Source of the DNA: Octopus vulgaris
Taxonomy: Eukaryota
Length of the DNA: 64,000 nucleotides
Direction: 5' to 3'
Assembly (NCBI GenBank): GCA_951406725.2
Contig: OX597814.1
Span: forward strand, 175,274,001 to 175,338,000
The first letter of the stretch is position 1, and every line of letters starts with the position of its first letter. The position numbers and the translations under genes are program-made. The notes under the pieces are model-generated. The model searched no databases. It had not been told where the DNA came from and was given only the letters and a program-made list of their open reading frames with translations. This document shows, one piece after another, positions 1 to 64,000 of this stretch.

Positions 1-376
1 TTAATGGTTTGGCAAAAGAGACACATATGATGGTCTTTTTTCAATTTCAATCCACCATATCCACTCACAAGGCTTTGGTCAACCCAAGACTATAGTGGAA
101 GACACTTGCCCAAAGTGTTGTACTGTGGGACTTAAACTCAAGGCTGCATGGTTGGGCCTTTTCTTTTCTTTGTCTTGCAAGTTACTTCATGTCATGAAAA
201 GAACACCCACTGCACACTGAAAAGTGGTTAGCATTAGGAAAAGCATTCAGCTGTAGAAACCATGCCAAAAACAACATTGGGGCCTGATGCAGCTCTGTGG
301 CTTGTCAAATCCTGTCAAACTGTCCAATCCATGCTAGCATAAAAAACAGCAGTTAAATGATGACACACACACACAT

Positions 377-657
377 CGGTGTCAGCTGTGGGGTCACTCC
401 GAAAAGCTCTATCTGCAACGATTTCATCTCAATCGAAGGAGAGGGGCTTTCTCCGTCCGGGTTGCGGATCCGTGGAATAAGCTGCCGAACGAGATAGTGA
501 AGATGCCAACGACCGCTCAGTTCAAAGTCTCTCTTGCCCAGAAATGGCCTGAACTCTTTGCATGAACACCCTCCTTGTACATAACTCCATGTCCCCTTAC
601 ATGGCCTTGCTTTTTGCTTTTTTGAGCCAAAAAATTAACTTAACTATTAACTTAACA
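377..657 (+). mobile_element. CR1/L2-type LINE 3' end
   Basis: Reads GHSEKLYLQRFHLNRRRGAFSVRVADPWNKLPNEIVKMPTTAQFK (CR1 ORF2 C-terminal WN.LP motif); short 3'UTR and (TTAAC)n-like tail. Confidence 0.75.
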
Positions 658-658
658 T

Positions 659-1872
659 CAGACGTGGGCACCAAACTGTTAATCCGTTAATCGTTAATTA
701 ATGAAGTTAATATTTTCGTTAATGCTCTTTTAAGTTAACTTTGGAAATCATTGTTAGGCTAATTAACTTACATTACATTTAACTTCTGCTAACTCAAGTC
801 TGCTTGAGTTAATTTCCATTAACTCAAGTTGCTATGACAATTATTAGGCTCAAGGACTTGAGGTCCAAGGGCCTCATCTACTGCATCCCCTTGGTTGACG
901 CACTTTTGGCAGGCATTGAAAAAAAGGTTTAGGACCCTCCTGGAAGATGAGGAATGCCATCTGGCTGCTGCCTTCCACCCCAGGTTTTGCCTCATCTGGT
1001 TGAATAAATATGACAACACCAAGGTGGGGAAAAGCATGGAGGGTAAAACCGAGGAGATCAGTCTGATGAAGTGAGCAGCAATGGTGAAGAGGAAGATGAC
1101 TTCTTTGGTGGTGTCACCCAGCCAAAAGAAAGCAGCAAGAGCCACAGGTCACAAGGCCCAGACTTTGGTCAAGACCTGGTTGGAGACCAACTCCAAGGAC
1201 TTGCTGATAGATGCTGCCTTCTTGGGTAAGCAAGTGTTGATAGACTTATTCAGCATGTTCAAAACAGCCATCCCCTCCAGTGCTGCAAAGGGGCATTTGT
1301 TCTCTATGGGCAAGGACATCTTGAGTGCCAAGAGATTATCCCTATCTGATGAAAACTTTGACATGCTAATTTTCATGAACAACATACATCTCATGAACAA
1401 AATGGAGAATGAGAAGAAGAGGCAAAATTAAATTATGTATATATTGTGTTTTTCATTATTTTTTTATGGCCAGTTTATAAATAAACTTTTTTAGTTTAAT
1501 ACTAATATTGTGTTTCATTTGAGGTTTTTTTCTAGCTCTAAAAGCCTTTAAAAACCTAAAAAAAAGGGCCAAAACTATAAAGTCAGCATTTTTAACTCTA
1601 AAGAAAAAAACATAGTTTTGGGGTTCTAAAGTCATTAAAAAGGCCCCAAAAAGGCTGATTTTATAGTTTTGGCACTTTTTGAAGGTGTTTTTAGAGCAAA
1701 AACTGATTTTTTGTTTTTATTTTCTATAACAGAAATTAACATTAATGGTTTATCAATAATTTCCATTACATTCTTAAAGAATTAACTGATTAACAGTTAT
1801 CAAACTTAGCTTTTTGGTTAACTGATTAACAGTTAACATAGTTAACTATTTGATTAATGGTGTACACTTTTG
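659..1872 (+). mobile_element. Internally deleted hAT DNA transposon (transposase pseudogene)
   Basis: Frameshifted PLVDALLAGIEK.F...LAAAFHPRF and dimerisation domain TAIPSSAAKGHLFSMGKDILSAKRLSLSDENFDMLIFM; imperfect TIRs CAGACGTGGGCACC / GGTGTACACTTTTG; GTTAAC-rich subtermini; TSD not found. Confidence 0.8.
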
Positions 1873-1904
1873 ATACACACACATATATATATATATATAT
1901 ATAT

Positions 1905-2790
1905 GGTCTGTGATGTGTATGGACAAGGACAGCTGTGTGAAGAAGTGCTGATCTGTAATGGTGGAGGGAACTGTGGAAGAAGCAGACCCAGGAAGACATG
2001 GGATGAAGTGGTGATACATGATCTTTGAATGTTGGCCCTCACAAAGACAATGACGAATGACCGAAACCTTTGGCGATATGCTGTGCTTGAGAAGACTTAT
2101 TAAGCCAAGTGACATTGTAGTCATGGTCGATGTTGGTGTTATGTAACTGGCACATAAAAAGAGCACCTTGAATGTTGGGCCTCACGGAGACATTGACAAG
2201 GGACTGAGACCTTTGGCAATATACCCTGCTTGAGAAGACCTGTCAAGCCAAGTAAGATCACAGTTGTGGCTGATGCTGGTGTAATGTATTTGGTACCCAT
2301 ACTGGTGGCACATAAAAAGCACCCACTACACTCTTGGAGTGGTTGGCATTAGGAAGGACATCCAGCTGTAGAAACCATACCAAATCAGGCTGGAACCTAG
2401 TGTAGCTTCCTAAAAAAAAATTGTTCCTTCTCGAGCCATGCATGGCTCATAAGGGCCGGTTTCTTGGCTTATAGGTTCTCCACCTGGATGGGACGCCGGT
2501 CCGTCGCAGGTAAGCTGCAAGATGCAGGAGGAAAGAGTGAAAGAAAGTTGTGGCAAAAGAGTCAGCAGAAGTTCGCCATTATCTTCTGCCAGAGCCACGT
2601 GGAGCTTAGGTGTTTTCGCTCATAAACACACACATCGCCCGGTCTGAGATTCGAACCCGTGATCCCTCGACCGTGAGTCCGCTGCTCTAACCACTAGGCC
2701 ATGTGCCTCCACTAGCTCCCTAGCTTACCAGTTTTCAGTCAAACTGTCCAACCCATGACAGCATGGAAAACAGACATTAAATGATGACGA
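1905..2790 (+). mobile_element. RTE-clade LINE 3' end with nested SINE
   Basis: Frameshifted VEG/CGRSRPRKTWDEVV..DL..LALT..MTNDRNLWRYAV (RTE GRPRKTW motif); 3'UTR ending in (GAT)n; the same 3'UTR recurs at about 8.1, 8.6, 9.2, 12.5, 16.5, 19.1, 22.6, 32.3, 36.4 and 41.1 kb. Confidence 0.75.
2411..2711 (-). mobile_element. tRNA-derived SINE (family C)
   Basis: Head GGAGGCACATGGCCTAGTGGTTAGAGCAGCGGACTC...GGGTTCGAATC with A and B boxes; relatives at about 11418-11713, 20858-21165, 34457-34775 and 44730-44980. Confidence 0.8.
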
Positions 2791-3442
2791 TGATATATAC
2801 ATATATATCATCAGTAAATAATAAATTCGAAAGAGAAGCAAACTCTACGTTATAGAGCAGTAGAATATTTAGATAAAGATATAGCCAGTTCATAGGGTCA
2901 CCTAAGGTGCTCAGCTTTACACAAATCACATTAGACCCTAATGAACTAGCCATAACTATCTTTAACTAAATATATATATAACTAGAAAATTACCCAGAGC
3001 GGTGTATCTTCAAGTATTTATAAATAGAATTAACACAAAGACAAATAAGGCAGTAATATTTGTTTATATTAATATAATAATATATTTACAAATGGGAAGT
3101 AAATATTATCCATGTATTGTTATTTTACAAAGATGAAGTGCAGACATAGGAAAACAATCATCGGTACATCACTGTTATTATGTTTATCATAATGGGACCA
3201 GAATTTATATAATTGCATGCTTTCACAAAGACAAAATAGGTCATTTACTAACCATTACTAACTATTGCGTTCACAATGTAATTGAACATAGTAGCATGTA
3301 ATTTCAATATGTGTAGAATTTTCAATGACTTGCTAGAAATAGAAGCCTAAGTAATTTTTGGTCAGCAATGTGCTGGAAGTAAAGCTACTTCAATAAAGAA
3401 TCCCTTACTGATATGTATATGTATATATATATATATATATAT

Positions 3443-3602
3443 TCTCTCCCTTTTTTTCTCTCCTTGTTTTTTCTGTGTCCCTTTCTGTAGAAGACCGTAG
3501 GCTCGAAACGTAAAAGACTTTTTCTATTCCTGAGCGTTATACTAATACATCTGTTTGTTTTGTATACCACCTGTCTTCGTCTTTTATTTTTTCGTAAACT
3601 CT

Positions 3603-3605
<3 letters not shown>
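3443..3605 (+). mobile_element. Short (TA)n-embedded repeat with HHR-like motif (further copies at 8278-8432 and 52770-52950, minus strand)
   Basis: Three copies of about 160-180 bp, adjoining TA tracts; CTTT CTGT(A/G)GA AGAGC-gtag-GCTC GAAA CGT(A/T) AAAG. Confidence 0.6.
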
Positions 3606-3665
<60 letters not shown>

Positions 3666-4744
3666 TTTACTCTGAGGTTTATCTCTAGGTTTTCACTGTC
3701 ATGGAGTAGACTGTAAACTTTAGTTGTAATAAATATATCTATCTAATCTACCCAACATACTGAATTCTATAACTGAAAATGTTTGCACTACACAAATCAT
3801 AAATTTATATACTTTATAAATCTAAATACTTTATAAATCATATGCAGATATGACTGTGTGATTCTCTCTGCAACCACATGGCTTTTGTTTAATTGATTGG
3901 CACTTTGAGTAAGTGTCTTCTATTATGGCCTCAGATCAGCCAATACCTTATGAGTGGAATGATGGAAATTGGTAGATGAAACTCTATGGAAGCCTGTGAT
4001 ATATACATACATACATACATATGTATGCTTGTGTATATATATACATACACACATACATATTCCTTGGACACTTCCATAGAAACAATGATATTGACAGGCT
4101 CTAAGAAGAAACGAAGAGAGTAGAAGCTTGAGGTTAATGTAGATAGTTTTTGACTGTCATATAATATCTCTTAGATAGTACATGTTAAACAACAGTAGCA
4201 ATAGACACACACACACGATCTTCCTCATAGCTTCTATCTACCAAAGTTTCTTCAGAAGACATTGGCCCACTGAAAGATATGGTAGAAAACACTTTTTCAA
4301 GGTGCTGTACAGAAGAATTGAACCCTGTACAATATTGTAGTGAAGTGAACTTCTTAACACATAGTCACCACACAGCCACATTTGACTGTTTATTGAAAAT
4401 CATTATTAATATTATTAAAACTCTAGTGTCTTGAAAACTGGGATATGTATATTTGTATGATATTGAATGATATTGATTGTATTGTAGTCTATGATTGGAT
4501 TATTATTATGTTGCTCTTCGAAAAATAAGAAATTATAATTATTTATTTTAAAATTCTTTTTTCATCTGTCATATGATCATCAAAATCACGGGAAGCATTC
4601 ACAGAAATGTTTTTTTCTGTATTTAAGTCTTAAGATTGCACACCTTGGTATAATTAAGATAAAAAATGAGTATTTGAATAATTTTCTATCAGCTTTTCAA
4701 TGTGTTCAGATAAATATATTTACTTACTAAATACTTATAAGTGA

Positions 4745-5428
4745 CAGAGGCAGTATTAATAGAAAGGGGTAATAATTATCTCCACTTAAACATGGATGTT
4801 CTGGTACAACAAATTATACTGTAGTAGTAACCATGAGAGAAACTCTTGTATTGGCTTTTGGTCAAAATGCACTCTTGTGGTTGAACATCCAACATTGACA
4901 AGACCAAGGAAGGCTGAAATCACATGATCCGGTCTCTTGGTGCTGGAGGCTGTGGGAATTTATCTCCCTGCTAGCAATATCAACTAGAATGCATTTTGCA
5001 CCAAAAGCCAAAATGAATTTCTCTTATGGTAACTATAGTAATATAGTTTGTCCTAACAGAAAATCCACATTTAAGTGGAAATAAATATTACCATATGGTA
5101 TTCATACTGCCTCTATTGCTAATATATATTTTTTAACAAGCTCATTGGCAAATTGTAACACCAGTGCCTGTTCTGACACTGTTATTCTATATATTGCTGG
5201 CAAGGAGATGAATTGCTGCTATCTCTAGCAATCGAGCATCCATCATTGAGAAGGCTAAGGAAGGTGGAAATCACATGATCTGGCTATCTCTGTGCTGGAG
5301 GTGTGGAGATTTACCTCCCTGCTAGCAATATAAACAAGTGCATTTTGCACCAAAATCCAATATGGGAATTTCTCTCATGTAGTAAAGTTTGTTCTAACAG
5401 AACATTCACATTTAAGTGGAGATAAATA
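4745..5428. repeat. Old inverted plus tandem repeat module
   Basis: About 4745-4875 inverted vs 4988-5114; about 4900-5090 directly repeated at 5250-5428; GAAATCACATGATC in both direct copies. Confidence 0.7.
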
Positions 5429-6918
5429 TATTTATTTACATCTTATGTTGCTTTTGTATTTGGTTTACCAGATTTTTAATGTAAACTCATATGTTGAAAT
5501 AGATTTTTTATATCTAAGGAAGGTTGTTATTAACCGACTAATAATAATAGTTATTCTGCTATAGGCACAAGGATGGAAATTTTGGAGAAGTAGGCTAGTT
5601 GATTATATTGCAAAAAAACAAAGCAAAATTCAATGCTCAACTGGTAATTATTTTATCATTCCACAAAAGGAATTTGAAACCAGAAGAAATGTTGCTAAGC
5701 ATTTTATACAGCCTGGTAATGATACTGCCAGCACACCAACTTCAAAGAAGTGAAATCTAACCAATGTGGGTGTTTTTTAATGTCATAGGGTCCCTCTCAA
5801 GATACAACATTTACATCTTACACATACTTTTATACCCTTTAAGACAATGCCCCAGTATGGCCACAGTGCAATATGTGAAACCAGTAAAAGAATAAAAGAA
5901 CATACATAAAATGGGTGAAGGCACATTTGATGCTTACACCCATAGAAATGCAAAGTAGTATTAGATATGCAGTAAAAAAATAACAATTTCTTACATAGGC
6001 ACAAGGACAGGAATGTTTTTGGAGGTGGGAGAGAACATTCGATTATATTGACTCCAGTGCTTGACAAGTACTTATTTTATCAACCCCAGGTGAATGAAAA
6101 GCAAAGCTGACCTCAGCAAGATTTGAACTCAGAACCTAAAGAGCCCAACCAAATACAAACCCACAAGGCATTTTTGTCCAATGGTCTAATGATTCTACTA
6201 ATCTAACATTATTGACCAATATTCCTCTTACATTTGTATTGAAAAATATGGGAGGAAAAACATGTTTCACTTTTATTGCAACTCTTCAGCGGGAGTGTAG
6301 TCTCTGAATTTACTAAAGAATGATTGATCAAATTATAAAAATGTAGACTCTTTTTGCTTGATATGTTAGACCTCTCTTCACCACAATAACATAATTTAAT
6401 CTACTTTGCAAATGCTCTGTATTTACTATTTGCTATCAGAAACTATCCTTAATTTTCTGGGTTTCTACTTTTTCACTCTACATAAATGTGAGTTGTTGGT
6501 ATAAATTAAGTGAATTAATGGAAAAATAGAAAATAGAGAATTATTTTAAAATATCAGCCAAATATCAATTAATAGCTAAGTGATTAAGGTTATATTTAGT
6601 GTTTATTGCATAGATTTTTTAAATGACTAAGTAGGATTAGATGACATATATATGTATATATACATATCTATCTTTCTTTCTATCTATCTATATATATGCA
6701 TGTGTGTATACACCCCCCCACACACAGTTGTTTTGCCTAAACAAATGCATAAATTGAGAAATTTAAAAGTAATGATGCAAAAATCTTCATCATTGAATGA
6801 ATAAATAAACTCTACTACATGTATTGAGTGCTATATCTCCCATTTCCACACCCACATGTGTGTAATATACATACATATATATATACACATACGTACATAC
6901 ATACATACATACATACAT

Positions 6919-6949
<31 letters not shown>

Positions 6950-6993
6950 TACATATACATATACACATACATATACATAAACATGCATATATA

Positions 6994-7208
6994 CAAGGGG
7001 GTGCTGAAAAGTTCCTGGCTTTAAGGGTATCGCAAAAGGCCTGGTTGGAGGCCCAACCATCCCAGTTCTTTTCCAGGGCTTAGAAAAACTGAAGGACCAC
7101 TGCAATAAGTGTGTGAATCTGAGAAGAGAATATGTTGAATAAAATCATAATTAATTGATCCTCTTGTATTTTCTTTTACCCAAAGACAAGAACTCATCAG
7201 CACCCTGT
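6994..7208 (+). mobile_element. Non-autonomous Tc1/mariner remnant
   Basis: TIR-like GGGTGCTGAAAAGTTCCTGG / CAAGAACTCATCAGCACCC after TA; internal WLEAQPSQFF..GLEKLKDHCNKCVNLRREYVE* resembles a mariner transposase C-terminus. Confidence 0.7.
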
Positions 7209-7358
7209 CACACACACACATGCGTGCACATACACACATACGTGCACACACACACATGCATGCACACACACACACATGCGTGTGCACACACACACACATG
7301 CGTGCACACACCCACATGCATGCACACACACGCATGCATGCACACGCACACACACACA

Positions 7359-7413
<55 letters not shown>

Positions 7414-7537
7414 CATACATACAGATGAAACTTCAAAAAAACCTAATAAAAAAAAGGGCCTAATATATTCCTTCCCTGAAAGGCCAGTGGTTGTGATTAG
7501 TATACAACTGATAATAGTATATGCCTTGTGTTCTCTG

Positions 7538-7543
7538 TTTATT
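7538..7543 (-). terminator. Candidate polyadenylation signal AATAAA for BBS4
   Basis: AATAAA 10 nt after the stop, with T-rich sequence further downstream; common by chance in AT-rich DNA. Confidence 0.35.
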
Positions 7544-7553
7544 GCTTTAGGGA

Positions 7554-7925
7554 TTAAAACTTTTTCCCAGAATTTTCAGACTCCTTCATCAATGTTGGTG
7601 TCTTAGAAAATGATAAAGTTTCTCTCAGTTTTAGAAGTTCACTACTAGTTTGTAAAGGTGGTAAACTAGTTAGTTTTGACTGCTTTGGTCTTGGGCTAAG
7701 AATGTTGGATGGTTCCCAGTTTTCAACAGAAGTATTATTTACATCAGTAGCTGCTGACTCAGTTGGTATGGGATTAATTTTGGCTTCAAAATTGGCACTG
7801 TTTTCTTTAGTTAGTGGGTTCGATGTTGAAAAGTCATTTTCCATATCACTGGAATTGGAATTCTCCCGAGCTGGGTTTTCATTATTTTGGACGACAAAAT
7901 TGAGTTGATTGGCAGTTACCAAAAT
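7554..7925 (-). CDS. BBS4: BBS4 terminal exon 13 (ILVTANQLNFVVQNNEN...SENSGKKF*), low-complexity tail
   Basis: Polypyrimidine plus ttag acceptor at 7926-7927; phase 0 continues exon 12; 123 open codons to TAA; weak homology only. Confidence 0.75.
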   Translation of the reverse strand: MLVTANQLNFVVQNNENPARENSNSSDMENDFSTSNPLTKENSANFEAKINPIPTESAATDVNNTSVENWEPSNILSPRPKQSKLTSLPPLQTSSELLKLRETLSFSKTPTLMKESENSGKKF

Positions 7926-7980
7926 CTAACAAAAGATGAAAAGATCATAAAAAATTTTAATTTATTTTACAACCATATAC

Positions 7981-8042
<62 letters not shown>

Positions 8043-9277
8043 GGTGTGTGTGTGTGTGTGTATATATATCATCATCATCATCATCGTTTAGCATCCGTTT
8101 TCCATGCTAGCATGGGTTGGACGGTTCTACTGGGGTCTGTGAAGCCAGAAAGCTTCATCAGGCCCAGTCAAATCTGGCAGTGTTTCTACGGCTGGATGCC
8201 CTTCCTAATGCCAACCACTCCGTATATATATATATGTATGTATGTATGTGTATGCGTGTGTATATATATATATATAGGGAGAGTTTCAAAAAAAACAAAA
8301 GACGAAGACAGGTGGTGTAGACAACAAACAGATGTATTTGTATAACACTCGGGAGGTGAAAAAGTCTTTAACATTTCGAGCCTACGCTCTTCCACAGAAA
8401 GAAACAAGGAGAGAAAATAAAGAATGTGTAGTGGCTAGTGATCTATCATGGCGATGTACCTTGCAACAGAAATGTTAAGACTGATCATGCTGGTGGTGTA
8501 AAGCACTTCTGGTGGTGCCACATAAAAGAACCTGTGTGGTGGTGCCATGTAAACTTGCCCGTGTAGTGTCACATAAAAGTGCCTGTGTGGTTCCACATAA
8601 AAGTGTCCATGTGGCACGATGTAAAAGCACCCAGCACACTCTGTAAAGTAGTTGGCGTTAGGAAGGCATCCAGCCATAGAAACCATGCCAAATCAGACTG
8701 GAGTCTGGTGCAGCTCCCCATCTTGCCAGGTCTGGTCAATCCATCCAACCCATGCCAGTACCAACGACATTAAATGATGATGATGAGGATATATATATAT
8801 ATGAGAGAGGACAAAGGAAGGAATAAGTGAGTATCTTATGGACTTCAGGAGCTTACAGCTGTAATTTAATTCTTTCCCAAATAAACTGAACTTCATATTC
8901 AAGGCTCTGATAAAGCTATAAGGTGTTACTCAGGCACTCAACCATAATTCCACTGCATCTTATAGCAGAAACAGCAGTAAGCCAATGAAGTTCATAAGAT
9001 GATCTCTCTTTTTTATTACCACTCTATACTCAGCGAACACTTTTTTCTGAAATATACATATATTGAGTTCTACATCAGGTTATTGGTTTCGCAATACCTA
9101 AGTGAAATATATATATATCATCATCATTTAGCGTCCGTTTTCCATGCTAGCATGGGTTGGACGGTTCAACTGGGGTCTGGGGAGCCCGAAGGCTGCACCA
9201 GGCCAGTCAGATCTGGCAGTGTTTCTACAGCTGGATGCCCTTCCTAACGCCAACCACTCCGAGAGTGTAGTGGGTGA

Positions 9278-9449
9278 TTTTATGTGCCACCGACACAGGT
9301 GCCAGACGAGGCTGGCGAACGGCCACGCTCGGATGGTGTTTTTATGTGCCACCGACACAGGTGCCAGACGTGGCTGGCAGACGGCCACGCTCGGATGGTG
9401 TTTTTATGTGCCACCGACACAGGTGCCAGATAGGCTGGCGGACGGCCAC
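9278..9449. repeat. 62-bp minisatellite (about 2.8 copies) in the RTE-associated repeat
   Basis: TTTATGTGCCACCGACACAGGTGCCAGA...GGCCACGCTCGGATGGTG units. Confidence 0.85.
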
Positions 9450-9485
<36 letters not shown>

Positions 9486-9917
9486 GTGTGTGTGTGTGGG
9501 GGTAAATAAGTTCAAAAGAGAACAATTCAAACTTTTGAGAGGTCCAACAAGAGAGAAAGAATGATTTCTAATAAAGATTCATCATATTCATAAAAAACAG
9601 CCAGAGTAAGTAATAAGAATATGAAAATAGTAATTGAAAAATATCATTATAGGTATAAAAATACCATAAGCAATTATAGAAAAATGGAGGAGAAAAAGAG
9701 ATGTTGAATTAGATTTAATACAAAATGGGATTCAATACATACACATGTTTCAAAGGACAATACAAATATGTAAGAAAAAATTATAACCATAGTAATTATA
9801 ATTAAATTTATGCATTGTCATTTTCATCAGTGTAAGGAATTTTTGTAAGGACATCAAAAAAAGTTTAATAAAATAAAGTAAATTTAATTTAATAAGGGAG
9901 AATACAATTTTCTTTAC

Positions 9918-10056
9918 CTCTTGATCAATAACTCCTCCTGCTGATGAATAAGAATCCTTTTTCTGTTCAAAAAGTACAAATTGTTTGGCAGCTTCTTGCT
10001 GTATTCCTTGTTTGTATAAAAAGATGGCATAATTCAAGCAAATGGTGAGTTCATCT
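9918..10056 (-). CDS. BBS4: BBS4 exon 12 (DELTICLNYAIFLYKQGIQQEAAKQFVLFEQKKDSYSSAGGVIDQE)
   Basis: Matches LNYAVLLYNQG...FDSE; ttccag/gtaaag; 139 nt. Confidence 0.92.
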
Positions 10057-10486
10057 CTGGAAGAGGAAAAAAGAGGAAAGGAATATAAAATTTTTGTTGA
10101 CTGTAATAATCATAGACATACATCCTTAGGCTTATACATACATGTATGCACACACTTATGCACAAGTGTATACTCATGAATGCACAAACAAATGCTCTAA
10201 CTGATACATACATATATACCTGTCTGTGCCAATGACATGTAAAAGACACCCAGTATGCACTGCAGAGTGGCCTGTGCTAGGAAGGGCATCCAGCAGCAGA
10301 GTATATATACTCTTTTACTGGTTTCAGTCATTTGAATGTGGCCATGCTGGAGCACTGCCTTTAGTCAAGCAAATCGACCCCAGGACTTATTCTTTGTAAG
10401 CCTAGTACTTATTCTATCGGTCTCTTTTGCCGAACCGCTAAGTTACGGGGATGTAAACACACCAGCATATATGTATATTAAGCAAA

Positions 10487-10841
10487 AGGAGGCAGTCAGA
10501 ATTTTGGATAATTCTTTATTAGCGCTTTCCTTCATTTAACCAAACTCTTCAAAATAAAATCAAGATAATAAAACAGAAAGTTTCCTTGTCTTTTATATGA
10601 ATCGAAGAGGGGATGATGTTTTGATTTGTTTAGAAGAGGAGAAATTTTGTTTTTGGAGAAGGGGAGAAAAAAAAAACAAACAAAATTTCTCCTTCTAAAC
10701 GAAACAAAACAACACCCACTCTTTAATTCACATAAAAAATGAAGTAACTTTCTGTTTTATTATCTTGATTTTATTTTGAAAAGTTTGGTTAAATGAACGA
10801 AAGTGTTAATAAAGAATTATCCAAAATTCTGAATGTCTCCT
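10487..10841. repeat. Imperfect palindrome with about 165-bp arms
   Basis: TCAGAATTTTGGATAATTCTTTATT... and ...AATAAAGAATTATCCAAAATTCTGA. Confidence 0.85.
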
Positions 10842-13800
10842 ATTTCAAAATATACAATATCTGTACATCACTTCAAACAGTCTATACACACATACACACA
10901 TTTTCTCTCCTGACTAAGCCATAATCTCACCTCTTAATATGTTTTAAACATGAGCAGTGTGATGTTGGTTGTAAATGCTATAATAAATTCATAGCTGAAA
11001 GATAGTTGTGGCACTAGGGCCATTAAATCTGCAACCAATTAAGTTGGTGGTGAACATAAAACAGGTGCCACATTGTAGGAAGTGATGTTGCTTCCTTGCT
11101 GTCAATGCTGCAACTGTCCTAATTCCTTGAAAAAGGCATGCAATACTGCTGGGCGGAAGTTGCCACATGTATCCTTCTGTAGCCAGCAGTAAATGGATGA
11201 AATGGGCATAGCATGACCGTGCTATGCCACCATAACAAAATAGTTCTTTTATGTCTCACTACATGTTGGCACTTTAGAAATATATTTCCATATGGGCATG
11301 ACTGTGTGGTTGAGAAGTTTGATTCTGAACCATATGGTACAATCCCAGTGTGTGTGGAATCTTAGGTGGGGGCATGTTGCTTAGTGGTTAGGGTATTGGA
11401 CTCATGATTGTAAGATTGTTGTTCCTTCTTGAGCCATGCCTGGCTCATAAGGGCCGGTTTCCCAGTTTCCTTGGCGTGTAGGTTCCCCACCTGGATGGGA
11501 TGCTGGTCTGTCGCAGGTGAGCTGCAAGATGCAGGAGGGAAGAGTGAGAGAAAGTTGTGGCGAAAGAGTTAGAAGTTCACCATTTCCTTCTGCCAGAGCT
11601 TCGTGGAGCTTAGGTGTTTCGCTCATAAACATACACATCGCCCAGTCTGAGATTTGAACCCACAATCCCTCGATCGCGAGTCTGCTGCTCTAACCACTAG
11701 GCCATGTGTCTCCTAAGATTGTTGCTTGAGTTCCAGGACTACGCAACACATGCTCTTGGACAAAACACTTCATTTCCCATTTCTCCAGTCAACTCAGCTG
11801 GCAAAGATGACTAATCCTGCAATGGACTGGCATCCGGTCCAGGTGGGAAATTTATAGGTCATGGAAACTGGCCCTTTTGAGTCAGCATGACTTGTGAAGA
11901 TAACTTTATCTTTACTTTTGTGGCATCTTGGGTAAGTGTCTTCTACTAAAGCCTTGAGGAGCTTTGTGAGTGAATTTGATAGACACAAAATGAAAAGCTC
12001 ACCATATGTGTGTGTGTGTGTAGCCTTATGCTTGACATCATGTGATGCTTGTAAATGAGCATCACTGTCACACCAATCATGTTGCTCATTTCCAGTCTTC
12101 CATGTCTAGCCATGGGGAAATATTGCTTTACTTTGAAACAGGCGAAGGTTGGTGACAGGAAGAGCACCTGGCCATAAGAAAAACTGCCTAAAAAATTCTT
12201 TCTGACCCATCAAGACAGTGAATGAGAAATGATAATGAAGATGGCAATGACAATTATGGTGATGTTTTGATGATGATGACGATGATCTAATAATACACAC
12301 TCAGAAATAAAGATTAAGTCAGAAGGAAATTGAATTATGTCTAGAAATAACTAAAAGTTGTTTATATATATATATATATATATATATACATACAGACACA
12401 AGTACCCATGCTGGTGACATGTTAAAGGCTCTTGTGCCAGTGACACATTAAAGACATTCAGTATACTCTATGGAGTGGTTGGCATCAGGAAGGGCATCCA
12501 GCCATAGAAACCAAGCCAAAACAGACTGGAGCCTGGCAGCTCTCTGGCTTACCAATTCCAGTCAAACCATCTAACCCATGTCAGCAAGGAAAATGGATGC
12601 TAAATGGTGATGATGACGATATCTGACAAGTAGGCAGTGGGAGCAAAAATATTTTTCAGGCTTCCAGCTTAATTAACTGGTAAGATAAACGATAGGAAAT
12701 TTTCTGCCTCTTCACACCTGCACTTGGGGAGCAAGGGAGGGGACTTCCTCCTTGCTCCCCATCTGATAGTAGCTTCAACACAACAATAGCATAATCTTTC
12801 ACTACAGTCACCATATGCCATTTCATTTGTGTGTACCTTCCTGTACATGTACGCTGGTGTGAAAATGTGTGTGTTATGAATATCTATATGTGTATTTGTA
12901 TTTATGCATGAGCCTGCATCTCATCATCTGTTTCTTAAGTGCATGTGTGTCAGCTTTATCAGCAGATGTGTTTTCTTACACTATTAATTTGATAATTCAA
13001 TTTCATGGGTGATCTAGTGACACAGTATCTCAAATTATACCTCAATAGAAATGTGAGATAATGAATTTAAACATGAGTTATAAGCTTTGTACCCAATGCC
13101 CAAAATTTGAAAGCATAACCCACCCCCAATCCTCACAGAAAATGCTGCAATATAAATATTCAAGCTTTTATTTTGATTTTATCAGATTCACACCTGCTGG
13201 TTGGATGAATTAATGAATAAATTACAATATCTGGTGTGCTACAATTGCCTACATTTAAGACAAGAACTATTTTAAGGTAAATAGAAGATAAGAGAAGGCA
13301 TGATAGAATGGTTAAAAAGTTTGTTTTACAACCACATGGCTTTAGGTTCTGTTTCTTATTTCTTTATTGCCCACAAGGGGCTAAACATAGAGGAGACAAA
13401 CAAAGACAGACAAAGAGATTAAGTCAATTACATCGACCCCAGTGCATAATTGGTACTTAATTTATCGATCCCAAAAGGATGAAAGGCAAAGACGACCTCG
13501 GCGGAATTTTAACTCAGAGCGTAATGGCAGATGAAAAACCGCTAAGCATTTCGCCTGGCATGCTAACGTTTCTGCCAGCTCGCCTACTATGCAGGACCTT
13601 CAGTAAGGCAACAGTCTTCTTTGTTTAGCGCGTCCTTTTGGGGGATGCCTAAAATATGTTATATGGTTAATTCGTTAGCAATGAATAGCTACAATGACAC
13701 AGAGAGTTCACGATATCTTCAACAAAAGATTTATTGTAACACAGTGAAAATGTACATATACAAATGGAAGTTCAATTCAAATGAATTCATACAAGTGGAA

Positions 13801-13997
13801 ACTCAATTCAAACAAATGTGTACATATTAAGAACAGTTAAGGGTCAAGTTATAAACATTAACCCTAAGAACAATTGAATACTGGTTGCAATTCACTTAAG
13901 AATTTGTTGAGTGCGTCTTGCCAGACTTCAGGTCAACATAACAAACTAACACTAAAATAAGTCAGTGTTTGACCCAAGCCAAAATAAAAAAAAAAAT

Positions 13998-14199
13998 AGT
14001 GCAATAGGTGTAAAACATTTAGTGAACGAATATGAAAAAAAAAATGCATGCTGGCGAATGGAGGGCGGGGAAGAGGACTCGGAAAAGTCATACGATCCGA
14101 AAAATCCACAATAACAGAGTCCTCTCCCCCACTCCCCATTCGCTAATATGCATTTTTTTCATATTCATTTACTACATGTTGTTTTACACCTGTTGCACT
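13998..14199. repeat. Imperfect palindrome with about 85-bp arms
   Basis: AGTGCAATAGGTGTAAAACA...GAGGACTC and GAGTCCTC...TGTTTTACACCTGTTGCACT. Confidence 0.8.
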
Positions 14200-15585
14200 T
14201 GAACCTCTCACTGCTTGACAACAGGTGTTAGTTTGTCTTTTATCTTTTACCTGTTTTAGTTACTAGACTGTGGCCATGCTGGGGCACTGCCTTGAATCTA
14301 TTGGTCTCCTCTGCCGAACCACTAAGTTACAGGGATGCAAACACACCAACACTGCTTGCCAAGTAGTGGTGGTGAGACAAACACATACACAAAAACACAC
14401 ACACACACGCATGCACACACACACACACACACACGCACACACACACACACACATACACAATGGGTTTCTTTCAGTTTCTGTTTACCAAATCCACTCAAAA
14501 GGCTTTGGTCAGCCTGAGGCAATAGTTGAAGACACTTGCCCAAGGTGCTATGCAGTGGGACTGAACCCGGAACCATGTGGTTGGGAAGCAAGCTGCTTAC
14601 CACACAGTCATGCTGTGACTTAGTGGTTCAACAAAAGTAACCAATAGAATAAGTACCAACCTTGAAAATAGAATAAGTACTGGCCTTGAAAGTCCTGGGG
14701 TCGATTTGTTTGGCTAAAACGCTTCAAGGTAGTGCCAAGCATAGCTACAGTCCAATGACTGAAATAAGTGAAAGATGAAATATTGATTTCGAATTTTGGC
14801 ACAAGGCCTGCAATTTCGAGGGAGGGGTAAGTTGATTACATCAACCCCAGTGCTCAACTAGTACTTATTTAATTGACCCCAAAAGGATGAAAGGCAAAGT
14901 TGACCTTGTGGAATTTTAACTCAGGATGTAAAGACAAACGAATTGCTGTTAAGCTTTTTGACCAGTTTGCTAATGGTTCTGCTAGCTCACTGCCTTAAGT
15001 AAAAGATTAAATAATAAAAGATGTTTGCAGTGTTCATCTTCTGTTTGTAACTAACAAACCACTAAAAAAAACAAAACAAAAAAACAAAACAAAAACATAA
15101 ACAAAAAAAATAACAAAAAATGTTTGTAGCATTAAAAGAAGTTTAAAAAAAAAACCTAAAGCAAAATATAAAGTTAACAAAAAACATCATGAAATAACTG
15201 ATGTTTCAAACATCAGGAGTCAAGATACCCGAAAGGCTGTAAGAATTGCAAAGTTGCAAACCTAATAAAATCAAAGCAGCATGGGGGGAAAATGGACATA
15301 AAAAAGCTGAAGTAAAATAAAGTAAAAATGATAATAATAAACAACAACAACAACAACAACAGCAACAATAATAATAATAAGCATCAGCATCATTGACACT
15401 GCCACCACAATCACAAATAACTAACTTAGCTATGATTGGTGGGGTGGGAATGTGTAACGGTGTGTGGTGTGTAGTAATTTCTTTACAACAAATCGAATTT
15501 TCAGTGTGACAAAATCAGAAGGGAATCAGATTCTGACTTAATCTGTAAAGGGTTGTTTGGGTATATACTCTCTTTACTCTTTTAC

Positions 15586-15990
15586 TTGTTTGAGTCATTT
15601 GACTGCGGCCATGCTGGAGCACCGCATTTTAGTCAAGCAAATCGACCCCAGGACTTATTCTTTGTAAGCCTAGTACTTATTCTATCGGTCCCTTTTTGCT
15701 GAACCGCTAAGTTGCGGGGACGTAAACACACCAGCATCAGTTGTCAAGCGATGTTGGGGGGGACAAACACAGACACACAAACATACACACACATAAACAT
15801 ATATATATATACATATATATATATATGACGGGTTTCTTTCAGTTTCTGTCTACCAAATCCACTCACAAGGATTTGGTCGGCCCGAGGCTATAGTAGAAGA
15901 CACTTACCCAAGGTGCCATGCAGTGGGACTGAACCCGGAACCATGTGGTTCATAAGCAAGCTACTTACCACACATCCACTCCTACGCCTA
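15586..15990 (-). mobile_element. tRNA-derived SINE (family A, CORE-like)
   Basis: Family consensus head TAGGCGTAGGAGTGGCTGTGTGGTAAG...GGGTTCAGTCCC, CCTTGGGCAAGT core-like motif, internal CA/TA microsatellite, (GTAAAAGA)n tail. Confidence 0.85.
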
Positions 15991-16196
15991 GTAGTATAAA
16001 TATACCCAAGAGTTTATATATGTATATATAAATCCAAAAATCAGAATAAGAACATAACGGACGACGATAAAAACATACGGAGAAATAGACGATATAAAAA
16101 TGGACAGGAAAAACCAGGACGGAACATTCATGACAAATCAAATGTTAGTTGCGATTCTGAACTCATAAAAATATATACAATAATGAAGTTACTTAC

Positions 16197-16266
16197 GGAT
16201 CAAGCATAATGGCATGTTGATATGCTTTCTGTGCATTGTCAGCGTCATCAAGATATGTTAAACAAA
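16197..16266 (-). CDS. BBS4: BBS4 exon 11 (CLTYLDDADNAQKAYQHAIMLD)
   Basis: Matches [22 protein letters not shown]; gctag/GTAAGT; 70 nt. Confidence 0.94.
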
Positions 16267-17341
16267 CTAGCAAGAGAAGAAGCAGTGAGTTACGATGTGT
16301 CTTTTCAATTAATTAAGAACATTATGTATAAACGGTTTGCAAATATCAATGCTTGAGGAGACCTATTGAGTCAAGTACATCAACATCAAAAATCAATGGA
16401 AATTTTATTTGTGATACCTGTACCAGTGGCACGTAAAAAGTACCATCCGAACGGGGCCAATGCCAGTGCCGCCTTGACTGGCTTCCATGCCGGTGGCACA
16501 TAAAAGGCACCAACCGATCGTGGCCATTGCCAGCCTCGCCGCTCACCTGTACCGGTGGCACGTAAAAAGCACCCACTACACTCACGGAGTGGTTGGCGTT
16601 AGGAAAGCCATCCAGCTGTAGAAACACTGCCAGATCAGACTGGAGCCTGGTGCAGCCTTCTGGCTTCCCAGACCCCGGTCGAACCGTCCAACCCAAGCTA
16701 GCATGGAAAACGGATGTTAAACGATGATGATGATGATGAATGGTATTGATTGGTTGATTAATTGTTTCTATATTTTAAAGTGGAATAATTTGGGCTGTTT
16801 ATTTTTTTCATCACTTTAATGATAATTAATATCGGTTTCAAATTTTGGCACAAGGCCAGCAATTTTAGGGGGAGGGGTAGATGTTTACATTGATCCCAGT
16901 ACTTGACTGGTATTTTATTTTATCAACCTCTAAAAGGATGAAAAGCAATCTCTAAAAGGATGAAAAGCAAAATTGCCCTTGGAACCATTTGAGCTGGGAA
17001 CATAAAGAGCTAGAAATGCTGCTAATGAATCTGTCAGCTCACCACCTTCACTCTTTGAATAATAATAATAATATTGGTTTCAAATTTTGGGTACAAGGCC
17101 AGCAATTTTGGGGGATGGGGGTAAGTCAATTACATCAACCTCAGTGTTTGACTGGAGTCATTCTTATCAACCATGAAAGGAAGAAAGGCAAAGTCGACCT
17201 TGGAATTTGAACTCAGAACATAATATAATGAATGAAAAGCCACAAAACATTTTGTCAGGCATACTAACAATTCTGCCAGCTCACCACCTTAATAATAATA
17301 ATGATAATGATAATGATGATGATGATGATGATGATGATGAC

Positions 17342-17381
<40 letters not shown>

Positions 17382-17750
17382 TTGGCTTCAAATTTTTGCA
17401 CAAAGTCTTCAATTCCAGAGGAGAGGGTAAGTCAACTACATTGACCCCTAATGCTCAACTGATATATATTTTTATTAACTCCAGAAAGATGAAAGACAAA
17501 AGTCATCCTTGATGGAACTTTTCGTCCGTCTTTATGTTCTGAGTTCAAATTCCACCGCGGTCGACTTTATCTTCCATCCTTTCGGAGTCGATTGAAAAAG
17601 TAGCAGTAGAACATTGGAGTCAAAGCAGTCGACATATCCCCTTCCCTGAAATTTCAGGCCTTGTGCCTACTGAAGAATTATGCGACAAACAAAATGCCAT
17701 TAAAGCATTTTGTCTGGTATGCTAAGGGTTCTGCCAGCCTGCTACCTTTG

Positions 17751-18576
17751 AATAATGGCATTACTCTTTTACTTGTTTCAGTCATTTGACTGTGGCCATG
17801 CTGGAGCACTTGCCTTTAGTCAAGCAAATCGACCCCAGGACTTATTCTTTGGAAGCCTAGTATTTATTCTATCGGTCTCTTTTGCCGAACTGTGAAGTTA
17901 CGGGGATGTAAACACACCACCATCGGTTGTCAAGCGAGGTTGGGGGGGGGGACAAACACAGACACACAAACATATACACACACACATACATACATATATA
18001 TACATATATACAACAGGCTTCTTTCAGTTTCCGTCTACCAAATCCACTCACAAGGCTTTGATCAGCAGCGAGGCTATAGTAGAAGACACTTGCCCCTGGT
18101 GCCATGTAGTGGGAATGAACCCGGAACCATGTGGTTGGTAAGCAAGCTACTTACCACACAGCCACTCCTGTGCCATTGGTAAGCAAGCTACTTACCAACC
18201 ACATGGTTCCGGGTTCATTCCCACTACATGGCACCAGGGGCAAGTGTCTTCTACTATAGCCTCGCTGCTGATCAAAGCCTTGTGAGTGGATTTGGTAGAC
18301 GGAAACTGAAAGAAGCCTGTTGTATATATGTATATATATGTATGTGTGTGTGTATATGTTTGTGTGTCTGTGTTTGTCGCCCCCCCAACCTCGCTTGACA
18401 ACCGATGGTGGTGTGTTTACATCCCCGTAACTTCACAGTTCGGCAAAAGAGACCGATAGAATAAATACTAAGCTTCCAAAGAATAAGTCCTGGGGTCGAT
18501 TTGCTCGACTAAAGGCAGTGCTCCAGCATGGCCACAGTCAAATGACTGAAACAAGTAAAAGAGTAATGCCATTATT
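17751..18576. repeat. Near-perfect about 390-bp inverted duplication of a SINE A copy plus flank
   Basis: 18191-18576 is the reverse complement of 17751-18142, including private variants and non-SINE flank AATAATGGCAT. Confidence 0.95.
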
Positions 18577-21500
18577 ACTTACCCAGCAAGTAAGATCTGA
18601 AATATTCATGAAATAAACCTTCTGCCTATTATCAGGAATTGTGCATATCTCTGATGCAATCTATCAACATACTTTCCTTTAAAATAGACTGATTTAATTT
18701 TTGTTGCCAAGGGTGGTATTGTTAGGATATGAATTGCTGGGCCTCCATCCAGGTAGTAATGTTATTAAGCTGTAACCAACATTAATGACTTAATGTTTTA
18801 GCGATATTGTAATCAATTACAATAGCCAAACCAAATAAGAAGTTTCTCTGCATAAATGTTTCCACCATGGCACTGGGCATAAAAGTTTTGGGCCAGGGGT
18901 TAGTTGATTGAATCAACCTTGAAAATATGAAAGGCAAAGTTGAATTCAGCAGGATTTGAACTCAGTATGTAAAATACTACTACAAGGAATTTGATCAACT
19001 TTATTGTACTGACCTGGAAAGTCCATCATTGTTTAACGTCCGTTTTCCGTGCTAGCACAGGTTGGACGGTTCGACCGGGGTCTGGGAAGCCAGGAGGGTG
19101 CACCAGGCTCCAGTTTGATCTGGCAATGTTTCTACAGCTGGTTGCCCTTCCTAACGCCAACCACTCCATAAGTGTAGTGGGTGCTTTTTACATGCCACCG
19201 GCACAAATGCCAGGGGAGGCTGGCAGCGGCCACGATTGGTTGGTGCTTTTTACGTGCCATCGGCACAGAAGCCAGTCAAGGTGGTGCTGGCATCGGCCAT
19301 GTTCAGATGGTGCATTTTACATGCCACCGGCACAGGTATCACAACTACAATTTAGGTATCACAATTGACTGTGTCAGGGTTTGAACTCAGAATGTGCCAA
19401 AATTGGTTTCAAATTTTGGCACAAGGACAGCAAGTTCAGGTGAAAGGCAAAGTTAACCTTGGCAGAATTTGAACTCAGAATATAAAGATGGACGGAATGT
19501 CACTAAGCATTTTGTCCAGCATGCTAATGATTCTGCTAGTTTGTTGCCTTAAGGCTTGAATAAATATCAGTTTCAAATTTTGGCACAGAGCCAGAAATGT
19601 TTAGGGGTGGGGAAATTCAATCACATTGACCCCAGTGTTCAACTGGTACTTATTTTATTGACCCCAAAAGGATGACAGGCAAAGTCAACCTTGCAGAATT
19701 TGAACTCAGAATGTAACAACAAATGAAATACAACTGAGCACACTAAAGATTCTGCCAGCTCACAGCCTTAAGGCTTGAATAAATAATACTACAAGGAATT
19801 TTATCAACTTTATAGTACTGACCTGGAAGGTATGAAAGGCAAAGTTGACTTTGGCAGGATTTGAAATTAGACTATAAAAAAACTCTAATCAATACCAGTT
19901 CACTATTCTCATAACTGTTTCTACTTCAGGTACAAGTCTAAGAAATTTGAGTGGAGGAGTGGTTATTTGATTACATTAATCCCAGTAATTTTATTTCATT
20001 TACCTTGAAAGGACAAAAGACAAAGTTGACCTAGATTAAGCGATATAATTAATTTTAATAACCACATCAAATAAAAAATATCTTCTTATAATGAAAACAA
20101 TTAAAAGAAAAAATTCATGAAGGTTGTGAAGTTCTCAAGTAGTACAAAAATTATAGTTTCCATATTGAAAGTTGTCAACAGCATAAGAGCACTTAAAAAT
20201 ACATTAACAGAAGATTGTTTTCTTTATTGTACCAAGACTCTTTAAGAAAGAAAAAAACAAATTGGCTGTTGGATCTACAATGGATATTTAATTTAACTAA
20301 ACTTTTCTTGAAGAGAGCAGACAGTCGGGTATATAAGAATTTTACTTTTTAATGCTTGAATAACTGGGTAACTATTTATCTGTTTTATTTTAGGTCAACT
20401 TAAAATAAACAAAAACAGTAATAACCCCAAATCTTTGATTATAGGTCAGCTCAATTAGAGTTAATTCAAGGCTGGGCTGCAGTAACAGCACAACCCTCCC
20501 CCATTTAAGACTGAATTCCTAAGTTGTCACAGGTTAGATGTTGCTGTTGTTGTAGCTTAGGACAGGGTCAAACCTAATTAAGCAGACCCATTGCTTGTCC
20601 ACAAATCCATAGCTATGGATATGCCATACCTTGTAGTGTAAGATGAAGTTTGAGAGAGATTTGGCTGTTGTTTCTAACAGACTGTGCAATTATGTACAGG
20701 CTGTTTTCTTGCAGTGTGGTTGGTTAGATGTATTGAAGTTTGAAAGGTTGGATAATTTTTCCTAATAACAGTAATTAGAATCTATTTTCTACAGCAGTGT
20801 TGCAGGAGATAAATAATGTGGCCACACAAAATATTTAGTGAACTAGTACCATTTGTGTGGAGGTGCAATGGCCCAGTGGTTAGGGCAGTGGACTTGCGGT
20901 CGGAGGATAGCAGTTTCAATTCCCAGACCGGGTGTTGTGTGTGTTTATTGAGCGAAAACACCTAAAGCTCCATGAGGCTCCGGCAGCGGGTGGTGGCGAC
21001 CCTGTTGTACTCTTTCGCCCCAACTTTCTCTCACTCTCTCTTCTTGTTTCTTGAGTAACGCTGCGATGGACTGGCGTCCCATTCAGCTGGGGGGAACATA
21101 TACGCCACAGAAACCGGGTCCATGAACCTGGCTAGGCTTGAAAAATGCACATAAATAATAAAAAGTACCATTTGTACATCTAGGAAAAGTCTGTATGCAC
21201 AAGGCCATGAGTTATTCACAACTACCCTCCCTAATTAATCTTTTGCTTGTTTCAGTCATAGGAGAGTGGCCAAGTTGGGGTACCACCTGGAAATGTTTAG
21301 CCAAACAAATCAATACTAGCGTTTATCTTTTTTAAAATTTTTATCTCTTTTGCTGAACTGCTAAGTTATGGGAACAGAAACAAACCAACACTGGTTCTCT
21401 AGTGAAGGTCATGGTGGGGTACAAACATACAATCACACACACACACACACAGAGTAAGAAATCACTTAGTATAAATGACTATGAAGAAGGAGAAATTAAG

Positions 21501-21682
21501 ATGAAAGGAATGAATTTATTTTGAACTTGAAAGAGCTCAGGTCATAAGAAGAAGGAAAACAATGAGACAAAGATATGGTCGGTTTAAATGCTAAAGGGTA
21601 AAATTATGCAAATCGCTTAGGCCATAAATGTGTTCTATTATTATGTATAAGTTTAAGTTTCTTGGCTGATGGAGATAAGATT

Positions 21683-21740
21683 GGACAAGTGTTGTGCTGA
21701 TGATGTCTGTTGGGGCAGAAACACATGTCTACAACTGTCC
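21683..21740 (+). ncRNA. Type I hammerhead ribozyme (canonical core), antisense in BBS4 intron 10
   Basis: GGACA-agt-GTTGTG CTGATGA TGTCT-gttg-GGGCA GAAA C-acat-G TC|TACAAC-TGTCC; stems I, II and minimal III form; predicted GUC cleavage after 21729. Confidence 0.8.
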
Positions 21741-22159
21741 CCTTATTTCAAATTCCTTAGTGATATAGCAATTTTGGAAAATTTTAAATTCTTGAGATAA
21801 TCTCTCTTTCTCATATGAAACTAGTCTTAACTGCAATTTGGTAATTATGACACATCCTCTAGAAGCAGAGATAATTTTAATAAATCAAGAATTTATGTTG
21901 TATGGCATTTGATATATCTGGACTTGACTCTGTTGTTTATATCCATGCCACTGGCCATTCTGAGCTATTTCTCTTTGAGCATTTTGTTTAAGACACATAA
22001 CTCTGCTTGCTTTATTTTATTTAACTAACAACAAGATCTTGTCTCATTAAGCATTTAATTAGTTAGCAATAGTAAAGAGTAGTTAACTGTCAGAACAACT
22101 GCTTGAAAAATATCATTATTATCCACCTTAGCCAGATTAAAAATGAATTTTAAACAGTT

Positions 22160-22271
22160 GCTAAAAGAAGTAATTGTGAAGGAAATGAAGGAAATTCACT
22201 TACTAGCTAACATCAGCTAAAAGAAGTAATTGTGAAGGAAATGAAGGAAATTCACTTACTAGCTAACATCA
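22160..22271. repeat. Perfect 56-bp tandem duplication spanning the BBS4 exon 10 donor
   Basis: GCTAAAAGAAG...CACTTACTAGCTAACATCA twice (22160-22215 and 22216-22271). Confidence 0.95.
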
Positions 22272-22431
22272 TAAATGCTTCAGGATCTTTTGGTTTGTAC
22301 TTCAGCATAGTACTAAGAAAGTGGAATGCAGATGCATATTGTTGCATGTGGAGATGAACTAATCCCAGATTGTACAACACCTTTGTGTCAAATGGAGAAA
22401 GATAATTGGCTCTTTTTAAACAGCAAATTGC
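22260..22431 (-). CDS. BBS4: BBS4 exon 10 ([57 protein letters not shown])
   Basis: Matches [40 protein letters not shown]; tacag/GTAAGT; 172 nt; not in the ORF track. Confidence 0.98.
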
Positions 22432-24219
22432 CTGTAAGGGAAGAAAAATAAAAATATATCAGACTATGTATTTGATACTTGGTTGTTAATTATATAAATT
22501 AAACATGTAAAAAGCATCCAGTCCACACTGTAAAGTGGTTGGCATTTGGAAGGGCACCGGCTGTAAAAACCATACCAAAAGTGATCTCACCTGTGCTGGT
22601 GCCATGTAAAGAGCACTCAGTCTACTCTGCAGGGTGGTTGCTGTTAGGAAGGGCATTCAGCTATAAAAACTATGCCAAAACAGACACTGAAGCCTGGTGC
22701 AGTCCTCTGCCCAGGCAGCTTCTCTCAAACTGTCCAATCCATGCCAGCATGGAAAGTGGACATTAAATGATGATGACGAATTTCATCTACTGCCTATAAG
22801 CTGTTTCATTAAGTATCAATCTTCAACCTCAAACAACTTGTGCCTGTTTTTAGTTTAATATTAAGACACAAATGTGGTTGTGTGGTTGAGACACTTACTT
22901 CCCAACTATGTGGTCTTGGGTTCAGTCCCACTGTGTGGTACCTTGGGCGAATGTCTTCTATTACAGCCCCAGGTGGACCAAATGCCTTATAAGTGGATTT
23001 GGTAGATGGAAACTGAAAGAAGCCCACCCTGTGCATGCATGTGTGTGTGTTCATTTTCATTCTTCCATGAGAAACATGTCTGACCATGGGGAAATATTAC
23101 CTTGCTTGGAAGTAGGGTTGGCAACAGAAGGTCTGCCCCAACAAATTCCATTTGACCCATGCAAGTATGGCAAATTGGATGTTAAATAATGATTCAACCT
23201 CATAAGCATATTTCCAGATCATCATAAGCATATTTCTGGATATAATTGTTATAAGAAATACATATTCTTAAAAAGCCAGTTGAAGAAGTGTTGTGGTAAT
23301 TTTGTTTTAATTAGTTTGACTTTTAGTTTAAGTAAGCATTACAGAGGTTATCTATATTTTACCTTCAGCTAAAAAAAAACAACAAATTTTCTACCATCAA
23401 ACAAATATCAATATTGCAAAGATAAAATAGACTTTTATTTTCTTAAGTGGTTGGGTAAGTGATATGGATGTAAATATTACAATTCTTAATTTTAAAGACA
23501 GTGATAGGAGGTTGCTTATTGACAAGAAGAATGCACTTGGAATATGTTAAGTGGTTTCAAGTAGTGCAGGAAATATAGTTGGCAGTGGAGGCTTAGGTCT
23601 CGTATCAAAGGTTAAATCTATTGCGATTATCATTCACAAGTTTTGTATTACAAGAAGAATTGTCTGTAAAACAATATAAAGGAGGACAAAAAAAATATAT
23701 GTTAAGCAGTTTGCTTTGCAGCTAATGCAAATCTAAGTGTAACATTTGTCACGTGGTTTGCTAATTGCTTGAGTTGAGCTGGTCAATTATGATACACTTT
23801 AAACGTCTGGGTTGTCATTGTTGAAGTGGACGGTATTATTATTGTAGCTGTAGTGTATGTGTGGAATGTTGTTGCTGGCTCGGTGAATAAAAACTGAAGC
23901 AAACTCAAGAACATTTAACTGTGGTATTCATTACTGGACATAATATGTTTGGTGTTGGCTATTTACAATTATCTTTTATTTTTTATTTGTTTCAGCCATT
24001 AAGACTGTGGCCATTCTGGGGCACTGCCTTGAAGAATTTCTAGTCAAATGAATTGACCCCAGCACTTATTTCTTTTTTTAAAGTCTGGTATTTATTCTAT
24101 TGGTCTCTTTTGCTGAACTGTTAAGTTATGAGAATGTAAGCACATGAACACTGGTTGTCAAATGGTGGTGGGTGACAAACATAGAAACACACACACACAC
24201 ACGCACACACACATACACA

Positions 24220-24254
<35 letters not shown>

Positions 24255-25941
24255 TGGGCTTCTTTCAGTTTCCCTCTACCAAATCCTCTCACAAGGCTTT
24301 GGTCAGCCCAAGGCTATAGTAGAAGACACCTGCCCAAGGTGCTACACAGTGGGACTGAACCCAGAATCATGTGGTTGGGAAGCAAGCTTCTTACCACACA
24401 GCCACACCTGAACAATATTAATAATTGCCAACTGGGAAGAGAGAAAAAACCCATTCTGTGAATGCAAAAGGCTACCTGTGGAACATAATGCGGTGTATCT
24501 GAGTGCTTGGAGTTCCTCAATATCCTCATCATTTAATGTCTGTCTTCCATTGACTAATAACTTGTGAATGAAATTTGGCAGATTGGAAATGAGCAGAAAA
24601 CCATCTCTCTCTCTCACATGTGTGCACATGCACACACCCACCAACACACATCATGTCCATTTAATTTCATGCTCATATGAGTTGAACTGTGTGTATATAT
24701 ATGTGCATGTTTGTGTGTGTATATGTGTGATGCCTGTGTGTGTGTGTGTGTGTGCATGATATGTGTATCTGTGTTTACATATATGTACACACTATACTAG
24801 AAACTGGTATTCTTGTTTATTTTTTGTGTTGATATCCTGTATATTACATACAGTAACAGAGATCAATAAATTAGTTACTGTAGTGATTGACCCTTAAGGT
24901 GCTGCTCCAGAATGCTCACAGTCTAATGATTCAAACTATGAAAAGAATATGTGTGTGTGTGTGAGCGTGCGCGCATGCACACACACACACACAGAGCAAT
25001 ACCCTGTGTTAAGGAAGCTCTGGTTATCAAATTTTGCATTTAAAGAAATTGTAAAATATATTCTAAAACAATGAGTCAGGGTACATTGAAACCATGGGAT
25101 GCAGCATAGCAGATGTGAACAAGGTGGTGAGCAGGCAGAAACGTTAGCATGCTGGGTGAAATGCTTAGTGATAATTCGTCTACCACTACGTTCTGAGTTC
25201 AAATTCTACCGAGGTCGACTTTGCCTTTCATCCTTTCGGGGTCGATTAAATAAGTACCAGTCACACACTGGGGTCGATATAATCGACTTAATCCGTTTGT
25301 CTGTCCTTGTTTGTCCCCTTTGTGTTTAGCCCCTTGTGGGTAGTAAAGAAATAGGTATTTCGTCTGCAGCTACGTTTTGAGTTCAAATTCCATTGAGGTC
25401 GACTTTGCCTTTCATCCTTTCGCGGTCGATTAAATAAGTACCAGTCACGCACTGGAGTCGATATAATCGACTTAATCCATTTGTTTGTCCTTGTTTGTCC
25501 CCTCTGTGTTTAGCCCCTTGTGGGTAGTAAAGAAATAGGATGTGAACTATTTCGGTAAATGAACTTATTGAATCAATGCAAGTATCACTGGACTGTGAGT
25601 GAATGAACAGACAATGAACTGTTAACGGCCAAGATCAACCAGTTCAGTTTGTGAACTACTGCTGTCATGTGTTGTCATGGCATGCACAGATGAGATATTT
25701 CAGGTAATGAGAGATCAGTGTGACTAAAACTCAAGGCAAATGTTCAAGTAGCATTGTTTGATCTGTCATGGAAGAGTTGCATTGGTCTGGGAAAGTTGCC
25801 CAACCAGATGATAGAGATGAAGAAAAGAATAGAAGCCAAAGACAGATAAGGCAGCTTTGAATCCATGACAGAAAGAGATAATAAAATATGAATTTTTGAT
25901 TCATAAATAAATTTTTTTAAAAAAGTATGGTTACAAAAACT

Positions 25942-26362
25942 GGATCTTTTTGGTTTGAACAGCAGTTTTTAACATAATTTCTAGGTAACTAAAAAGTTTT
26001 AAACTTCGTATACTGGTAGAATGTGTTTATAAAACATCTTTTTCTCTTGGCTTTATCAAGAATATTCTATAGTTTGTAAGATATTTGTTGTTTTTTTTTC
26101 TTCAATTTCTGCAATTTCAACCAATCAGTGACGTTTATTGAGGTAAATAACATTCTGTGCCGTATGAATATGTCCCCTGTTTAAGAAACAGATTGGGTTT
26201 ATTTACATTTGTGAAGAAAAAAAAATACCCTTCCCCTAACCCTAACTAACCCTAACCCTAAAACAGATTGAAATGCAATAGATCGATACTAGGGTTATAA
26301 TTATGGGTGACAATTTCATATGACACTGCTAGAAAAAACTGCCATTCAAAGCGAAGAGATCC
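25942..26362. mobile_element. MITE with about 28-bp GG-starting TIRs and 8-bp TSD (Merlin-like)
   Basis: GGATCTTTTTGGTTTGAACAGCAGTTTTT...AAAAACTGCCATTCAAAGCGAAGAGATCC; TSD CAAAAACT at 25934-25941 and 26363-26370. Confidence 0.88.
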
Positions 26363-26438
26363 CAAAAACTTTTTTGAAACAGACTCTGCTGTATCAAACT
26401 TTGAAAATAAGCAAGAATAAAATAGCGTTTATACTTAC

Positions 26439-26660
26439 AGCCACATATTTAGCTTTTCCAAAGAAACACATAGCAATGTTATTCCATAAAATGGCACTTT
26501 CAGGCATAGAACAAGCCACAATTCTATATTTGGTGAGAGCAACATCAAAGTCCCCATGACTTTGCATCATACTTCCAGCTGCTAGAATAGCTTTTATGTG
26601 AGTTGGATCAAAGCTCATGGCATTACCAAGGCTTTCACAGGCTTTTTGAAACTCCTTAAT
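26439..26660 (-). CDS. BBS4: BBS4 exon 9 ([19 protein letters not shown]...[23 protein letters not shown]...[17 protein letters not shown])
   Basis: Near-identical to the conserved BBS4 core; ccag/GTAAGT; 222 nt. Confidence 0.98.
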
Positions 26661-28528
26661 CTGGATCAGATACAAAAGAAAAACAAATAAATAAACAAAA
26701 AATACACATTATAGGAACTGACATAGTTATCATCATCATCGCCGTTGTCGTCATCAACAACATCCACTTTTCCATGCTTGCATGGATCAGATGGAATTTG
26801 CTGAGACAAATTTTCTACAGCCATGCCCTTCCTGTGCTTTCAAGCAAGATAGTATTTCCCCATGGCAGACCAGTTTTCCATGGAAGATTGGAAATATCAA
26901 CACTGCTTGTATGACAAGGTGCTCATCTACAACCATCACAAGATGTCAAGACACAGGTACACACACACACACACACACACACACACGATGGGCTTCTTTC
27001 AGTTTCCATTTATCAAATTCATTCACAAGGCTTTGGTTAGACACGGGCTATAATAGAATACACTTGTTGAAGGTGTCACACAGTGGGACTGAACCCAAGA
27101 CCTCATGGTTGGGAAGTAAGCTTCTTAACCACACAGCCACATCTGCCCTCCTTCTTAGCCAAACAGTGGTTCAGAAGTTTACCTTGCTACAACCATGCAT
27201 TTCTAGATTTGATCCTACTGCATGGTGTCATGATCAAACCTACTGTAATTCTAAGTTGACCAACACCTTGTGAGTGAAATTTCAAAGGTGGAAACTGTGA
27301 AACACCTGCCACATCATCATCATCATTCATTTTTTCCATGTTGGCATGGTCAGGCGCTCTTCCTGACATCAACCCTCACTTATTTCAAAGTAATATACTA
27401 TTCCCACCTTGGTTCTTCAAGCAATGAACAGCTCAATGACTGGTCTTGTTTTTATGACAGATTGTAAAACAAAGACTTTGTCATATAGGTGGCATAGTTT
27501 TTATGCAGTGTGCAAATATTAAGAAGACAATGGGAAGTCCCAAACATACTCATACACTCATGGACAAATACATATATGCATATATGTATATTTACACACT
27601 TTTGCTAAGTTACGGGGATGTAAACACACCACCATCGGTTGTCAAGTGATGTTGGGGGGGGGGACAAACATAGACACACAAACATACATACACACATATA
27701 TATACATATATACGACGGGCTTCTTTCAGTTTCCGTCTACCAAATCCATTCACAAGGCTTTGGTCGGCCCGAGGCTATAGTAGAAGACACTTGCCGAAGG
27801 TGCCACGCAGTGGGACTGATCCCAGAACCATGTAGTTGGTGAGCAAGCTTGGGAAGTCACAAACATACTCATACACTCATGGACAAACACATATATACTT
27901 ATATACATATATGCATATGTGTATATTTTCACACATGGCAAGCTTCATACACTTTCATTTTTCAATTCCATTCACTAAGCATTGGTCAGCTAGAGACCAT
28001 TGTAGAAGGCACTTACCCACAGTACCATGCAGTGGTGTGTGTGTGTGTGTGTGTGTGTGCATATATACATTAGGCGGCGAGCTGGCAGAAACGTTAGCAT
28101 GCCAGGCGAAATGCATAGCTGTATTTCGTCTGTTGTTACGGTCCGAGTTCAAATTCTGCCGAGGTCGACTTTGCCTTTCATCCTTTCAGGGGTCGATAAA
28201 TTAAGTACCAGTTACGCACTGGGGTCGATGTAACCGACTTTATCCCTTTGTCTGTCCTTGTTTGTCCCCTCTGTGTTTAGCCCCTTGTGGGTAGTAAAGA
28301 AATTATATATACATGTATAGTGTATTCCTGTGTATATATATATATATATATATATATGTATGGTGTGTATGTGTGTGCTTGCATGCATATGTATGAGTGT
28401 GAGTGAGGGTGAGTGTGAAAGTGTGTGCGAGTGTACGTGTGTGTGTGAAATACACATAGTCATACATTGGCAGACACAAACACACACTCTCACTATTCAA
28501 ATATATATAGAAAGATATTGTCACTAAC

Positions 28529-28583
28529 CTCCATATATAGTAATCCAAGAAAAGTAAGAAGTTCAGGATTTTCTGGAAATATT
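28529..28583 (-). CDS. BBS4: BBS4 exon 8 (IFPENPELLTFLGLLYME)
   Basis: Matches FSPENTELLTTLGLLYLQ; tgtag/GTTAGT; 55 nt. Confidence 0.95.
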
Positions 28584-29649
28584 CTACATAAATAAAAGAA
28601 ATAGCAAAAATAAAAAACAAAAAAAACAACACGCATGAGGATTTTGATGAGAAAGACTATTTACATAAAAATGACAAATCAATACTGATCATGAATGTTG
28701 CAGTTATTTCACAGTGTATGTTTGTCTGGGAGAAACTGTGTTTCAAAGACAGTGTTGTAATAGTTTTGAGATCCTCCTCCTCCTCCTCATCATCATCACC
28801 ACCACCACTGCCACCATCATCATCATCCTTCTCCCTACCCTTCTTCCTCCCCATCATCACTATCTAGCATCAATTTCTATGCTGGCATGGATTGGCTGGA
28901 TGAGAGAACAGAGCCAAGTCCCAGTGTCTGCTTTGGCAGTTTCTACAACTGGATGTCCTTCCTAATGCCAACCACTTTTACAGGGTTGGAATATGCAGTG
29001 GAAACTGAAAGCATCTCTTGCAAAATATTTAATCATTCTCATGGCTTTCCAGCAGTGCCCATCACTTGTATTCATTTTAGCATACTGTTTACCATATAAA
29101 CTTCTGCATTACATCTGTTCCTTTTTCCAAGTTTTAGCTTAGAGGAACCTTGGATGTTATTGCTAAAAGGGCAAACAACCACATTGTGGCTCTTTCCCAA
29201 TGGCCAGGATTGTCACTGGCTGGTTCATATTGTTTTGGTGTGTCATTTCATAATAGCTTCATATTTAATTGCAAGAGCTGTGCATGTTGGAGAAGTCAGT
29301 AGACACAAACTGATCTCTTCATATGTCTAAACAATTTTTTAGTTTCAGAGTCTCAGACATGTTCATATGGTTAAGAAGTTTGTTTTTTAACAATATGTTC
29401 TGGGTTCAGTCCCACTGTACAACACCTTGAGCCAGTAACTTCTTTCATAGCTTCAGGTTGATCAAAGCCTTGAAATGTGGAAGCAGAGTGAAAATGTGTT
29501 TCTATCCATGAAAGGTTGACATTAACTATTGTCCAGTTTACTAGTTTAACACTGCCATCTAGCCTTTGGTTACTTGTAGCAGAGTTTCCTCTGTTGCATG
29601 TATTTAGACCAGATTTCCTGCCAGAGGCTAACTTCCTTCCTTTGCCGTA

Positions 29650-30046
29650 ACTCTTTTACTTGTTTCAATCATTTTACTGCAGCCATGCTGGAGCACCGCC
29701 TTTAATCGAGCAACTCGACCCTGGGACTTATTCTTTGTAAGCCCAGTACTTATTCTATCGGTCTCTTTTGCTGAACCGCTAAGTGATGGGGACATAAACA
29801 CACCAGCATCGGTTGTCAAGCGATGTTGGATAGGACAAACACAGACACACAAACATACACATCTATATATATACATATATACGATGGGCTTCTTTCAGTT
29901 TCCGTCTACCAAATCCACTCACAAGGCTTTGGTTGGCCCGCGGCTATAGTAGAAGACACTTGCCCAAGGTGTCACGCAGTGGGACTGAACCCGGAACCAT
30001 GTGGTTGGTAAACAAGCTACTTACCACATAGCCACTCCTGCGCCTA
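29650..30046 (-). mobile_element. SINE family A, full length
   Basis: Same consensus as 15586-15990. Confidence 0.85.
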
Positions 30047-30326
30047 ACTAGTCATAATCTTCTCATGAGTCTGACAAAACTTACTGAGACAGTTTTTATA
30101 TAGCTGGATACTCTTCCAGTTACCAATCCTCAAGTGTTTTCAAATAATACACTATTTCCTCTAGCCCTTCAAACAGCTCAATGACTGGTCTTGTTTTCAT
30201 GGCATACAAACAGAGGCCTTCTGACAGACCATAAAAAATTTCTGACAAAACCATAAAACTATATAGAATTCAGATGAAATATATAGATGGTGAGTGAACA
30301 ATAAATAGTGCAAGGCTAGAACTTAC

Positions 30327-30454
30327 TCAACAGCTTTGATGAATACTTCAATGGCTCGTTCCACATTTCTTTCCAGCATGTATATTTTTCCCAACATGAT
30401 AAATGATACTTCATGATGCTTGTGAGTAATTGCAGTCTGGAGAAATTCTTTGGC
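30327..30454 (-). CDS. BBS4: BBS4 exon 7 (AKEFLQTAITHKHHEVSFIMLGKIYMLERNVERAIEVFIKAV)
   Basis: TPR matching [25 protein letters not shown]; ttttag/GTAAGT; 128 nt. Confidence 0.96.
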
Positions 30455-30688
30455 CTAAAATACAATAAAATGAAAACACTTTTCACGTCCATTTTTCCAT
30501 GCGTACACAATAAGATTGTTTATTTGTTTTGAATAATTAGCTTTCACAGTTGGATTGTCTTCCTACTGCTAAGTAGTTAAATATGAAGCAGGAATGAAGC
30601 TTTTCTTTTTCTTTTTCCTCAGCAGGAAGATCTAAAGGACCCTGGTTCATCCCCGGGTTTCGGCATCCGGTGGCTGGTCTGCTTGTTT

Positions 30689-31090
30689 ATAGGCGTAGGA
30701 GTGGCTGTGTGGTAAGTAGCTTGCTTACCAACCACATGGTTCTGGGTTCAGTCCCACTGCGTGGCACTTTGGGCAAGTGTCTTCTACTATAGCCTCGGGC
30801 TGACCAAAGCCTTGTGAGTGGATTTGGTAGACGGAAACTGAAAGAAGCCTGTCGTATATATGTATGTGTGTGTATGTGTTTGTGTGTCTGTGTTTGTCTC
30901 CCTAGCATTGCTTGACAATCGATGTTGGTGTGTTTACGTCCTTGTTACTTAGCGGTTCGGCAAAAGAGTCCGATAGAATAAGTACTGGGCTTACAAAGAA
31001 TAAGTCCTGGGGTTGATTTGCTTGACTAAAGGCGGTGCTCCAACATGGCCACAGTCAAATGACTGAAACAAGTAAAAGAGAAAAGAGAAG
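30689..31090 (+). mobile_element. SINE family A, full length
   Basis: Same consensus; opposite orientation to the copy at 29650-30046 on the other side of BBS4 exon 7. Confidence 0.85.
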
Positions 31091-31266
31091 AGAGACATCT
31101 CTTTTTTGGATGTAATTTGTTATGATTGTCACAGTGTGCTAGAAAGCTTGCACAATAGTGATTTTTGATAGCCTTTCTCAGTGAAAAACCTACAAAATTT
31201 GGAGAAAGAGTTGTTGAAATAGCAGTGAAATCTCTCTCAAATCACAACTTATTTTTTTAATAAAAA

Positions 31267-31631
31267 CTAGCACAATGACCCGGTGTTGCTAGTGCATGCA
31301 TATACAGCTGCATGCATGTGCACATACATGTGAGTACTGTCCAAATTTCCGACCAATCACATACAGCTAGCTGGCATTCAATTGGCATATCAAGTTTTGG
31401 GCATTTTGATTGGGTTTTGGATAAAAAATTCACAAAAAAGTCACTTCTATTGATTTTTTAATGGCTTTGCAGGGTGACTGGGGAAATGTAAAGATGTGCA
31501 CGACCACCCTTGGACGGTTTTGAGTGACCATAGAAAGTGCAAGCCCTCTAACTGAAAAATTGTGGATTTGTATAAAGGACACGCACACACACACAGACAG
31601 ACAGACATTTTGCCTTTTATATAAATAGAGA
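31267..31631 (-). mobile_element. Non-autonomous Helitron
   Basis: Minus strand begins A|TCTCTATTTATATAAAAG with (TCTG)n and ends GCAACACCGGGTCATTGTGCTAG|T; inserted in an AT dinucleotide without TSD. Confidence 0.7.
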
Positions 31632-31787
31632 TGCAGGACACATTGGCTAATGTAACCCTAGATACACAATGTATAAAAAAAACAAAACAAAGAGATGACC
31701 ATGGCTAGAATGCCTCTGATAATAGATCTGTTTTATCATGGCTGAGCTGCAGCTAAACAATAACAACAATAACAATGAGATACTCAC

Positions 31788-31841
31788 CCTTTCGTAATCC
31801 TTTAGGTGCATGTAACATATCCCAACATTGTGTGCTATCTC
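31788..31841 (-). CDS. BBS4: BBS4 exon 6 (EIAHNVGICYMHLKDYER)
   Basis: Matches EISHNLGVCYIYLKQFNK; accag/GTGAGT; 54 nt. Confidence 0.95.
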
Positions 31842-32659
31842 CTGGTAAAATAAATATAATACATAAACATATATTTATGTATATATGATGCTGAAATATG
31901 TGGTTAGATGGGTGATACACAAATTATGCACATAATCAAATTGGTAATACAGAAAAGTGTAATACTCAATGACGAGTGTAGAAAGAAATCGAACCAGCCA
32001 GTATCCCTGGTCTGGTGGTACGTAAAAGCACTATCCGACTCATGGCCGATGCCAGCGCCGCCTCCACTGGCTTCCGTGCCGGTGGCATGTAAAACACACC
32101 AATCCGACCGTACGACAGGCACCCATGCCAACCCCCCTTTGCTTGCGAAGACATGTTGGGAAGAAAGGGAATTTTGTGATCTGGGGAGGGGGTAGAACCA
32201 GCCAGGATCCCTGGTCTGGTGGTACGTAAAAAGCACTATCCGACTCGTGGCCGATGCCAGCGTCGCCTCGACTGGCTTCTGTGCCGGTGGCACGTAAAAT
32301 ACACAAATCCAACCGTGGCCGTTGCCAGTACTGCCTAACTGGCCCCATGCTGGTTGCATGTAAAAGCACCCACTACACTCTCAGAGTGGTTGTCGTTAGG
32401 AAGGGCATCCAGCTGTAGAAACTCTGCCAAATCAAGATTGAAGCCTGGTGCAGCCATCTGGTTCACCAGCCTCCAGTCAAAATCGTCCAACCCATGCTAG
32501 CATGGAAAGCGAACATTAAATAATGATGATGATGATGATGCTTGTTTTATCATTAATCACTCTAAGACAACCTACTTTAGAAATAAGGTAGACTAATAGC
32601 CTTATGATATTCAGTTTTGATTTATTGTAACAAGAAGGGAAGTTAATAAAATTGATTAC

Positions 32660-32732
32660 CCAATCCTTTTCACTGTATTTTGCAGCTTCTTGGTAAACAC
32701 CTATCGCAGCTTTGTGTCGTGCCAACAAGAAT
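32660..32732 (-). CDS. BBS4: BBS4 exon 5 (FLLARHKAAIGVYQEAAKYSEKDW)
   Basis: Matches [24 protein letters not shown]; ttttag/gtaatc; 73 nt. Confidence 0.96.
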
Positions 32733-33775
32733 CTAAAAGTAAAACAGATATATGTCAGATTTATGTTTCATACTTTTATCAAGTCACTTGATCAAAATAT
32801 GATGAAACCCCCAGGTGTAGTGCCTTATTTCTAATTAAATACTTCTTGTGCATGTATCTCACTAGGAAGAGGGTACTGCTAGTCTCTCTTCCTAATACAA
32901 AACTGAACTGCATCTCATCTGAGTTAATTCTTTTCTTGATGAGTTTCATTTTATTATCATCATTTTACATTAGCTTTCTCAGCTTGCATAGGTAGGGTGG
33001 TTCTCACAGTGTCTTTCCTTTATCATGCCACTAATACTAGAGAGATTGTCTTTAGCAGGATTAAACAATACTCTCTATCCTGTAAGTTGTTGTCCTCCTA
33101 GAGTTATTGCAATGCATATATATCCACACCCATCACCAGCTATTATATGAAAGCAACATAAGATAATGATGAGATGATGATTTGAAGCCGATTTGGTGGC
33201 TATTTCAAACATGTCTTTGTTTAGTCAATAAGCATTCTTGGTAAACACCTATCGCAGCTTTGTGTCGTGCCAACAAGAATCTAAAAGTAAAACAGATATA
33301 TGTCAGATTTATGTTTCATACTTTTATCAAGTCACTTGATCAAAATATGATGAAACCCCCAGGTATAGTGCCTTATTTCTAATTAAATACTTCTTGTGTA
33401 TGTATCTCACTAGGAAGAGAGTATTGCTAGTCTCTCTTCCTAATACAAAACTGAACTGCATCTCATCTGAGTTAATTCTTTTCTTGATGAGTTTAATTTT
33501 ATTATCATCAGTTTACATTAGCTTTCTCAGCTTGTATAGGTAGGATGGTTCTCACAGTGTCTCTCCTTTATCATACCATTAGTACTAGAGAGATTAATAC
33601 TCTCTATTTTGTAAGTTGCTATTCAGGGTTACTGTCCTCCTAGAGGTATTGCAATGCATATATATCCACACCCATCACCAGCTATTATATGAAAGCAACA
33701 TAAGATACACGCGTATGATTTGAAGGCGATTTGGTTGCTATTTCAAACATGTCTTTGTTTAGTCAATAAGCATTT
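32687..33775. repeat. Tandem duplication (period about 548 bp) covering the BBS4 exon 5 acceptor and the first 46 nt of the exon
   Basis: 32687-33234 and 33235-33775 are highly similar; the second copy carries a truncated exon 5. Confidence 0.95.
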
Positions 33776-36700
33776 CCCCCAATCACATAAATACAAGAAA
33801 ACATTCCTTGAGAGTCTTTTTTAGCTTTGCATCTAGCATAAAGTAATATTAATAATGTAACATGAAAGCAGCAAGCTGACAGAATCATTTGCATGCCAGG
33901 AAAAATACCTAGAAGCATTTTTTTCATCTGTACATTCTGAGTTCAAATTCTTCCAAGGTTAACTTTTCCTTTCAATTTTTCAGGTTCGATAAAATAAATA
34001 CCAGTTGAACACTGGAGGAGATTTGTCTTGGAATGTATTTTCAGACCTTGTGCACAGTTCTCATTGAGAAATTGTTGGTATATATCTTTTACTGTTTGAA
34101 ATTGGTGACCTTTCTGAGTGGATTTCAACTTTAGGAATAAAAATAATTTGTAGAGGTACATGTATAGAGATTAGAGTATCTATAGAATGAGAGTCATCTC
34201 ACACTTTGCCAAAAAGGTCATGGACAAAGAGTCACGAGCAGGCAAGTTTCTATGGTGCAATATCCAAGTTTTGTTTGTCCATGCCTCAGGTCACTCTCTT
34301 TACACAGCCCCTCTCAAATACAAAGGACATCCAAATAAAACTTTTTATTGATTATTTGACTATATGGAAGAAACCCATGATGAAAAATGTTCTTCCACAA
34401 AAAAAAAAAAGACATTTTCTTCACATCTGAATGACTTCGATACTTTTTTTTTTTGGTGGCATTATAGCTCAGTGGTTAGAACATTAGGCTCATGAGATAG
34501 TGAGTTTAATTCCCAGAATGGGCTGTGTGTTGTGTTATTGAGCAAGACACTTTATTTCACGTTGCTCCCATTCACTCAGCTGTAGAAATGAGTCACTGGT
34601 GCCAAGCTGTGTCAGCCTTCGCTTTTCCCTTGGATAACACTGGTAGCATGGAGAGAGGAGGCAGGTATGCATGGGTGACTGCTCGTCTTTCGTAAACAAT
34701 CTTTCCTCGACTTGTGCCTTGGAGGGGAACTTTCTAGGTGCAATCCCATGTTTATTCATGACTGAAGGGAGTCTTTACCATTTACCCTATCAATGATCCA
34801 ACTACTGTAATAACTGCCTTTTCTTTTTGTTTCAATATCATAATTATACATCCACATCTTGTTATCTTGTCAGAACATTCTTTATCAACATTCAAACAAA
34901 TAAATCCTGACTGTCCATAACACTCTTCCCTTTCTGTTTGCATGTCAGCAGAGATGCAGCACAAACTTTGCAGCAACATAATGCATTTTCCTATTTCTTT
35001 TTTCAAGTCACGTGGCATAAAGTTATACAGATGCCTACTTCTGAAACTTCACAGGAAGTCAAGCAATGGTTTTTACCAAATCAGATCAAAGCAAACACAT
35101 TTACAATGTGATCATTGCTCTTTGTCATGAAACATTGTTCATATTTGGAATAACTCTCTGTGGATATTGTGCATGTGTGTGTATCAATATCTACAGGCAA
35201 CAATATATCTACACACACACATAAACACTTATTTATAAATACACAGATACACACACACATATATATCATCATCATTTAACATACTTATATACACACACAC
35301 ATATAGATACATAGATACATATAGATAACATACACACATTACATACATACACACACACAAATATACATACATATATTTGTATGTACTTGCATAAATGATT
35401 CATTCAAGAGTAGATCTTCATTTTCTTTGTTCATATTTTAACATGCTTTGTACCAATATCTTATATCTTGTACAAGAAAGCTGTCAACATTAAATGAAGA
35501 GAAAAGTCTACAACAAAGAGTCAAAAGTAAGTTCTTGATTTGATTTGTAATTATGTATGACTATTTGCTGTAAGAAAAAAAAAGGTACACATAATTAGAT
35601 AGTATTAAACTAATATTTCTAGTTCTTAATAAGAAAAGCTATGGATAAAAATACATATTTTTATGTAATTTTGTAAATCAGTATATTTGCCATATAATGT
35701 TATTAAATACAAAGAAACCCGTCTCTTTCATGTTACCAGAATAAATTATTGTTTTTGATAAAAAAACAAAAGCCATGACTATGAAAAGGAAAAAGCAGAG
35801 AATAGTAGGTGTGTTACAATGTTTGTACTTTACACATGTTGCTAAATAAAGAGGAAAACAAAAAAGGTCTTTAAACTGGGTCACTGAATGCTTATGGTGT
35901 TCTCAAGAGAATAATAATAATAAAAGATTTTTTCAACATGGGCCCAAGGTTACTTTCATAAATATTGGTCTCTGACAAGAGAACAAAGAGGTACACTTCA
36001 GATAGAAGAATGGGAATGGTTGATTATATTGACCTACTATTTGGTTGGTATTCATTTTACCATCCCATAAAGGATGAAAGGTGAAGTTGACCTTGATTTG
36101 AGTTTGAACTCAGAAGAACATAAAACGATACAATTAAATACTGGAAGGTATTTGAGCCAATGTTTTAGGAATTCTGTTAATCTACTATCCTTCATCATCA
36201 TCATCATCATCATCATTGTTTAGCGTCCGCTTTCCATGCTAGAATGGGTTGGACAGGAAATTAATATTGATTTTAAATTTTGGCACAAGGCCAGTCATTT
36301 CAGAGGAGGGGTTAAGTCAGTTACATCCACCTCAGGGTTCAATCGTTTGTTCATCGTTTAACATCCACTTTCCATGCTAGCATGGGTTGGACGATTTGAC
36401 TGAGGTCTGGCAAACCAGATGGCTGCACCAGACTCCAATCTGATCTGGCAGAGTTTCTACAGCTGAATGCCCTTCCTAATGCCAACCACTCTGAGAGTGT
36501 AGTGGGTGCTTTTATGTACCACCGGCATGAGGGCCAGTCAGGCAGTACTGGCAATGGCCACACTCAAATGGTGCTTTTTATGTGCCACCTGCACAGGAGC
36601 CAGTCCAGCAGCACTGGCAACGACCTCGCTCAAATGTTTTTTCAAGTGCCAGTAGGGCGACGCAGGTAATGATGGCGATGCAGGTAAAGTTCAACTGGTA

Positions 36701-37755
36701 CTTATTTTGTTGCCCCTTGAAAGGATGAAAGGCAAAGGTGACCTTAGTGAAATTTGAACTCAGGATGTAAAGACAGACAAAATGCTGCTGAGCATTTTGT
36801 CTAGCACGGTAACGATTCTGCCAGCTCACCACCTTATTTAATATTTCAAATTTTGGCACAATGCCATCATGTTCAAGGCAGCGGGTAAGTTGATTAGATC
36901 AACACCAGTGCTCAGCTGGTACTTATTTTATTGACCCTGAAAGGACGAAAGGCAAAATCTACCTTGGTGAAATTTGGACTCAGAATATAAAGACAGATGA
37001 AATTGCAAAGCATTTTGTCCAGCATGGTAATGATTGGGGCTAGCTCACCACCTTATTTTATTATTTTTTTTCTCTCTAGTTTCAGCTCAGAGCTGTGGCC
37101 ATGCTGATGCACTGCTGTTAAAATGTAAGTAAACGATGCATCGACTGGGAAATGAACCGTCCGCATGGCAGGTGAACATTCTACCACTTATTACTTAATA
37201 TTAAGACATCTTTTTGTATCTTTATCTTTTTATCTCTTACTTGTTTTAGCCTTTTGACTGTGGCCATACTGGAGCACTACCTTGAGCAGTTTTACTCAAG
37301 CAAATCGACCCCAGTACTTATTTTTTAAAAGTCTGGTACAAATTCTATTGGTCATGTTTGCCAAAACACAGTTATGGGGATGTAAACAAACCAACACCAT
37401 TTGTCAAACAATTGGTGGGGAACAAATACAAACACAAAAACATACACATACATTGTTTCACACACACACACACATATATACAAGGGGCTTACACACAGTT
37501 TCCATCAACCAAATTCACTCACAAGGCATTGGTTGGCCCAGAGTTATAGTAGAAGACATTTGCCCAAGGTACCACACAGTAGGACTGAACTCCCAAACTG
37601 CACCTATGTATGGCAATTAAGAACAAAAAAATTCATTTTCCTTTTGTGCAAATTGGAGAATACAACCCAAATATCTGAATTCTAGGTAGTAGATTAAGGC
37701 ACATGGTAAATATTTTAACGTGTCTTATTTAGAAATGTAATTCTGAAATACTCAC

Positions 37756-37867
37756 AAAGATCTTGCCACTTGTTTTAAATTGTCCGGACAATGAGGGTTT
37801 AGAAAAACACAGTTTTGGAATAAATCTAGGCTCTCTTGAATTTTCCCTTCTTGTCTGAGAATCAAAG
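37756..37867 (-). CDS. BBS4: BBS4 exon 4 ([36 protein letters not shown])
   Basis: Matches BBS4 EGNIQESLELFQ...[10 protein letters not shown]; tttag/GTGAGT; 112 nt; not in the ORF track. Confidence 0.96.
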
Positions 37868-38429
37868 CTAAAAATAATCATAAAAAGATTACATCAACAT
37901 CATTGTTCCCGCCACCACCACCACCTCCTCCTCCACCACCATCATCACCACCATTATCATCATCAATTTTACATCAACTATTCATGCTGGCATCTGTTAA
38001 CCAGGTTGTTACAATCTGAGTCAGTTCTTATTTGGAGTTACTGCTCTCTTTGATGGGTAGGAGGACATCTTGCTAAAAATATTCCCCTTTTTGGCAGGGT
38101 TTCTTTGGCTGGATGCTCTTCCTATTAGCAATTTTGTTATAATGTGTACTAAGCAGATTTTAAGATGGTATCAACATTAGAGTGGTTGATATGCTTACTC
38201 TTTTACTTGTTTCAGTCATTTGACTGTGGCAATGCTGGAGCACTGCCTTTAGTCGAACAAATCAACCCCAGGACTTATTCTTTGTAAGCCTAGTACTTAT
38301 TCTCTCGGTCTCTTTTGCTGAACTGCTAAGTTACGGGGACGTAAACACACCAGCATTAGTTGTCAAGCGATGCTGGGGGGACAAACACAGTCACACAAAC
38401 ATGCATGCACAACCACACACATACACACA

Positions 38430-39945
38430 TATAAATTTATATAAATAAGGATAAGATCGTTAATTTAAAATAAAATAACGAACCTATCAAGTGGTCAGCA
38501 TGGAAAAATAACCTTCAAAGGTAATAATTATTAAAATTATAAATTAGGGTATCTAAGAGATACCACCATGCTGAAAATAGCAGCCATGAACTGACTCTAA
38601 AACCACCTTAAGTTTTCATATAGCAACATGGAGAAAAGACAAAGAGACAAGATGAAACTAGTAAAAAAATTACTGGATAATTCTAGCTCCCGGATTTCTG
38701 ACTTTGCATTTAGAAATGCTTTGCCTCGTCAGTAGAATACACTCAGAAAGAAACATAAATACATATATATATATATATATATATCATCATCATCATCATC
38801 ATCATCGTTTAGCGTCCGTTTTCCATGCTAGCATGGGTTGGACGGTTCTACTGGGGTCTGTGAAGCCAGAAGGCTTCATCAGGCCCAGTCAAATCTGGCA
38901 GTGTTTCTATAGCTGGATGCCCTTCCTAACGCCAAAAATATATATATATATATTGGTAAAACGGTAAGATAACAAAAGAAAGAAAGAGACCTCAATATTG
39001 TGTAAATAGAGGAAATTTATCTATAAAATAATATGTTACATTACTCGATAGTCAAGATAAAACTCTGAGTTTCAGATGCCGAAGTGGGAATCCACGCCAC
39101 CATCTCTTCGGTTATCTGGCTATTTGTATAATGGTATTTTTTCATAGTGTTTTCAAATAGCCAGATAACCGAAGAGATGGTGGTGTGGATTCCCACTTTG
39201 GCATCTGAAACTCAGAGTTTTATCTTGACTATCGAGTAATGTAACATATTATTTTATATATATATATATATATATATTTACAACATACAAATACTTACAT
39301 ATACGAACGTATACATACATATATATGCATGTACACATCAAGGCTAGTTCAAAATGCCCGTTAATTCCATGTGCTATATGGTAAAATATTACCGCAGTAA
39401 ATACAGTGATGAAATAATATATATGTGTATTTACGTTTCTTTCTGAGTGTATTCTACTGACAAGGCAAAGTCAGAAATCCAGGATCTAGAATTATCCAGT
39501 AATTTTTTTACTAGTTTCATCTTGTCTCTTTGTCTTTTCTCCATGTTGCTATATGAAAACTTAAGGTGGTTTTAGAGTTGGTTCATGGCTGCTATTTTCA
39601 GCATGGTGGTATCTCGTAGATACCCTAATTTATAATTTTAATAATTATTACCTTTGAAGGTTATTTTTCCATGCTGACCACTTGATAGGTTCATTATTTT
39701 ATTTTAAATTAACGACCTTATCCATATTTATATAAATTTTAATTTATTTTGTCACTGTATTTACTGCGGTGATATTTTACCATATAGCACATGGAGTTAG
39801 CGGGCATTTTGAACTAGCCTTGATGCATACGTGCATATATATGTATGTATACGTTCGTATATGTAAGTATTCATATGTTGTATTTATATATATATATATA
39901 TATATGCATTTACGTTTCTTTCTGAGTGTATTCTACTGATGAGCC
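38430..39945. mobile_element. Nested cluster of inverted-repeat pLTR-like modules with HHR-like motifs
   Basis: 38430-38765 inverted vs 39420-39740; 39275-39415 inverted vs 39745-39890; internal palindrome 39022-39258; HHR-like cores CTGACGA/CTGACAA/CTGATGA and CCGAAGA. Confidence 0.7.
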
Positions 39946-40516
39946 ACTCCTACACCTATACTTACCACACAGCCACTCCTATGCCTATTATATTTTATTT
40001 ACAGGGTTTACTGGCTACAATATGTCATGGCGACAGTATTATTGAATTTGTCTTGCAAGATGAAAGAGTCATTACTACTCTTTGACATGATTAAGAGGGG
40101 TGAATGGAAAGGAGTGGGAACTGTGAGTATGATGGGAGGGGGGGCAGTGGAGTGAGAGAGTATTACAGGAATCAGAAGTGGAAGAAGTACAATGTTGGAA
40201 TGGGAGTGTGATGTGAACAACAGTGATAGTACAATGGATAGGAGTGGAGTGGGGCAGTTATTAAAAAGAATAAAATATTCATTCATAAGGTATGATAAAT
40301 ACAGTGACTTGTTCTCAGTCTATTATTTCTTCTGCAGTCGTCTCATTAGGAAGAGGGCATTAGTATTGTTTCTCCTTGGTTCACTAACAGACAGACAGAC
40401 TGAAATTCTTTTTAACTGGAAAGCTGTTTTTTACTTAAATTTTCTTTTTTCTGGTTAAAATTAAACTATCACTATCTGATGTGATACTATGTTAATCAAC
40501 TTTGTTGTTAATGGAT

Positions 40517-40915
40517 ACTCTTTTACTCTTTTACTTGTTTCAGTCATTTGACTGCGGCCATGCTGGAGCACCGCCTTTAATCGAGCAATTCGATCCCGGG
40601 ACTTATTCTTTTGTAAGCCCAGTACTTATTCTATCGGTCTCTTTTGCCGAACCGCTAAGTAACGGGGACATAAACACACCAGCATCGGTTGTCAAGCAAT
40701 GCTAGGGTGACAAACACAGACACACATACACTCATATATATATACATATATATGACGGGCTTCTTTCAGTTTCCGTCTACCAAATCCACTCACAGGGCTT
40801 TGGTCGGCCCGAGGCTATAGTAGAAGACACTTGCCCAAGGTGCCACGCAGTGGAACTGAACCCGGAACCATGTGGTTGGTAAACAAGCTACTTACCACAC
40901 AGCCACTCCTGCGCC
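40517..40915 (-). mobile_element. SINE family A, full length
   Basis: Same consensus; older copies at about 14240-14600, 23970-24410, 37230-37620 and 55355-55735. Confidence 0.85.
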
Positions 40916-41564
40916 TTTACATACTTTTCTTCTATCAAAGTAGCTGAATAATATTCAGTACATGTACTGATATCAACAATCAACATCATGCCCTTAATTA
41001 ATGCTCCAATTCATATACAGACTTCATCATCATCATCATCGTTTAACGTCTGCTTTCCATGCTAGCATGGGTTGGATGATTTGACTGAGGTCTGACAAAC
41101 CAGATAGCTGCACCAGACTCCAATCTGATCTGGCAGAGTTTCTACAGCTGGATGCCCTTCCTAACGTCAACCACTCCAAGAGTGTAGTAGGTGCTTTTAT
41201 GTGCCACTGGCATGAGGGCCAGTCAGGCGGTACTGGCAACGACCACGAAAATATCGTGTTTTTTTTTTTTTTTACGTGTCACCAGCACACCGACACAAGT
41301 GTGAGTAAGGCAACGCTGGTAACGATCATGCTCGAATGATGGTGTTTATGTGCCACCGGCACGAACGCCAGTTAGCCGCTCTGGCAACGATCACGCTCGG
41401 ATGGTGCTCTTAGTGCTCCACTAGCTTGGATGCCAGTCATCGAATTTGATTTTAATTTCACTTGCCTCAACAGGTCATCACAAGCAGTGTCCAATGAACT
41501 TGTGTCTATAAAACCCCAGAAATATACAAAACATAATAACCAACAATAGCAACAATATATTTAC

Positions 41565-41708
41565 CTTCTACAAAAACTGCAAATTCACATAATCCTCCTG
41601 TTTCAGTGAGTTGTTCTTTGTTTAAAACTTTACAAGTTTCAAAATCTTTTCTAATATAATGAAGGTGAATTAGCCAGTTGCGTGATTCAAGAGCTGGTAA
41701 ATCAGGGG
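41565..41708 (-). CDS. BBS4: BBS4 exon 3 ([47 protein letters not shown])
   Basis: Diagnostic [12 protein letters not shown] motif of BBS4; ttctag acceptor, gtaaat donor; 144 nt. Confidence 0.97.
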
Positions 41709-42387
41709 CTAGAAAATATTGCAGATATATATGTAACAAACTTTGTACAATATATAACAAAAAAAGTACAATAAAAATATCAACATTTTATATTTGTTTG
41801 TTCATTTTCCATGTTAGTGTTGGTTTCGACTGGGAATTATTTGCAGCAAGATATTATGTCTGTATATGCTTCCTAGGTGCGGGCATGGCTGTGTGGTTAG
41901 GGAGCTTGCTTCCTAGCTACATGGTTTCGGGTTCAGTCCCATTGCATGGCACTTTGGGCAGGTGTCTTCTGCTATAGCCCTGAGTCGACCAAAGCTTTGT
42001 GATTGAATTCAGTAGGCGGAAGTTACTGCCGTGTGTGTATATGTGCGTGTAGGTGCTCAGTGCCTCTCCGAAAGAGAGAGAGAGAGAGAGAGAGAGGGGT
42101 TACCAGCACTTGTTTATCAAATAAGGAATTTTTTTAGTCCAAAGGTTTCTGAAAGTATAGAGTGACTGATCATAATGTTAACAAGGAAAGTCAGCGTCAC
42201 CATCAGTTCACTGAAGCAGTGACAATGTGGAATATCAATATTTCCACACATATGTTGTAACTCCCATTGATCAGATTACCTTACAAAGCATTGGTTGACC
42301 CAGGACCATTGTAAAAGGCATTTATGCAAAATGCAGTGCATGAGGACTAATCTTGAAACTATGTGGTTGCATAGTGAACTTCTTAAC

Positions 42388-42418
<31 letters not shown>

Positions 42419-42562
42419 ACACGTGTGCTTTTCTCAATGAACAAGTAAATATGTTCTGTCTCTTCTTCCTTTCTTAGAATCAATCCTTTCTGTAAACTAA
42501 ATTGCAACAGTAGATGAGTCTCTGTTACTCCAATTCCCCATGTTTTAAATCAATGTATAGAT

Positions 42563-43228
42563 AACTAGAAAAGCACTTGGAGGGCACAGACCACCACCAA
42601 GCAGCTTATTTTCACCCATATACATGAATGCTGAAAATTGCCCAATTTCCCAAACCAACGCTGGCAAAAACAGAACATCCTTGGCGGGGTTAAAAAAATA
42701 ACACAGCCATATGATTAAAAAAAAAAACCCCTTTAAAAACAGGAATCATCTGAAGCAGTTATAGTACATCAATGAAAACAGCAAGCTAGTTTCACAGTGG
42801 CGAAGGAAGGAGCAAAGCCCAAGATTTTTGAGTCAATCCCAATAGTCAAGGCTTGTCATGTCATCTCCGCAGACCTCCGCCAAGCAGCTCATTTTAAGAT
42901 AGATACACGAGCAAAATTACTAATAGAGAAACGAAAATAAACTTTGAAAACAGCAACGCCACCATAGGTTAAGTGGAAACGATGAATGTATTTTCAAGGG
43001 AGATAATCAAAGAATGTAACATTGAAATACTTCATGTAAAGTAAATATAACAAATGAAAAATCCTTCAAGAATCCATAAAAATTCATGGATCACAACCAA
43101 AATTTCATCATCTGTTCCTTGTGTCATTACCAACTTTGTCATTCTCAACTTTCTGAGTTATTTTGCACACAGGCGGGCAAACCAACGCCGATGGAAACAT
43201 AACCTCCTTCCTTGGCAGAGGTAAATAT
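42563..43228. mobile_element. Possible Helentron/HINE-like non-autonomous element(s)
   Basis: Repeated CCTCCGCCAAGCAGC / CTTGGC(G/A)G(A/G)GGT subterminal motifs and an end hairpin ACCTCC...GAGGT. Confidence 0.4.
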
Positions 43229-43258
43229 AATATACAGTAAAATATATATTTTATATAA

Positions 43259-43292
<34 letters not shown>

Positions 43293-44378
43293 ATAGATAT
43301 AGAAGATGTATATTATATATTCATCATCATCATCATCATCAATATTAATAAATAAAAAATTGGATTCATTTTTAAGCCTCAACAAAATCAGAACTTCTGG
43401 TCTATTTTTTGATACCTATTATTTGCTAACCAAATAGAGGGAAAACAAAGAATTTTTGTAAGTAATATCATATATTCAATAAAGTTGGCAGACTGGATGA
43501 AATGAGGCTATGGGCTTGATTTGGAGCATGGATCATAGTTTGCCAATCTTTGGTGTAGCAGATTCGGTATACTTCAGTATGTTAGTGGTACTTAATTTAT
43601 TTAACTCAGAAGAAAAAAGACAAAGTTGACTCTGGTAATTATTGAAATTCAGAATAATTAAACAATAATACTGCAGAAAAAATTAATGCAATCAATGTTA
43701 TTTTATTTGAAAAATTCAATATTAAAACACAAAACAAAACCCCACAAAACTTCAGTTGTTTCACTTCTCCATTGCATCATGGAAGGAATAGTTTTATATT
43801 GTTTTTACAGCTGACTATACTTCTTGAAGTGGAAAATTGTCAGAGTCATTAGAGCAATGGATAGAATACTTTGTAGTATTTGTTTCAACGCTCTGTACTC
43901 TGAGTTCATATTCCATTGAGGTCAGCTTTAATTTTCACCCTTTTAGGGTTAATAAGAAAAGTATCCAATCCAGGTTGGTGGATTAAGCAAAATGTTAGAG
44001 GGTTGGATAAGATGTTTTGCAATATCTCTTCCAGCTCCTTGAGTTCTGACAACACAACCCAATGCCTGCAATGAAATTGGTTTCATGCTGTATTGGCCCC
44101 AGTTGGCAGCCTGCATAAACATTAGAGGCAAGAAGATGAGTGACTTGCATGCATGATCCAGTTTTCCTAAAAAGTAAACAAAAAAACCCTGCCTAGGCCT
44201 GCACATACCTGCAGCTGCACAGGTACATGCAGATCATGCATCTGCACAAGTATGTTCTGATGCATAACCAGCCTTCACCAACAGGACCCTTTTCCTATCA
44301 CTAAACATACAATCAAGAAATATGAGGTTATTCAAAATAATATAAGAAATTTGTGTATAAATGAGTGGTATTACTGAC

Positions 44379-44487
44379 GTTTTTTTTGTTTTGCTGCTGG
44401 TCGATGGGCTTGTGATGTATTTGATGATACTGAATCAGTTAGTGAACTAGATGATGCATTCACTACTGGTGTAGAGGTACCATTTTG
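44379..44487 (-). CDS. BBS4: BBS4 exon 2 (QNGTSTPVVNASSSSLTDSVSSNTSQAHRPAAKQKK)
   Basis: tacag acceptor, GTCAGT donor; 109 nt ending phase 1; joins exon 3 as KQKKPPDLP, cf. vertebrate RQKKAPEFP. Confidence 0.8.
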
Positions 44488-45919
44488 CTGTAGATATAAA
44501 TAAAATAAATCAGACATTATATAAAACAGTATTGTTTGTTTATTATATTGAAAAAAAAAAGAAAAGAAAAAAAGAAAATTCAGCTTTTACACTCTTCAGT
44601 TACTGTTTAGCTTCCTATCAGCTATGATTAGTTAAACCCACAATTAAAGGCATTCCATTTGCAAACATTCCATTGTATTTACCTAGGATTATCAATGTGT
44701 CAGTTCATTTTAAAGATGATAATAATAAAATAAATGCACCCTTTTAAAGTCTAGCCAGGCTCATGGGCCCAGTTTCCTGGTTTCTATGGTGTATGTATTC
44801 CCCAGCTGGACGGGACACCAGTCCATCGCAGCGTTACTCATTTTTGCCAGCTGAGTGGACTGGAGCAACGTGAAATGAAGAGTTTTGCTCAGTAACACAA
44901 CGTGTCGCCCGGTCCCGGAATCGAAACCAAATCTTACGATCATGGTGCTGACACCCTAACTACTAAGTCATGCGCCTCCATATTTAAAGATGAAAGGGTG
45001 TGATTAAAATGAGATTTGGTTGCTATATCTAGCATACATAATACAAATATGTGTGTGTGTGTGTGTATTAAAGTCTTTGTTCCCACCATTCACTGCTTGA
45101 CAACTGGTGTTGGTTTGTTTATATAACCCATAACTTAACAGATGCAATAAGTAATAAACTTAAAAAACAAGTACTGGGGTCAAATCCTTCGACTAGAACC
45201 TTTTATGACAGTGCCCTGGCATAGCTGCAGTCCAATGATTGAAACCAGTAAAAGACAAAAAATAATGACCCTAAAACGCCTAAGGAAGGGGAAACGGGAA
45301 ATCTTGACATTCATATTTAGCTATGGCTTTCCTAATACGTAATTTAAAATGATGGTAATCTCAGTCACCTTAATTTACATATTAAGAGAAGTGATTGAAC
45401 AACTGTTGTACTTAAAAAAAAACTACTTTATAAATATAGTTGGATGGTTATACAAATTTGTGTATTAACTTGTAGTATTAGACACCCCAACTCCAATTTC
45501 TTCTCTACTGCCAGAAAACGCAATAATGATTATAATGAAGATGCTGTTAATGATGAAGATGATGTTGATGATGATATATCTATTAAATTTTATTTACCCC
45601 GGAAAAATGAAAATTAAAAACGACTCTGACAGAGTTTAAACCCAGAAAATAAGAACAATAACAATAATATTCATTTCGATTAACATAAATATAATAGTAT
45701 ATTGCAGTTAATGTGCTGAGGAAAGTATAAACAACGAATTAGTTATCGTTGTCAAGGAGGTTCACGAAATTATATAAACAGAAATCATTCTAATGGCTTC
45801 TTGAAAAACAATTACAAAGCATTCCTGAATATTACCAAATCTATTTCTGTGATAAAATATGTAAATATTAACTCTAATATCATGCTGGATTTAATATTGA
45901 AACATATTCACAAACTTAC

Positions 45920-45949
45920 ACTTAACTTTTTAGCACCGACGTCTGCCAT
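45920..45949 (-). CDS. BBS4: BBS4 coding exon 1 (MADVGAKKLS)
   Basis: ATG at 45949-45947, 10 codons, then GTAAGT donor; phase 0 fits exon 2; CpG-containing promoter-like sequence upstream. Confidence 0.75.
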
Positions 45950-46085
45950 ATTTAAACAGTGGTTGCCAGCGGTGTTAGATACACGCCATTCTATTGGCTA
46001 ATATTAATCTGTTTAGAGTTATTGTCCATGGGGACTTACGAGCTAATCCTCTCCGAGTGTTTGTTGTTAGGCTCACGTCAGCCTA
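45950..46085 (-). promoter_or_regulatory. BBS4 proximal promoter/5'UTR with RFX X-box-like, CCAAT and CRE-like motifs
   Basis: On the minus strand: GGCAAC half-site (45962-45967), CCAAT (45993-45997), GTCCCCATGGACAA (46022-46035), TGACGTG (46074-46080). BBS genes are established RFX targets. Confidence 0.45.
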
Positions 46086-46860
46086 GCTCTGACGGACCTA
46101 TAATGGAAGCTATTCCAACCGTGACCACCCTGCCTACTTTTCCAGACATAATATATCTAGAATCACATTATTTACAGTGTCTGTTTCATTTTCCTTTAAG
46201 CCAGATGTGACTACGAGAGAGATTTGGCTATTATTTCTAGCAGGCCAAGAGTAAGTGACTGCGTATAGGTTCCTTATATATTGATAGCTAAGGGTTTAAA
46301 CTAGTGGTTCTCAGCCTTTTTAATATCCAGCCTGATCTAAAACCTGGATTATTTTTTAGGGGCCGCAATAAAACATGGATTAATTCTAACTGGGAGACGG
46401 ATGAAGCTCTATTACAGTAACGAGAGCTGGGTTTGTCAGTTCTTGTTACAGTTGAGGATTGACGGAAGCATAGAGTATGAGATAATCTACTTTCAGGTAC
46501 CACTTTCAACCCCCTCCTTGATCAATTTGATCAATTTTCAAGGTGTCGCCTACTTTCAGCTTGAGCAAAATTCTCGGGATTGGTCCCCTGCCTTTGGCCA
46601 TCGCACTCAGAGTGGGTGCTGACGTCTGCAGGAAACTAAGATGCTGCTGTTGTATGGCCCTCGACCCCATAGGTCTTCACGGTCTGTCTTGCCGCCTAAA
46701 TGCTGGTCGCTTCGCTCGTCACACCGAACTAAACCTAATTATTAAGAGGGTCCTGACTTGGATTAATATCCCCTCAGTTCTGAAGCCAACGGGGTTATCC
46801 AGATGTGATGGAAAGAGACCAGATAGTCTTACCCTCTGTCCCTGGGTTAGAAGTAGGTGC

Positions 46861-47287
46861 GGATCTTTTCGGTTTGAACGGCAGTTTTTTCTAGCGGTGT
46901 CAGGTGTCATATAAAATTGTCACCCATAATTATGACCCTAGTATCGATCTATTGCATTTTAATGTTTTAGGGTTAGGGGTGGGGGGAAGGGTATCTTTTT
47001 TTCTTCACAAATGTAAATAAGCCCAATCTGTTTCTTAAACGAGGGACATATTCATACGGCATAGAATGTTTTTTTCTACCTCAATAGACGTCACTGATTG
47101 GTTGAAATTGCAGAATTGCAGAAATTGAAGAAAAAAACAACAAATATCTTACAAACTATAGAATTTTCTCAATAAAGGCAAGAGAAAAAGATGTTTTATA
47201 AACGCATTCTACCAGTATACGAAGTTTTAAATTTTTTAGTTACCTAGAAAAAAATGTTAAAAACTGCCGTTCAAACCGAAAAGATCC
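46861..47287. mobile_element. Same MITE family in opposite orientation, inserted in a CRE-like LINE
   Basis: Perfect TIR GGATCTTTTCGGTTTGAACGGCAGTTTT; TSD GTAGGTGC at 46853-46860 and 47288-47295. Confidence 0.92.
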
Positions 47288-47713
47288 GTAGGTGCCTCAT
47301 TTGGAACGCCACAGTCTGCGACTCTTTTGCTCCCTCCCACAATCTGGATGCTGCAGTAAAGGGGAGGGTCACTGCTTTCGTAGCCGGAAGGAAAAAAAAC
47401 CTTGAAGTATCGAGACCTGACAATGAACTATCTCTTCCAACCTATGGTGTTTGAGACGTTCGGTGGGACTTGGCCACTAACCACGAAGTTCTTATCATCG
47501 TTAGGAGCTCGTTCATCAATGTGTCAGGTGATACATCCTTCAAAACTTCCATGCTTCCTGAGATTCGCCAACACTACACCTGATTTTCTCCCCTCCATAC
47601 ACACGCAAGCATGTATCTGACTCATACAGTGTTCACTCCCAAGACATTCGTACATTACTGCATATGCTTTATACGCACTTTTGACAAGTTGTGGTGCACC
47701 TGAGCACTGTATA

Positions 47714-47897
<184 letters not shown>

Positions 47898-48925
47898 CTC
47901 GTGAAGATACTTGGCTTTTCCAACGCCTTAGCCCCACAGTCGCCCGTGGTAATGTTGTGAACGTGCTGGTTTGGTTCAGCAGGTTCTGCTGAACCTTGTG
48001 GTGCGCGACTAGTTGAAGCACTTGGTGCTGCATTGTTTTCTTCTCTTTCTTCCCCACAAATGGTTTCAATACAGTTTTAGCGGAGAGATCTAGAAGAATT
48101 TGAAGAAAGTTCTCCGGTTATTTTCTTTCATGTAAATAAATGTCAATTAACAAAAACAAAACAAAAAAAAAAAACAACAAAAACAAACAAACAAAAAACA
48201 AACAAGCAAATTAAAAAAAACAGTCAATCAAAGAAAAATTTATATTTACAGAGGGAAAATCGTTGAGGGTCGCCGGAAGGCTACTTGAGGACCGCATGCA
48301 ACCCTGGGAACTGCTGATTTAGATAGTAAAACGTTGAACTAGTTTTGTCATTGTAACCTCTTCAATGTTGACTTAGTCGATATTCATCATAAAAGTAGCA
48401 AGTTGGCAGGAATGTTTGAGCGTTGGTTAGAGTGTTTTGCGGTATTTGTTCCGGCTCTCTGCACTCTAAGTTCCAATCTCGCTGAGGTCAATTTTGCCTT
48501 TTATCTTTTCGGGGGTCGATAAATAAAGAATCATTCCAGTACTTGTGTCAGTAGCATCTTAAAACGTGGACGCACTTTTGGAACTAACTTACTTTATTAT
48601 ATGAAATATTATCTAATTCTCTGACTATGGTTATGTAGTGGATCTTGCAGGCATAATGTAGATTCGATCCTAGATAGCCAAATTTAAATTAACACTTTAA
48701 CTGCACATTTCTCATGGTAAAACAATAGTTTTTCTGTGATAGCAGTTTATATTTGCCAAGCACCTTAGTTTAGCAAAATAATGTCTTCGCCACTTAACCC
48801 TTCTAACCTCTTCTATTTCACCAAAAGCTAGAATTATGATAACAAGTACCACCAACGAAATCCATTGGTCTCAACGATATGTCTATCCTTCTGGATAGTT
48901 ATAAAAACAAGAACCCCCGAGTAAG

Positions 48926-49735
48926 GTGACGGTCATAACACAGACTTGGTCTGGGAGTTCGCTATCCTTGCTAGGGAGAGCGGAGGTTGCGCAGGTGTTT
49001 ATAGCATCTGTGATAACCTACCACCTAACCGTTGTGCCTTTCCCCGGTTTGTGGCCGAACAAGTTGGAACGGATCTTTTTCTGCTTTTTGTGGGAGGGGA
49101 AACCACCACTTGTGAGGCGCTCCATCTGCTGCCAGAAACCGCTAAAGGGTGGGTTAGGGATGCCTTGGCTGATGATGTGCATGTACGCGCTGAGGCTGAG
49201 ACACCTCTGGCTCTATCTGGATGGTGAACGGGTGTGGTCACCGCATATCAAGTTCTTCCTGTCACATTTGACGTCCCTGCGGGAGGTAGGAGCATGGTTC
49301 ACGTGGAGACCAAAAATGAGTGTATGGCAGAGGGAGTGCAGAAATGCACTCACTCTGTTCTCCCGGGCGAGCAATGCCGGCAGCGGGGTTTCCTACTGCG
49401 GATTTCTATAGCGGGTTGATAGAGCATATGTCCGACGACGCCCTGGGGGAGACTCTAGGCTTCGATGAGGAACAGCTTGTCAACCTGTTCGGAAAAACAT
49501 TCGGGGCGAGGTATCTGGACAACTTCCAGAAATCACTGGCCTGGTTGTGCTACCGATCACCCTTGCTAGTTCAAGAGAGGTTATCAAGGCATGGTGCCAG
49601 TATTCCGCCCACGTGCCCGAGGTGCGGGCATGTCAGGGAAACTGTCACGCACGCCTTTATACACCTGGTGTCAGATGCGGAAAGAGTACGGGTATCGATT
49701 GAGGCTATCATTAAGATTGTGCAACCTCCCATATA
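48926..49735 (+). mobile_element. L1/Tx1-clade LINE ORF2 3' fragment (pseudogene)
   Basis: LSLLGRAEV...KLERIFFCFLWEGK...GGLGMP and C-terminal CPRCGHVRETVTHAF zinc knuckle; frameshifted. Confidence 0.85.
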
Positions 49736-50261
49736 TAGCCTTCAATTCTTGGGGCAGGGGAAACAACAGAAAGTGTTGTCGTTCATATTTATTCATTTTA
49801 TCAAATAAACCACACACCTACGTACATATTTCATATACACATACAGACATTATTATTATAGATAGGGTGGTGGTTTGGCAGGATCGTTGCATTGTCAAAC
49901 AAAATGCTTCGCGGTATTTCATTTCTGCGGCGAGCTGGCAGAAACGTTAGCACGCCGGGCGAAATGCTTAGCGGTATTTCGTTTGCGTTACGTTGTGAGT
50001 TCAAATTCCGCCGAGGGCGACTTTGCCTTCTACCCTTTCGGGGTCGATAAATTAAGTACCAGTTACGCACTGGAGTCGATGTAATCGACTTAATACCTAT
50101 GACTGTCCTTGTTTGTCCCCTTTGTGTTTAGCCCCTTGTGGGTAATAAAGAAATAGGTATTTCATTTCTACGTTCTGGGTTCAAATCACAAGAGGTCGAT
50201 AAAATAAAATATGAGTCAAGTACTGAAGATCAATATAATCGATTAACCTCCCTAAGAAACC

Positions 50262-50304
<43 letters not shown>

Positions 50305-51387
50305 CCCGCCACCGCTTGGCAACCGGTGTCGACTTGTTTACGCTCAGGTAATATAGCAGTTCGGCAAATGAACCGATACAATAAATACAATACTTTAAAA
50401 AAGGACTGGGGTCGTTCTGTTTGACTAAATCCTTTTAGGCGGTGTCTCAGCTTGGCCGCACTCAAATGACTGCAACAAGTAAAGAATAAAAGGCAAACGA
50501 ACAAAGTTCCAAGTCATATTGCGTGGAGTTCTATTAAAAGATATAAAAAGGGACGCAACTACATAACTTGAAAAGTTACTTCCCTTGAATATAGCATACA
50601 GTATGTTTGTTTTTATCAGTAAACCAACTCATCTCTACTCTGACTAATATTACACGCTTGTAAGTACCAGCTGATCATTGGGATCGATATAATTGGCTTA
50701 TCCCCACCCCTCCCCAAAACTGCTGGCCATGTACAAAAAATTGAAACCATCATTACTCACTAGAACACATTTCTTCGAAGAAGCATTTGCGCGAAACAAC
50801 TCTCCTCTCCTTTTTTACGAATTTCATTAACTGTAATTTTCTTTGGCTGATGAAAAGCATCATTATTTTCCTCAGTCACCAATGTTTATGGTTTTCTGTT
50901 ACTAAAAGCAAATGGACCGATCTTTCGCTGGTTTCTCGATAAGTATCGTAATTATTCGATCAATGAAACAACTTACTCATTGAATTATAATATACGTGGC
51001 TGAGGATTTCGCATACATTTGTACCATTTTACGTAAATCTTAAATAGAATTAATGACAAAGCCGAGCCTTTAATTACAAGCACAAGACAACTCGCAACAC
51101 ACTCACACACGCTCGCACATTCACAGTTAATTATCTGTCTGTCTGTCTGTCTGTCTGTCTATTACTCTTATACAAGAATGTTCTTGACTGTGACTTCGAA
51201 GTATCGGGCATCGTCGGACTACAAAAATATAGAGTTACCCATCGGATTAGTGTGAAATTGTTATTATAACTGAACATAAAAACAAATATATATATATATA
51301 TGTTTTTAGAAAAAAAATTTATCCGGAGAAGAAGCTCAGTCTAAGAAGTAGAGCAGTCTAAACTTTTTCCTGGTGAAGGCCGGTTTA

Positions 51388-51449
51388 TGGGGTTACCCGG
51401 GTTTCCCGTCCATAAAGGGTTTAACTTTATAGCGTATCGTCAGACCCCA
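51388..51449 (-). ncRNA. Type I hammerhead ribozyme
   Basis: TGGGGT CTGACGA TACG-CTATAAAG-ttaaacc-CTTTATGG-ACGG GAAA CCCGGG TA|ACCCCA; perfect stem I; palindromic stem III (ACCCGGGT); imperfect base of stem II. Confidence 0.7.
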
Positions 51450-51531
51450 AGACCTGTTGGCCTAAGACCTCTTTAAAAGTATTTTAAAGAGGTCATAGGC
51501 CAGAGTAACCCCATAAATTAGCTTTCACCAG

Positions 51532-51601
<70 letters not shown>

Positions 51602-51604
<3 letters not shown>

Positions 51605-51803
51605 CAAGTGAGAGGGATGACCACTATGTGGACAACCCTTATGCTAGAAGTAGATCCGCTATGGTCTTACCACTAAGAAATGTTCTCAAGAAAAATCTAG
51701 CAAAAAATATTTTTCTTGAGAACATTTCTTAGTGGTAAGACCATAGCGGATCTACTTCTAGCATAAGGGTTGTCCACATAGTGGTCAAACCTCTCATTTG
51801 TAT
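51602..51803. repeat. Near-perfect palindrome with about 95-bp arms next to a long (TA)n
   Basis: TGACCACTATGTGGACAACCC...CAAGAAAAAT and ATTTTTCTTG...GGGTTGTCCACATAGTGGTCA. Confidence 0.92.
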
Positions 51804-52309
51804 ATAATACAGTTTACTGAACCTTCAGATTTTGTATGCTAGACCATTGGTGTTAAATTGATGTTAATTTAATTAAATTAATATCCAATTTCTCCCCTCA
51901 TTATATATATGTACAGGTTAAATAAAACGAGACAATAAAGCTAAGGCAGTGTGAAATTTCTAGGACATTTTATAAAGAGAAGGGTAGTCTTACACCTGTT
52001 TCAAGATATAAAATATATTCCCTCACCAGAGACGATATGAGAGAGTTAAATAGAAGGAAATAGTAGAATTCAAAATAAGAAGTTATTTTGGAAAGCGAGG
52101 GATATAGGAAGTATAAAGGGAAATATAAGAATAATATATAGACATATACAGTCAGTAAATCATAAATCCGAAATAGACGCACACTCTTTTATAGAGCAGT
52201 AGGGTAATTAGATAAGGATAATTATGGCCGGTCTATGGAGTTACCCAGGGTTTCACGTCTATATAGCGCTTAGTTTTACAGCGCTTCTTCAGATCCTAAT
52301 ATTGTATAT

Positions 52310-52411
52310 ATCTCTCTCTCTACATACATACATACATACATACACATATACATATATACATACATACATATATACATACATATATACATACATATATACA
52401 TACATACATAT

Positions 52412-52444
<33 letters not shown>

Positions 52445-52516
52445 CATACATATATACATACATACATATATACATACATATATACATACATACATATATA
52501 TACATACATATATACA

Positions 52517-52587
<71 letters not shown>

Positions 52588-52698
52588 ATATATATGTATG
52601 CATAAGAAATATATATAAAAATACAAAATGGGACAAGAACGCAAAACATTCAAATAGACGATACGGCGTAACGTACACCTTGTTCTCTTCTATGTATG

Positions 52699-52770
<72 letters not shown>
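52310..52770. repeat. (TACA)n/(TA)n compound microsatellite
   Basis: Seen directly; one of many TA, CA, GA and TCTA tracts in the window. Confidence 0.95.
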
Positions 52771-52773
<3 letters not shown>

Positions 52774-52952
52774 GAAGAATTAACAAAAAAACAAAAGACG
52801 AAAATAGGTGGTGTAGAAAACAAACAGATGTATTAGTGTATTAGTATAACGCTCGGGAATTGAAAAGTCTTTAACGTTTCGAGCCTACGCTCTTCCACAG
52901 AAAGGGACACAGAAAGAAACAAGGAGAGAAAAAAATGTGTGTAGTGGCTAGC

Positions 52953-53023
<71 letters not shown>

Positions 53024-53399
53024 ATCTATCTATATATATTTATATGTATATATAAGCATGCTTCATGATACCGAATCAAGATTGCATACTTTCACTTGGA
53101 AGCTTCAAAATAAAGGTGAAAAATATTCATACCAATATGTGTGTGAGAGAATTAAAAAAAAAAATAGAAAAGAAAGAAAAAAATCGGTATTTCAAAGAAC
53201 TCATCCTTCGTCCCCTCCAAATCTGGGATTTTTACGAAGGAGGGAGATGCAAGGGAGGTTATTGTGTTCTTTTCGCTTCCCCTGCATAGAATCGTAACTA
53301 GAGGAAGTGAAATGCCCTAATGGGGAATTGAAAACTCACAACGGCCTAGACTTTATGACAGAATAAAAACAGCAACCATAAAAATCTAGCGAAGGTCTG

Positions 53400-53638
53400 A
53401 TACATCTGAATAGTTGTCATCTCTGTCGCCGTCGCTATCTTATAATAGTAACCATAGTTACATTAGCAGCAGTTTTGAGTTGATTGTCCACGCCCACATA
53501 CTTGACACACAAACAGTAGCAGGAGAACAACTACATGGATCCGCCTTCTTGTGGTAACGCGCGATCATAGGAGATAAGATTGTACTAAAGCTAAATAACA
53601 ACCCATATTTTGTGCTACAACAAAGTACCACGTTGAGT

Positions 53639-53684
<46 letters not shown>

Positions 53685-54880
53685 AGTTCATTGATGTAAC
53701 GGTTGAGACACGGTACAATTGACAAATGTTTCCCCGGCTGTTCCTTGATTCCAACCGGCGAAGTCAATACAAGCAGAGCTGTCTTGATGCATCGGCACAC
53801 TGAGCAGTTACTTGAGGACTACACAAACTCAGGCCCAACATTTATCTATGTATACTGTGATTTTTATATAGGGGTCCCTGTGCGTTGCCTTGCTCGGGAA
53901 GGAGGTCTATAATCCTGTTAAGACGGGCCTGCAACAAAGTTGTGAGAAGTAGCAGCAAAACAACAGCATCAGGAAAGGGATGCGCAACGGCCCAGTGGTT
54001 AGGGCAGCGGACTCGCGGTCGTAAGATGATACTGATGCTGCACATGCTGCCCATATTGCCCATATTCAGGGTGTTTTGAAGTATAGTGTTCACATCTCCA
54101 GAGTCGTAAAATTCCTGCCAGTTTGGGCGTTGTAGCTCGGAACAGCAAGAGTTCCACTCTGCTTTATTCCAGTCAAAGCGAGCAGTTTGGAGATGGCTGT
54201 GGTTTTTGTTACTGCCCATAAGGGACAGATTGGCAATGATCATAGTTGCCTAAAGGTTCCTCAGTAGCAACACTAATAACTGTTTTAGGAGTAGTGGTAA
54301 AGAGTAGATCCAAAGTTTTGTCACTCCTTGTTGGGCAGTCGACCACTTGGAACCAGTTCGAGTCCAGCACTAGCTCAATGAAATCATTGGCCCTTTGCGG
54401 CCAACGAAAGGTTTCCCAATCAATCTCAGAGTGATTGAAGTCAACTGCAATAAAAACATAAGTGGATGCTTTCCTGGCGGCACTTCTGAGGATATCACAA
54501 AGATGTGTGTCCTGATGGTTATTTGGGGGGCGGTAAACAACTCCAAGTAGAAAATTGGTTCAAATCAACGCAAGGAATTACTGAAAACTTTGAACGAACG
54601 CTGACCATCACACCACCACCACTACGATTATTGCGGCCTTTGCGAAACAAGTTGTAGCTAGCTATGCTGAAAACCGCATCACAGAGTAAGGAATGTACCC
54701 ATGTTTCCGAGCTTCCGGCGCGAATACCAAGCAATACATGTTGTTTCCAAATGTCTGGCCGCGTGAATTGCGCCAGGGTGCTGTTTTTCTCAAAGACGGT
54801 GCCCAACTGACCCTATTATACTGTGTAGTCGACAAGACCAAAACCAAACACAGCGCACGCGCGAAATCGGAAATATAAGA
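53400..54880 (-). mobile_element. Decayed CR1/L2/Jockey-type LINE, APE endonuclease region
   Basis: SETWVHS...SIASYNLFRKGRNNRSGGGV, DFNHSEIDW, QVVDCPTRSDKTLDLLFT, EPLGNYDH motifs across frameshifts. Confidence 0.75.
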
Positions 54881-55294
54881 TTACGACAATTTATCCATCG
54901 CACCCTGCATACAGCTTAAATATTTCATATAAAACTGCATCATCAGAGTGTAGTAAGGGCAACAACTTTCTGGACACCTATCAACACCGTTATTATTACT
55001 GCTACAAATTAGTTGTGATATCACTGATCTAAAGTGGTGACTCATTTAATAGCTATTTCATTTCAGATTGGTGACTCATGCAATATCGATATTTTATTTC
55101 TTGTTAAAGCGGCGAGCTGGAAGAGTCCTTCACATACCGGACAATGTGCTTAGCGACACTTTTCCTGGCTTTAACACATTGCGTTCAGTTTCTGTAGCGG
55201 TCGAACTTTGTCTTCCATGGTCAACAAATTGTGAAATATGTAAATTCATAAACACACACACACGCACACACACACACACACACAAACACACACG

Positions 55295-55355
<61 letters not shown>

Positions 55356-55924
55356 TCTTTAACTTGTTTCAGTCATCAGACTGCGGCATGCTGGGGCACT
55401 ATCTTGAAGAATCCCAGTCGAATGAATTGACTCCAGTTCTTATAAAAAAAAATTTAAAGCTTGGTACTTATTCTATCGGTTACTTTTTACCGAACTGCTA
55501 AGTTATGGGGACGTAAACACACCAACAGCGGTTGTCAAGTGGTGGAGTACACACACACACATGCACACGCACAGACATACGGAGGGCTTCTATTAGTTTG
55601 CGTCAAGCAAATCCTCTGACAAGGCTTTGGTCGGGTCGAAGCTAGAGTTGAAGACACTTGTCCAAGGTGCCACGCAGTGAGACTGAACCCGGAACCATGT
55701 GGTCGGGAAGCAAACTTTTTACCACATAGCCACTTCTAATATATTTATATATACATACATAAATTTATTTATATATATATATATATACATATACAGTGCG
55801 TGTCCGAGTTTGGGCATTCGGAGTTACAAACGATAAGAAAAACATAAAATAAAATTTCTGCATGTTTTAAAGTTTATTCGTTATGAGGATAACTCAGAAT
55901 TGTGAAGATTCAGCTTAAAATGAA

Positions 55925-56004
<80 letters not shown>

Positions 56005-56044
56005 TAAATGAAAGAATTGAGTCGAACGAAGATGTTAACAAAAT

Positions 56045-56140
56045 TCCTTTACTCTCGACACATGTTTCGAAGACGGCATACTTTTATTCTGAAGGAATAA
56101 AGGGTGCATTATGCAATCTTCTCATCAGGAAAGATAAGGA
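56045..56140 (-). ncRNA. Type I hammerhead ribozyme, inverted copy of 56501-56596
   Basis: Reverse complement of the plus-strand copy apart from one loop substitution; core intact. Confidence 0.82.
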
Positions 56141-56500
56141 ACCTCACTCAGCCACAAGACGAACAAAAAAATTTGATGATTGCCTACATGGTGACCACAG
56201 TGCTAATGAGTGTTTTTTTAAAAAAAATCCATTATACACACAGAGACACAAATGTAGTTATATACACACATTCATACACACACATAAACACTTGCACTCA
56301 TTAACACAAGCACACACCTGCACATCCCCATACGTACGGCATACATATTGTCCCCTACCTATTTTTACTACTTCCTCCTTCTACCCAATTTTGACGTCAA
56401 TGATTATAACGGATTTTAAAAAAAAAAACACTCATTATCACTGTGGTCACCATGTAGGCAATCATCAAAATTTTTTGTTCGTCTTGTGGCTGAGTGAGGC

Positions 56501-56596
56501 TCCTTATCTTTCCTGATGAGAAGATTGCATAATGCACCCTTTATTCCTTCGGAATAAAAGTATGCCGTCTTCGAAACATGTGTCGAGAGTAAAGGA
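56501..56596 (+). ncRNA. Type I hammerhead ribozyme with long stem II
   Basis: TCCTTATCTTTC CTGATGA GAAGAT-TGCATA...TTTATTC-cttcg-GAATAAA...TATGCC-GTCTTC GAAA CATGTG TC|GAGAGTAAAGGA; predicted cleavage after 56584. Confidence 0.82.
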
Positions 56597-56787
56597 ATTT
56601 TGTTAACATCTTCGTTCGACTCAATTCTTTCATTTATTCATATATATAAAAAACACACAAATTTCCACACAAGAACCCGGAGTTTCTACCCTTGACAGGT
56701 AGCTTCAACCGTGTTTTCTGACGGGAATTTGCTACCCAGGTATCGGTTAAACGAACTTCCCATGCTAGGATAATTCATTCACCTACT

Positions 56788-56818
<31 letters not shown>

Positions 56819-56935
56819 GGTTTGTATGATTGTGTATAGTGGGATATATATTATTCAAAGAAATTCCAAGTCTGTTTTGTATGTTTTATTTATATTCTTT
56901 ATAATATTAATGTAGAATATAGAATATATAGTATA

Positions 56936-56989
<54 letters not shown>

Positions 56990-56998
<9 letters not shown>

Positions 56999-57336
56999 TA
57001 AATGAAAGAATGGAGTTGAACGAAGATGTTAACAAAATTCCTTTACTCTCGACATATGTTTCGAATGAAAATATGCTGTCTTCGTTTTCCAAAGGAATGA
57101 AAACATGCTTTTCTTCGAAACATATGTCGAGAGTAAAGGAATTTTGTTAACATCTTCGTTCGACTCCATTCTTTCATTTATTCATATACAACACACAAAT
57201 TTCTGCACATGAACCCGGATTTTCTACCCTTGACAGGTCGCTTCAACCGTGTTTCTGACGTGAATTTGCTATCCAGGTGTCGGTTAAACGAATTTTCCAT
57301 GCTGACGATAAACATAGGATAATACATTCACCTACT

Positions 57337-57340
<4 letters not shown>
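56990..57340 (+). mobile_element. Second, shorter insertion of the same HHR family with inverted 5' arm
   Basis: 56990-57065 inverted vs 57114-57188; 57190-57335 similar to 56650-56788; truncated inside the HHR; flanked by (TA)n. Confidence 0.75.
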
Positions 57341-57408
<68 letters not shown>

Positions 57409-57499
57409 AATGAAATGAAGTATTGATTGTCTTATTGAATAGATGAAATATTGAATATAAAATATTAAGGGACTAGTATACTTTCTTGCATTATATATT

Positions 57500-57728
57500 T
57501 CTTTACTGCCCACAAGGGGCTAAACATAGAGGGGACAAACAAGGACAGACAAAGGGATTAAGTCGATTACATCGACCCCAGTGCGAAACTGGTACTTTAT
57601 TTATCGACCCAGAAAGGGTGAAAGGTAAAGTCGACCTCGGCGGAATTTGAACTCAGAACGTAACGACAGACGAAATACCACTAAGCATTTCGCCCGGCGC
57701 GCTAACGTTTCTGCCAGCTCGCCGCCTT
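57500..57728 (-). mobile_element. tRNA-derived SINE (family B, Deu/Nin-like domain) abutting the 5S terminator
   Basis: AAGGCGGCGAGCTGGCAGAAACGTTAGC...GAGTTCAAATTCCGCCGAGGTCGACTTT..CTTTCA.CCTTTC.GGGTCGATAAA; other copies at 13355-13586, 25121-25540, 28071-28303, 49927-50160 and many older ones at 14.8-20 kb and 36-37 kb. Confidence 0.85.
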
Positions 57729-57741
57729 AAAAAAAAAAGAA
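57729..57741 (-). terminator. Pol III oligo-T terminator of the 5S gene
   Basis: T-rich run including T10 directly after the 5S 3' end. Confidence 0.8.
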
Positions 57742-57861
57742 ATGCTTACAGCACCTAGGTTTCCCAAGCGGTCACCCATCTAAGTACTAACTAGGCTCGA
57801 TGTTGCTTAACTTCGGTGATCGGACGAGAACCGGTGCTTTCAACGTGATATGGCCGTAAGC
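57742..57861 (-). rRNA. 5S rRNA: 5S rRNA gene (solitary copy)
   Basis: GCTTACGGCCATATCACGTTGAAAGCACCGGTTCTCGTCCGATCACCGAAGTTAAGC...GATGGGTGACCGCTTGGGAAACCTAGGTGCTGTAAGCAT; about 120 nt; termini pair; followed by an oligo-T Pol III terminator. Confidence 0.96.
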
Positions 57862-57913
57862 ATTATAGCAGTCTTCAAGGTCCCAGGTTGTGACAGGAGT
57901 GTTTCAACTGTGG

Positions 57914-57955
<42 letters not shown>

Positions 57956-58477
57956 TGCTTCCCACCCTTAACTAGCACTCCGTCGGTTACGACGACGAGT
58001 GTTCCAGCTGATCCGATCAACTGAAAAACTTGCTCGAAAAATTAAGGTCATATGACTGATCACTCCACAAACACTTGTACCCTTAAAGTAGTTCCCAGGG
58101 CGAATCAGCGTGACACAAAATGTGACAGGGCTGGCCCTTTGAATTACAAGTACAACTAATTTTTTGCCAGCTGAATGGACGGGAGCAACGGGAAATAAAG
58201 TGACTTGCTTGAGGGCCTAACGCCGCACCAGGAAACAAACTCACGACTTTACTATCGTGAGCCTAATCACTAAGCCACGTACTTTCACACACACGCGTGC
58301 GCGATGACACACACATACACGCATGCACACACGTACGCACGAACATACACTCACATACACACACACACACACGTACATGCGAGCACATAGGTGATAAATA
58401 AACTGGAGAAAATAGCACTCGAATACCAATTGTAGAGTACAAAATTAGGTTTTATGGAAGCTGAAAAACTTCACCAA

Positions 58478-58515
58478 CTGTTACTCAGAGTTTCACGAAA
58501 ACGATCATCAGACAG
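58478..58515 (-). ncRNA. Minimal hammerhead ribozyme in inverted PLE pseudo-LTR
   Basis: CTGT CTGATGA TCG-tttt-CGT GAAA CTCTGAG TA|ACAG; stem II closing pair mismatched. Confidence 0.65.
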
Positions 58516-58807
58516 AAATAAACTATTGGAAGAACGTGGTGGTTTATAAATATTTATAAATAAAACAGCGATAATTATTTAAATAACTTATCAAATAAAC
58601 ATTTAAAGCTGATGGATTATTCATTTTGAAAATGTTTGGAATTTGTTGGATAAAACGATTTAGCGGTAAAAATAACTCCAGATCTCGCAAGGGTAGCCTT
58701 AGAAAGGTATTGTGGTTCAACATTAATTTAGTATGCATGTCAAGACTAATGTAGATAAACATTTTAAAGTTCAGTACCGGGATATTTTCCCAGAAGGCAT
58801 AATATAT

Positions 58808-59280
58808 TACTCTTTTACTCTTTTACTTGTTTCAGTCATTTGACTCTGGCCATGCTGGAGCACCGCCTTTAGTCGAGCAAATAGACCCCAGGACTTATTC
58901 TTTGTAAGCCTAGTATTTATTCTATCGGTCACTTTTGCCGAACCGCTAAGTTACGGGAGATGTAAACACGCCAGCATTGGTTGTCAATCGATGTTGGGGG
59001 GACAAACACAGACACACAATCATATGCACACACACACATACATACATACATACATACATACATACATACATACATACATACATACATACATACATCATAT
59101 ATATATATATATATTCGACAGGCTTCTTTCAGTTTCCGTCTGCCAAATCCACTCACAAGGCTTTGGTCGGCCCGAGGCTATAGTAGAAGACACTTGCCCA
59201 AGGTGCCACGCAGTGGGGCTGAACCAAGAACCATGTGGTTGGTAAGCAAGCTACTTATCACACAGCCACTCTTCCGCCTA
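58808..59280 (-). mobile_element. SINE family A inserted in the PLE ORF
   Basis: Full copy with short ATATTA-like duplication on both sides; PLE protein motifs resume after it. Confidence 0.85.
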
Positions 59281-60348
59281 TATTATTGATTATTTAATAG
59301 AAGAACCCTGAAAATCAGCTTCGCTTCGCTTGTTAACCAGCATTATATGAGTAAACATGATACTTGAAATGAAAATGCAGACAACTCTAAGGGCAACTGT
59401 AAAGACTCTAGTAACTGTCCGCTTAATAGCAATTGTCCAATAAAAGGAGTTGTATACCGGAGTTGTATAAATCCATGCCGATAATAGTCCTACATGTAAA
59501 ATTTACACCGGTGTCACGGAAAACAGTTTCAATACGAGGTTTTACCTATATAAAATTCCTTTCAGTACCCAGACAACAGGCCCTCAACGTGTTTATCCAA
59601 ACATGTATGGTAATTAAAGGAAGCTGGTTTTCCCCCTTGCAAAACACACTGGTAAATCTTGGAAAGAACAAGCCCACACACGCATGGATGGATTCTGCAG
59701 CCATCCTGTGAAATGTTTGTTATACTTAAACGAGAAATATTTTATTGTTTCAGGACAATTCGATCTTGAATCGAAAATCTGAACTATGGAACAAGTCGTT
59801 GACATTCTTCGAAGTTTTTGATTTCGAAGCCTTCACCACAGATCGATTAATGTATACATCCATTACGCACTATCGCATGTGTTTTACAGCTTTTTGTTAT
59901 AATTTCGAATTTGTTGGATGTATGTTTTTATGTTTTTGAACTGACATTGTTGCATCCAATTTTTATACGATTTTTTTTCAGTTTTAACATTTACCTTTAG
60001 CTTTTTATATAACCTTTCATGGACAAGGTTATAGTTTATAAATATGTTTATTACATTTTATTTTAATTTATTACTTTGTTATTCTTTTTTAAAACTATCA
60101 CTCCAGCTTTGAATTAATTTGACTGATTTCATCAACATATCCCCGAACACTATTTCTATATCCTTATATATTTCGAAGTTGGATTTTGTTGGATTTATTT
60201 TCAATGTCTTTTTTTTTTTTTTACCTAGAATTTGCTTTTTATTTTTGTTTCTGTCGCATCCTACAAATAGAGTGCAAAGGAAACCTACCATCAAGTCTAT
60301 CTAATTTCCCTGTCAAATGTATCCTTTCTAATCGCTGCTACCTCTCCT

Positions 60349-60420
<72 letters not shown>

Positions 60421-60937
60421 GTGTATTTCTCTTTTATCCATAGTTTATACATGCCTTCAGTTTTAACTGATAGTATTTTTAAAACTTAGCTATCATCTTT
60501 TCTCTCTCGCTTTTCTCCCTCTTTTTCACTTTTTCTCTTTCTTCCCTGCATGCTCTAACCCACCACTCTCCTCATTTGATTATTCATTTATAATTTACTT
60601 GTATTTCGTGACACTCATTCATCTTTGTCTGAATTTATATATTTTTTACAACATATTTTCCATAAACTCTTGATTTCTATCGACATTTTTTTCACCCTCA
60701 CTGCAATTATTATGACTAATATCATGTATATATATGCGAATTATTTCTTCGAGTTTAAATTCGACTTTGACTAGTTTTCAATGTTTATTTATTTTTTTTG
60801 ATTACAAATTCCTGAAACTTTGAAAAGTCATGATCCCTATCCAATCAGCTTTAAATGGTTATTTGATGAATTAATAAATAATTGCCACTATTACATCTAT
60901 ATAAATTTATAAGCCATCGTATTGTTCCAAAAGCTCA

Positions 60938-60983
60938 ACCTTGTCTGATGATTGTTTACAAGAAACTCTGAGTAATAGTCGGT
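60938..60983 (+). ncRNA. Minimal hammerhead ribozyme in 3' PLE pseudo-LTR
   Basis: TTGT CTGATGA TTG-ttta-CAA GAAA CTCTGAG TA|ATAG; homologous to 58478-58515. Confidence 0.7.
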
Positions 60984-61008
60984 GCAGATTTTCAGTGTCA
61001 ATAAAACA

Positions 61009-61042
<34 letters not shown>

Positions 61043-61048
61043 TTATTG

Positions 61049-61789
61049 TCACTAAAAGTGACCAAGGGTGCAGCGAGCACCCTTGGTTTGCTAGAAATAA
61101 GAGTCATAGATACTTTAGCCACATAAAGCATGTGTTCTATTTGAACTGACAAGGCGAGACAACCTCTCCACCGGAAGCAAGTTGCATTAGATTAGCATGC
61201 TAATTTCGTATGTAATTTAATACTCATCAGTAATACTTACTCCATTGTGGGTAGTGAAGCCGAACTTTCATCTCTTAGTATTATAGAAAATACCATAGGA
61301 ATCAGCGGGTGAGTCTGCAAAAAGGCAATGTGAAAATTATAAAATAATTAAGGTGGTTAGACACAATTTAAAGGCTGCTCCCTTCATCACTGGTCCCTTT
61401 TAGGGACGGTGAATTATTTCTTCTTTTGGTTTTAAATTGCATCTAGCCACCTTAATTATTTTATAATTTTCACATTTCCTTTTGGCGGACTCAGCCACTG
61501 ATTCCTATGGTATTTTCTATAATACTGACAGGCGAAAATTCAATTTCATCTGCAATGGGGTAAGCATTACCGATGAGTTTTAATTTCTATACGAAATTAC
61601 CATACCAAACTAATGCACCTCGCTTGCGGTGGGGAAGTTGTCACCTTGTCAATTCAAATAGAAATGCTTTCTGTGGCTAAAGAGTATGTGACTCTTATTT
61701 CTAGCAATGCTGGTACTCGCTTGCACCCTTGGTCACTTTTAGTGACTGAATTATTTCCATTTTTTGATTTTAATTTGTATCTAGCCACC

Positions 61790-61797
<8 letters not shown>
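61049..61797 (+). mobile_element. PLE pLTR-type fragment: about 320-bp inverted arms plus about 50-bp direct repeat
   Basis: 61049-61372 inverted vs about 61430-61746; TGAATTATTTC...CTAGCCACCTTAATTAT repeated at about 61410 and 61747; carries an HHR; ends in (TA)n. Confidence 0.7.
61184..61236 (-). ncRNA. Type I hammerhead ribozyme with palindromic stem III
   Basis: GTATTA CTGATGA GTAT-taaattac-ATAC GAAA TTAGCATGCTAA TC|TAATGC; all three stems pair; the opposite-arm copy (61563-61616) is decayed (CCGATGA). Confidence 0.85.
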
Positions 61798-61850
<53 letters not shown>

Positions 61851-62509
61851 CAAAATGGGAAAAAAACGACGAACATCCGGACAACTAGGTGAAACAAAAA
61901 GGGACAACGAAACATACTGATAGACGATACAACCCCCCAACAAAACAAGGAAGGGTCATTCGAAGCTTTCTATCCTCAGTCAAGAACCGGATCATCCTCG
62001 CAATTTCGGCTGATTAATCTTGAGATTGCTCCAATCTGGCCAGCCCAAAGGAAAAACTAAGCTAAGAGCATTAGATTCCTTGGAAGAAAGCATCGAATGT
62101 ATACAAAAACTAGGATGGAAAAACAAATAATGTTACAAAAATATAAATACAATAAATACAAATATAAAAACAATAAAAATAATAAAAATAATAACAGGAC
62201 ATAACAACAGGTGTCTTTCGACTGGGGACGAATTGAATTAAGCTGGCGCGTGTAGAAATGAAATCTTACAGCAGAGATACAAAGACTTCAAAAGCACAGA
62301 GAAGAATATCGATGTTGCACGGACGACGGTCAGATCCAGAGAGAGCGAGCAGTAGACCGATCGGTCACGTGGGAAGAGAAGAGAGAGAAAAATAGAAGCA
62401 GAGGAACAAAAGAATTAAGGAGGGAGAAGAGAAGAGAGAGAGAGAGTTGTAGAAGCAGATGGACAGAAGAATTAAGGAGGGGTGAGAAAAAAATGACAGG
62501 GACATGTCC

Positions 62510-63030
62510 CTAGACAAACTAAAAACACTGACGCAAAGAATAGCTTCTCCAGACTTGTGGTAGATGCATCAAATATCATCCAGAAGGCTGTTCTTTTTCT
62601 GTTAAGGAACCGGAGATAACTAAATACTTCATCAATAAAAGAGGTAAAGAAGCCTCTAAATATCCAACTTGTAATGCAAAATGAATGTCGATCGTGTCAG
62701 TGTAATAGATATCACCTATACCGTTAGCAATTGTTCAAAAATGCCCGCTAGGTACAGCATTGTTAAGAGACATAAAATGGTTGCTGAAACCATTTAGAAT
62801 GCAAGGTTTGTTCTGATAGCCAAACCGAAGCACACCAGAATTAAAATGTATCTACACATTTAATATGAGGAATACTGGCCGAACATTCCAATAAAAGTAG
62901 CAAATCGATGCAAATACAAAGGGCCTAATATTATTTCGTCGGACTGGAAAACGTCATACATTACTACAAAGGTCAGCCACCCACTGAATGTCTCATCTAA
63001 ATCAGAGAAAAGATGAATATCTATTGAGAA
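62510..63030 (+). mobile_element. Decayed R4/Dong-like non-LTR retrotransposon C-terminus
   Basis: CRSCQ..DITYTVSNCSKMPARY..VKRHKMVAETI, EYWPNIPIKVANRCKYKGPNII and KVSHPLNV resemble the CCHC and RLE (HNRPD, EVSCP) motifs. Confidence 0.65.
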
Positions 63031-63270
63031 CTAAGGAGAAAATTATATTCAGACAAAGTATTTTTGCCTGTACTGAGGGTCTATAAGAGCCGAGTTCATC
63101 TGATATATCGGTCTGGAAACCAGAGAACCAAGAAAAAAAAAATCACTCAATAGCTGACAAGGTATGAAACCAGACATGTTACATATGACAAAAAAGTCTT
63201 GGAGTCGTGCATATCTGCCTGTCTGTCTACATGTTTGTTTTTCTATTCATCTTTCTATTGTCCCGTTTGC

Positions 63271-63356
<86 letters not shown>

Positions 63357-63494
63357 GTCTGACTGTCTGTTTGCTTGCTAAGTTCTAACTGCGATCTTTC
63401 GAAGCAAAACAGCTAGTATTAATATATGTGTGTGTGATTGTATGTGATTGTGCGTGTGTGTGTGAGTGTGTGTACGTATATATATATATATATG

Positions 63495-63546
<52 letters not shown>

Positions 63547-64000
63547 CATAAGTACATGTGTGTGTGTATAAACACACAAACTCACATAAACACATAGACA
63601 CGCATGTATACACATACAAGCACACACACACACGCACAACCACACACACACACATACACAAACACCATAAGTCTTTTACCCCCCTGTACCGATTGGTTGT
63701 GAAATTTACCCATCTACTTAAACTGTAGTTATGTCTCTTTCTCTCTCTCGCTCGCTAGTACATGCGTGGAAACGTGTCATACTTTTCGGCATCCATGGAC
63801 TAATATGTAACTTTTTTTTACTAAATTCCAAAATCTACTTATCGATTTCGGTGTTTCTCTTCTGATTCCAACAGATATTAACCGTCACCCAGCTCCTTCT
63901 GTATGTATAAGACAAGAAGAAGAAAATGCTTTGAGAACTTTATATAGGTAAAAGAAAGTATTTACATTTTTATTAAAATATGCTACCGGTTTCAATCGCT

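Follow-up and report, generated by a model that had tools for sequence, protein, structure and literature searches.

Which class of mobile element left two fold-back insertions side by side in (TA)n repeats of the octopus genome, and how could each of them have acquired an inverted copy of itself? The question was addressed in the whole stretch of 64,000 nt (hereafter the window), which has a GC content of 37.5%, the character of animal-type intergenic DNA and 103 tandem-repeat rows. Its interspersed repeats presumably resemble octopus SINEs, and a full-length 5S rRNA copy (57743-57861, minus strand, 113.8 bits) was located beside a SINE-like repeat, 340 nt to the right of the second element. 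LINE remnants were also recognised, namely zf-RVT at 49320-49805 (plus strand, E 9.8e-07) and Exo_endo_phos_2 at 54212-54559 (minus strand, E 7.3e-12), both unlinked to the elements.

Our reading is that both elements are probably (with a probability of about 0.8) independent, heavily 5′-truncated insertions of one many-copy Penelope-like retrotransposon (PLE) family. Their parts are the following.

55928-56001, no strand: (TA)n target tract on the left side of element 1, with one short interruption (tandem-repeat listing)
55993-56236, minus strand: inverted arm of element 1, 244 nt, 5′-truncated and tail-less, with its inner end at TATA
56045-56140, minus strand: type I hammerhead motif, minus-strand copy (mirror of 56501-56596), CTGATGA from 56128, predicted cut after 56057
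56237-56787, plus strand: forward copy of element 1, without ORF, including the former "spacer" 56237-56404 (contig depth and six-frame translation)
56501-56596, plus strand: type I hammerhead motif, predicted cut after 56584 (core search and folding)
56640-56648, plus strand: internal 3′ end site ATATATATA, where the inverted arm of element 1 begins
56649-56787, plus strand: tail of element 1, 139 nt, in the forward copy only
56788-56815, no strand: (TA)14 on the right side of element 1 (tandem-repeat listing)
56924-56995, no strand: (TA)n tract on the left side of element 2 (tandem-repeat listing)
56991-57065, minus strand: inverted arm of element 2, 75 nt, ending at a TTCGAA palindrome, 15 nt past the predicted cut
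57066-57111, no strand: inversion junction of element 2, made of short helix II pieces, with a direct duplication (57063-57077 versus 57095-57109)
57095-57338, plus strand: forward copy of element 2, with the 3′ half of the hammerhead only and the internal site ATATA at 57184-57188
57340-57404, no strand: (TA)32 on the right side of element 2 (tandem-repeat listing)

A sequence-only reading of this DNA had proposed two neighbouring, related non-coding insertions in (TA)n, and the arms, forward copies, tails and TA flanks bore this out. Both insertions (2/2) were flanked by (TA)n on either side, with the TA tracts of the two elements separated by 125 nt of AT-rich DNA (56816-56940), and target-site duplications were unreadable inside (TA)n. 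The elements were 84% identical over the 250 nt that they share, and each (2/2) consisted of a forward copy joined head to head, at its 5′ end, to a 5′-truncated inverted copy. The inverted arm of element 1 (55993-56236) was 96% complementary to 56405-56648, with 9 mismatches in 6 events per 244 nt, and its first 9 nt were common to the (TA)n tract. Similarly, the arm of element 2 (56991-57065) showed 1 mismatch per 75 nt against 57114-57188, with imperfect pairing on to 57080. All four arms crossed the predicted cleavage site, their 5′ ends were truncated at differing points, and the outer ends corresponded to element 3′ ends at two sites 140-150 nt apart. Specifically, the inverted arms of both elements opened at one internal site, ...TTCATTTATTCATATA, in agreement with the common inversion breakpoint that had been claimed, while the tail (139-143 nt in element 1 versus 150 nt in element 2) was confined to the forward copies. 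The arrangement previously described as inverted arm, spacer, forward copy and common 140-nt tail held in its layout, but neither in its separate 168-nt spacer, which is family sequence from ~56290 and therefore merely shows the forward copy reaching further 5′, nor in identical tails; that of element 2 carries a 12-nt insertion. The internal TA run expected at the breakpoint measured 9 nt in element 1 and only 5 nt in element 2, this site being the longest TA run of each forward copy. As the earlier reading had it, the second insertion was cut off inside the hammerhead, being devoid of CTGATGA and of the 5′ core. Within the 64-kb window, no further copies of the family were found besides elements 1 and 2.

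The element 2 junction (57063-57111) was a patchwork whose terminal loop reads AAA, against TTT or TTC in the family contigs, which would fit a flipped hairpin piece; the reverse transcriptase may have stalled in the long stem and switched templates there. In addition, both tails (56684-56700 and 57222-57238) contained a stretch of pyrimidines and then CAG/G, splice-acceptor-like by sequence; some PLEs are reported to have a 5′ UTR intron.

Element 1 had also been credited with two intact hammerhead ribozymes. Both motifs were indeed complete and on opposite strands, although "intact" applies to the motif, and the Rfam models gave no hammerhead match at the gathering or E-value threshold. Weak Rfam matches to miRNAs reflected hairpins only and were discarded. 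The plus-strand core comprised CTGATGA (56513-56519), GAAA (56573-56576) and GTC (56582-56584), accompanied by a helix I of 5+5 bp, a 53-nt helix II domain (56520-56572) that contains two internal loops, and a helix III of 2 bp whose loop is self-complementary. The minus-strand copy differed by one loop base within the span, plus one flanking base. A descriptor search returned three matches in the window, two of them the element 1 motifs and the third an unrelated motif at 21697, whereas 100 first-order Markov random windows averaged 0.0 matches. The unrelated motif (21684-21741, plus strand, core CTGATGA at 21697) was a second type I hammerhead with a short helix II, a helix III with an ACAT loop and a helix I with an outer extension; around it, neither repeat structure nor a match to the 56-57 kb family was found.

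When the plus-strand motif was folded alone, the predicted probabilities were 0.92 for helix I, 0.99 for helix II and 0.014 for helix III as a monomer, and helices I and II of the minus-strand motif reached 0.93 and 0.99. For a dimer, an 8-bp helix III duplex between two copies was predicted (-7.4 kcal/mol). Sequence context matters, since folding of the entire forward copy (56290-56790) lowered the predicted values to 0.0 for helix I and 0.14 for helix II. In a read-through transcript of element 1 from either strand, the antisense arm comes first, all three helices were predicted at 0.0 and the arms formed a 244-bp duplex of -435 or -476 kcal/mol depending on the strand. Because the ribozyme helices are lost in this modelled duplex, the palindrome likely silences the element 1 ribozymes in the read-through transcript.

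Public sequencing runs contained further copies of the family. Part of 56405-56790 was found in 20 of the 24 listed runs (9 studies, 4 organism labels), and half of its words in one run only. No run recorded as RNA was listed as carrying it, the RNA status of run X12 being a guess, and metagenome contigs and viral contigs gave 0 matches to the family. The contigs of four runs were then aligned to 56237-56787 at 80% identity, with 56237-56288 skipped as repeat, and all four (4/4) yielded aligned contigs (2588, 2158, 1113 and 171). Compared with element 1, the contigs of run X1 (n=2588) comprised 354 with an identity of at least 99%, 770 of 95-99%, 974 of 90-95% and 490 below 90%. The family is many-copy and, given this wide spread of identities, diverse. 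Contig cover started at ~56290, with zero depth left of ~56275-56290, and the summed depth upstream was 10-50 times below that of hammerhead and tail; summed contig depth was not taken as copy number, and the ratio of hammerhead to tail depth was ~0.6-1.7 among the three larger runs.

The catalytic core was free of variants among the 40 of 104 variant positions listed. Two common changes, with pairing judged by hand, were 56525 T>C, which turns a U-G pair into C-G and keeps helix II, and 56580 G>A (61-68% of depth), which perfects the helix III palindrome. Both arms of element 1 shared two bases seldom met elsewhere in the family, T at 56495 and A at 56623 (the other base makes up ~98% and ~99% of X1 depth, respectively), indicating that the arms came from one source. 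The internal site also occurred in a form 6 nt shorter (56645/56646 missing), at ~10-36% of depth. Among the 24 of 372 loose-end entries listed, ends behind 56648 that run into TA repeats were carried by at least 26 X1 and at least 4 X12 contigs. The X12 consensus behind 56648 continued into a GT repeat and was flank-like, and the X1 consensus resembled a longer internal TA run; the recurrence of the internal site as a 3′ end in other copies was thereby partially supported. One X1 contig joined 56428 to 56692 on opposite strands and, with its orientation not given, was weighed neither for nor against the shared breakpoint. Loose ends were also seen behind 56755 (at least 12 X1 contigs) and behind 56766 (at least 7 X2 contigs); these tail-end variants in 56755-56787, at least two besides that of element 1, point to several subfamilies. 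Finally, at least 2 contigs of run X3, among the 24 of 372 loose-end entries listed, showed a direct junction of (TA)n with the central part of the tail, so not every copy has the fold-back form. Together with the loss of the helices in the predicted read-through transcript, these contigs speak against the earlier generalisation that every insertion forms a self-cleaving hairpin.

The anatomy of the elements makes it likely that they belong with the PLEs. The layout is already described for EN+ PLEs and is unusual only in the 140-150-nt tail and the long helix II; its shared breakpoint is the tail-less pLTR end known from the literature. Craig et al. 2021 (PMC8557442) reported PLEs with an inverted 5′-truncated copy, a one-sided 30-40-bp tail and a (TA)n bias, and listed Penelope-13_HM with a (TA)n target, an inversion and hammerheads on both strands. 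The (TA)n-targeting EN+ PLEs of that paper (Hydra clade, Neptune and Naiad) resemble the present elements in their (TA)n target, in the 5′-truncated inverted copy at the 5′ side and in carrying type I hammerheads close to their ends, on both strands. They differ in that no ORF was seen in the present elements and in that Naiads are described as being without canonical hammerheads. The present hammerhead was unlike every row of File S2 of PMC8557442, including Hydra-1_Obim. The pLTR of the octopus Naiad ("HHR_half_core") and that of Hydra-1_Obim were rejected as candidates, their consensus sequences, in the published portion compared by motif search and eye, giving no match.

Penelope/Poseidon elements (Pen2a of Adineta vaga, PMC3846280; PAc of Anolis, PMC11167929) are alike in combining a tail-less inverted pLTR with a tailed direct pLTR, and further in their palindromic inversion junction, AT-rich target and uncleaved template. 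Their tails, however, measure 31 nt (Pen2a) and 30-40 nt (PAc), whereas those found here, at 139-150 nt, are about four times the reported length; moreover, the inner start of the present elements matches TA over a short stretch, and no ORF start was found in their repeat. According to Cervera and de la Pena 2014 (PMC4209133), metazoan PLEs carry minimal type I hammerheads in opposite-strand pairs 100-700 bp apart. Our motif shares with them a short palindromic helix III that needs a dimer and a longer-than-usual helix II, and departs from them in its 53-nt helix II domain with two internal loops and in the outer 5-bp extension of helix I. This domain far exceeds that of most PLE hammerheads listed in the published material cited, a similar insert being listed for the plant PLE-X1_sMoe.

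Six-frame translation revealed neither RT nor GIY-YIG in the 550-nt copy, although truncated copies are not expected to carry one, and Pfam models found none in 100 of the 131 complexity-filtered window ORFs of at least 75 aa (163 before filtering). According to the O. vulgaris repeat paper, 190 PLE families make up 6.83% of the assembly, and the present family may already be catalogued among these. A published account of it, or of a 140-nt tail, was not found in the literature searched, which left out most subscription papers.

The arms of element 1 diverged by 2.5% (counted as events) to 3.7% (counted as bases). If the octopus calibration quoted in PMC13282606 (JC 0.09 = 25 My) applies, element 1 would be ~3-5 My old (interval 1-10), a figure that RT error or arm homogenisation could shift. 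The description of the elements as young is only loosely true, with arms that differ by this much and 354 of the 2588 X1 contigs at least 99% alike to element 1.

As regards the origin of the palindromes, Frangieh 2024 (PMC11167929) reported that, in vitro, a Poseidon PLE from Anolis cleaves AT-rich DNA on both strands and extends each of them, and that it starts reverse transcription at two internal sites bounding the tail, on uncleaved RNA, ribozyme cleavage being dispensable. By analogy, a GIY-YIG endonuclease/RT protein would nick both strands of the self-complementary (TA)n, and uncleaved element RNA would be reverse-transcribed from each free 3′ end as primer. One start would lie at the tail end and the other ~140-150 nt upstream at a short TA motif, 56640-56648 being the likely inner RT start site. 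Both cDNAs would stop early and be joined head to head via short matches, provided by TATA in element 1 and by pieces of helix II in element 2. The hammerhead would then be an ordinary pLTR ribozyme acting, if at all, as a dimer or protein-aided in the source tandem transcript. We infer the two-ended priming step from the biochemistry of another PLE clade. Self-priming on an antisense template, which Arkhipova et al. (PMC3846280) proposed for head-to-head palindromes, may instead have produced those described here, and Craig 2021 (PMC8557442) and Frangieh 2024 (PMC11167929) treat the formation of PLE inverted repeats and tails as still open.

What places the inner start is a question on its own. 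A second target end could anneal to the internal TA run, in the style of twin priming, and the sequence match would then fix the breakpoint. Both arms begin at the longest TA run of each forward copy (9 nt and 5 nt) and the inner junction of element 1 also lies on TATA, as such annealing would predict, but the run is only 5 nt in element 2, the form 6 nt shorter is common (~10-36% of depth) and the tail end offers a TA match of at most ~2 nt. L1 twin priming on one template is not known to duplicate forward sequence in the inverted arm, unlike the arms found here, which duplicate the forward copy. Furthermore, the RT start of the Anolis PLE is described as not homologous to the cut DNA (PMC11167929). 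TA pairing and a fixed RT start site are indistinguishable from two insertions; pairing is plausible, although we doubt that it is what sets the breakpoint. A different possibility, which we regard as rather unlikely, is that the copies represent a short non-autonomous family (~500-550 nt, a solo pLTR or SINE-like) that never had an ORF of its own and depends for its movement on a PLE protein acting in trans. The 550 nt contain no ORF and depth drops to zero left of ~56275-56290, Arkhipova et al. (PMC3846280) described cis-acting pLTRs moved in trans, and a 2026 preprint (bioRxiv 10.64898/2026.07.22.740005) derives animal retrozymes from pLTRs. However, 56237-56288 was skipped as repeat, so the depth edge need not be the left limit, and a depth 10-50 times lower upstream is what 5′ truncation, or an upstream region specific to certain subfamilies, would produce; moreover, PLE 3′ UTRs reach several hundred bases (Naiad_Ovul, supplement of PMC8557442).

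A non-LTR retrozyme spreading via self-cleaved circular RNA is improbable in our view. Non-LTR retrozymes (Cervera and de la Pena 2020, PMC7229834; Li et al. 2026 preprint) are like the present family in being non-coding, with a type I hammerhead and many copies, and in being likely PLE-related, and the family was present in a run guessed to be RNA (X12). Nevertheless, retrozymes form head-to-tail tandems of 150-450 bp units (PMC7229834) that yield circular RNA, whereas the present copies are head to head with variable 5′ truncation, with no unit tandem in the window and no end at the cleavage site. From the earlier proposal of a PLE- or retrozyme-type family that targets TA repeats, the PLE origin and the (TA)n targeting fit well and the retrozyme half was dropped. 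As palindromes flanked by long (TA)n assemble poorly, and the contigs, aligned to 56237-56787, included no locus-spanning read, we also considered an assembly or amplification fold-back artefact and, alongside it, a MITE with terminal inverted repeats. We give either explanation hardly any weight: the arms differ at 9/244 and 1/75 positions, two different elements have the same outer end, the tail is on one side only and the arm lengths (244 versus 75) are unlike those of terminal inverted repeats.

Under the preferred reading, that of truncated PLE insertions, the locus beyond its use as a test of inverted-repeat and tail formation is an ordinary footprint of a known retrotransposon class. 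In a family that combines many copies with a long tail and an inner TA motif, a genome-wide count could separate starts set by the protein from starts set by pairing with the target. We tentatively put forward, as a proposal with the odds against it, that this is an uncatalogued PLE family in which two (TA)n ends prime at starts 140-150 nt apart, with the inner one chosen by TA base-pairing. If this were true, every one of thousands of insertions would preserve a trace of how inversions and tails arise in PLEs; the Anolis element, by contrast, uses non-homologous starts separated by 30-40 nt. In the same case, a 53-nt helix II would escape standard descriptors (core spacer 7-17 nt), and some PLEs regarded as "ribozyme-less" may carry hammerheads.
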